A DNA stretch of 64,000 nucleotides, taken from NCBI RefSeq assembly GCF_006345805.1, contig NC_043003.1, positions 67,394,001 through 67,458,000 on the forward strand, written 5' to 3'. Position 1 is the stretch's first letter, and every line of letters starts with the position of its first letter. This document shows, one piece after another, positions 1-64,000 of the stretch. Source of the stretch: Octopus sinensis. Its lineage: Eukaryota. The translations under genes were made by a program, and so were the position numbers. The notes beneath the pieces were generated by a model, which saw only the letters and a list, made by a program, of their open reading frames with translations, made no database searches and was not told where the DNA came from.

Positions 1-268
1 TGATGTGAAGCTAATTTCCTATCGTTTGATAAATGCAAAACCTATAGAGTCTACGTGAGAATGAAGGGAGCCACCGGCTTAATTCATATAAAAGCCAAGC
101 CATTGGAAAAAAGAAACAGTATAAAGGCCACAATAAGAGAAAGGCAGATGCAGAGGTAAATCAAAAAGTGTTATGAATTCTAATCAAAAATAAAACGAGT
201 TAATCCTTAAGACTCCCGAGTACGTTCACGTTATGGAGGAATTAGCTGCAATACTCAATGCAGTTGAA

Positions 269-316
<48 letters not shown>

Positions 317-899
317 TGTGTGTGTGTCTCTGTCTCCCTGTATATATGCATATGTTTTATTTATTAATTTATTATATGACGGAACGCACGCATCCATTTC
401 TAAGTAAGATTGTTCTTGATATTAATAATGATGCGCACTCTTGACCTTTCTGTCTCCTTCCTTTCTCAGCTTTCATTCCTTCTGGTTTCCTTTTCTTCTA
501 CTTTACTGTCTCTCTCTCTCTCTCTCATTTTTCATTCTTTCTGGATTCCTCACAACCATTCCCTTTTTTTTCTCTCCCTTTCTCTTGCTCCTCCTCCTCC
601 CTCCTGTCGTTGACCCGCGATGAGAGCTCTGCTACTGTCTTTCTGGCCTGACTTCCTTGAAGTGTGGACGGCATTTCCTGTTGCTCCTTCGCCGTTCTCA
701 GAAATAGCGTTCGTAATACTTTTTCTCGTTCGGCTTAACAGCCCTTCTTGTCTTGTTATTCTCCTTGTCCTGTCTTTTACTGTTTATATTTAAACATATT
801 TATATATATATATTTATATATATATAAAAAGGTCACGACAATGTTACATGAACGTGTGTGTGTATATATGTGCGTATACATATATACATGTCCATAATA

Positions 900-945
<46 letters not shown>

Positions 946-1039
946 TATATATATATATATGTATATATATACACATACATATATATACATATGTATACAC
1001 ATATAGATGTAGATATATATATATTTACATGTCCGTTTT

Positions 1040-1265
1040 TCTGTCCTTGTTTCGTATACATTCGATCCTTTTTTCCAAGAAATCGAATGCTCGTAGCTTA
1101 GTTTTTCCTTGGGACTGGCCGGATCGGAGCGATCTCAAGATTAATCAGCCGAAATTGCGAGGATGATCCGGTTCTTGACTGAAAATTTGAGGCTTCGAAT
1201 AACCCGTCCGTTTTTTGTGTCGTGTATTTGAGTGTTTTGCGTTCTTGTCCCATTTTGTATTTTTA
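1040..1265 (+). repeat. Unclassified interspersed repeat 3' segment flanked by (TA)n, with a structured-looking motif
   Basis: Shares ATGCTC-TAGCTTAG ... CCGAAA(C/T)TG ... TTGACTG with the minus-strand repeat at 4505-4730; both abut (TA)n tracts. Confidence 0.45.
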
Positions 1266-1317
1266 TATATATTTTATATATATTTTATATATATATATAT
1301 ATATATAATAGAGAGAT

Positions 1318-1357
<40 letters not shown>

Positions 1358-1895
1358 TGCAAATAAAAGCACACATACACATAGACATTCATATATACAT
1401 ACGTGCAACGTTGACATCAGAAATGCAGGCGTAGAGGCCTTTTTAAAATTTGTTTTGGAATAAATAATGTTTTTTCCGTATAATTATGTCCACTCATGCA
1501 GCCTGAAACATCAAGTGGTTTATTTCTCCAATTATGAATAGGAGAAACACACTTTTACTTACAAGCATCGATGTTATTAACACCAGATTTTAAAACCATT
1601 CTTTATACCCAAAATTTCGCTAACACTATCATGCCTAAAATTAATAACAACTGCATCGTCGAGGACATTACTACAGATGGAGCGTCCTAGCATTGGTTAA
1701 ATCCAGTTCCTTCCGCAAAGGAATGATTTGGATAATTAAAAACGTAAGAAAAAATACATGCATAAGTACATTCATGAATATATACATACATAAATACATA
1801 CATACTTCCGCACATGCATAAATACATCCATCCATACATACATATACACATACAAATGTCATCACGGTATCATCTACCGATGTACCTAGTACACA

Positions 1896-2479
1896 TGGAA
1901 TGTCCCAGTGAAAACCTCAATACACTGTAAACATAATAGCTCTGACATAGTAAATTGGGATAGCAAAGAGAAACTGTCTACAGTTGTGTTGTAGAAATTA
2001 GCTGCCGAGTGGATGTTGGCATAAAGCTAAATATCAGCGAAAAAGAAAATACCTGCGCTGAACTATTTAGAAATCTGTAATCATTCTATCTAGATTGCAA
2101 GTTCAGAATTATACTTCTAATAATTGGAGCACTGGAATATATAATACACTGCCTTAATACCAATCCTCAGTAATTAGATTTGTCAAAACCAAAACGGTGA
2201 AATCTGATTCGAAGACTACAGATCCAATCTATTGCTGGAATTTTAGAATTCTGTAAAACTTTCCAGAAGTTTATCATTTAGTATATATGAGCATGTCTAA
2301 ACACGCAACAATATCGATGAGAATACATACATAAAAGAAAACATACAAAACTGCATATGTACATACATATAAAAATACTCCATTGATGTTGTTGACATTT
2401 CATTGAAGGACTCTTGGATATAAGTTAGGAATCGCATCTTTCAGGAATGGCAAGACAGCTTGAAATGAAACTGAATAAC
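1896..2479 (+). mobile_element. R4/NeSL-group non-LTR retrotransposon 3' fragment (restriction-like endonuclease domain + 3' UTR), decayed
   Basis: Manual translation: WNVPVKTSIHCKHNSSDIVNWD...VEISCRVDVGIKLNISEKENT...IIGALEY...LIRRLQIQSIAGILEFCKTFQKF*. This fits the RPD..E..C..D...K and (V/I)GALG motifs of RLE domains. The 3' UTR ends in (CATA)n. Confidence 0.8.
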
Positions 2480-2519
2480 ATACATACATACAGACAGACA
2501 GACAGACAGACAAACGAAT

Positions 2520-2624
2520 ATATCCTGTTGTTGATGCTGGAATTCCAATGAAGGAACCTTGGATCTCGGTTATAAACCTATTCTTTCTCTTTTGGCAAAA
2601 AATCTTGAAATAAACTGAATAATG
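2520..2624 (+). mobile_element. Second 3' UTR copy of the same RLE-LINE family, ending in (CATA)n
   Basis: Similar to 2385-2479 and 25391-25495 (…AATGAAGGA…TTGGATCT…GGCAAGAAATCTTGAAAT…ACTGAATAATGA(CATA)n). Confidence 0.7.
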
Positions 2625-2670
2625 ACATACATACATACATACATACATACATACATACATACATACATGT

Positions 2671-3095
2671 ATTATTGAGGTCAGCTGCGCAGCAGATGTG
2701 AATGCACAGCGAAACATCCAAGAACAAGAGAAAATTCATGGCGAATCAATATGGAAGTTGCAGCGTTCATACCCTGATTATGAATGCTCATATGTACTTA
2801 TCATCATAAGCACAAGCACCAATAAATACTTGGTTTCACTGAGAAAGAACAAAAGAATATGTTGCGATTTCCAAACCCTGTCTGTTAGTAGCACAATGAA
2901 ACTTTTTAAGACAACGAAAGCATTGTCCATTTGAGATTTTTAGGTGAATAGATGCACACTCTTGAAGATATGCATCGATAGTTCAACAAATACGCCAACT
3001 CGGCCACAATTGGCAAATTGAGAACTCGTTTAACTCAAAAATCCTTGCGACAAGCTTCAACTCTCTAATGTACAACTTAAATAAATCTCAAAGCA
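2671..3095 (+). mobile_element. Related RLE-LINE 3' fragment
   Basis: Translation IIEVSCAADVNAQRNIQEQEKIHGESIWKLQRSYPDYE...FQTLSVSSTMKLFKT parallels the fragment at 1896-2281. Confidence 0.65.
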
Positions 3096-3306
3096 ACATC
3101 ATACTTACATACATACACACGCGTACAAACATACATACATACACAAATATATACATACACACATACATATGTACATACAAACATACACAAATGCATATAT
3201 ACATACATAAAACATACATACAGACATACATATATACATATGTACGTTCACACATACGTGTATGGTTATATGTATATATGTGTATATCCTTCCTACAATA
3301 TCTATG

Positions 3307-3518
3307 TGGTATAAGCAAACCCCAGAAGGTGTCACCGAAAATGAGAAGAGAAAAATCCTGTGGAATGTAATGATCCAGTGCGATCACCCGACCAGACATA
3401 GGAAACCGGAAAAAATATTGTGGTGAATAAATAAGAAAGAACACGTATGATAATCTATGTAGCATGACGCGGTGACAGCAGGATCAATATGAAAGAAAAA
3501 GGGAATATAAACAGGTAT
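3307..3518 (+). mobile_element. R4/Dong-type LINE fragment (RLE domain)
   Basis: Translation WYKQTPEGVTENEKRKILWNVMIQCDHPTRHRKPE..VVNK*ERT.MII.VA..GDSRINMKEK fits the R4/Dong WYEHxPE-ILWD-IQxD-RPD-IIDVAxPGD pattern. Confidence 0.8.
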
Positions 3519-3642
3519 GCTCATGCGAACGTTCGTTACACGCACATATGTATAATGTATACAATCTATACATGTATAGCATATATATTAATACATATGG
3601 ATATATACAGATACACACACATATATATATAGATAGATACAA

Positions 3643-3693
<51 letters not shown>

Positions 3694-3706
3694 CTGTGTG
3701 TCTGTG

Positions 3707-4089
3707 TGGAGAATATACCACCAACATTGTCCAAACGACCTTCAAGGTTCATCCAAGGCTGGGACCACGGGCCATACATCCCATGCCTAATTCAGAATCA
3801 CAGCATATAGGTACATTGCAACACAACTTCTTTTCCTCAACAGGCCCTGCCCTGTTTAACATTGTTCCAACATTTATCAAAGAGAGAAAGGATCCCTTCA
3901 CCTTTAAACGGAGTCTGAACAAATTTCTTCAAAGAATACCAGATAATCCACCCATACATGGATACACCTTACTACTTGAATGGGCCAAGATACCACAAAA
4001 CTTCACTTAAAACGGATTGAGATAGTCCTGGCAGGTGGTGCTATAGAGTCAGACATGGCCTGGACAAGTCTTTGGGCGAAACATAAGTT

Positions 4090-4090
<1 letters not shown>
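3707..4090 (+). mobile_element. CR1/L2-clade LINE 3' end (ORF2 C-terminus + 3' UTR)
   Basis: ORF 3672-4010 ends ...HPRLG...FFSSTGPALFNIVPTFIKERKDPFTFKRSLNKFLQRIPDNPPIHGY, typical of the post-RT C-terminus of CR1-like ORF2. A short UTR and (TA)n follow. Confidence 0.75.
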
Positions 4091-4134
<44 letters not shown>

Positions 4135-4413
4135 TATAATATATATATATATATAATATATATATATATATGTATATATATGTCACGTTTATCAAATTAT
4201 GTTGCGAGATTCCTGATGTGAAATCGTGTTGTAATATTGTTGTAATTCGGGATTGTCATTCTTTTTTTTTTGTGGGGAGGACAGGCAAATAAAGAACACA
4301 CTATATATGGGTCTTCACTCGTTTTATTTCAATAAGAACAGTAATAAACGAGTGAAGAACAAATATATAGTGCGTGTGTTTATTTGTCAAAACAATCGTC
4401 ATTCCTAAATACA

Positions 4414-4493
<80 letters not shown>

Positions 4494-4504
4494 ATGTATA
4501 TATA

Positions 4505-5100
4505 TATTTATAATAGAACAAAAACGCAATAGAGGACAATAACACATTTCGCCAGATAGACGATACAAAGTCGGACAGGAGAAACAACAATTAGAAGGAC
4601 AGGCAAAAAAAGGCTTTTTTCCCCAGTCAAGTTACTAGAAGTCTTTACAGTTTCGGGCACTGATACTTAAGACAATCTGGTCAACCCCCCACCCCCCAAA
4701 GTCTAAGCTAAGAGCATTAGACCCATTTATAAGAAAGCAATAAATGTGTACGGCAACAAAGACAAAAGACAGAGAACATGGTACACAATTACAAATACAA
4801 ACAACAAGAAAATGACAACAGGTGTCTTTCGACTGAGAAAGAATCAAATTGGGCTGGCGTCTATGAAGTGAAATCATAAAGGCAAGAACACAGGAGATGG
4901 ACATAAGACGTGTTGGCAGTTGGCAGTCAGGCCAAAATCATGGCTAGCCGGACACCGGTCACATGGAAGGAGGAGAGAGGGGTAGGGGGCAGGGAGCAGC
5001 GCGATTGAAGGATTAGAAAAAATCAAAGGGTAAGGTACAGGGGAGATAAATGAGGGAGAAAAAGTGGAAGTTAAAGTGAGAGCCAAGAAATGTGAGTGAG
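4505..5100 (-). repeat. Unclassified TA-associated interspersed repeat; its terminal ~85 bp recur at 5270-5355
   Basis: AACAAAAACGCAATA…GGACAATAA…GACGATACAAAG.CGGACAGGAGAAACAACAA occurs at 4517-4590 and 5281-5354, each next to a (TA)n tract. Confidence 0.5.
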
Positions 5101-5357
5101 AGAGGGGGAGCGAGAAAAAGAAAAGAGAAAGTATGTATGAGGGGGACTAAGAGATAGAGTAAGAGTCGTACAAAATTTAGATACATACCTACTATAAGGT
5201 GAGCACAAGGGTGTTCCTACGTCGCTATATATATATATATATAATATATATATTATATATATATAAATATAAAATATTTAACAAAAACGCAATAAAGGAC
5301 AATAAAACATTCAGACAGACAGACGATACAAAGGCGGACAGGAGAAACAACAAATAC

Positions 5358-5499
5358 GGCGGCGAGCTGGCAGAAACGTTAGCACCCCGGGCAACTTTAC
5401 CTTTCATCATTTCGGGGTCGGTAAATTAAGTACCAGTTGCGTACTCGGGTCTATCTAATCTACTAAAATTTCGGGTCTTTTGCCTAGAGTAGAAAAGAG
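5358..5499 (+). mobile_element. tRNA-derived SINE, family B (internally deleted)
   Basis: GGCGGCGAGCTGGCAGAAACGTTAGCAC head plus CCTTTCATC..TTCGGGGTCG.TAAATTAAGTACCAG core, which resembles the Meta/MESC-type SINE domain (recalled). Confidence 0.75.
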
Positions 5500-7591
5500 T
5501 ATATATATTATTCAAAACAGTTTAATTCGATGCCACGCAGCCTAAATCTCCATAGGCTCTTCAGAGGAACCTAGCTCCTTAAATAAAGTATAAAATTTGT
5601 TTTCCGCTGTATATGCTCATAAGTCTGGCTTCTCGGATTCTCTGACTTGTAAATTCTCTACGTAGGTAGAACTCCTGTCAGTGGATTACTCTTTTTTGGT
5701 GGTTGTAGTGGTGGTGGTGGGCAGCTAGATGGACTAGAGCAGAATAAGCGTTTTGTTGAATATCGTAACCCATCTCTCAGTATAGGGAGCGAGACTACAA
5801 TTTTATACAAACATGAATGCTGTTTCAGCAGTGATTATGTTGTGTAAAAGACACGAACGAGGCCAATGTTTTCCCGACTTGCAGTAGTTCAGAAACCAGA
5901 TTATTGGTTGTATGCCTGTTTTTCAAATTATCTTACATAAACTCATACTTATATTAAATATACAAATATTGTTTCTGCAAGTATAACAGAGATGGAATAA
6001 GAAACAGGTAGGTGTCTAGCAGAGCTGTCGCAAATTGTAACCAAATCTCCCACAAAGCTCTCAGAGGGGGATGGGAGTGAACCATTGAACAATGTAGATG
6101 TCTATGAGCAAAAATATAATATAGCTCTAGCTGGAATACCTTTGACTGCATATTGGTCCGATAATGTCAGACACACGGTTAAACGAACCAGTGACAGAGA
6201 GGTTTACAAGTTAACCACTAACCTCACTGAAATTGCTCAACTTCAAGTAAAACAAATGAAAATACTACAAAGTATGTGTGTCTTTTTTTGTTTTTGCAGT
6301 TTAGAAATAAAAGAATAACACGGACCGTATTGTAATCGTACACCTAAAACTAGGGAGTCATACCTGGTACTCATTTAAGTAAATGAAATACTTGATGAAG
6401 TTTGACCGAGGGGGGGGGCAATAACAAAAACAATAACAAGAGTATCGGTAATAACAGCAGAAGCAACAACAGCTACAACGAGGAAAACAAAGAGAACAGC
6501 ATCTGAAAGTACCCAAAATTGTAGGATAAAAATATGTTTGTATTTCTGTTCCTCTCTACCTTAGACAATTAGATTTGTAGCTGAAAAGAGAATTCATTTC
6601 ACATGAGATAGAAAGACGGAACCAGAATGATAGTGTCGTACTAATTATAACATAATATTCTGTTGCAGTAATTATTGATTTTTATGCCATTGAGATCGAG
6701 TCCTATTAGAATATTTAGTTAGAACGGCTCCGAAAGTAAAGTGCTGTATTGTTAGCGCTTCCACAATGGGTCAGTCCCCCTTGAATTCAGTAAGAATGGT
6801 ATGAATATTCGCCGGTAAAAACAATGCAAACGAGGGAACGTTTTGTTGCTTTGTGTCCGCAAATATCAATACGATCACTACAAACAAATTCTATGCCCTC
6901 AGGATGAAGGGAATTCAAAATGCTATGGTTGCTAGAAGGCGTCAAATTTCTCCCAGTAGTAGTTTCTGTTCAAAGCTGTGGGAATTTGTGCTTGGGTAAA
7001 GGACCATGAGATCGACACTAGCTGAGTTTCAAGGATATCTGCAAAAGAGATTTAGCGTAACTGAACAACTTCGAAATTGTTGGAGCACATTACAATTAAA
7101 CTGCTCATGCTTTTACTGGAACTAGGAAAGTGGAGACATCGAGCCATTGTATGGAAAGAAAAATGTACGGATTTCAAATTGTTCTACAGGAGAAGCTCTT
7201 TTAAGTACCTATTGTATTACAAAACTGTTGTTGGTTACGGTGATAACTACAAACTATTTTAACCAAGGCAGAGTAATGGGAATATCATGTCTTCACTTCG
7301 ACGTCTTCTATGATGATACTGGAATATTGATAGAACGTTTCAAGTGAAAACATTTGACAAGAGTGCAAGTGTGTTGAAAATGATATCCAGCAATGACTTT
7401 ATTTGAGATCGAACAAGTGGTACCTTGGTCTGGAGAATATGGCTAAGCCAATAGATTTTGTGGAGACGCCATGATCCGTGACATCAACTGTAGTTAATAT
7501 TTCATGATTGCAAGTAGTATATAATAATAAGGGAAAAGTTCGTATGATGTATATAAAATATGTTTGATGTGTGAGATATATCATATACGTA

Positions 7592-7808
7592 CGAGCTAGC
7601 AGAAAGCGTAGCACGCCGGGCAGGATGTTTAGTCGCACTTTGTTCGTCTGGTCTGTATGTTCTGAGTTCAAATTCTGCCGAGGTCAATTTTGTTTTTCAT
7701 CTTTTTAGGGCCAATAAAATAAGTACGAGTTTGAGCACTGGGGTCAATGTGATAGCTTTACACTTCCTCGAATTGGCTGGTTTTGAGCAAAAGTTTGAAA
7801 CCAATAAG
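7592..7808 (+). mobile_element. tRNA-derived SINE, family B
   Basis: CGAGCTAGCAGAAAGCGTAGCACGCCGGG…GTTCTGAGTTCAAATTCTGCCGAGGTC…; matches the other family B copies. Confidence 0.75.
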
Positions 7809-9730
7809 ACACCTTGTTAGTAAACTCATTAAATAATCACAGAAGATGCTTAGCAGCATTTATTATGTTGCTTTACATTCCACCGATGTTAACCTTGCCT
7901 TTCATTCCTTTCATATCAGCCAATACCTCTGTCGATGTACATTAATCTTATGGCATATCGCGGTTCACCTATCGCCGTTTATTATTTAAGCTTATGTCGA
8001 TTCCTCCGTAATATTGTTTTGAATTTGAAATAATATATATACATATGATATATATATATATATACACAGTGCAGTACGGTACTGTTTCTAATTCGCGGAG
8101 TATCACCTATCGTGTGGGGTTTGGGAACGAAACGTGACAGTCGTGGGATTACTGTTGTCGACTTGATTCCTTTGCTTCCCTCAAAACAGCGGGCATTGAT
8201 CCCTGCAGGGGACCGGCGCTTCTCTTAGAGGAATATTTACATCTCAATCACATAAACGTCGGGGAAACCTGGAAACCAGCCTTCTGAGACCAGGGGGTTA
8301 CGAGCAAAATTCGACTAAGGAAAATGACGGACATAGTTGGGTAAATATTTCCAACATTTTGTCACAACTTCCAACATTCGGTTCCCTTCCATAATAGGAA
8401 GCTAAAGCCATAACATTAGAAGTTATGAGTTTTAAAATCAATAACGTCTGTCCTTGTAAGATTTTTGAGATGCCGGTTAAAATAATACTCATACGTGTGT
8501 ATGTGCGTGATGCGCCTCTGCTTATATATGCGTATCCATGTGTGTACGTTTTACTTACTTGCTTGAAGGACACAAGAGAACACACCTTTTTATGCACAGC
8601 TACACATACCATACATGCCTATGTCCACAGAAGCTTTTTCCCTATATCTCACCTGCTTCTCTTTCTCGCTATCACACACACCACACACTCATAAACACAC
8701 ACATGCACACGCATACAAATATCCAAGGCCTTATCGCATAGCGGTATGGTTCAGAATTTCTCTTCAAAAACAAACGATCTTGAATTTAGGACTCCATTCG
8801 GCAATTTCCTTTTCTCCTGACCCACTATCGAGCAATGTTTTGCGTCTGAAATTGAAGAAGCCCTTCGTACACATAAACACACACATAGCTATGCATAAAT
8901 ACACACACACATGCAAACAGACGCGCTACTGTTTGTCTCTCACCGCTTGAGTATCGATGTTGCTTTCTTTACATGTCCGGAAATTAGAGTTTCAACGAAT
9001 AGAAAGCCATGGAATAAGATCCAGCGAGATGTCCGGGGAAGGGAGAGGAGGGTACACTAAATCCTTCGCAGCGGTTATATATAGTAGCTGTAGTCTAAGG
9101 ACCAAAAGAAAGAAAGAATGAAAGAAAGAAAAAGAGAAAAAAGAAAAAAAGAAAGAAAGAAAGCGGTGATATGTATATTTCTAATAATGAGGAATGGCTT
9201 TTCACTTCATCACGTGAAACAGAGTAAAAGCAGAGGATGTGCTCCTAAGTGAAACGCAAGTTTATTACGGTGTTAACTGCTTCTGGTAGACATTTTTTTT
9301 TTACATTAATCGTCGACGATTCAGATGATAGCTTAACTGAATAATTTGCCTCTAATCTAAAGCATAAGTGGTTGAATATTCAACAGGCAAACATGCTTAT
9401 GCAAATTACAATTATATATGCGAAGGGGGAAAAAAACATAACGAAGGGAACGAACACTTCGTCAACTCTAAACGTAAATTAACATCTGTTTTCAACAACA
9501 TGACAGAAACGGTTAGCCCTAAAAGATATTTTATGAAATTTTTATCACTGTCTCTCTCTTTTTCTCTCTCACTCCTATCTATCTATTATCTATCTATGTA
9601 TATATATATGTGTATATATACATATATATCTGTGTGTGTTATGTATATATTAAACACACGCACGTACACACATACACAACACACATATATATATATTACA
9701 TAACCCGTATATATATATATATATATATAT

Positions 9731-9779
<49 letters not shown>

Positions 9780-9821
9780 GACAGACATACCACCTAGATA
9801 GATTGAAGAGAGATAGATATA

Positions 9822-9988
9822 GGCGCAGGAGTGGCTCTACAGTAAGTAACTTGCTTACAAACACATGGTTCTAGGTTGATTCCCACTACGTGGAACCTTG
9901 CGCAAGTGTCTTCTGGTATAGCCTCGGGACGAACAAAGACTTGTGAGTGGATTTGGTAGAGGAAAACTGATATAAGCCTATCGTATAG

Positions 9989-10049
<61 letters not shown>

Positions 10050-10226
10050 TGTTCCCCCCCCTCCGACCATCACTTGACAACTGATACTGGTGTGTTTACG
10101 ACCCCGTAACTTACCGGTTTTGCAAAATAAGCCTGTAGAAGAGGTGCTAAGTTTACAAAGAATACATTTTGGAATAGATTTGTTCGACTACAGGCGCTGC
10201 AGTCAAGTGACTGAAAAGACATAAAA
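9822..10226 (+). mobile_element. tRNA-derived SINE, family A (central TA/TG microsatellite)
   Basis: GGCGCAGGAGTGGC head with A/B-box-like motifs, GCAAGTGTCTTC…GTGAGTGGATTTGGTAGA core, internal (TA)n(TG)n and a GACTGAAA tail; multiple copies in the window. Confidence 0.85.
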
Positions 10227-10693
10227 CACTATAGATAGATACATACATACATACAAACATACAGACAGACAGAATCAGACGTATACGTATACACATATAT
10301 ATGAATAGATAGATACATATATACTGACAGACAGGCGCGCGTGTGTGTGTACTTGTATGTGTGGGAGGTATATCTGAGAGCGTTTTTTTTGTGTATAATT
10401 AAATATTTAGAGATGCCGAAATGTTTCAGTACATTAGTATCTTCCAAACTTACCTCTAGGGAAAAAATATATATGAATGTATTGAAGCACTTGTTCAACT
10501 AATTGTAAAGTATTTAATTATTAATAAACAAATTTAAACTCAGTATGGGTAAATAGAAGGCTGCTAATTTGCTCGTACTATAGACTCCTCGAAATCATCT
10601 TAACCAGTATAGACACACACATATATACATGCATAAATACATATATTCATACATGCAAACATACATATAAATATATATACACACACATACATG

Positions 10694-10768
<75 letters not shown>

Positions 10769-12336
10769 TGTGTATATATATATATATATGTATATGTATA
10801 TCTTCTTTTGGTGCATAAAAGCACTCATGCTTATGACGCTAGTGGGAGATAATCTTCCGCCATTGCTACTGCGACTACTAGATCAATTATTTCTGCCTTC
10901 TTTGGCCTTGCCAGTGCTAGATTCCCGTACGTTAGAGGTAGCAGTGACTTCTCAACAAGCAATATACATAGAATCTCAGCCCTTTTTAGATACTGGTGTC
11001 GCCAGTTCCCACTGGCCTTTGCACCTCTTAAGGTGCTCGACTTCAAACCTGACAATTTTCTCTTCTAAAATTCTTGTAACATCTGCAGTGTGTTCTGTTT
11101 GTCCAATGCCGGACTTACGAAATTGCATTTACTACTTGGAGATTTCAAGAGGTGGAGAGATTGCTTTCTTCTTTAAACATATGACAATAATCATATAAGA
11201 AATTACAAGATTATTATTTATTCGTGCGTATGTAGAAATTATCTGCAAGTTCTGCATTGGATGTTTCTAGTGCAATTGGATGCTGGACCACCACAGATCA
11301 TAAGGGGTACAGTTTATTGTATTATGCTGCGAAGATCTAATGCCTTAACAGTATTAATCATACATCTAAGAGTATGCACAAGGTTTACTATTTATCTGTG
11401 TGTGCGCCCGCGTATTTGTATGAAGTTTGTAAGTGTGTGTGTGTCTGTATGCATGAGTTTGTATGTGTGTGCGTTTTTGCGTTTACGCGTTTATGTATGC
11501 ATTATGTATGTCTTCTTTATGTATGCATATATGTATATAGATATCTGTGCAGCTGTACGGTCTGCTTTATCTCATTTCATTCGTTCAAATTCCAATTAGC
11601 AGGCATCAGCATTCCGATTCTATAGAAGAAGTCACTCATCAAATGCGCCACGCAGAGTGATCACCATTCAAGAACAATGTGGTTGGGAAGTGAGAGTGTG
11701 AACCCCATTGTAAAGACTGTTCCTCTCCTTACCTTATTGACATAAAAGTTGCGAAGGTAAATCCAAACAGCTATTGTTTGGCAGCGCGTAAATGCTATTA
11801 AATAATTAATTTCTCAATTTCCTAATTTCCAACTAATTGATTTCATGATAATTTCTTAATAACGCTAATTTCTGAAGGATGGTGAATTGGACGAATCATT
11901 ACACTGTCATGATGTGTTCGAATATCATTTCGTCGCCTTTCATCCTTTCCCTAATCGATCAAGTTTCACACCATCATCTACCGCTGACGACAACAGAGAA
12001 TACTTCCCCCTCGAAATATTTTGATTTTAAAAAAATGTAGAGATTAAGGATATCTAGATAAGTACAGGATAATTAATAGGTATATATCTATGGAAGGATG
12101 CAATGTGTGACTGAAGATAGATAAATATAGTCTACAGATCCAGTTGGCTCAGCAAGGTATTAGAAACGTTATGTAGCTTGCAACAAAATCATGAACTTAC
12201 AGAAATCATAACACAAAGCATATTTACAAATTTCGTTAAAGCAGACGAATACATGACGTCGGTTGGCTTGGTAGCAATAAAAAATAGAAACCCTTCTATA
12301 TTTATTAATTGACAATAATAAATGTAGCAAATATTG

Positions 12337-12368
<32 letters not shown>

Positions 12369-12636
12369 AAGTGTCAGAGAGAGTGAGACAATCAGAAAAA
12401 GATAGTTCGTGTCTGTATTACAGGGGGAAAGAGAAAATCAAACAGAATTTTATTGAACGCATGTGCACAAGTTCACACCAGTGTGTCCAGATATGCTGTT
12501 TATTATTCAGCAAGCATATGTGAGACCTCTTAGAAATCGCAACCAATTTCTTCGAGTGAAATGATATTTTATTCAATATTCAATATTTGACATAAGCAGA
12601 TGAAAACATTTGGCGGGAGCGTTTATCATCACTTAA

Positions 12637-12855
12637 CACTTTAGCATTTAAACCGAACATATCTGGTCAAAATATTGAATTTGTTTCCTGCTCAAACTGG
12701 CCAGATCCAGCCTTTCATACCTACACTACAATATCCTTTTAAAAATTAACAGTTATCTCATTGAAACCTCAAATCTACCAGATATACATGATAAATACAA
12801 AATAATATGAATACTTAAGCATTACGTTTGGCAGAGTAATCTGAATTCTAGAGGG
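12637..12855. mobile_element. piggyBac-like non-autonomous element (MITE)
   Basis: TTAA|CACTTTAGCATT … AATTCTAGAGGG|TTAA: degenerate CCC…GGG TIRs with a TTAA duplication at 12633-12636 and 12856-12859. Confidence 0.65.
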
Positions 12856-13204
12856 TTAAACCGAGCTTAATAAATTTCTGATAATTTATTCTGTCCGCTT
12901 TCGAAAAGCCGAGATTAAAACTAATCGTCAAGCGTGGGATGAAAGCGCGGTTCACTGAAACCGCAGTATAATTAATTACGGTAATTTCCAATGTTTTCAC
13001 AAATCTGTTAATCCATAATTGTTTGTAACATAGGCAGATGAACAGAAATTTGAAGGTCGAGCACGAAATATTTGTCTCATATTATATTTGCCTATCGACC
13101 CTAATATCCAACGCAGAATATTAAGAACTTGAACAAACGTTGCACGAATTTTTTTCCGATTTGCTAACGATCCCGCTGATTCAACAACCTCGCCGATTCA
13201 CCAA

Positions 13205-13428
13205 TAATCTTTCGACTATAGAGACGAGTCCTGGAATTTTAGGGGTGGAGGTTGGTGGGTGTTGCTAGCTGATTTCATGGACCTCAGTACACAACTGGTC
13301 CTAATTCCATGAAACCCGAATGGGGAGGAAAAGTAAAGCCAACATCGGCGGAATTTGAACTCAGAACGTGAAGACGTACAAAATGCCACTTTTGTCCAGC
13401 ATACTAACGTGTCTTCTAGCTCGTCCCG
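13205..13428 (-). mobile_element. tRNA-derived SINE, family B
   Basis: CGGCGGAATTTGAACTCAGAACGT…CTAACG…CTAGCTCGTC is the reverse complement of the family B head. Confidence 0.7.
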
Positions 13429-14207
13429 TTCGATTTACCAATAATAATGCGCGATATTTGTTAAATAACCGAAGTAATGTTTAATAAAATATAATATTTT
13501 ATGAGCGAAGTATACATTAAATGATGGGTGTAAATATAGAAGGAATGTTGTTAAATAGAGGAATATTGCCTCAGATGTTTAGCTCAGAGTCCGCCGTGCC
13601 CAGCCCTTAACAATGTGCTTTCTAAAATCTATATAGATACTAGGTGAATTACTCTATGTTTCCTTTCAACTTTTCCGGGGCGATGTCACTTAATGAATTA
13701 TTACTCAACAAATTCTTTCCCATTAAATGTCAGGTGATAACCTCCTCACTCATTGAGAAAAGTTGTTAAGGGAATCACGACAGACTGTTGCCCAAGACCC
13801 GTGGATCCATGCACTCGAATAGACATCTCTTCATTTCACCAGAGCTGTACCATGGATCCAGAGAGATTGGAAAGCACTGTGGTAATCGAACTCAGGACTT
13901 CTACTCTACATAAATAGAAATGCGAACAGAGTCGATGCTTTAGAAAAGTTAGAGGCATTTTTGATAAACGAGGAAATAACGACGATTCACAGCTAGAATT
14001 AAGTCTTTCAAAGCATTCTTTTATATTTTAGAAGATATGATTTCATTAGAATGTAATTTGATTGCCATTTCTAAGTGTCTTTCGTTTACTTGCCAAGTAA
14101 TGAATAGCATCAATGGGTACAGAGGTGTGGGGATTGCAAGTACGCTCATTAAGGTTCTATTTATATCTTTATCTTACTCTATTTCTCTCTCTCTTTCTCT
14201 CTCTCTC

Positions 14208-14245
<38 letters not shown>

Positions 14246-14323
14246 GCATTTGTTAAAACACGTTCCCCCACGAGTTGTTTTCTTTTCATGTTCCTTAACA
14301 TATGCTCATGTGTGTAGTTGTGT

Positions 14324-14675
14324 ACATACATACCTACATACATACATACATACATACATACATACATACATACATACACGCATACATACATACATACACA
14401 CATACATACATTCATACATACATACATACATACATACACACATACATACATACATACATACATACACACATACATACATACATACATACATACACACATA
14501 CATACATTCATACATACATACATACATACACACACACATACATACATACATACATACATACATACACACATACATACATACCTACATACATACATACATA
14601 CATACACACATACATACATACATAACATACATACATACATACATACATACATACATACATACATACATACATACA
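14324..14675. repeat. Long (CATA)n tetranucleotide microsatellite
   Basis: About 350 bp of near-pure CATA repeats. Confidence 0.95.
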
Positions 14676-15129
14676 TGTGTGTTTGAGGAAGTATGCTTGT
14701 GTTTATGTAAAAATATACTCAGTGCGTAGTTCACAGTGTGACCCTACTCCGTCGTATTTTAAACAGGACTCTTCTACTGCAGGTTTCATTAACTTCTATA
14801 CATTGTATTTTAAATTAAGTGAAAAACTGCGAGGAATTTCGATGTACATGCTCTTTGTATATCCAAACTTGTCACGCTATCTGTCACTATCAGACGACCC
14901 GATCCAAATATTACGTTGAGTGGAAGTAGACTGGAATATTACGTTTTAAAATACAATCAGGGAACTGTTACGCTCATCAGACACCAGCAATTTCCATTAT
15001 TTCAAACCCAGCTTGTGATGCTTTCATATCTATATTTCTCCTCACGTTATCCCCCATTAACACCTGGGTGACACTGTCTCGTGTCTTAAGACACTTTGGG
15101 TCGTTTACTCAGTTCCATACTTGGCCACG

Positions 15130-15310
15130 ATAGTAATATCCCACCTTGAATGGGGACATCAGTCTGTCACAGGTTTATTCATTTGCAGCGACTGGACCGG
15201 AGTAACGTGAAATGAAGGGTTTTATTTATGAATGAAATAAACCGCTCCGTTCGGGGATCGAAACCAGGACTTTGCGAGCAACATCCTAAACACTTGACTA
15301 CGCGTTTCAT
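15130..15310 (-). mobile_element. Degenerate tRNA-derived SINE (different family)
   Basis: Reverse strand: CGCGTAGTCAAGTGTTTAGGATG…GGTTTCGATCCC (A/B-box-like), then CATTTCACGTTACTCCGGTCC, similar to the body of the SINE at 24146. Confidence 0.5.
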
Positions 15311-15648
15311 GTATTTATGCGTCTTGTCTAATATAAATATATAAAATAAAGCATGCAAATATTTGTGTATGTGAAGACTAAAAGTGACATCATAAAACAA
15401 ATTATAACAATGTATTTAAGCAAAATAGGTGTTGATTAGTTGTGGTTGTTGGAGTTACCCAGGTTTTATGATTTTTGGCGCATGGATAATAGGATGAGAA
15501 AAAGTGTATCGCAGCTGGGGCCAAAATAACCTGTAAAATCTTTAATAGCCTCAATGCTATTCGGTGATTTCGAGGAAGATATTCCGTCGGAAGATGAAGG
15601 TCGATAAATATCCAGAAGCAAAGTAACACGTAAAATATAAATATTGTT

Positions 15649-15791
15649 GGCGTGGATGTGTGGTAAGAAGCTTGCTCCGGCTTCAGTCCCACTGCGTGGC
15701 ACCTTGAGCAAATGTGTCTTCTACTGTAGTCTCGAGTCGATGAAAGCGCTGAGTGGATTTGTTAGACGGAAACTGAAAGAAGCCTATCGTG

Positions 15792-15865
<74 letters not shown>

Positions 15866-16090
15866 TGTATGTTAGTGTGTGCCTGTTCTAGTCCCTCCAC
15901 CATCGCTTGACAACTGATCTTGGTGTGTTTACGTTCCCGTAACTTAGCGGTTCGGCGAAAGCCAACTCTCGAATAAGTATCAGGCTTACAAAGATTAAGT
16001 CTAGGGTTCGATTTTTTCGACTAAAAAGTGGTTGCCCCAGCATGGCCACAGTAAAAAATGACTGAAACAAGTAAAAGTGTAAAAGTGTAA
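15649..16090 (+). mobile_element. tRNA-derived SINE, family A
   Basis: TGTGTGGTAAGAAGCTTGC…TTCAGTCCCACTGCGTGGCACCTTGAGCAA…(TA)n(TG)n…CCAGCATGGCCACAGT…GACTGAAACAAGTAAAAG. Confidence 0.85.
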
Positions 16091-16419
16091 TAGCACCGTG
16101 TTTCATTCAACGTATGAAATTAAAGAGAGAATAAATAACATTCTGGAATACTTTATGTCTTGTTCTAAACTAGTGAAAGTTAGAAGAGGAAAATGAAGGA
16201 GAACCAAACAGATCATTTAATCTACGGAATGGTAGTCCAAGTTTAACTTAAGATAATAACATTGCTATTTTTTCCTTGATCCCTACGACTCGTAAGGCCG
16301 TTATTTGTTTTGGGTTTCCGTAGCCTATAAGTGGCTAAGATAACAGCAGTCCTGCAGAACGGGACGCGAATACGCAGCAGAGATTATGAACAGTAATTTT
16401 GAGGAGAAGCTGCAAGTCG

Positions 16420-16582
16420 ACAACGTAGACTCCCATATTTCACTAATACCTTATTTTATTGACCCAGAAGGGATGCGAATAGGAGTTGACTGCAGTAGAA
16501 TTTGACCTCTGAACGTAAAAATCCGGTAGAAATGCCGTTAAGTGTTTTGTCCGACGCGTTAACGATTCTGCCAGCTCTCCGC
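16420..16582 (-). mobile_element. tRNA-derived SINE, family B
   Basis: Ends …GTTAACGATTCTGCCAGCTCTCCGC, the reverse complement of the head. Confidence 0.65.
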
Positions 16583-16660
16583 ATTTGAAAGTAAAGCAAA
16601 GATCCTATCATATCTTAAAATTACGGATCGGCAAATTGATAGAGAATTGCTAAGATAAAA

Positions 16661-16872
16661 TATTGGTTTCAAATTTTGACACATGACCGGAAATTTCGGA
16701 GAAGAAGATAAGTTGATTATATCAACCCCAGTGCACAACTGGAACATATTTTATCGACCCTGAAAGGATGAAAAGCAAGGTCAACCTCGATGGAATTCAG
16801 CTGAGAACGTAGACGGACGAAATGCCTCAAAACATTTTGTCCGGCGTGCTAGCATTTCTTCCAACTCACCGC
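16661..16872 (-). mobile_element. tRNA-derived SINE, family B
   Basis: TTTATCGACCCTGAAAGGATGAAAAGCAAGGTCAACCTCG core (reverse complement) plus head. Confidence 0.8.
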
Positions 16873-16893
16873 ATGTGGAAAAAACAATGCCCC

Positions 16894-17259
16894 ACTCTTT
16901 TACTTGTTTCAGTCATATGACTGCTGCCATGCTGGAGCACCGGCTTTAGTCGAGCAAATCGTCCCCAGGATTTATTCTTTGTAAGCCTAATACTTATTCT
17001 ATCGGTCACTTTTGCCGAACCGCTAAGTTATGGGGACGTAAACACACCAGCATCGGTTGACAAGCGATGTTGGGGGGACAAACACAGATACTAACATATA
17101 CAAACACACACACACACATATATATATATATACGACGGGCTTCTTTCAGTTTCCGTCTACCAAATCCACTCACAAGGCTTTGGTTGGCCCGAGTCTATAG
17201 TAGAAGACACTTGCCCAAGATGCCACTCCGTGGGACTGAACCCGGAACCACTCCTGCGC
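16894..17259 (-). mobile_element. tRNA-derived SINE, family A
   Basis: Reverse complement of family A with a small deletion between the A and B boxes. Confidence 0.85.
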
Positions 17260-18094
17260 TTATCGTAGTTTAAAAATACAGATGGGCATATTTAGCATAG
17301 AAATGCGAAATAGAAAATTTATGAAAAACAAAATCTGTAATTGTCGCGAGTTGCAAGTTTTAAATATAAATATTTTTGATAAGAGATTATAGGTTGCTAT
17401 GCACCAATAAATATAAGTAAAAGTCAAGTGTGTCAAACTGTAAATGTTGCACCGTGACAAAACGGACAAAAACCCACATGGTTCCACACACCTAGCTGTA
17501 AACATGTAGCATCAATTAATCTGCGGTAGTGTTGCATGAGAGTGCATGTGTTTGTGCGTATGTGTGCGTCTGTGCTTGCGTGAATCTCTGTACCTTAGTG
17601 CTACGGCCAAAACATTTTAGGTCGACTGGTCGATGGTAGTTCGATTACCGATACAGGTATTCACGGTCACGATTCTTCGATATCGTAGGTATACGATAGG
17701 AAATATATTGTTTCCTAAGCGTGCGTTTAATATTGCCATTCACTATATGAAGAAATTTTATTATTATTTTTTTTTGTTCCGGTACAAAGATATACCGCAA
17801 TTACACGTGTTCGACGGATACAAGAAAGGTAGCGACTCTATAGTGTGTCTGTGTCAAGAGATACCGGGAAGAATGAATGACCTACGTCTTCTGTTTTTTA
17901 ACATATTCACCATCGTCAGAAGTGAAAGGTCGATAGTATACGGGAGTTTTATACGTATGTGCGTGTGTGTGCTTGTGTGTAAATGTATCAATACATATAT
18001 ATATATATCTATATATAATGCGTGTCCAAAATATATGTATATATATATATATAAATATATATATATACACACACACACATATATACATACCACA

Positions 18095-18140
<46 letters not shown>

Positions 18141-18148
18141 TATTATAC

Positions 18149-18196
<48 letters not shown>

Positions 18197-18378
18197 ATAT
18201 ATATATATATATATATATGTACGGCTATCTGATATATCTACAAATTGAGGTTTTATTGGTATTTCGATCACTAATAACCAACAAAAGTGTATATGCATGT
18301 ATATACGTGTGTGCGTATTTACACACACCACCACACACACATATATGTATATAATATATAGTATATATAAATATATAC

Positions 18379-18439
<61 letters not shown>

Positions 18440-18657
18440 ATATATATATATATGTATATATTTATGCATGTATATATTATATGTATGTATATATTTATGT
18501 ATGTATATACGCATATTTATGAGTGTGTGTGTGTGTGTAGGTCAGCATGTGTAACTGTGAATTGCATTATATAACTCAAGAAGTATTGGGAGAAATCAAT
18601 CGAGATAAGGAAGGATATATAAGACTTATTTATGGCAGGAGTGCTCTTTAATTGTCA

Positions 18658-18696
<39 letters not shown>

Positions 18697-19026
18697 CACA
18701 CACACACGCACGGGCATACACGTAGTCTTATAGTCGTGATTCAGTACATGTGTATAATGTGTATATAGCTGTAAGAGAGTGTCTGTGTGCATACATATTA
18801 TAATAAATAGATATATATGTATGTGTACAGCAGAGTGTTTCTATATATGTGTGTGCCGTGTGTGTATTCGGCTTTCGACCGCCCGGCTCAGCTGGTTGTT
18901 CGTTTTTACCGCAGCGGTGTGTGTGTTTGTCGGCAAACAAACCTTGTTGTATGCTGTTTTCTCTCAGACTTTCTCACTCGCTCTCTCCCTCAAATTCGCT
19001 CTCTCTTTCTTTCCATCTTCGTTTAT

Positions 19027-19420
19027 CTCTTTACTCTTTACTCTTTTACTTGTTTCAGTCATTTGACTGCGGCCATGCTGGAGCACCGCCTTTAATCGAG
19101 AAACTCGACTCCGGGACTTATTCTTTTGTAAGCCCAGTACTTATTCTATCAGTCTCTTTTTGCCGAACCGCTAAGTAACGGGGACATAAACACACCAGCA
19201 TCGGTTGTCAAGCAATGCTAGGGGGACAGACACAGACACACAAACATATACGCACACATATATATATATACATATATACGACGGGCTTCTTTCAGTTTCT
19301 GTCTACCAAATCCACGAGGCTATAGTAGAAGACACTTGCCCAAGGTGCCACGCAGTGGGACTAAACCCGGAATCATGTGGTTGGTAGGCAAGCTACTTAC
19401 CACACAGCCATTCCTGCGCC
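19027..19420 (-). mobile_element. tRNA-derived SINE, family A (near full length)
   Basis: Ends …CTACTTACCACACAGCCATTCCTGCGCC (reverse complement of the head); tail (CTCTTTA)n. Confidence 0.88.
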
Positions 19421-19459
19421 TAACTCTTTTTAAAACACAAACAAATACTATATGTATGC

Positions 19460-19492
<33 letters not shown>

Positions 19493-19871
19493 ATATATAT
19501 ATAAACATTCGTAAATATAAATATATTAATATATATATGTATATAGACAGATAGGTTATATGTGTGTGTGTGTGTTTGTGTGAATAGATAGATAGAAATA
19601 TATACATTTATATACGTATATCAGTGCCTATTTATATACATGTGCGTATGTATATATATATGATTTTACACACAATCTCTCACAACCAATCTATCCATGC
19701 ATATACATACCTACACACACACACACCCACACCACACACACACACACACACACACATGTATATGTATCAAACAATGTATAAACACCTTGTGTGGGAGACT
19801 GTGTAGGAGTACATACATACATACATACATACATATGTACATATTAATTTGTGTGTGTATATATATAATAT

Positions 19872-19931
<60 letters not shown>

Positions 19932-20078
19932 ATATAGAGGGCATTATACATCCATGCCAGATATATGTATAAATATATATATAGATACACACACACATAT
20001 ATATAGATACACACACAGACATACATATAGATACACACACACATATAGATACACACACATATATATAGATACACAGAC

Positions 20079-20109
<31 letters not shown>

Positions 20110-20480
20110 CTATATATCAATATACATATGCATATATATTTGTATATATATATATATATATAGGTATATATAAGTTACATATTTAACAAAACATATAAGC
20201 TATCTCTATAATATATATTAAATTCACTTAAAGTATTGTGAATACGTGTATGCGTATGTCCGTGTGTGTATGTGCGCATATAGGTACTGTAGGTTACATG
20301 TATTTTATGCCAGTGACTTCCATGCTGTCAGCCGTTCGCCTTCGACTTGGGATAGAATTGTTTCACTTTGTTTAACTCACTGCAATTCCGTGTTCAGTAA
20401 GGACATGGCTTTATATTTTAATGTGAGATGTAGTATGCGCGCGCTAAAGCCAGCCCGCTGCCCATGTGCATACATGTGTT

Positions 20481-20571
<91 letters not shown>

Positions 20572-20635
20572 TATATATATAATATATATAATATATATAT
20601 ATATATATATGTATATACATACATATATATATATG

Positions 20636-20680
<45 letters not shown>

Positions 20681-21091
20681 ATATATATATTATAGACATG
20701 ATATATACATATCGATATATATATATACATATATACATACGTACACATGTTTATTCATAGATATATGTGTATACATATATATATATACACACACATATAT
20801 GTACGTACATATATACATATATATATATCACATATATTCATACATATGTATGAATACACATATATATATGCTACATATACATATATTTATGTGTGTATCT
20901 ATGTATGTATGTATGAATATATGTATGTATGTATGTATATATGAATGTATCTATGTATGTATGTATGTATATACGCACCGACAGAGTTGCCGACATGGGG
21001 TTATAACTATTGCTGCCAGTAAAATTATTTTATTATATATTTAGTTTTTTTTTTTTCTTTTTCTTCATTGAGATGTAGGAAATTTTCTTAC

Positions 21092-21187
21092 CGGTCCGTC
21101 CTCTGGGAAAATATAGTCGACAGCTTCTCGATCCTTTTGTTCTTCAACTAAGTCAAGGGAAACCGTGGAACAGTAATTATCCCCCAT
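21092..21187 (-). CDS. Candidate first coding exon of an unidentified minus-strand gene (MGDNYCSTVSLDLVEEQKDREAVDYIFPEDGP, phase 0)
   Basis: Non-repetitive, relatively GC/CpG-rich segment. ATG is followed by 32 open codons ending at a strong donor CCG|GTAAGA, and a GA-rich promoter-like region lies upstream. Protein not recognised. Confidence 0.5.
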
Positions 21188-22829
21188 GAAATCCGTTGAA
21201 GAAAATGCGGTGTTTAGAACCGGGCCAATTTCTGAAATGAAAATATACCGACGTCCGCTTTTGAGTCGCTTTTTTATATCCTTCCTTCTCACGACTCTCT
21301 CTGTGTAATTTCGCGTCAAAAGACGTAACTGGTGTTTGAGTGAAGACACGGTTGATTAGCTGGTTGGTTGGCTTGTACGGCGGGTGGGTGGTTGAAGGGG
21401 TGGGTTTTAGTGTTGTCTGTTGGTTGGTTGGTTGGTTGGTTGGCTCGTTGTTATTTTGAGTTTATTACTGGGTGTCTGTGTTTGTTGTCTGCTTGTTAGT
21501 TTTAGTTTAGTCGGCACGGTGCGATTTGCTTTGGTTCGTGTTAGTTAAGGCTTTAAGTTTCAGTCGGTCTGATTTAGCGTCGATATAGCACGTGTGCTGT
21601 TGCTTCCCTGCAATTCACACTGCACTGCTGTCTTTTTCCATACACACAGACATACACACACACACACTCACACGCAGTCTCACTCTTTCTCTCTATTTCT
21701 TTCTCACAACACATATAGAGTTCGCCTCACTCCCTTCCTCACTCACTCAGTGTTTTACCACTACCTCATTCCCTCTCTCCCTCTCTCTCTCTCCCTCTCT
21801 CTCCCCCTCTCTCTCAATCTATTTTTTCCACTCTGTTCCTTCCAACTCCATCATATTGTGATCCTTCTCTTTATCTCGTCGCTCATTTCCCGGCTCTTTT
21901 TCTCTGTCTATCTCTAGCACACTTTTATTGCTGTAAACATGTCTGTGGGCCTGAGTGTTTGTTTATCTCTAAGTCCGCGCTCTACGCGTATGCAGGCGTG
22001 TGCATGCGTGCATGTGTGTGCATATACATATCTATTCTTGCGTGTATATGTTTGTGTGTTCGCGCCGTTTTTTCAATAGATGTTATTACTTGTATTTTTG
22101 TCTACATGTGCCGAAATGACTTTATATAAGCCAATGTATTTGATTATTTTTATTAACTGAAAATTTCTATAAACATGTTTATATTTTGTAATATCATTTT
22201 TTTTTTTCATCGAAATCCAGACGGGGATGGGCAGTCTTCTAATTGCTTGCAGCCTCTCCAGACAAGTAGCGGAGAAAAACAAAAACAGAGACCGGTAGCT
22301 TAGACTGAATGCTTTCAACAGTGAATTCGGCGACAGGAACCTCTACACCGGGTGTTGTGCTTCTGTTCTACGTGTTCAACTTGGTTCTCCTTATGCGTGC
22401 GCGTGTGTGCCTTTTGTGTTCATTTATTACAAAGATTGTTGTAATAAAAGTTAATATCTCATTTCCAGGTGCATTGATGTGCTCTGTGAACGTATTTGCG
22501 TGTAGACATATGCTTACTGTATACAGGTGCGCATACAAGCATTTGTTTTTGTTTTGGTGCAGCTGACATCGGAATATGGTAGTCACATGGGTAGTTCTTT
22601 CGTCTAAATAAGCAAGTCTTTATTATTTTATTATTTAAATTCCATCACCATCACACCGATCTTTCTCTCTCTATCCTATCTCTCTTCTCTCTCTCTCTCT
22701 CTCTCTCTCTCGCTCTTCTCTCTTCTCCTCTATATATATCTATATATATATATATATAGATAATATATATTATATATATATATATCCAGCTATCTATTTG
22801 TCTGTCTGTCTCTTTGTCTATCCAGCTAT

Positions 22830-22875
<46 letters not shown>

Positions 22876-22903
22876 TATTAGATATGTGTGTGTATGTGTA
22901 CAT

Positions 22904-22935
<32 letters not shown>

Positions 22936-23525
22936 GATATATATATATGTATGTATGTATGTATATATGCACACAGGCATTGGTACACATATGGATACAC
23001 ACACACAAACACAGACATACACACAGACACACCTACACGCACGCAGTGGTCACTATTTATTGTGACTATTTTGAGACGAGACATTTCGATAACAATAACC
23101 GGCTTATATTCTCAAGCAGAATATGTAAGAATATCTGCGTATATGATAATAAAATAATGAGATCTATTTGAAATTCACCAACTTGATAAAAAATAAGCTA
23201 TAATTGATATAAACACGGTTTTATCAGCGTATATGGTTTGTATTTAGATATATGTGCGTATGTTTGTTTGCGTGTGTGTGTGTGTATATATATATATAAT
23301 ATATATAATAATACATATATATATATATATATATCTATATTATATATATATAATACATACATACATAGATAGATAAATAGATAGATAATTTATGAGATAG
23401 ATGTGTATCTGAGCGTGGTTGTAATATATATATTTATATATATATATAATATATATATATATATAATATATATATATAATATATATATACTATTATATAT
23501 ATATATATATATATATATCTATATA

Positions 23526-23568
<43 letters not shown>

Positions 23569-23733
23569 CTATATACGTGTGCGTCGTTGTGTATATAAAT
23601 ATCTGTGTGTGTGTGTGTGTGTGTGTGTGCGGTTGTAAATAAACTTATATGTTTGTCGGTGGGAGAGAGAGTCTTTATGTGTACACACGTATCTACAAAC
23701 AATACGTTAGCCCCACCAGCGGCCGTAACATAC

Positions 23734-23769
23734 CAGCTCTTCCCCGTCTATCACAGCCATAAACATCAT
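23734..23769 (-). CDS. Candidate alternative first coding exon (MMFMAVIDGEEL, phase 0)
   Basis: Unique GC-richer island with an ATG-initiated 12-codon frame ending at CTG|GTATGT. Confidence 0.25.
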
Positions 23770-24024
23770 CCAGAACCGTCACAAAGCTCACACCACATCT
23801 ACGTAGCTAGTGACCCTTTCTTTTGATCTTCGTAGGATCCCAAGGCTTCTTTAGTATTTTCTTAAAAAATGTAATAGCAATAGCTGTGATTTTAATTAGT
23901 GCATAATTTCTAATTAATTTTAGATAACTAGTTTGTTACGCACTACTTTGCTACTAACCTTATTTTATTAAACGCCTCATTTCATATGTTTCTCTCTCTC
24001 TATCTAACTCTCTCTTTCTCTTTT

Positions 24025-24078
<54 letters not shown>

Positions 24079-24145
24079 GTATATATAATATATATATATG
24101 GATGCGAGTGTATATAATAATATATGTATGTATATAAATACAGTG

Positions 24146-24483
24146 AAGGCGCATGGCTCAGTGGTTAGAGCGTCGAGCTTACGATCGTGATGTTGTGAGC
24201 TCGAATCCCGGACCGGCTGCGTGTTGTGTTCTTGAGCAAGGCACTTTATTCACGTTGCTCCAGTTCACTCAGCTGTAGAAAGATGATTGCGACGTCACTG
24301 GTGCCAAAGCTGTATCGACCTTTGTCTTTCCCTTGGATAACACTTGTGGTGTGGAGAGGGGAGGCGGTATGCATGGGCGACTGCTGGTCTTCCATAAACA
24401 ACCTTGCCCGGACTTGTGTCTAGAAGGGTACTTTCTAGGTGCAATCCCATGGTCATTCATGACCGAAGGGGGTCTTTTCCCTT
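24146..24483 (+). mobile_element. tRNA-derived SINE, family C (apparently full length), inserted in (TA)n
   Basis: A box TGGCTCAGTGG and B box GAGCTCGAATCC, then CTTGAGCAAGGCACTT core and a 3' tail …GGGTCTTTTCCCTTTA. Confidence 0.85.
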
Positions 24484-24830
24484 TATATAAATACATATGT
24501 ATGTGTATATATTTGTTGTATATAATATGCATACATACATATATCCATATATATTATATATATATTATATATATAATATATATATATATATCTTATTATA
24601 ATATACACACGATCATATGCGTAAGCAAATGCTTATATAGGAGTGAGTTGGCAAATGAAAGGAAAAAACGACACATTAGCTGAGAGTTATGTATTTATTA
24701 ACAATTTGTCTCACCCTCAGACTTACTGTATCCATAGAACGAATCTACAAAACATTAAGTCATACGGAACTGAATCAAAATGATATGAAATTTTAATTTA
24801 AACCTTAAACTACATGACAAATAATCAATA

Positions 24831-25194
24831 CTAGCACTATGACCCGGCGTTGCCGTGTCATAGTGCTAGTGCATGCATATACAACTGCATGCGTGCACAC
24901 ATACACGCAAGTACTGTCCAAATCTCCGACTAATCACATACAGCTAGCTGGCATTCAATTGGCGTATCAAGTTTCGGGCATTTTGACTGGGTTTTGGATA
25001 GAAAATTCACAAAAATGTCAAATCTATTGATTTTTTAATGTATTTGCGGGGTGATTGGGGAAATGTAAAGATGTTCACGACCACCCTTGGACGGTTTTGA
25101 ATGACCATAGAAAGTGCGAGCCCTCTAACTAAAACATTGTGGAATTGTATAAAGGACACAGACACACACATTTTGCCGTTTATATATAGAGAGA
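24831..25194 (-). mobile_element. Non-autonomous Helitron
   Basis: Minus strand reads A|TCTCTCTATATATAAACGGC … CGGCAACGCCG hairpin … GTGCTAG|T: canonical 5'-TC, subterminal GC hairpin, 3'-CTAG and A|T insertion site. Confidence 0.85.
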
Positions 25195-25390
25195 TTTAAA
25201 ACTTTACGTATGTTTTCTTTTATTTGCTGTAATTATATAGTTTCCTATGCAATCGGAGTCTGAGTAATCACTATATAAAACAAGAGAAATTGCTTATGAG
25301 ATAGTTAGATACACCATCTTACGAACGTTTCATCAACGTTACCTTAGTTGGAAAGAGACCAGGATTCACTATCGCGGAAAAAGGCTAGCA

Positions 25391-25495
25391 ACATCCTGTT
25401 GTTGTTGAAATTGCAATGAAGGAGAGTTGGATCTAGGTTAGGAACCGGCTCCTTCTCTGTTGGCAAGAAATCTTGAAATATACTGAATAATGACA
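25391..25495 (+). mobile_element. RLE-LINE 3' UTR fragment (same family as 2385-2624)
   Basis: Direct similarity to those copies; ends in CATC/CATA repeats. Confidence 0.65.
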
Positions 25496-25511
25496 TCCAT
25501 CCATACATACA

Positions 25512-25553
<42 letters not shown>

Positions 25554-25721
25554 TATATATGTGTGTGTGTGTGGTGGTGTGTGTGTGTTGTGTGTGTGTG
25601 TGTGCGTATGTAAGATAAATAGAAAGTAGATAGATAAATAGATAGATATATTCAATACCACCACCATAACCACTACAATAACGTATGTCTATGTATGTGT
25701 CTGTGTGTGTTTGTGGGTGTG

Positions 25722-25762
<41 letters not shown>

Positions 25763-28700
25763 AAATCTAAATCTATGTATGTGTTCTCTTTTATTTGTTT
25801 CTCTCATTAAAGTGCGACCATGCCGAGAAGCAACCTTGAATCGCTGTAGTCACTAATATCGATCCTGCTACTTATTTTAATATCTCGCACTTGTTTTAGC
25901 AATGTCTATTTTAGCCATATCTCATACTTGCGTGCGTGATTTGAAAAAAATAATTCACTTGGTGTAGTAAATACTGTTGGCATATTAACCGAATGTCTGA
26001 GGATTCAGCCAAATATTCTTTTCTTTTTTTCGCGAATGGCGTGAAAGGATTTTGATAAAGTTCACTCATTCATTGATTGACCGAATGATCAATCAAACAA
26101 TCGAATTCTTAATTTGTTAAATTGTAAACCAATTGACTAATAAATATATAGAAGTTAAATAGAAAAAAAATGAATGTATTTATTATTGACATACCGACCT
26201 TCCGAGATGCAGTTAAACATGTTTCAATACATGAGTTAACGTTAAGGATACAGAAGCGAATAGAAAACCTTCTATAATATCTTTTCTACGAGTGTTTCAT
26301 AATATTTGGTTGATATTTCCCAGTCGCTGTATCTTCACCATATTTCGGTTTCAATTAATAAACAAGCAAATATATTACAGCACAACTACTAAATCTACAA
26401 CACTCTGTTTCTCTCCAATGCCAAATATATATTAGATAACGGCTGGAGGTAAGTTAATGGATGTTATGACCAACGTTGTGGCATAAATAAAAAGAAAGGT
26501 CTAGTGTTCGGTGACGCTAAAGTGCTAATTGTAAATGGCTCTTATAATTGACATCTTAAACCCGGTGGGAGAGTTATAGAGTCGGTATTTACTTCCGCCT
26601 TAATGGTATAAAAATAAATCAAACAAAACAAATCGTGACTGGAAATATTAAAAAATCATGCTGCTTTCCAAAATGCCAATCACTATAATTTTCTTTTACA
26701 CATCTTACTCTTTTTTTATATACATGTCTTACTCATTGTCCAATTATTATAACCGTAATATTATTGATTATGTTCTTTATACTGGCAAAGAACCAAAAAT
26801 TTGTGAAGGAAAAACTATTGTGTAGTTTATCTAGAGCTGATTATTTTATGAACCCCAGAGAAATAAACGGCTAAATCAATCCCGCTAGGATATGAAGTAT
26901 AAGCGTTAGGGGCCAAAAATAATTACAGATAAATTTTTATTCTTTACATTCCCGGAGGCTCTGACACAATACTTATAAACAAAGGATTATTTCTTGAAGT
27001 GAAGTCAATGATGGGGTGGGGGAGGACAAAGTAAAACACAAGTGCTGAAAATTATGAATTTCCCTACCGGAACATATGGTTACAAAGAGCAAAGTACCTT
27101 TGCAAACTCGACTTAAATGCCTTGTGCTATAGTATAGCCATGCTTATTAACATTAAAGACAGTATACATAGATTAAGAAAATGTATAAGTATTAACATTG
27201 AATACAGTATATAAAGTGGGAGAGGACAGAACGATGAAAAATGTTAACTTGTGTTACAGTTTTAATGTAAAGCTAGTAAAAAATACCTCACAAATATCGT
27301 GTTGTTGGTATATTAATCTGAAGTGCACATAAAACCTAGAAATTCTTCCCTATTCTAATCCATAAATATCAAGCATCTGAAGTAAATCATGTGAATTTTT
27401 TCCTAACATTTTTCTCTCTTTTCTTAATTCCTTTCTTCTCTTCACTTTTCTTCCTTAACTTTCTTTTATAATATCTGAAGAATGTATACGTCCGAAACGT
27501 TTCACTCTGTATTTTATCTTCTTGTTGAGGACAAGTCTTTCGTTATCCGCCAATAGAAAGAACAAAATCAATAATATTACGGTTATAATAACCGGAAAAT
27601 GAGTAAGACATGTAAATAAAATATTGTAAGATGTATAAAAGAAAATTAAATTATATTAATTATGAACGTCTCTTGGACTTCATTTGTTTTTCTGTAGTTG
27701 ATTCACTTTATTTGAGTGTAATAAAGATTGTACATACCAAACCACTAAATTGATACAGAATTTCAGTTCCTTGATTTGTGTATTAACAATATCATTAGAA
27801 ATTCAGATCCAAAAATGTGCAGCTTTGAGTAACTGCTCTTTGCATTCTGAGTCCAAATCGCGCTACGTTCTTGTTTAGCCTTTCATTCTCCCAGGGCAGT
27901 ATAAATAAAGAATAAGGAAGCGATGGGGTTGACTTAATCGATCAGGACTTTTTTGAATCTGTAAGAAATTATTATTTGTCTTCGACAGTCTTCCTGATGA
28001 TATGCTAAACCAAAACTCATGTAACATTTGAATAAGAAGTCCCGCTTTGCTGATAATATTGTTCACCTGCGGACCAAATCATTTTTAGTAAACTTACAAT
28101 CAAGTTTTGATCTCATTTTTTTCAGTCCTATTAAAATTATTCAATCTGCTCTTTACAATTTTAAGACGGTAGGATATGTTATGAACATGATTTGGCTATC
28201 ATTTCCAGAAAAGAGAGCAATCACTTGGAGACATATGTTGGCTTACATAAGAAACAGAAGAGTACTTCAGTCGATTCGTTTAATTATATATCATTTCAGA
28301 TCGGCGAAAGGCCTAATTGATATTTCTATGTTGAGAAAAAAATACGTTCCCGACAACGTACACTTGAATATCATATTTATTAAAAGCTCTTAAACGACTC
28401 TAAATCTTGCATGTGCTATATTCAGGTTTATGTATACATGCGTGGACGCTATTTTCACTGTAATATACAAAACATTACAAGAAAGTGAAGTCGCCAGATG
28501 ATGTACAGGTAAGGGATATTAGTCCTATGGGTGTCAATTGTTATTTCATGAAAGCTTGTCAAGGACCGAGTCACGGCTGTTCCATTGGAAATGGAAGATC
28601 CCCACTACGATCGCCTCCACTACTACCACAATAACACTGTTTTTCTCTATGGGCGTGTGTGTATTTGGGTGTATGTGTGTGTGTGTGTGTGCGTGTTTCT

Positions 28701-31027
28701 CTATGGGCGTGTATTACCTGAGTGCACGCGTGTATGTGCGTGTGTGAGTCTGTGTTTCTCTGTGGGCGTGTGTATGTGTGTGTTTATGTGTGTGAGTGTA
28801 TATTGGGAATAAACTTGAATTTGAATCACGGCAGTGAAGTACTTCATTTCGGGTGATCCCACAACACAGTTATTCGCTTAAACAGAGAAGCGTATATTTG
28901 AGCAAACGCCTTAAAAACTTAATATACAAATCCAGAGATTTGTACTGGATTAGTATCATGATTATTACAAGTGTTCCATGACAAATATAAAGTAATACAT
29001 ATAAGAAAACAAAAGAAACAGTGAAATTCAAAGTTTGTAATTAAGAAGTAAGGAAAGAACAGGAACAGAGGTGAAAACAACCGGATGGACAATAGAAACC
29101 ACGGATCTCTTACTTCTTGCCTTCATTAGAGACAGTAACTGATTTCCGTCTAAACATTCTTAATCTTGCTGGAATTAACAGTTGTATTTCCTTTCTGTAA
29201 TAGCACTGCTTTGCTCCTTAATACTTGCAATAACCAACCAGTGCTCTCACGTCACTTCAACTAGTTGCCAACATTCACAACTCACCAAAATTCCATGTGT
29301 ACACATATAATCATCCCTTGTTCTCACCTACGCCAACAAAGTTACTCAACAACCGAACACGCATGCTACATCGTTATCATAAATACATATTAGTACTATC
29401 TCTTGTTCTCACCTAACATACAGTCAGGTACACCATACACTTAACCTCCAAAATACAGAAGTACGCAAACGTATATTCATGCGGGCATCATATTCACAGG
29501 TAATCACTTCTTCGTGCACATACACACAGGGGTGCGCGCCACATATTCACGCTTTATCCACGCACTCACACTTCACGTACATGCACATACTTCATTCATA
29601 CACATAAGCATTATGCACGCTGACATGAATATAGCCTCACACCGATAAAACACATTCTTGTTCCGTTGGTCATATCCGTAGGCTCCTTACATTTTTCGTT
29701 CTAAAGTAAAATGATGTGATCTGAATTTTCTTCCATCGTTTTTGCTTTGTTATTGAGAAAGAACAGCTGTCCGAAACGTTTTACTCACCTTTCTCTCACA
29801 TAATTATTTTACGTTGCACTTTCTATAAGCTGTGAAACTTTCATTTTTCTCGTTAAAGAGACTGTGGATATTCTAAAACTTAAGATATATTCTACTCGAT
29901 ATTAAATAATTCTTCTAGGGAATAAAAAAACCCAGATATTTGCATTCACCGCACAATCTTTGAAATAGTCTCCTTTGTAGCATATCTATCAGCAGGTTAT
30001 ATAACATTCTAAACATCTGTTCCACTTCTTAACCACAATCTTCGTTTAAAGCTATCTAGCTCAAACTCTCGTTAAATGATCCACCCTCTAGAAGAATCGA
30101 TCAGAAGACGGGGGACATTGAAGACCAGGTAAGATTACTTCTATTCAAGGAAATATCTCTTCAACGAAATATCTCAAAAGCAGAAACATTATGAGAGAGA
30201 TTTCGATTATTTGAGATATGAAAACAATTGGTAAATTTTTGAAATGCTTAAAGTTGCTTTAAGGAGAACAACGTTTGCAAAAACGGTGCAGTTGATAGGG
30301 TTTCTTCGTAGACTAGACCCCCTAACTTATCTGAAATGACCTCATACGTTCATTCTTCTTATTGTTTTTGCTAGCTAAGGAGTTCATCCTGAAACTAAAG
30401 CTAGACAGTTGCCTGGAGTTTAAGTTATAAAAAATTTTAAATGCTATCGTGCCCATTATATTTCACGGTAGTCTTGTGTTTTTTTTTTTTTTTTTTTTTT
30501 AGTTGTGAAATGAAACAATGAGGATGAAATCTTTTGAACTCCCTTTATCCATGCAGAAGTGAAATGATGGCTATCAGTGGGAAGTTTTCTTCAAAATTGT
30601 GTTACGCTATAGAAGAACTTGTTATACTTTATATCTGATAAAGAACTCATAATAAGAATTTTTTTCTGTTATATCAGTCATCGTTTATTTTGCAGATATT
30701 ATATTGAGGCTTCTCGCACCCGAGAAGAATTTCTATCGGTGTAGTAATCATAACATATGATGAACGGCAGTTTTACGAATATATGTAAATTATAAATATA
30801 TTCAATGGCTAAGACGTGTAGATATTTTCTTTCCCACATCGCTTTCTAACCAAAATTGAAATCTATTCTTACATAAATCTTGGTAACTTTAATCGACACT
30901 CGTGCGCGCAGGTGCGATTTTGATCACGCATATAGACGAAAGTTTGCTAACACTCACAGAAGCATACATGTGTATCAACATATATATTCACAAGCATATA
31001 TTAATATATGAGCATATATAAATATAT

Positions 31028-31342
31028 GCAGGAGTGCTTGTGTGGTAAGTAGCTTGATCACATGGTTCCCGGTTCATTTCCACTGCGTGGCACTTTGGGT
31101 AAGTATCTGAAAGAAGCCCATCGGATATATGTATATACATATATATGTATGAGTGTGTATATGTTTGTGTATCTGTGTTTGTCCCCGCCCCAACATCGCT
31201 TGACAATCGATGGTGTTTTGTTTACGTCCGCGTAACCGATAGAATAAGTACTAAGCTTCCAAAGAACAAGTCTTCGACTAAAAGTCGGTGCTCCAGCATG
31301 GCCACAGTCAAATGAGTGAAACTTGTAAAAGAATAAAAGAGT
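31028..31342 (+). mobile_element. tRNA-derived SINE, family A (internal deletions)
   Basis: GCAGGAGTG…GGTAAGTAGCTTG…CCACTGCGTGGCAC…GGTGCTCCAGCATGGCCACAGTC. Confidence 0.8.
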
Positions 31343-31363
31343 ACACACACACACACACACACA

Positions 31364-31402
<39 letters not shown>

Positions 31403-31408
31403 TATATA

Positions 31409-31534
31409 TAAGTAAGGAAAAATTTTTTTTTTTAATGCAGAATGCTCAAATGAGCATTCTGCATTTTTAATAAAAAATTTTCCTTACTTATCATTTCTCC
31501 ACGTGCGGTCAACACAACCCCACCATTTATTGAT
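31409..31534 (+). mobile_element. Miniature foldback copy of the Penelope-like element 3' terminus, in (TA)n
   Basis: 31450-31534 matches the reverse complement of 57175-57260. 31409-31450 is an inverted copy ending at the same TTCCTTACTTA point as the large element's inverted pLTR (60421). Confidence 0.85.
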
Positions 31535-31535
31535 C

Positions 31536-31624
<89 letters not shown>

Positions 31625-33706
31625 TATATATATATATATAGATAGATAGATAAATAGATAAATAGATAGATAGATAGATAGATAGATACATACATACATA
31701 CATACATACATACATACATACATACATACATACATACATACATACATGGGTAGATGGATAGATGGGTAGAAAGCTAGAATGGCTTTCATTAGAATGCCAG
31801 CAGCTGACATTCATGGTAAGTTGCACTGTTCCAATCTAATGGATTTTATAAACACTATATTTCCCAATGAAAATTGTGACATTCATTATTGTATATAGAA
31901 ATATATTCCTCAAGGTAGAATCACGCAAATCCATATTCCATTGCGATAATGAATACCATATCCTTTTAACGTTGTAGCTTTTATATGCATATCTGCCCTT
32001 AAGTGCGTATATGGCTAGAATCTGGTTCATATCTCTAATGCCAATAGTTGAGAACGCGAACACCCACATTGCTCCTTATACACTACTTCTGCATATTTTA
32101 CACATTAAGCAAAAATAAAACTAGAAATGCTTCGTATCTACACTGATGCATATTTTCTATAGACATACTTGAAAACTCAAAATTAAAAATGATGGAAGTC
32201 ACTTTGTTTCCGAGCACAACCAATTCCTAGATAGAGATAGCATATCTTAACATACGTTTAATTTTCTCTTGTGGCTTCTGAGATAAAATCTTAGTCAAAC
32301 CAACGACTTACAGATGAGATGTTTAGCCATCTGAACTTTTCATCTACTCCGACTGGGTCTGTCCACTTGAGTGATTTGTTTGAGACGTCGTTTCAAATCC
32401 TCACTGAAACATACTTTTCTCTGCGGGCAATATGGAAATATTGGAGTGATATGATATTACTAAGCTCATGACTGACCATTTAATTAAGCAATCTAGTTTT
32501 TGGAAGGTACATATGGCATGGACCTTTCTTTGCAGGACTACATAGAAATCCATTCCTGGAGAGAAATTATAGCTTCCATATTTCTTGCAGCATGCTTCAG
32601 TTGATCATAAGTTACAAACATGGTGGCAAAGACATCAAGATAGAGAGTCCTTAGTTTTCATGTGAATATTATATATCTTTAGTGTGTTTTCTGATAATCC
32701 TAATTGCTTATACATGGTGTATAAGCAATGTTGGGGCGCATTTCATAATTTCGTTCACCAAACTGTGAAAAGCGTTGCATTCCATAGGGCCCTTCTCTTC
32801 GAAATATTTCTATGGCACCTCCAAAAGGTGACTGGAGTGCTACAGCACGCACAATGAACACACATGATCCTACTTTAAAGGAGATAAAAGTTTTGTGCTT
32901 CTTTCAGCCTAAAACATGTGACTCCTGAAAATGTTTAAAAAATACTGGAATGCACCTTGAAAGATTTCGTTATCGTTAATACAGTAAACGCATTGTATGG
33001 TCAAATAATCGAAGCTTGTTTCAATATCACAACTTTCTTTTTATCATGAAAAGAATTATTACCACGAAGCACAATTATTTCTATCTTGATAAACTTCGTG
33101 AGGCAGAAATAACAAATAACAAGCATTGAATGCTTCTGAATGGAGTCGTTGAATGTGGGATAAAGATGAAAAATGTTTTAGAAAGAGAAAAGAAGTAATA
33201 TAAATCCTTCGAGTAACAGTTAACCATCTCCGAAATGCCATCTACTACTTCTTCCTTTCTACATTAAACTATTAATCTATAGTACGAGGCCTCTTTTTCC
33301 GCTTCTTATTATAGTATTTTGTTTTCTATGTTATTTTATTAGCGATATTTTACATTGATAAACGTCAGTAGATTATTGGATTGGCGTAAATTTAGTTTAC
33401 GCTGGATCTATAATTAACACTTTATAAAAGCAATCACACATTCCTCACGATGCAGTTTGTAAAGTGTGTGTCAAGTAAAACTTTGAAGTCATTTTCACCT
33501 TTTTTTTTGCGAAAGATACGAATCTATAGTTTTTCTATATATATGCAGTTTTCCCCGTTAGTACTTTATCTCTTTTCGTTATATTTGAATATTTGTTCAC
33601 TTTCACATCAATATATACATGCATACACACACACATACAAATACATATATACATGTGTAACGTGCATATATACATATATGTATATATACGTGTGTGTATG
33701 TGTGTG

Positions 33707-33777
<71 letters not shown>

Positions 33778-33862
33778 GTATATATGTATGTATGTATGTA
33801 ATATATATATATACATATATATGTATGTATGTAATATATATATATACATATATATGTATGTA

Positions 33863-33893
<31 letters not shown>

Positions 33894-35111
33894 TATATAC
33901 GTAGATAGATTCGTACACACACACGTAGACACAATCACGCACACATACACACACAAACACACACCGCACACACACACACATCGAACACGATGGCATTACA
34001 AAAGCGGTGAACCTTACTTTTTGTGTCAGATCTGATAAAGATTGATGGATGTCATTTATACAAAAATATACATAAATGAAAACAAAATAAAAGCTAGATC
34101 ACGCAGTTTTGCATAAGAAACATATAATTCTTTGCCGAATTTGAAAAAAAACCTATAGAGAGGAGATTTATGTTCGCGTTCAATAGCGCTACGCAAAAGA
34201 GAGTTAAATCTAACACTGGTTAAGGAGCTCATTTATCTCAAATATTTATGGATATATAGATCCTAATATTTCAAACAAACTTGCGAGTTGACGCGTTCGG
34301 CCACTGCAGGTTCATGAAGGGTTGTCCGTACGCATCACCTAGCCTGCTAGAAATATCAACTATAAGCCTATTAAAGCAAGACCAACTTAAGACTGATACA
34401 TATGAGAATATTGTCCTTGATGCAGAAAAGTATGGGATTAATGACTTTAACAACAACGCCATGAAAAACATAGCAACGACGACCCAGTGAAATATACTCG
34501 GGTGAAGTAAATCTCAACTGAGAGACAACGTTTTGCGCCAACACATTTTCTGGTATCCACAGAATGGATGTAATCACCGTCACATCAGAATAACAAAAGT
34601 GTCCGAATTCTAATTGGCAACTGGAATAATCATGCAAGTACTAAAATTACTAAGCGAAGGAAGAAAACTTATGCGAAATAAAACATATCCAGAGTTTGCA
34701 CGAAAAGGTATGATAAATATTAATTTTAAAACATGTGTAGAAAAGTGTTTGCAAGACGTATACCTAGATTTATTGGTTTTGAAGAGACGAAAAACCACAA
34801 GCATTCAAGATTTTTCTACGATAAGATCTTTCGATTTCGGTTTATTTTTTATGCTGTGTAACGATTATAAGAGGTTATTCAGACATTAGTTCAGATAACC
34901 AATATACTTCAAGATATGTGTACATGTACACATATGTATGTGTGTGTATGACCGTCTGCTTTTGTTAGTGTGCGTGTGTGTATGTGTGTCTGTGCGGGGG
35001 TGTGCGTTGGTAAGTGTGCGTATGTGTATAACTACAAACGTATGTATATGTGTGACATTTTTTTCATCCAGGTATCTGATGAAGAAATTGACCACAGCAT
35101 TACAAAAGCTG

Positions 35112-35161
<50 letters not shown>

Positions 35162-35714
35162 TCACCGCTTTTGTGATGCCATCATGTTCGATGAGTATAT
35201 ATATATCGAAAATAGGAAAAGGAGCTCTGGTCTCAGCCGGAAATGAATAGAATCACAAAAATCGAAGCGTCCCGTGCGCACATGCTTACAACATTTCCAA
35301 GCGGATATGAAACAAGTACAATATATAGCACATGCGTTCTGCCTGTGGAATGTTTTCACCAAAACGGCTTACTGTTCTTTACACTAATCGTTTAGAAATC
35401 AATAGAACCGTATTCAGTAGTGAATGTTATGTCGGAATTATCAGATGAAGACAAAGTTACTTTTACTGCACTATATAGAGTTTCTGGTTGTTTTCTTGTA
35501 TTCCTGATGCAGTTTCATTACATATACAAAGCTTTGCGAAAGGGGGACGGTGCTAAGCCGTTGCAAAACAATACGACTGCTAGAGAAGGGAATGATAGTT
35601 TTATTTCAAATTATATATAAAAATGAGGGGTCAAAGGAGGATGAGGTTAAAATATTAAAAAGAAACATAAATCGTATGTGGGTGTGTAATATATCTTGTG
35701 CTGTAGACGTAAGG

Positions 35715-35865
35715 AGCGGGAGATTTTGGCTGAGGGGCTAGGCAATCACCTCAATCCCTGTGCTGAACTAGTTCTTATTTTATTGTCGCCGAAAGGGTGA
35801 AAGGCAAGGACACTCTCTGTGGAATTTGAGTTCAAAACAAAAAGCCGCGGGAAATGCAGTTAAGC
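35715..35865 (-). mobile_element. tRNA-derived SINE, family B (degenerate)
   Basis: CCGAAAGGGTGAAAGGCAA…GGAATTTGAGTTCAAAAC is the reverse complement of the core. Confidence 0.55.
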
Positions 35866-37759
35866 AAGTACATCTTAGTAAAAATTCGACCTGCTTCATG
35901 CTTGTGGGTGTGCAATAATGTCGACATCTAGGCTGTATTGCTGCTATCAGTATAAGTTCATTTAACAGAAAATATCGATCAGAAAATATAAATTCTTACT
36001 AGTTTAGAATTCAAATAATGTCTTACTTTTAAAGTAACTTACGAATAAGTGTACATCTAATATGAATATTGATTTCCATTATTATAAATTTATTTTTAAA
36101 ATACTGTAATAAACAGGTGAGGTTTCTGTTTCAGATTTATATTTCGTAAATTGAAAAAAAAAATCAATTTATAAATTGTAGGAACATGTAAATTAGATGT
36201 AAAATCTTAGAAATGTGAGCAGCATTATGAATGCATATCATTATTCTATAATATATCATAATTTCTTTAAAAAATACTTAATAACATCTCTGCGTGGACG
36301 ATAATTTAGTTATACATTGGAAAAGCGATTAAATTCATTCTTTACGTGACTATTCATGATCCTCATATACATAAACAAATTAATAAGAAACGAGGGAAAA
36401 AATTGGTTTACAAACAAATCATAAACATTTTTTGTTCATATATTTTAGATATATTATCGTGCTTTTAAAATAAGTCATATATCATGTTCCATTGGGTGTG
36501 AAGGAAGCAAAAATATGACACAGTGAATGATGAAACATATGTAGTCGCTAAATGGCCAAATCAGAATATAGAATAACACAAGTAATATTAGCTCCAGTAC
36601 GGTATAATATAAATATTATATTAGATTTTCTTGAAAGAAGAGCTGTTTCCTTCAGAGATCCATAGTTCCACACTATTTTTCGTATAAGCGGATTGACTAT
36701 GCATATTACTACACAAAATACAATGTTTTATAAAGGGATATAGTTGGGTTAAAATTAGGATCAGAACATTTTTTATCGTATCCTTTATTTTATAATAAAA
36801 ATTACCTGCTATACATCTGATTTCATTGAATATATATATTTACTCGTAAGATTAGAAATATCATGCTCCTTATATTTAATACATGCTGTGTATAGAGAAT
36901 TAAAACTACAAATGAAATTAGTATGACTGTATCTAGCTTCGATACAATACTGTTATTTGAATATGTTGTATTCATTCAGTCTAAAACCGAAACTCTATAA
37001 ATAAATTAAAGGGGGAACTAAGTGGTGTGATATAAGGGAATTAGGAATGAAGCGAACTGCAAAAGCGAGAGCATAAAAATCATAATATAATAAGATTGGG
37101 AATTGTAATGGTAAACAACAGGAAAATAGAATATGGTAATGTTATGCTTGCTGATGTGTATCTACAAGAGTAAATGATGGAGAATACGGTATGGCAGTAA
37201 TACGTGTAAATTGTAAATCTCCAGGGTTATGATATCTGACGATATTACTATTCAAGGTATGTTCTTATCATAAACATACAAAATGCGTTAGCCGTATGTA
37301 TTTATATTTAGCTATATATATATGTGTGTGTGTATGTATTTTCTTACGTTTATTTCGCAAAAATTGACCAGCACTAAATATAATACTATAAAAAATTATA
37401 TATATATATATATATGGGGGTGCGTGTATGTGTGTATGAGTGTGTGCTACACACACATACACACAATCTTTGAAAATTATACACACACATTCATGTATAA
37501 GCACATACGTATGATACATCGTGTATGCGCGCACGCGTAGTGTGTCTGTGTGTCTGTGCGTGTGTATGGATGGAAGGATGGAGTTGATAAAAACGTTGTT
37601 ATTGGATACGAAATTTACAGGAATAATTCTGTACTCACATAGCAGTTATTTTACAAAAAATCCACCTCTCTAGAAAATTAGAAAATATATCGTTAGAAGA
37701 CTAATTAGTCAGTGGACTGCAGAAACTATGTATATATTTGTGCGTGTGTTTATGTGTGT

Positions 37760-37801
<42 letters not shown>

Positions 37802-38121
37802 AAATATACATTATATATATATATATATAAATTTATATATAAATATTTACATTTACATGAAATTATAAAAGAAACAAATTTACATTAAACTGAAGGATTC
37901 CTGAATATTTCCTCTAGAGTACAAATTTAAAATTCTATAAAAATAAGTACATTCCAAAAAGTTTTGAGTAATTTTCACGTGAGGCATTTAGTTCAAACAA
38001 GTACAAAACTATAATATGACTCGAAATAGAACTCTCTGACTTGAATTGTCTTGTTGTAGCGCACCTGTCACTTCATGAGGAACCAGCCCCCACCCCATCA
38101 TCATCATCATCATTATTATTA

Positions 38122-38173
<52 letters not shown>

Positions 38174-38186
38174 CATTATCATCATT

Positions 38187-38410
38187 GAGCTGGCAGAAAC
38201 GTTAGCACTCGGGCGAAATGCTTAGCGGTATTTCCTCTGTCTTTACGTTCTGAGTTCATATTCCACCGAGGTTGCCTTTGCCTTTCATCCTTTTGGAGTC
38301 GATTAAATAAGTACCAGTTGCGTACTGGGGTGTATGTAATCGACTTAATCCCTTTGTCTGTCCTTGTTTGTCCCCCCTATGTTTAGCCCCATATGGGCCA
38401 TAAAAAAGAT
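38187..38410 (+). mobile_element. tRNA-derived SINE, family B, after an (ATT)n tract
   Basis: GAGCTGGCAGAAACGTTAGCAC…GTTCTGAGTTCA…GCCTTTCATCCTTTTGGAGTCGATTAAATAAGTACCAG. Confidence 0.85.
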
Positions 38411-38429
38411 ATTATTATTCTCGTAACCA

Positions 38430-38625
38430 CCATCAATGATCTTCATCAGCTTGGGGAACAACCAAACTTGACGGGAAGCAAGGTCTGGATTGTAGGAAGA
38501 GTGAAAAATTGTTTTAATGCCCATCTCCGTCAAGTGTTGGATTACCAGGATGTAACTGTGGACAGGTGTATTATCTTGGAGCATTTGATAAGGCGTTTTG
38601 CGATTAAATATCCTCCTCATCACAC
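38430..38625 (-). mobile_element. Mariner transposase pseudogene fragment (C-terminal DD34D region)
   Basis: ORF 38345-38623: LQDNTPVHS…FHSSYNPDLASRQVWLFPKL fits HDNAPxH…HPPYSPDLAPxDFxLFPKLK. Confidence 0.75.
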
Positions 38626-38814
38626 TGAAAACCTCTACAAATCAATCTCGTTTACGATTTAGCCAATGGGTCTCGTGTGGATGTTGACTGCACCCTTGCG
38701 ATTGACAAATGGATCATCGTGAGCTACTTGGTTCGGTTCTACCAGCAGAAAGTAGGTGCTGGCTCTTCAGCAGGTTCATTCCAATACAATCTGGAGTATT
38801 TCACAACTTTTCGC

Positions 38815-39725
38815 ATTGTGTCATCCCATAAATAATGCAGTTTTTTAAATACTTGGGTAGGGCTTCGTTTTCTATTCAAACTGCTTCAGCCTTTGGATTG
38901 TCATCCTTGCTGTGTGTTGCCGAGCATTATCCTGATAGAAGAAGACCTTTCACTTTGAAACCAAAGATGGTCGTTTTTCTTCTAGCATTGCCTAGTTTGG
39001 ATTTAAAGGTTCAAAGTGGGCTAAAAATTTCATATCCCACCAAACAGATACGTGAGTGAAGACATCCTTTAACCAGGGTGCTGTTGTTTCTCCGTTTCCT
39101 AAACAATCTGTCTTCGGCGCTTGACATTTTCATGGAGAACCCATTTCTTGTCACAAGTCACTATTCGTGAGACGTGACAGCAAAGAAGAGCACACATTCA
39201 CTTCGCGCGATTAGACGCGGCAAGTTTGTGATGAATCCCTTGACCCACTTTACTGACTTTTCCGATGGCACGCAGGTGTCAATGAATGGTTGAATGGCCA
39301 AATTCAAGTTTCTTTGCTTGATTTCCTCAACAATCACGATGGGATTTTTTTTCTACCAGAGTTTGCAAGACGTCTTCGTCGAGTTCTACAGATTTTCCAG
39401 GACGAGGCTTGCCTTCTAGACTGTAGTGTCCGACTCGGAATTTCTGGAAACATATACTGCATTAATATTCCTCACATCTTCCGTTCCTCTGTTGCCTTTA
39501 TTGAAATTATAAAGCAAAATATATCGAATACGTTCCTTTGTCACTTCGATTGAAAAAATAACTGTTAAAATCGAACAGCACACTTCAAAACGTTCACTAA
39601 GAATAAGGACAAGGTTAAATATCTACTTGCTTTTATAGCTGTTGACGCAGGTAGCTTGTCCCGTCCCCATCTGACTTTTAGGTCATGCAAGTGAAAAAAC
39701 TGCATAATTTATGAAATGACCCAAT
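38815..39725 (-). mobile_element. Internally deleted mariner DNA transposon with both TIRs
   Basis: TIRs of about 32 bp: ATTGTGTCATCCCATAAATAATGCAGTTTTTT and AAAAAACTGCATAATTTATGAAATGACCCAAT. Decayed transposase motifs RIVTCDKKWVLHENVKRRR, SVWWD and KRPSL..KVFFYQDNARQH on the minus strand. Confidence 0.85.
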
Positions 39726-40130
39726 AGCATGTCTTCCCAGTTTAAATCAGAACTATTTTGCATAACAAGCTTCCAAAATGTCTTCTTCCGTCTCGAATAA
39801 CAAAATTTGACAGATCAGCTTCTTAGATGCATAATAATGATGTACAGGAATTACAATAAACTAGGACAGTTATAATAGCTTCTCCTAAAATGTCTCAAAA
39901 CATATAGAATGCATTTTGTGTGCGTGTGCGTGTGTATGTACATACATATTCAAATAAATAGAAAAATTTTATATATGTATACGTATATATAATGCTTCTA
40001 TAACGTGTGCGTGTATACATAGCTATAAATATGTGTGTGTGGGCGCCCGTGTGTGTTTTGTGTGTGAGTGTGTGTGTTTGCGTGTGTATGTACATGTATT
40101 TTCAAGAACATACACAAGTTTTATATATAT

Positions 40131-40173
<43 letters not shown>

Positions 40174-41813
40174 GTATGTATTTGTGCATATAATTTTTAT
40201 ATGACGTGTGTGTATAAGCACTCACATATATGCACATGTGTGTGTGTTGTAGGGTTTAGGTTTACGTAATTTGCATGTAGTATTGTATACATGAAATCTT
40301 TTGTCTGCGTGTGTTTATGTGTTAGGACGAGTGTGTTATCTTGTACGATATAACACACTAACATATTCACGTATTATATGTTAATAGAATAATATTAACA
40401 TTTTCCGTATTTTAGATACAGATGTCAATCAGACATTTATCTCAATATTTTTAATCACATTTCCAACTACCAGAGATGAATCTAGCGTTGGCCGTAGATG
40501 CTGCTGGGATGATTTACTCTTCTGTCCGATGTATATGGCGTTTTGTGAAACACACTAGCTCCGTAACAAATGTTCTATTTTGATGAATATCGCAGCAAAT
40601 TGCAATTCAAAACAAAACAGGAACGCCAGAGGACATGTCATGTAGATGCACTACCTTACGCGTATTTCATTAATAATAAAACTAATACATTTATGTATGA
40701 AGTATTCTAATAAGATTCCATTATCAAATTTTCAGAGAATGCCTACATATGTAAATAGACTTTAAGATTCTTAATAGACATTAGAGAGTGACCATGTTGC
40801 GGATTTGAAAACACTGTCCGTTTTTGATTCCTCATCTTGAAAATCATTACGTGTGTTATGCATTCCCTAAAGATTTGATAAAATGATTTAATTAGCTTTT
40901 TCCTTTATATTAAGAGTTTAATTATTAATGAAATGCATTTAAGATAGCACGGCTAAATCTTTTGTGTAAAAATTGTCCTGTTTTGTTATATATATTTAAA
41001 GCTATGTACATATTTGTGGGAATGTATGTAGGTGCGTGACAGCTAATTCAATAAAAATGATGCCAGAAATATGAAGAGTGAAAGAATTGTGAATGAAAGT
41101 ATCAAGCGTAAAATGAAAATGTATTTCTACAGCTGCGAAGGACTGAACATAACATAAAAATAATCGCGAAGTAATAATTTATTTCTAAGCCGATTGCTAA
41201 ATTTGTTTAAAATGAAGTTTATTATATGGGATTTTGGAAGTGAATAGCACTCTGAAACTTAAGAATTGAGATTTTATTCGCTGTTGAAGATATATGATAT
41301 GGTTGTATCTTTCATAGGAATCATAGATGATTACGGAAAATATAGCGAAATGTATACACTAATATTATAAACACGAATCATGTCATATTCAAAGGCAATA
41401 AATCTACTTCAATTACCACCTATGAGATGACACTTTAAATTGTCGGAAACCATAATAAATCCTGTGATTATTCAATTTGTCTGAAGCTTTCAAATTCAAA
41501 GATCGAAATTGTGCAGATATTTAAGTTCAAAGATTTACAATGTTGCGTATTAGGAGTGAAAAACACGGTCTTTAAATCTCTTCCTTGTTCTATCTCTTTC
41601 TATCATCTCTCATTCTATCTCTTTCCTTCAGTTATGCATTTCGAAAATCTGTTAGTAACACATCTTATTTCAATTTCAGAAAAACTCTACATTACACAAA
41701 CACATACACTATACGTACGCACACACACAAACATACACACCCACACACACATACACACACACATAATTGATATAAACAGCTAGTCGCATTAAGTGTGTAT
41801 ATATATATATGTG

Positions 41814-41849
<36 letters not shown>

Positions 41850-41851
41850 AT

Positions 41852-42007
41852 ACATTCAATACAGGCACCAGGCATAGTCATATATGCACTCAAACATCGC
41901 ACATTTACCACACACAGTGAATGATATATATATATCATTCACTGTGTGTGGTATATATGCAATGTTTGTGTGCATATATGTCTATGCCTAGTGCTTGTAT
42001 TGAATGT
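41852..42007. repeat. 156-bp imperfect palindrome centred on (AT)6
   Basis: Arms of about 77 bp with 7 mismatches; the central 48 bp are a perfect palindrome. Confidence 0.9.
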
Positions 42008-42864
42008 GTGATATAAATTTATCGATAATCACACACTCTTATTCACGTACAAACAGAATTGCACGCACATGTGCTTACGGAAAGCTATATATACATATAG
42101 AGGTACATACCTAACTGAAACAATTCTTGTATACGCACATATATTTCTAAGCTCTTCATACATTTTATGACCTTGTCACTCTTTCTCTCGTTTACACATA
42201 TTTTTCATATATATACAAGCGTGTGCTCAAAATATTTTGCAGTCAGTTTTTACGGACTGCTTCGCAAATTTTGCTAAACTTTTTTATCTAGTTCTCTTTT
42301 AACCCAACTATAATCTTTTCAGCCTTTAAATGATCGTTTTATATCAAAGATATTGAGTTAGTTACTTATTATTAATCTTGACCCCCAAAATATTGTATAC
42401 ATGCATATACACATTCTTGTTTCATATCTAGTCTTGACCGCCAGAGACAGCATGATCGAATATTTCTTGCCAGCATACATTATTCTCAAATTTACTTCAG
42501 CATTTTGTTCCACTAAAATCCTTTTGCAATAAGTGGAGGGAAGTGACATGGTGGTGTGGCACAATAAAATCTAATTTGGATTCACTTTTGGGTTTTGTGT
42601 TCATCAACAAGTGTTTAGTTTTGAGAGCTGTCTATATCAAATTCTGTCTTGTTCAACTTTTCTGTATATTGTCCGAGGATTAATTATATTTGATTGCTTT
42701 CTCATAGCATTTACATTCGTGACCACTCTTATTTACCATGATGGATAAGGTGTGAAGAGGAATTATTTCCTGTTAATAAAGATAAGATTCGTTTTCATAA
42801 TTTAGTTTAAATGGCAAAACATCTAGAAGTGTGTTTCACACTTATGTTATTATTAAACGGAACG

Positions 42865-43058
42865 GAGTGGCAGAAAATTGTTTTATCGTTGACGGTATTT
42901 GTTTCAGTTCATTGAGTTGAAATCCTGCTGGGGTTAACTTTGTCTTCAAACCCTCAGGATCAATAAAATAAGGTATAAATCAAGAACGTAGATCGATGTA
43001 ATCGATCGACCACCCTCCTCTCAGAATTGCTGGTCTTTTCCTAGGATTGGAAAGAACC
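42865..43058 (+). mobile_element. tRNA-derived SINE, family B (degenerate)
   Basis: GAGTGGCAGAAAATTG…TTGAGTTGAAATCCTGC…GATCGATGTAATCGA. Confidence 0.55.
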
Positions 43059-45049
43059 TTTAATTGACCTTTACGTACATATTGATCTTCGCAAGATATA
43101 ATTTTCCTCAGAAAAACACATTGTGAGTTGAAGGTAATACATCATGACATACTTTATTTCTCGCACTTGTATAGTTTTGTAGATTAAGTTATTCCCTGCT
43201 GTATGCTATTCACAGTTTTCAACAATTCTTTCAGGAATTGTTAAATATTTGGTAGTTTATTGCTCTTTTGCCGCATAACAGCTTTTCAGTTTTTGTAGTG
43301 GCTTGGTTATTTCTTGATATGATGGGTTTCCCATGGCGGTTTATGGATACCATAATGCTGCCTGTTTTCATGCGTAAAATACTTCTATGTCTCTCGCCAG
43401 TGACCTGCATTTATTTCTATTTTATTTCTATGTATTTTAACAAGAAAGAAAACCGTTTTAAGCGTGTGTCAAGCTATTTGCTTTTCTCATCGAATCGTTT
43501 CCTGTTTTTGCATTTTATTTGCGATTTACCTGGCATCTCCTTGATTAGGATATTCTTTGATTTCGGCTAATGCAAATTTGTTTTGTATTTTCCTGAAATA
43601 GTTGTCGCATTTAGTTCGGCTTTACATTTGACTTGTGTTCACTGATTTCATTTAGAACTGCAATATATTTTCTGTTATTGATTCCTACATTTCTACATGC
43701 TTGCTTTCAACATTGTTTGCCTTGACTTGATATTCCAATACAAATCGATCTCCAGGTGTCTTCTCTTTCCGTTTTGACTTCGCTGATAATTTCATATAAA
43801 CACTCATTTCTTCTTGTAGCTATTTTACTCTTTACTTTATCTGTGAGAGGTTAACTCGTGGGGTTAAAGGAAGATCCGCTATCGATTTTTATTCTTTAAT
43901 TATTTCTGCATTCAGATTATCTTCATATTCATAACATTGAATTCTTAACTTTTCCTGTATTCATTTTCATTCATATTTTAAGTGTTTTGACCTGCTTCAA
44001 CTCCAGTTAGATTGTATGCTGTAGGTGTATAAATGTTCGCTTTTAGTATGTGATTTGTTATATTATTTTGCTCGATTTGAATCCGCTGGCAGAAATTTCG
44101 TGTTTATGATTTCACTGATTTCAAATGAATATATTGTTAGTTTCACTTTTTTTACATTTTCTCTTTCTTAAATACTATTTCTTTCAAGATATCTAATACT
44201 ATCAATCAACTGGGATTCTCTAAGTACTTTAGTCGTCATTCACGACCTCATCAATCACACGGAGTAGAAAGAGCATGTTGTTGATGACGTTACGAATGGC
44301 GTCAAGACGTTTCTAATAGTATGTTTAATAACAACTTAGTTTATTTTTTCTTTCAAACTATTGTGCTTCATTTCCAGATAATATATGTAGACATTTTGGA
44401 ATTCTCTTATCTTGGTATTGCTTCTAAAAAATGTGTTTGTAATATAGAAAAAAACTATTGCTAATATAACACGTTATACCTGACTTGTCTGACATTCTGG
44501 ATCTATTTTATCTTGTTTCAGATCAAGGAGGATGGTCCCTATTAATAAAGAATATTTCTAGTTGTGGTACTGCTGGTCGGGAAGAAGGATTTCGTGATCC
44601 TGGTAACTGGGAACTGCACCCAAATGTTTGAAATGGTCACTAGCAATAAAAGTCTGAATTTGATTTTAGTTTACTAAAGTCACAAGTTTGTACGGTTTTC
44701 TGTGTTTCAGGATATGTATTTCTATTGTTCACATATTTTATGCATCATATTTAAATTATGTTTTTCTTGCATAACCACGATCTAACAATATAAATTTAAG
44801 TTGCATTGCTTATTGTTATTTGAGTGTGTTGAATATGTCTAGAGTTTAGTTGACTTGGATTTCAATGCGGTCTTTGCCCGCAATAAAAAACAGGTTATTG
44901 TATAGATATTTTACGAGCGTTAATGATATGAGGCTATACACAATGTGGAAACTTAGGATTCCTCCAATATATAGGCAATACGTTTGCATTTATTATCATC
45001 ATTCATCTATATTTATCGGAGTAGTGAAATTATTAACTTTATTATCACC

Positions 45050-45500
45050 GAGGGAGAGAGTAGCGCATGCCATTCAAGTGACACTATGGTACAAATACAG
45101 GAAGCCCAATATACCCATCATGACTACCTGTCTGATAAGAATAAAGCAGCCACATATATGACAACTATATGAGCGCGATATAATATCTGCTACCAAGATC
45201 AACAGCACCTGAACTTGCGGGATGGACCCAATTCAAATTTTTTTCAGGTCGAGTACCCCATCCTCCTCAAAAGGTACTTTATGCATAATGAGTGAAAAAT
45301 TTACGTTTCACGAAGCCAATTGTTCAACCATCAAACAATTCCCCGTCAATACCGTCAGCCACTTAGAGACAAGCTCGACTGGATGAGGTTAAGCAACTAG
45401 CAAACAAATATTTGCTGCTGTCCATCATTTATACCATGACAAAATAGGCATGGAAACACTTAAAATCAGTTAATATCAGAAGCCATAAGAACCACTGCTT
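45050..45500. repeat. Unclassified interspersed repeat; a second partial copy lies at 46640-46931
   Basis: Shared blocks CGTCAGCCACT…GGTTAAG…ATTTGCTG…TTATACCA.GACAAAA…TCAGAAGCCAT in both copies. Confidence 0.55.
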
Positions 45501-45502
45501 GT

Positions 45503-46470
45503 TTATTATTACTGTTGTTATTTTATTATTATCATTTTATTGTCTTTGCACACCTTCTAACGCTGGAGACGTACTACGGTGTCAGCTGTTCACTATCAGT
45601 GAACGAATGCAACACCCCATATTTTTCGAGCATCATCCGAAGAATTCGAGCGGTTCCGGTTTATATGCGTACCATGTTTTGCTCTGTTCAGTCCTTACTT
45701 GTTGCATAGTGTCCAATTGACAACCTTTCCTATATTGTCATAAGGTCTCATATATTCTTTCTGGGCTAGAGGGGTACATTGACTGGTAATTTGGCATACG
45801 GTTTCATCATTTTGTCCAGAAATTCTGCACTTATCACTTCATGATGCTTTGCCTATTCTGTATTTGATGTAATTGGTTCTTAATGCTTGCTCTTGACCAG
45901 CACAGATTAGAGCCTCCGTTTTCGGTTTTAAATCACTTTTAGTCATCCATAGATATCGTTTTTCTCTGCCTGTCTTATCTTTAACATCCCTATGAAATTG
46001 TCCATACATTCTTTTCTTTATCCACCTATTTTCTGTTTCATTCATTTTTTTTACATAGCAAGCGATGTTGTTTTATTCTACTCTAACGCTGTGTTCGCAT
46101 CCAATCAGTCCTCTTCCCCCTCTTTTTCTTGATACATACATTCTGTCTTTGTCACTATTTGGGTGGAGTATCCCATATCTAGTCAGTAACGTCCTTGTCT
46201 TTCTTTCTATGCTGTTTACTTCGTCTACTGTCCAAGCGATTACCTCCTGCATATATCTAAGGTGTGAAACAGACCATGTTTTGATAGTTTCAATCTTATT
46301 TTGTCCGGTTAAATTCAACTTAAGGATCAGTGTCAGTCTTAGCAAGTTCTCCAACTCACTTTTTTCCGGCATTTTTTTCTCCACAAATTTATCCATTTCC
46401 AATATCACCAAGTACTTATAGCTCGTCTCTTCTATTTGCTTCATAACCTCCCTCGACGGTATCTTTATTT
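45503..46470 (-). mobile_element. R4/Dong-type non-LTR retrotransposon, 5'-truncated, endonuclease deleted, (AAT)n tail
   Basis: ORFs give SYKYLVILE…RY…WT..E…ERKTRTLLT.YGILHPNSDKDRMYVSRKRGGRGL and YGQF…W…LKPKTEALICAGQEQALRT..IK…CR…ETV..I.S.C..LAQKEY, then C-terminal GTARILR, a 3' UTR and (AAT)n. Confidence 0.9.
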
Positions 46471-46975
46471 ACTACTACTAAATCAAGACTTTTAGCTTCT
46501 ATTACTCTGTCAGTCTGACTGTTATAGTTTCGCAACCTCTTATATTTCTTCTTTTTCTTATTGTTGCTGTTGTTATTATTATTATTATCTTTGTTTCAAT
46601 TTTGTTTCCATTTCTAGCTGAGTGACTTCCGGACGCCTAGGATGTTGAACGAAACACCCATGTTTCCAGAGATGAATTATCCAAACCCCAAAAAATCCCT
46701 TTCAACACATGGCTATGATGCTCCCCTACTACTCCTGCTCGTGCTCAGTGGTGCACATATCGTCAGCCACTAAGGGAAATGGTTAAGGTCAAACGACTGA
46801 CAAGCAAATCTGTGGTATTGAGCAAAATGTTTGCTGTAGCCCTTCTTTTATACCAAGACAAAACAATGTACATGATGACACTTCCAGTCAGAAGCCATGA
46901 GAGGCACGTTCTGGTACTTCATCAGGGCATTTATTATTATTAATATTATTATTATCATCATCATCATCATCATTA

Positions 46976-47336
46976 CAGTGAGACGTGAATCCTCTACTCT
47001 ACACAGGAGCGGCATTTCAACGTCTTTGGCCTTCGTAATTTAAGACCACATCACCACTACCAAAGTCCTCAACCGAGACAAGACACCCAGCATACACATG
47101 TTCCAGCAGCCTCGTTTGCTCTGGCTCGGTCATATTCATTGCGTGCCAGACGGAGGAAGCTCAAGAGTACACTGGCACGTGTAATTGGTTACCGGTACTA
47201 GAGCAAGAGGACGACCTCACCTTCGTTACAAAGATGTCTGTAGGAGAGAGATGAAGTCGATTGATCCGGACGTCCTGAGATGGGAGGAGGTTGCAAATGA
47301 TCGCCCACAATGCAGGTGCGAAAGGGAATGAAGAGA
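46976..47336 (+). mobile_element. RTE-clade LINE 3' fragment
   Basis: Translation SET*ILY..QERHFNVF.LR…RLLWLGHIHCVPDG…LVTGTRARGRPHLRYKDVCRREMK…WEEVANDR is typical of the RTE C-terminus; followed by (ATT)n. Confidence 0.85.
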
Positions 47337-47424
47337 ACATTATCATTATTATTATCATTATTATTATTATTATTATAATTATTATTAGTATTAGTATTAG
47401 TATTATTATTATTATTTGTAGTAG

Positions 47425-47538
47425 AAGTGGTAAGTAGCTTGATTACCAAACTCGTGGTCGATGTGCTCGACTAAAGGTGGTGCTCCAACTTAACCGCAGT
47501 CAAAAATGACAGGAACATGAAAGAAAAAAGTAAAAGAG
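47425..47538 (+). mobile_element. Family A SINE with most of its body deleted (head joined to tail)
   Basis: GTGGTAAGTAGCTTGATTACCAA followed directly by GTCGATGTGCTCGACTAAAGGTGGTGCTCCA…CAGTCAAAAATGAC. Confidence 0.65.
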
Positions 47539-47606
47539 TAGTAGTAGTAGTAGCAGCAGCAGTAGTAGTATTAGTAGTAGTAGCAGCAGTTGTTGTAGTA
47601 GTAGTT

Positions 47607-47654
<48 letters not shown>

Positions 47655-47975
47655 TCTTTCAATTCTGTTTCCATTTCTTACCGAGCGTCTATGATTATTA
47701 TTATTATTATTATGATTATTGTTGTTGTACGTTATATGTAAATATTCACAAACTATGAATAAATCCGAATATAACTCGTCAAAAATACATGAGTGCATGA
47801 GCTTTCAGCTAACACATGTCATATAAATGCGTAATGCTATTCCTCATATAATCCATATTTTTATTCACTGCCTAGGTTTGAATTATCGAGACTACCGCCA
47901 TGTTCATATAGTAAGCATACATTAACATCATGTCAAACTTTTCGTACAAAATTATATGTATACATGTATGTATAT

Positions 47976-48018
<43 letters not shown>

Positions 48019-48079
48019 ATATATATGTATGTATATGTATTAATGTATATATATATGTGTATATTATATAAGTGTGAGT

Positions 48080-48134
<55 letters not shown>

Positions 48135-49110
48135 TATAGATAGATAGATAGACAGATATATAGATATAGACGAGAGAGAGAGAGAGAGAGATAAATGTAT
48201 ATACGTGCAAGTGTATATGCTTGCATGACTGTTCGTTGGTTACTGTACCTGAATATATATGCTTGCAAAAATACATACATAGTTTTTCTAAAATAGGAAA
48301 AGTAATTCAAATGGAAAGCTGTTAAAGTGAAGGTATGAATAACAAATATCATATATTTCTATACCTTATGTGTATAAGTGTCTTAACGTTCCGAAGAATA
48401 AATATCACCCTTATATCCTCTCTTGTGTACATATACGTACGCACTGGTTTTAATGCTTAAAGCAATGGTGTGACCAGGATATTCTCGTGATCGGTAAAGC
48501 AAGGCTTCGTTAACGGCATTGGTTTGTAATTATACTATTGCTTAAAAGAATGTATAGCTTGCGCGTTGGTGCAGAGATGTAAAAAAAATATTATACGCTG
48601 ATGTTATTATTACATGATGAAGGCTGTGAGACTGCTGTAACCCTAATGATATCAAGTAATCAAAGAAATATATTCACCACTCATAGTACTTAACGTATAT
48701 AGTTTATCTATCTATCCATCCATCCATCCAGTCTATATATCTATGCGTCAGTATATATATATATATATATATATATATGTTTATCTGATGAACTTCATTC
48801 ACTTACAGCTGTTTCCGCTGTGCGATGCAGTGGACGCCAAAGTTTAGTTTCTGGAGTTCATAACATAGTTGTTTACTCTTTTGTCATCTCTCGTTCATAT
48901 TACCGCTACATACTCGGCTTGCACTTCGTCCTGAAACATCCGTATATTGAGAGCTACACCGGGTTATTAGTTTCGCGATACCTAAGTGATATATGAAAGT
49001 ATATAAATTTATAGGCAAACAGGCAGATAGATAGATAGATAAATAGATAGGTACATAGTGATTTAATTAGGTAGATATATATATATTGATAGACAGATAG
49101 ACAGGTAGAT

Positions 49111-49166
<56 letters not shown>

Positions 49167-49426
49167 TTATATATAGAGGGCATTATACATACATGCCAGG
49201 AAGCATTGTATATATAATGCCCTCTATATATAAATTAATATGTTCAATAAGAAATAATTTTTTTTCGAAATTTTTTCTCTTATGAGGTTTTACGCATCTA
49301 CCTGACAATTTCTTGTTAAGTTTTCCTTATTAGTAGTTGTCCTTAATTGCTATATATATATATATATATATATATACATACCTACATACAATCATATATA
49401 TCTATCCATACACCCATTCTCAATCC

Positions 49427-50222
49427 GGAGCTGATGCGGATTCGCACCTCTTCTTAAAAAACGCATTTTTCTGAAAAACATTTTTCGGATTCCTACGTTT
49501 TTGGATGTCAGAGATTACAAATATACAAAAGCGAAAAGAAAATTTACCCCACCCCTATTTAAAATTTTGAATGTTTTGGAATTTTTTTTTCCCCCAATAT
49601 TTTATATGACGGAGATTCCGAATATGCAAGAAACCATATTTTGAAAATTTTAGGTCAGTAAATATATAGATATGTGTATAAAGAGATAGATATGAATGTC
49701 CTCATGGGGTTAAAACAACAGTAACACCGTCTTCTATAGAACCGCCGCATTCAGTTCACAAATATATTTTATGAATAAACGGACAAGGGTAAATAGATAG
49801 ACAAATAAATCGATGAAAAAGTTCAAAATTTAAAATTGGGGTAGGGAGTGAAATTAGAGCCGCTTATTAAATTGTATAACATTAATTATTAAACGGTGTT
49901 TGTTTCTCATAAAATGATGTATATTTAATTTACATTAAATTATTATTCAAGATTATTTAAGGCAACCATAAATAAAACGAAAATTATTTTCTCTTTAATG
50001 TTTATTTTTTAAATTTATTTCGATTCGTTAACTCGCTACAATCTCTTTAAAGTCGATAAAATAAAATCTAAATTGGGAGGGGGGAGGAAGAGGTGGAGAG
50101 GGGAGATTTTTTTTTTCTTTTTTGCATATTCGTAATATCCGACAACGAAAATGTAGGAATCCAGAAAAATATTTTTTAAAAAATGCATTTTTCAAGGAGA
50201 GGTGCGAAACTCCATTAGCCCC
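49427..50222. mobile_element. Non-autonomous DNA transposon with long TIRs (Mutator-like MITE), copy 1
   Basis: TIRs of about 100 bp: GGAGCTGATGCGGATTCGCACCTCT…/…AGAGGTGCGAAACTCCATTAGCCCC. The flanks CTCAATCC and TTCAATCC give an 8-9 bp TSD. Confidence 0.75.
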
Positions 50223-50250
50223 TTCAATCCATCTTCTTTTGTGGATAAAC

Positions 50251-50290
<40 letters not shown>

Positions 50291-50884
50291 AGTGTGCGTG
50301 TGTCGAGATGTTTATGACATTATGTGTGAGTTTCTCTATTTGAGTTTGTCTCGCAGAAGAGCTTGCCTTTTTAATCCCCTTAACATAGTGGTCCTACACT
50401 TAAATCAACGTAATAACTACCAGACGATCAGATATAGGCTAGAGTTGATTTCAAAAGACGATAAACAAAAGCTACAGACACAGAAAAGAAAAAGAGAAAA
50501 GAGGTAGGAAAAGGTCACAAAACACTAGGATAAAAATGATGTTTTTATTAATTCAACTAACTTTACAAAAAGACGAGTGAATTTATATATAGACATACAC
50601 ATTTATATATATAGATATACAGTTACACACACTCAGACGCACACAGACACATACATATATACATAATATATATATAAAGTTATATCTTGAGCGACAACAA
50701 CGCTCAATATATACAACAGACTGGAAATAGAAGTGCTCCAATGAGATGTATGCACTTTTTTATGTGTGTATGCATACATACATATATATATATATATATA
50801 TAATATATATATATTATATATATATATATACATACCTACATACAATCATATATATATATATATCCATACACCCATTCTCAATCC

Positions 50885-51684
50885 GGAGCTGATGCGGATT
50901 CGCACCTCTTCTTAAAAAACGCATTTTTCTGAAAAACATTTTTCGGATTCCTACGTTTTTGGATGTCAGAGATTACAAATATACAAAAGCGAAAAGAAAA
51001 TTTACCCCACCCCTATTTAAAATTTTGAATGTTTTGGAATTTTTTTTTCCCCCAATATTTTATATGACGGAGATTCCGAATATGCAAGAAACCATATTTT
51101 GAAAATTTTAAGGTCAGTAAATATATAGATATGTGTATAAAGAGATAGATATGAATGTCCTCATGGGGTTAAAACAACAGTAACACCGTCTTCTATAGAA
51201 CCGCCGCATTCAGTTCACAAATATATTTTATGAATAAACGGACAAGGGTAAATAGATAGACAAATAAATCGATGAAAAAGTTCAAAATTTAAAATTGGGG
51301 TAGGGAGTGAAATTAGAGCCGCTTATTAAATTGTATAACATTAATTATTAAACGGTGTTTGTTTCTCATAAAATGATGTATATTTAATTTACATTAAATT
51401 ATTATTCAAGATTATTTAAGGCAACCATAAATAAAACGAAAATTATTTTCTCTTTAATGTTTATTTTTTAAATTTAATTTCGATTCGTTAACTCGCTACA
51501 ATCTCTTTAAAGTCGATAAAATAAAAAATCTAAATTGGGAGGGGGGAGGAAGAGGTGGAGAGGGGAGATTTTTTTTTTCTTTTTTGCATATTCGTAATAT
51601 CCGACAACGAAAATGTAGGAATCCAGAAAAATATTTTTTAAAAAATGCATTTTTCAAGGAGAGGTGCGAAACTCCATTAGCCCC
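50885..51684. mobile_element. Same MITE, copy 2 (part of the tandem duplication)
   Basis: Same TIRs and same TSD as copy 1. Confidence 0.75.
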
Positions 51685-51712
51685 TTCAATCCATATTCTT
51701 TTGTGGATAAAC

Positions 51713-51746
<34 letters not shown>

Positions 51747-52236
51747 AGTGTGCGTGTGTCGAGATGTTTATGACATTATGTGTGAGTTTCTCTATTTGAG
51801 TTTGTCTCGCAGAACAGCTTGCCTTTTTAATCCCCTTAACATAGTGGTCCTACACTTAAATCAACGTAATAACTACCAGACGATCAGATATAGGCTAGAG
51901 TTGATTTCAAAAGACGATAAACAAAAGCTACAGACACAGAAAAGAAAAAGAGAAAAGAGGTAGGAAAAGGTCACAAAACACTAGGATAAAAATGATGTTT
52001 TTATTAATTCAACTAACTTTACAAAAAGACGAGTGAATTTATATATAGACATACACATTTATATATATAGATATACAGTTACACACACTCAGACGCACAC
52101 AGACACATACATATATACATAATATATATATAAAGTTATATCTGAGCGACAACAACGCTCAATATATACAACAGACTGGAAATAGAAGTGCTCCAATGAG
52201 ATGTATGCACTTTTTTATGTGTGTATGCATACATAC

Positions 52237-52299
<63 letters not shown>

Positions 52300-53026
52300 A
52301 TGTGTGTGTGTGTGTGTGTCTGTGTGTCTGTGTGTGTGTGTGGATGGATAGTGTTAGGTGTGGCGTACGGATATTGAATATTGAGAAAAAAGGTGGCCAG
52401 AACTTTGGAAAAAAACCTTATTTCTTCATTATTATTAGCGCTTTCGTTCGTCTCTCGAATAGAATTTTGTTAATGTACAAACATATTGTTCATTTATGAA
52501 AACAGATGTTTTTTTGCTTTCGTTTAGAAGAAAACATTGAAAAATGGAAGTAAAGGAAAAAGAAGGAAAGAAGGGAACAAAAGAGAAAAAAAGCAAAAAG
52601 ACTTTCAGTGATGACCACACCACATCTGTGTTTTCTTTCTTGAAGAGGTCACCATTCTTAAACACATTTCAATAAAATGGTAAATGACTAAAGCAATAAA
52701 TGAATGGTGAATAGGAAGGGGAATCTCCTTTCCCTTATCTCTCTCCCCATCTCTCTAACTATCTATCTATGTGACTATCTATCTATCAACCTATCTACCA
52801 AATATCTATCTATCTATCTATCTCCATTGTCGTGGAACTTCATTCCTCCCTCCAAAAAGAAAAAAACAACAACGGTCTCCTAGACAAAATCCCCAACAAG
52901 CATCTCTTTTATATAAATGAACAAGCTGTTTGTACATTCACCAAATTCTATTTGACAAGTAAGAGAAACGAATGAAAGCGCTTAAAATGAATAAACGAAA
53001 AATATTTTTTCCCAAAATTCTAGCGA

Positions 53027-53062
<36 letters not shown>

Positions 53063-53063
<1 letters not shown>

Positions 53064-53400
53064 CGGGAAGCTTTATGAAAATAGACAAAAGACGAAGGCA
53101 GGTTTACGGAAACAAACAAAAGACGAAGGCAGGTGGAATACAAACAAACAATTGTATTAGTATGGCGCTCAGGAAATATAAATAAAACAAGTCTTCAACG
53201 TTTCGAGTCTACGCTCTTCAACAGAAAGATACACAGAGAAAAAACACAGAAAGAAGGAGAGAAAAAATATATGCGTGCAGAGGCTAGCGAATCAACATGG
53301 CGATCTGATTTCGGCCAGAAGTCAAAGATCAAACGTGAGACGCAAGAACGAAATTAGGGGAGATAATAGGGTTGAATGACCTCGCTCCAACATAAGAGTG
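53063..53400 (-). mobile_element. Probable Penelope-like pLTR remnant with a hammerhead-like motif, in (TA)n
   Basis: Minus strand 53229-53192 reads TCTTT CTGTTGA A GAGC-GTAG-ACTC GAAAC GT T GAAGA, the minimal type I hammerhead layout. Confidence 0.5.
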
Positions 53401-53778
53401 TGTGTGTGTGTGTATGAGAAGAGTGTGTGTGTGTGTGTATGAGAGAGTATTAGTGCGTATGAGAGGTCTGGACGTGTGTATGTATATATGATGTGATGTG
53501 TAAAGTCGTATGGTGTAGTGTAGAGAGAGGAGACGAGGGAAGAGGGGGAGGGGGGAGAAAGAAAGGGGAGAAGGAAGGGGGAAGGGGGAGAAGGAAGGAG
53601 AGGAGAACACGAAGTACATTGGTGAAATGATATGATTAACATATTGCGCAATGATCACCATCTGATGAAGTGTATTAAAAGAATATATAGGCAGATACAA
53701 GCATAAATACACACATACATACATAAATACATTGATACATGCTTACATACTTGCATGCATGTATACATACATTCATGC

Positions 53779-53817
<39 letters not shown>

Positions 53818-53854
53818 CATACATACATACATACATACAAACACATGTATATGT

Positions 53855-53923
<69 letters not shown>

Positions 53924-54104
53924 TAGGTACAGACATACGGATACACACACATATATATTTACATAATATTGAGGTCTCTTTCTTTCTTTTGTTATCTTAC
54001 CGTTTTTACCAATACATATATATATATATACTTGTTGATGTATGCATATGCATGTATAGATTTATATAGTTGTGCGTGGAGAGAGAGAGAGAGAGAAAGA
54101 GAGG

Positions 54105-54167
<63 letters not shown>

Positions 54168-54692
54168 CTGTGTGTGAAAATAGGCATTTAAACTGAAACA
54201 AAATATTTGCCTGCTTGATATGCAACTCTACAGGAAAATGACACGTTGTCACTGCCATATTGAAAGTATATTTTTTGAAAATAAACTCGTGTTCCATAGA
54301 GAATTGCGTATACACAGGCACATAAACAATACACGGACACATGTGTGTGTCTATAAATATGTATGTATATATAAGGAAAGAGATAAAAATGAAGCAAATA
54401 GTAAGCTACACATACGCATGTATATCTGACTGCATGGGGATTTTCTCTGTATCTGAAATTTATACATTTTAAAAATTGGAAAACTTGTTACCTTAAGAAT
54501 TTCTTTCGATTCACACGAGTAGAATTTAAAATCAAATATTCTTTTGTCGAAAAACATTCGATTCCATATTATTTTCCGTTCATCGCAGAAATTTTCCAAA
54601 CTGTTCCATTCCATTATCATCATTCGAATTTCATACATATGTATGTACGTTATTTGTTTTTTTTTTAATGTTTGTGAATGTATGTGAGTCTT

Positions 54693-55153
54693 TGCGTGGT
54701 GAAACGTTTGCTCCCACCAAACCGCATAGTTCCAGGTTCAGTACCACTTCGTGATACATTGGGCTGGTGTTTTGTATTGTAGCTCCGGATGGACTAAAAG
54801 TATTGTGAGTGGATATGGTAGAAAGAAAATGGCCGAAGCATGTTCTATATACGTGCGTGTTTGTTGTGTGTGTTGGTGTGTGTTGGTGTGTGGGTGTGTG
54901 GGTGTGTCTGTGTGGCTATGTGAGTCTAAGTGTGTGTGTGTGTGTCTGTTTTTGTCCGAAGTAGTCGAGAACAAACACGGTACTGATGTGATTATGTTCC
55001 AGTAACTTAGCGATTCGTCAAAATATACCGATAGAATAAGTACCACGCTTAACAAAAAAGTACCTCGATCGATTTTCGACAAAATTTCTTCGAGGCGTTA
55101 TCCCAGCATAGCCGCAGTCTAATAATTGAAAAAGTAAAATAGAAGAAATAAAA
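54693..55153 (+). mobile_element. tRNA-derived SINE, family A (diverged)
   Basis: GTTCCAGGTTCAGTACCAC…GTGAGTGGATATGGTAGA…GTAACTTAGCG…CCGATAGAATAAGTAC…CCAGCATAGCCGCAGTC. Confidence 0.75.
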
Positions 55154-55213
55154 GATGTGTGTATTTGTGTGCATGTGTTTCTTTGCGTGTGTGTATGTGA
55201 GTGTGTGCACGTG

Positions 55214-55257
<44 letters not shown>

Positions 55258-55653
55258 ATATATATATACATGCCCACTCTTTTAAATTCGAGTCGAACTC
55301 ACCTTTGCTTTTCCTCTTTGTTAGTCTATAAATCAAACAAGAAAACTAGATGCTTTTCTCCTTGTATGTCCCAACCTGAGTCTTTCGTTATAGATGTCAA
55401 ATGTGGTGGATACTGGAAAGAGGTGAGCTTCGCTAAGTTTAAAATTTTATAAAATCAACGAAACCTAAAAACAAAGTGAAGTATTATATTTTCAGGTGGA
55501 GCCGAAACTAATTTCCAATGGGGATAAACAAAGCAAAGTATGAAATACTGTCATTTCTGTACACTGGTATTTAATACTTCAGCTCGAAATATGTTGTGCA
55601 CTTCATGGAAACGCAAAGCTTCCTGTATAGACACAAGATTGATTAAAGCAAAA

Positions 55654-55654
<1 letters not shown>

Positions 55655-55692
<38 letters not shown>

Positions 55693-55935
55693 CAGGATCA
55701 GCAGCAGCAACAGTAGCAGTGTTGGTAGTAGTAGTAGTAGTAGTAGTAGTAGTAATAGTAGTAGTAGTAGTAGTAGTAGTGGTAGCAGGATCACAGCAGC
55801 AACAGTAGCAGTGTTAGTAGTAGTAGTAGTAGTAGTAGTAGTGGCAGCAGCAGCAGCAGAAGAAGAAGAAGAAGAAGAAGAAGAAGAAGAAGAAGAAGAA
55901 GAAGAAGAAGAAGAATAACCACCACAACAACAGCA
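55655..55935. repeat. Compound (TAG)n/(CAG)n/(GAA)n trinucleotide repeat with an internal duplication
   Basis: Direct reading; GCAGGATCA.CAGCAGCAACAGTAGCAGTGTT occurs twice. Confidence 0.9.
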
Positions 55936-56900
55936 ACACGAACCAGAATGACAGCACAACCAACAACAAGGACCCCAACAAGAAGGACGAAAGAATGATG
56001 GGTGAGGAAGCGGAATAATAAAGACATAGTATTTATCCATCATATATAACAAGTATTTCCAGAGACATTGTACTTACTCCAAATACATATGTCGCATCTG
56101 ATGAGAACCAGGAAGAAGAGAAGAAGAGAAAAGAAAAATACACTGTCAATGAAAAACCTACCGTTTCAATGAAATATTTGGAAGCGATTCTCTATCTCTA
56201 TTGCATATTGCACACTTGCAACGCCATATTTGCATGGGATGTTCTTAGATTTATTTTTCTTAGATAAGATAGGAATAAGTGACCTTCGTATAATTGATAT
56301 AAACTCCAAAGAACATCAGTCTTGTGTCGGACTTCACAAAATCAAAAAGCTTACTAATTAGAAAACTGGATTTACCAGTAATTAATTAGTTCTACGTGAT
56401 GAGCGTAACGAAGCACTACAGAACCTTTAATATCTTACGAGTTTAGAAATATAAAAATCTTACAAGTTTGGACATTCAAACGAATTAGATGGAGGGAAAC
56501 TTTAGCCATAGAAAAAATAAGCATAACACCGCAAGGCTACGTAAAGGGCCTGAGAAATCACCTCCTATAGACGGTGTGTGGCTAAAAGTGTAGGTGAAAG
56601 CTGGTCTACCGATAAAATCTGCACTTTTTTTAGCACCCAACGAATACACGAGTTAGTTTCTCAAGAAGATTACAAAAGAATACGCGTTCTGAACAGTTGA
56701 ATGTTCATATTAAGATTCGTTACAAAAATAGTTTCCGCAGTTTCTATACACACACACACACACACCTGCAAATATACATGCACACAGACAAATACATAGA
56801 TACATGCATACATATATATATATATATACATACATACAAACATATATACACACATATATACATATATATATATATTTATATGTGTATGCATATATATATA

Positions 56901-56931
<31 letters not shown>

Positions 56932-57010
56932 CACACATACATGTATATATATACATATAACAGACGCACACACACATATGTGTATATACACACACACATA
57001 CATGCATGCA

Positions 57011-57042
<32 letters not shown>

Positions 57043-57105
57043 TACATACACACACATGTATATATATATATGTATACATACACACATGTATATATATATA
57101 TATAA

Positions 57106-57155
<50 letters not shown>

Positions 57156-57311
57156 TATATATATATATATATAAATCAATAAATGGTGGGGTGTGTTGAC
57201 CGCACGTGGAGAAATGATAAGTAAGGAAAAATGTTTTTAAAAATGCAGAATGCTCAAATGAAAGAAAATTTTAATAAAATGCGAAAATGATAAAATATAT
57301 AAATATATATT

Positions 57312-57352
57312 TATTCAACCGGTTTTCGTCATTGTATGACTTGTCAAGAATA
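57312..57352 (-). ncRNA. Minimal hammerhead ribozyme-like motif (U3-A8 variant), pLTR copy 1
   Basis: TATTC TTGACAA GTCA-TACAA-TGAC GAAA ACCGGTT GAATA: stem I, variant core, stem II, GAAA, palindromic stem III region. Confidence 0.6.
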
Positions 57353-57980
57353 TTTATGTTTTAAGAAGTTATTTTAAAAATTAGAAATGGGAAAAAAAGA
57401 AAATTGCATTGTTTTTTGTAAAAGAATAATGATAAAAACGTACAAAAATTAAAAAATAAGTTCTCCGATACATTGTGAGTTCGTTGTGTATCTTGAGTTT
57501 TATGGTTGTTTACCAAAAAATTACCTTGAGGTGTTAAGATCCAAAGGGATTAAGAGCATGTGATGTGTTGTGTTGTTAAATTCAGCATGTTGCAGGACAG
57601 GAAGTAGTAGTAATTGTGGCCCTGGTTCTTCAGTTCCTGTGTTGTGGGTAAGGGAGACAACTCTTTTGAGTTCTTCAAAAAACCCAAATTATAAAACTAT
57701 CATTTTAGCTTCATTTGCATTATCTTTTTTATATAATTGCTTGTTAACTTAACTTTCAGATTTTAACACTTTATTTATATTATTTTCTAATAATATAAAT
57801 CTGCATAGACAATTGCATTTCAAATTGTCATATCATTTTAATAAAAATGATAGTAATAACAACAATAGTAAAAATGATATTTAAAGAATATAAGTTTTAG
57901 CTTGAAGTGATGAATGCATGGTATCTTTTATATTTGTGTTAGTCCATCCATGAAGAGTGAGGTAGAGAAAGGAAGTTTGA

Positions 57981-59344
57981 TCAACGAGGAGTTTGCATAT
58001 TAAGTTGTGTGGAATTTTTCAATAAAGAGATTCTCCTTGTTAATTCTCTCCTGTGTGGTGATCCCGTCTTTACATTGGTAGAAGGGGAATATATAGATTT
58101 GGGGTTTAAGTCTTTAGCACATGAGTCTAAGTGGTCACTCAGTGGAATTTGTCGGTATTCCGGGAGATTTATTTGTTCTTTATGCACCGTTACTCGTTTA
58201 CGTAACGGGAGACTCGTTTGTCCAACATAATTATGTTGGCAACCAGCGCATGTGAGAGCGTAGATAAGGTTCTCGGAGGAACAGGAGAAGTTAGTCTTGA
58301 TTTTAAACTTCGTACCTTGTTTGAAGGTAAATTCAGAGCCTTCAAGTAGAAAGGGGCAGGTACACAGTTTGAGCGTGCACATTTTTTTACTGTTGGGGGT
58401 GGATGTGGTGTGTGAAGTTTGGCATTTGTCAAGAGTTTTTTTAAGATTTGTGTTGCCTTTTGCATTTGAGGTTTGTGTGTATTTATAATGTTTTTCATTT
58501 TTGGGTCTGTTGACAGTAGACTGAGGTTTTGTATGATTGTGGTGTATGCTTCGATATTTTTGGGGTTGTGGGTGGAAAGTATGGAAGTATTTTGAGGTTG
58601 TGTGTGGTGTTAGGTTGGGTGGTTTTCAGTGTAGTGTTGTCTAGTTCTTTGGCGCGTTTTATTCCATACTCTATAAGGGTGGAGGATATTGACGTTGTAA
58701 TAGCGTTTTTTTGAGGTCTTGAAGGCGTATTTCTCGTGTTTTTGGATCCGAGACAATGGTGCATACCCTTTTAGCTAAATTGAAAGGGATATTTGTCTTG
58801 GTGTGTTTTGGGTGGCATGAACTAAAGAGGAGGTATTGTTGTGAGTCTGTAGGTTTGTGGTAGATGTCTGTTATGATTTGGTTCTTAGGTGTTTTTATAA
58901 TTAGGAGATCAAGGAATGGGAGATGATGTTTGCTTAATTCCATAGTGAATTGGATGTTGGGATGTATGTTGTTTAGTATGGTTTTGAATTCCAGGAGTTT
59001 TTCATAAGGTTCTTTCCATATGATGAAACAATCATCTAAATACCTTTTCCAGTTTTCCATTAGGTAGGTGTGGAAAACATGTCCAAATTTCTGGCTTGAT
59101 ATATTCATAGAGTGACAGTTCGAAGTAAGTAACCCTATGAGGTTCGCAAGGACTGGTGCAGCCTTGGTACCCATCGCAATGCCACATTTTTGACGGTAGT
59201 GTGTGTCGTCGAGAGAAAAAAATTGTTTGTCAGAATGAACTTAAGAGATTCTGTAATAAAAGACTTGTTAATGCGGTCAGGGAATGTCTCTGGGTGTTTT
59301 TCTAGCCAGAAGTCAATTGCCTCTATACCATACTCGTGTGGAAT
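57981..59344 (-). pseudogene. Frameshifted RT-thumb-linker-GIY-YIG ORF of the Penelope-like element
   Basis: The overlapping minus-strand ORFs 59135-59347, 58671-59174, 58495-58764, 58190-58498 and 57981-58382 join into one polyprotein through single-base indels. Confidence 0.9.
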
Positions 59345-60288
59345 CAAGACTAACTTCTCCTGTTCCTCCGAGAACCTTATCTACGCTCTCACATGCGCTG
59401 GTTGCCAACATAATTATGTTGGACAAACGAGTCTCCCGTTACGTAAACGAGTAACGGTGCATAAAGAACAAATAAATCTCCCGGAATACCGACAAATTCC
59501 ACTGAGTGACCACTTAGACTCATGTGCTAAAGACTTAAACCCCAAATTCTATATATTCCCCTTCTACCAATGTAAAGACGGGATCACCACACAGGAGAGA
59601 ATTAACAAGGAGAATCTCTTTATTGAAAAATTCCAAACAAACTTAATATGCAAACTCCTCGTTGATCAAACTTCCTTTCTCTACCTCACTCTTCATGGAT
59701 GGACTAACACAAATATATAAAGATACCATGCATTCATCACTTCAAGCTAAAACTTATATTCTTTAAATATCATTTTTACTATTGTGTTATTACTATCATT
59801 TTTATATAAATGATATGACAATTTGAAATGCAATTGTCTATGCAGATTATATTATTAGAAAATAATATAAATAAAGTGTTAAAATCTGAAAGTTAAGTTA
59901 ACAAGCAATTATATAAAAAAGATAATGCAAATGAAGCTAAAATGATAGTTTTATAATTTGGGTTTTATTGAAGAACTCAAAGAGTTGTCTCCCCTTACCC
60001 ACAACACAGGAACTGAAGAACCAGGACCACAATTACTACTACTTCCTGCCTGCAACATGCTGAATTTAACAACAAAAACATCACATGCTCTTAATCCCTT
60101 TGGATCTTAACACCTCAAGGTAATTTTTTGGTAAACAACCATAAAACTCAAGATACACAACGAACTCACAATGTATCGGAGAACTTATTTTTTAATTTGT
60201 ACGTTTTTATCATTATTCTTTTACAAAAAACAATGCAATTCTCTTTTTTTCCCATTTCTAATTTTAAAATAACTTCTTAAAACATAAA

Positions 60289-60329
60289 TATTCTTGACAA
60301 GTCATACAATGACGAAAACCGGTTGAATA
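60289..60329 (+). ncRNA. Minimal hammerhead ribozyme-like motif (U3-A8 variant), pLTR copy 2
   Basis: Identical to copy 1, in the inverted arm. Confidence 0.6.
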
Positions 60330-60427
60330 AATATATATTTATATATTTTATCATTTTCGCATTTTATTAAAATTTTCTTTCATTGAGCATTCTGCATTTT
60401 AAAAACATTTTTCCTTACTTAATATAT

Positions 60428-60477
<50 letters not shown>

Positions 60478-60767
60478 GCATATGAACAAATATGTGTACA
60501 AAAAGCGTCTTTCATTTATTTATACAGAAATATTGAAGATTAGGAACGGAATAAGACGCAGATGCTTTCTCACAACACGATTCATATCTTCATTTGCAAC
60601 AGTACTGTGTATGTATATGTTTTAACCATGTTAGTATGGATGTACATACATTTTAGCTTTGTTTCGTAAATTTAAACTCGGCCATTCTTTGCAAAGAAAG
60701 GCACTCCACTGGAATTGAATAACAGTAAGAAATTCTGCACGGATGTTTGGACATATAAATATGGCAT

Positions 60768-61250
<483 letters not shown>

Positions 61251-61647
61251 CATCACTTAATTATAGAACTGGGATATATGTATACACACACACGCACGTG
61301 CCTACGTGCACACACGTACGCACACACACATTCCAGTGTGTACGCTTATGTGTATTTGTGAATTTGTGTATACATACATATATATATATATATATATACA
61401 TATATAATATAATATAATATAATATAATATAAATAATATATAAATATATGCATATACACATACATATATATATGCATACATACATGCATATATGGTCACA
61501 GCACATCACAAAATGTAGACATAATGAGAAACGTGATAGGCGACATATAAAGCACATTCCCTTCATGAGTTGTCCCCTGTTTTATCTACTCCTTGTTTCG
61601 AAATATATTATATCATTTATATTACATTATATTATATTATATTATAT

Positions 61648-61771
<124 letters not shown>

Positions 61772-62136
61772 ATACATATATATATTTATAGCACAGATTC
61801 AATCATCTCGCTACAGTAAAACATTGTGAAGCATGACTGTCACCACTACTACACGAACCTGAAGATTGCAGAATTCATTGCATGAAAGTACTAGTTCAAT
61901 CAGAATGAACATTTGACAGTCTATTATTTTATTTTATTATATTATATTATATTATATCATTATAAGATTGTAAATAAAACGTGAAAATCAGACAAGGTTG
62001 GAATTCCTTTTATTAATATATTCTTCTATACACAATCACACACACCCGTATATATATCTATATCTATATATATACATATATATGTACATACATATAGATA
62101 TAGATATACATATATATATGATATATCTATAGAATG

Positions 62137-62167
<31 letters not shown>

Positions 62168-62220
62168 ACCCATGGAAAACGAACTTCCTCCAACTATATT
62201 GCCTATGTCTGCAGCTCAAG

Positions 62221-62539
62221 CAACAATGATATCCAGAGGTAATACAGTATGATCGCTTCATGCAATTCCACGTAATTGAACAATGCAATCATTGCATTAA
62301 TTTAAAATACAGATCAAATCTTCAGCTACGCAAAGACATAGATATTAATTAAATCAGAACAGATGGACACATTACTATATATTATAATAAGGTGCCATCT
62401 TTTCTAATTTGATTAAATTCCATGTCTTTTTGCAGCTGAAGATTGCTCTGCATTTTAAATTGGTGCAATGATTGCACTGTTCAATTAAATGGAGTTGCAG
62501 GAAACGACCGTACTGTATTACCTCTGGATATCCTTGTTG
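62221..62539. repeat. ~320-bp imperfect foldback (MITE-like); partial arm copy at 62903-62947
   Basis: CAACAA.GATATCCAGAGGTAATACAGTA…/…TACTGTATTACCTCTGGATATC.TTGTTG; arms of about 155 bp pair almost to the centre. Confidence 0.85.
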
Positions 62540-62765
62540 TTTATTTTGATTTTAATCACCTTACTTTGAAATTGTATGCATAATACCGTACAAAATTCTG
62601 GTGCCTCTACTTAAGTACCATATTCATCTGAATCTATCTATATATACATATATACATGTTTGTGTGTATGTGTGTGCGTATACGTACATTCATACACACA
62701 CACATATATATATATATATATGTGTGTGTATGTGTGTTCGTATGCGTACATTCATACACACACAC

Positions 62766-62797
<32 letters not shown>

Positions 62798-62835
62798 ATG
62801 AATGTATGTATACGCACATATATATATATATACCC

Positions 62836-62867
<32 letters not shown>

Positions 62868-62965
62868 ATGAATGTATGTATATGCACACACATACACACA
62901 AACATCTATGTCTTTGTGTAGCTGAAGATTTGATCTGCATTTTAAATATGACCATTCCGAAATAT

Positions 62966-63011
<46 letters not shown>

Positions 63012-63156
63012 TAGTAAATAAATGGCACAACTAAGTACCGATATTTACTGGAAATAGCGAACGTAAAAATACGACGCTAATGTGTAGCTTCACCGCGTAT
63101 GTATTAGTAAAAATGCGTGTGTGCAACAAAATAGAGAAAAAAAAAAACCGTCTTAC

Positions 63157-63171
63157 CTCCAGGGAGAACAT
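63157..63171 (-). CDS. Candidate 15-nt exon (MFSLE, phase 0), or the 3' end of a longer first exon
   Basis: gtgtttcatctttcag|ATGTTCTCCCTGGAG|gtaaga: good acceptor and donor in unique sequence. An in-frame upstream ATG lies at 63249. Confidence 0.35.
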
Positions 63172-63831
63172 CTGAAAGATGAAACACCCGGAAATGGATA
63201 ATGTGGTACCTGCAGGTTTCAGGTTTTGCAAGATATGTCTCTCACCCATATTTGCTTTACCTTCTTCAGCCAAACATATACCAAGACGAAACTACGATGT
63301 TACCACATAAATACTAACACACTCGACTGAAATACGGAACGCTAACAGTACGAGAAACGGTGAAGAAGTTTCAAAATATCAGTAATGCAATACAAAGTAT
63401 TGCCTTCCAGTAAAAAGTAGCCCGTGAGGGAAAAATACTCATACATATATATATATATACATAAAAGTACACACAGACACATCTAAATGCCAACATTTTT
63501 CGACTTCATACTTTTATGTAATTTAGCTGAGAAAGATCTTACATAATGAATGCATTTCCAATTACATTCAGAGAAGAACCGTATGCATTGAGTTCAAATC
63601 TTCTCTATTCATTATTGCAACTGAATAGGACTCAATGCCAGTAAAAGCCAGGTGTTACAGATTCCATTTCTACGGATACTCAAATGATGATTTGGCTTAG
63701 TTCATTATAATTGAAACGAGTCGACAATTCTGATGCATGCACCGCTTCTTACCATAGCATGAAATACACATACAAACGGATATTCTCACATGTAAACTCA
63801 AAGACACACGTATTTATGTGTGTGTGTGTGT

Positions 63832-63868
<37 letters not shown>

Positions 63869-64000
63869 ACTGACGCATGAGTGTGTGTTTGTACATATAT
63901 CCCATTCATACATTTCCATATATATACGTCCAAACATCCATGCAGAATTTCTTCCTCTTATCGACTAAATTCCAATGGAGTGCCTTTGTTTGCGAAGAAA

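Follow-up and report, generated by a model that had tools for sequence, protein, structure and literature searches.

The short hairpin at positions 31409-31535 of the window (the whole stretch of 64,000 nucleotides that was analysed) was found to consist of two head-to-head, 5'-truncated ends of a Penelope-like element (PLE) within a (TA)n run. Like the other inverted pairs of its family, this mini element probably arose through twin priming: the RNA of a single donor would serve both ends of the cut (TA)n as template, and each end would start at a different, fixed internal site. The mini is a further copy of a known layout; what the analysis adds is a counted pairing rule. In 78 of 79 inverted pairs of the family, one outer end carries the tail and the other is tail-less and ends at a short site about 44 nt upstream. 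The term "tail" is used here as in PMC3846280 and PMC8557442. Positions with a sign are given relative to the tail end, and the coordinates of the features in the window are listed in Table 1.

Table 1 Features of the mini element and of the 3.25-kb insertion (window positions)
Feature	Position	Strand	Remarks
Left (TA)n target	31367..31410	.	last 1-3 bases common to element end
Mini, inverted arm without tail	31409..31453	-	outer end = short site, at about -44; inner end near -86
Junction microhomology, 3 nt (TGA)	31451..31453	.	at a natural quasi-palindrome of the template
Mini, tailed forward arm	31451..31535	+	template -81 to tail end
Tail, the stretch between the two end sites	31491..31535	+	in one arm only
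Right (TA)n target and simple repeats after it	31536..31744	.	
3.25-kb insertion, tailed sense arm	57175..59344	-	5'-truncated RT, linker Zn-finger, GIY-YIG, 3' region; frame-broken in the assembly
Putative hammerhead-like motif, sense arm	57312..57352	-	U3-A8 core, one extra A before helix III
3.25-kb insertion, inverted arm without tail	59342..60421	+	part of GIY-YIG and 3' region; ends at short site
Same putative motif, inverted arm	60289..60329	+	

The mini folds as a hairpin of -29 kcal/mol (z -8.7), and none of 200 shuffles folds equally well. Read on the strand beginning with the short end, its 2-nt loop is AA; on these 2-3 bases, the loop fits annealing of two cDNAs or snap-back of a short-site cDNA, and not snap-back of a tailed cDNA. 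The exact junction is single-copy: a pattern search returned two places, the mini and L062, the latter with a different junction. Among 76 measured pairs, 16 are at most 300 bp long, each with its own junction, and three of these (99, 102 and 105 bp) are below the mini in size. Similar stubs in the family span 99 bp to 6.6 kb, and inverted arms of only 10-25 nt adjoin long copies (L047, L142, L037). The mini is thus not special but one point on a size continuum, near its short end, and it is likely an ordinary insertion and an inert, non-amplifying by-product.

MITEs are short, non-coding, hairpin-forming units with a TA target that occur as homogeneous multi-copy families. The mini is likewise short, non-coding, hairpin-forming and inserted in TA, and its small size and terminal inverted repeats add to this MITE-like look. 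Unlike a MITE, however, it has no fixed length and an asymmetric tail, is not amplified as a unit and originates from an RT element. A MITE with terminal inverted repeats and a target site duplication (TSD) was rejected, as the 44-nt tail lies outside the inverted repeat, which is therefore not terminal on the tailed side, and a TSD is unreadable inside (TA)n. A homogeneous unit with a fixed internal junction and an amplifying family were both rejected on the single-copy junction. It is therefore very improbable that the mini is a MITE or another self-amplifying non-autonomous element, and the same grade is given to a deletion copy of the neighbouring insertion, of which the flanks are unshared and to which other copies are closer (see below), and to an assembly fold-back artefact. 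The junction does rest on the assembly: of 642 pieces of short-read contigs from four public runs, none of the 24 listed spans it, which counts neither for nor against the junction. No RNA run was among the public runs listed as sharing sequence with it, and all shares were below 5 words, which again speaks for neither side. An artefact would, however, not stop at one family-wide site and then resume in (TA)n, and junctions to TA are seen in the short-read contigs for either end type. In such genomes, a short hairpin flanked by TA can be the by-product of a retrotransposon, wrongly filed as a MITE.

For the inner ends of the mini (-81 and -86), run-off at the start of the RNA was also considered, an initiator-like hexamer having hinted at such a start. 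The truncation counts did not support it: there were six truncations among 36 matches for the interval -80 to -84 and six among 22 for the adjacent interval -74 to -79, a rough comparison since the patterns differ in capture. Near -172 to -176, two insertions were found among 29 matches, and the pattern-search loci showed no pile-up of inner ends at -80 to -86. ARAGORN found no tRNA. The microsatellite that holds the mini lies directly behind an older dispersed repeat of ~320 bp (31026-31345), SINE-like by size, with relatives of 67-88% identity at 9596-10200, 15676-16089, 16894-17250 and 19032-19417. Elsewhere in the window, 49351-50825 and 50804-52277 form a head-to-tail duplication of ~1.47 kb (98.5% identity) with TA runs at its bounds, either a real tandem or an assembly artefact.

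The 3.25-kb insertion has GIY-YIG matches in both arms, and these arms overlap by 3 nt at their junction. It was predicted from the sequence that this insertion and the mini both sit in (TA)n and both consist of a forward and an inverted arm, which the coordinates and flanking TA runs bear out. The termini of the two, claimed to be exactly the same, agree to within 1 nt, the big copy lacking the final C and one A of the tail. Similarly, an offset of 43 nt between the two ends holds for the big copy, while most copies have 44-45 nt, and the mini, first taken to end at 31534, reaches the family's usual tail end one base further on, at C 31535. The tail end was set at this C because read-through copies continue C-T-G-T-A. 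The forward arm of the mini is identical to the end of the 3.25-kb element at 80 of 84 positions (E 2e-33), or 95%, versus 96-99% for 39 other full-length matches among those listed; the 3.25-kb copy is absent from the 41 matches listed for this arm. The unique flanks of the two insertions have nothing in common at E<=0.1. Unshared flanks together with closer relatives elsewhere indicate that the two are independent insertions. Derivation of the mini from the 3.25-kb copy was therefore rejected, and a segmental duplication with shared unique flanks, the origin that would have spoken against the original prediction, was not found. Two unrelated donors for the arms of the 3.25-kb insertion, hinted at by a BLAST identity of 94.9%, were also rejected: the arms differ at 2 of 967 sites, and the BLAST value is low because indels and TA flanks were counted.

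The family is abundant in the genome (G000, 2.7 Gb). Two similarity searches gave 1100 and 840 first-look candidates, of which the best 40 were scored in each search; these figures are not copy numbers. A full unit of ~4.6 kb is held by locus L092, with the N-terminal part split over frames. Its 782-aa frame matches RVT_1 (E 1e-7, over the Pfam cut-off) and GIY-YIG (E 0.003, under the Pfam cut-off) and has 1377 homologues at E<=1e-30, many of which have RT and GIY-YIG domains. The frame carries DKG at 157, YLDD at 427, a linker Zn-finger C-X4-C-X2-C at 649-657 and a CxxC between the GIY and YIG positions (688-705), with two histidines further on in the translation. PLEs with an endonuclease (EN+) carry, in a single ORF, a telomerase-like RT and, C-terminal to it, a GIY-YIG endonuclease; the L092 frame agrees with this layout. 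Motif criteria for them have been described, and a CX2-5CxxC Zn-finger in the RT-EN linker marks Neptune/Nematis, Neptune being paraphyletic, while it is absent from Penelope/Poseidon (PMC8557442). Judged by these motifs, the family appears to be a C-terminal-endonuclease (EN+) PLE with RT and GIY-YIG, of the Neptune/Nematis type. Assignment to the Penelope/Poseidon clade was rejected on the linker Zn-finger, although the ends behave like those of PAc, a Poseidon element. The partial tandems, inverted 5'-truncated copies and optional tail of EN+ PLEs are all present.

Tandem read-through copies (L092, L101, L116, L135, L142) continue past the tail end to an ATG at +31, which places the tail end and the short site both inside the transcript unit. 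The region -89 to +41, a fold window picked after looking, is predicted to fold around an AC-rich loop with both end sites unpaired (z -2.9; 1 of 200 shuffles). In L092 (5640-5772, minus strand), -80 to -71 is predicted to form a 10-bp helix with +26 to +36; the start codon would lie in this helix and both end sites between its strands. A putative hammerhead-like motif lies ~140-180 nt upstream of the tail end and is identical in 105 of 125 matches. It would comprise helix I, a U3-A8 core, a 4-bp helix II and a palindromic helix III region. A hammerhead ribozyme motif in the pLTR is a mark of EN+ PLEs. The U3-A8 core is a described variant of PLE hammerheads (PMC4209133), from which the motif here departs by its extra A; an Rfam search gave no hammerhead match, only sub-threshold chance matches.

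The original prediction proposed a sharply bimodal distribution of ends in (TA)n as its test, with randomly scattered inverted-copy endpoints as the contrary outcome. In 99 loci, collected by three similarity searches and widened, 162 ends were called, of which the tail end accounts for 91, the interval -42 to -50 for 65 and other positions for 6. Thus 156 of 162 ends fall at two sites ~44 nt apart, and the endpoints of inverted copies cluster at the short site. Of the six others, five come from breaks of the alignment where A/T runs are expanded, and the sixth is a chance match 4 kb away. TA-rich sequence flanks the element outside 88 of the 91 tail ends and outside 62 of the 69 ends called short. 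A single T separates the two commonest short ends. Whichever site is used, the last bases of the element are usually C or CT and the target opens with TATA, which gives an element-target homology of 1-3 nt, the 1-nt form being commoner (24 vs 20). The short site also terminates 21 solo copies, at the same sub-positions as in the pairs, and hence works without an inverted partner. Solo stubs are as short as 33-35 bp with TA on both sides (L230, L233). Some solos (L006, L129, L143, L148, L060) carry a short inverted internal piece of about 13-32 nt at the 5' junction, a local snap-back. A number of whole insertions (L129, L141, L165/L166, L238/L239) have a second copy with identical junctions, either in tandem or at a distance of 0.7-2.3 kb, by local duplication via TA runs or as an assembly artefact.

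Tail-out inverted pairs inside (TA)n with one end of each type had likewise been predicted, and this is what was observed. The 78 of 79 mixed pairs are made up of 52/53 in the 99-locus set and of 18/18 and 8/8 in pattern searches placed upstream of both sites; in the last set the short end of L248 was judged by eye. A query containing the tail guarantees one tailed arm, so the end-neutral search is the fair test: all of its 18 pairs are mixed (p 4e-6 against independent choice, with at most 0.5 per pair). In the same set 14 of 32 insertions are solos, 9 tailed and 5 short. The only tail/tail pair is L119 (G000:C4:35974150-35978045), with the same extra C before the TA run at both ends and a junction in an AC-rich repeat. 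Locus L147 (G000:C1:98867600-98868550) holds three hairpin units in a row, separated by TA runs and each folded at -171, the position of the hammerhead-like motif. Its last unit is a short/short symmetric hairpin, the only one seen; counting that unit instead would give 77/79. Left out of the count, because an outer end is missing or lies beyond the fetched stretch, were L134, L187, L206, L212, L237 and L241, and the apparent partner of L129 is a chance match. Duplicates were counted once (L175 = L201, L238 = L239, the L141 tandem); L090 and L091, probably one insertion, were counted as two solos.

Both arms of a pair are nearly always copied from the same donor. On clean sites the arms of one pair differ by 0.33%, against 1.17% between arms that belong to different insertions. 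Of 38 subfamily variants they have 37 in common, where unrelated arms would agree at 8%, and they share 26 private variants versus 0.24 expected; in a first pass that kept homopolymer sites, agreement was 68% vs 17%. All 29 pairs with at least 100 sites are closer to their own arm than the null. Gene conversion or polishing could also produce this sharing, or add to it. The shared donor bears on a second explanation, in which twin priming uses two RNAs, or two repeats of one tandem transcript, with no coupled dimer; the pairing rule would then come from the geometry of staggered cuts or from selection against tail/tail and short/short palindromes. The template stretch copied by both arms is up to about 2.9 kb long (L093), and strand displacement would be required for this on a single RNA; both the read-through tandems and the tail/tail pair L119 suit this explanation as well. 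Two free RNAs would, however, give arms from one donor only with one active donor per cell. As for selection, a 44-nt overhang should hardly stabilise a kilobase palindrome, and the long L119 persists. The explanation is therefore considered quite improbable.

The lengths of the arms vary freely. Of the 76 pairs measured, 61 consist of two pieces. The longer reach inward, by more than 12 nt, belongs to the tail-less arm in 27 of these and to the tailed arm in another 27, and 7 are near-symmetric. A cDNA started at the short site has no tail, and one started at the tail site is limited to its own end, so that a longer tail-less arm needs two cDNAs unless there was a later deletion. Near-symmetric pairs are in excess overall (7/61 vs 1.9 expected, p 0.001), versus 3/44 against 1.8 (p 0.19) among long arms. 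At direct joins the mean overlap is 2.6 nt vs 0.8 nt by chance, and 14 of 31 overlap by at least 3 nt against an expected 7.7% (p 2e-8). Inserted or rearranged bases are present at 20 of 51 junctions, some of them alignment noise in A/T runs. Several pairs (L111, L115, L099, L145, L103, L153, L217) contain one more internal piece where the arms meet. It often derives from the vicinity of the opposite arm's inner end, which suggests that the template was switched repeatedly during the joining of the two cDNAs.

These lengths and junctions also bear on snap-back followed by erosion. Here a tail-primed cDNA folds back and serves as its own template. At the short site the strand that returns is halted or cut, and it is then joined to the second DNA end; asymmetric deletions in the centre of the palindrome would afterwards produce the unequal arms and the minis. 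Central deletions of palindromes would also leave microhomology, which counts for this explanation, and no second priming event is needed to cover either the one-of-each rule or the sharing of variants. Hairpin junctions of a clean snap-back do exist (L156, L172, and those of L147), as do the short inverted pieces at the 5' junctions of solos (L006, L129, L143). Furthermore, the divergence of short arms slightly exceeds that of long arms (0.63% vs 0.34%, p 0.053, with search ranking as a confounder), which is expected if arms shrink after insertion, and self-priming has been proposed for inverted junctions of PLEs (PMC3846280). On the other hand, the short site ends 21 solos at the same sub-positions and so acts as a start site by itself, and its counterpart in PAc is a start site in vitro (PMC11167929). 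In addition, a secondary deletion would have to be assumed for 54 of the 61 pairs, and in 27 of them it would have taken more from the primary strand; this applies even to young pairs with arms about 0.3% apart. Snap-back with erosion is therefore regarded as unlikely.

Twin priming, the preferred reading, would proceed as follows, all evidence having been read from one assembly. The GIY-YIG endonuclease would cut both strands of (TA)n, for which the in vitro precedent is the homologue PAc. By analogy with PAc, one DNA end would start cDNA at the tail site and the other ~44 nt upstream; each of the two sites has a C with a U after it, and this U would face the last A of the primer. Both cDNAs would stop early at freely varying lengths and be joined head to head by microhomology of a few bases, an order of events that we infer. 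One cDNA may sometimes snap back on itself before joining, and in symmetric pairs, which still have a tailed and a short end, the snap-back strand would anneal to the second, separately primed cDNA. A second end that stays unprimed would give a solo copy ending at either site. The template may be copied twice via strand displacement, from a tandem transcript or from two RNAs of one donor. The tail/tail pair L119, the short/short unit of L147, the excess of symmetric pairs, the junctions with inserted or rearranged bases and the divergence of short arms count against twin priming. The predicted priming at two fixed RNA positions is thus upheld as regards fixed sites, one-of-each pairing and (TA)n targets; the end-neutral solos, the near-symmetric pairs and some true snap-backs depart from it, and the priming itself we infer.

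A single RT-EN dimer that holds both sites is the likely cause of the one-of-each rule. It was further considered that PLEs insert in a programmed and coupled way: a dimer of the RT-endonuclease on one RNA would direct one cut end to the tail site and the second cut end to the -44 site, and the same template would be copied twice. This full version is held tentatively, at a little under an even chance. If true, coupled twin priming by itself would account for the MITE-like stubs as well as for the inverted pLTR and the presence of a tail on one side.

Twin priming itself is familiar from LINE-1. Ostertag and Kazazian reportedly proposed it in 2001 for LINE-1 inversions: cDNA synthesis on the RNA of the element is primed from either side of the break. 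The internal site at which the second primer anneals varies in L1, and the regions of the RNA covered by the two pieces differ, abutting without overlap. The present family resembles L1 in its head-to-head inversion and junction microhomology. Unlike in L1, however, the sites are fixed 44 nt apart and both arms copy the same region, the overlap of up to 2.9 kb giving a long inverted duplication. Twin priming of L1 also appears in PMC2246262. No paper was found in the literature searched that states a one-of-each rule or twin priming for PLEs, and the part seen of a retrozyme preprint (10.64898/2026.07.22.740005) makes no mention of tail or priming.

For EN+ PLEs, insertions with an inverted truncated copy, a one-sided tail and a microsatellite bias have been described (PMC3846280, PMC8557442), and the units are alike in 5'-truncation, adjacent inverted copy, partial tandems and microsatellite or AT-rich targets (Arkhipova et al. 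2013; Craig et al. 2021). The tail is reported there as 30-40 bp, often at one end only (PMC3846280, PMC8557442); in the present family it is 44-45 nt. In these two papers the tail is optional and ascribed to endonuclease resolution, and the inversion to self-priming on an antisense template. This self-priming was proposed in PMC3846280, and the origin of the structures is called undefined in PMC8557442. The parts of both texts consulted give no count of end types per pair, while in the present family the rule was counted and donor sharing tested. Inverted arm, one-sided tail and (TA)n targets are thus already known from the parts of the literature seen, as are two in vitro start sites with extension of both strands.

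The latter come from PAc, a Poseidon element of Anolis, for which reverse transcription was found to start in vitro at two internal sites bracketing the tail, both strands being cut and extended, and a dimer was predicted (Frangieh et al. 2024, PMC11167929). Top and bottom strands did not differ in start site (PMC11167929), a result that leaves coupling neither shown nor excluded. PAc and the present family are alike in little target homology, AT-rich targets and an AC-rich stem-loop near the pLTR-ORF junction; PAc also has a hammerhead upstream, where the present family has the putative motif. They differ in that the present family has the extra linker Zn-finger of the Neptune/Nematis type. 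They also differ in the placing of the two sites, which here precede the ATG (located at +31, beyond the tail); in PAc, reverse transcription starts inside the ORF, about 111-118 nt from its beginning. The part of the PAc paper seen does not tie the two start sites to the two arms of inverted insertions; its supplement text gave no match for tail, inverted or stem, and supplementary figures S1-S2 map genomic ends and may bear on novelty (PMC11167929). The counted one-of-each rule, together with one donor and with either arm being the longer, links the two start sites of PAc in vitro (PMC11167929) to the two ends of an insertion, and it gives a direct prediction for an existing in vitro assay of the open PLE mechanism.
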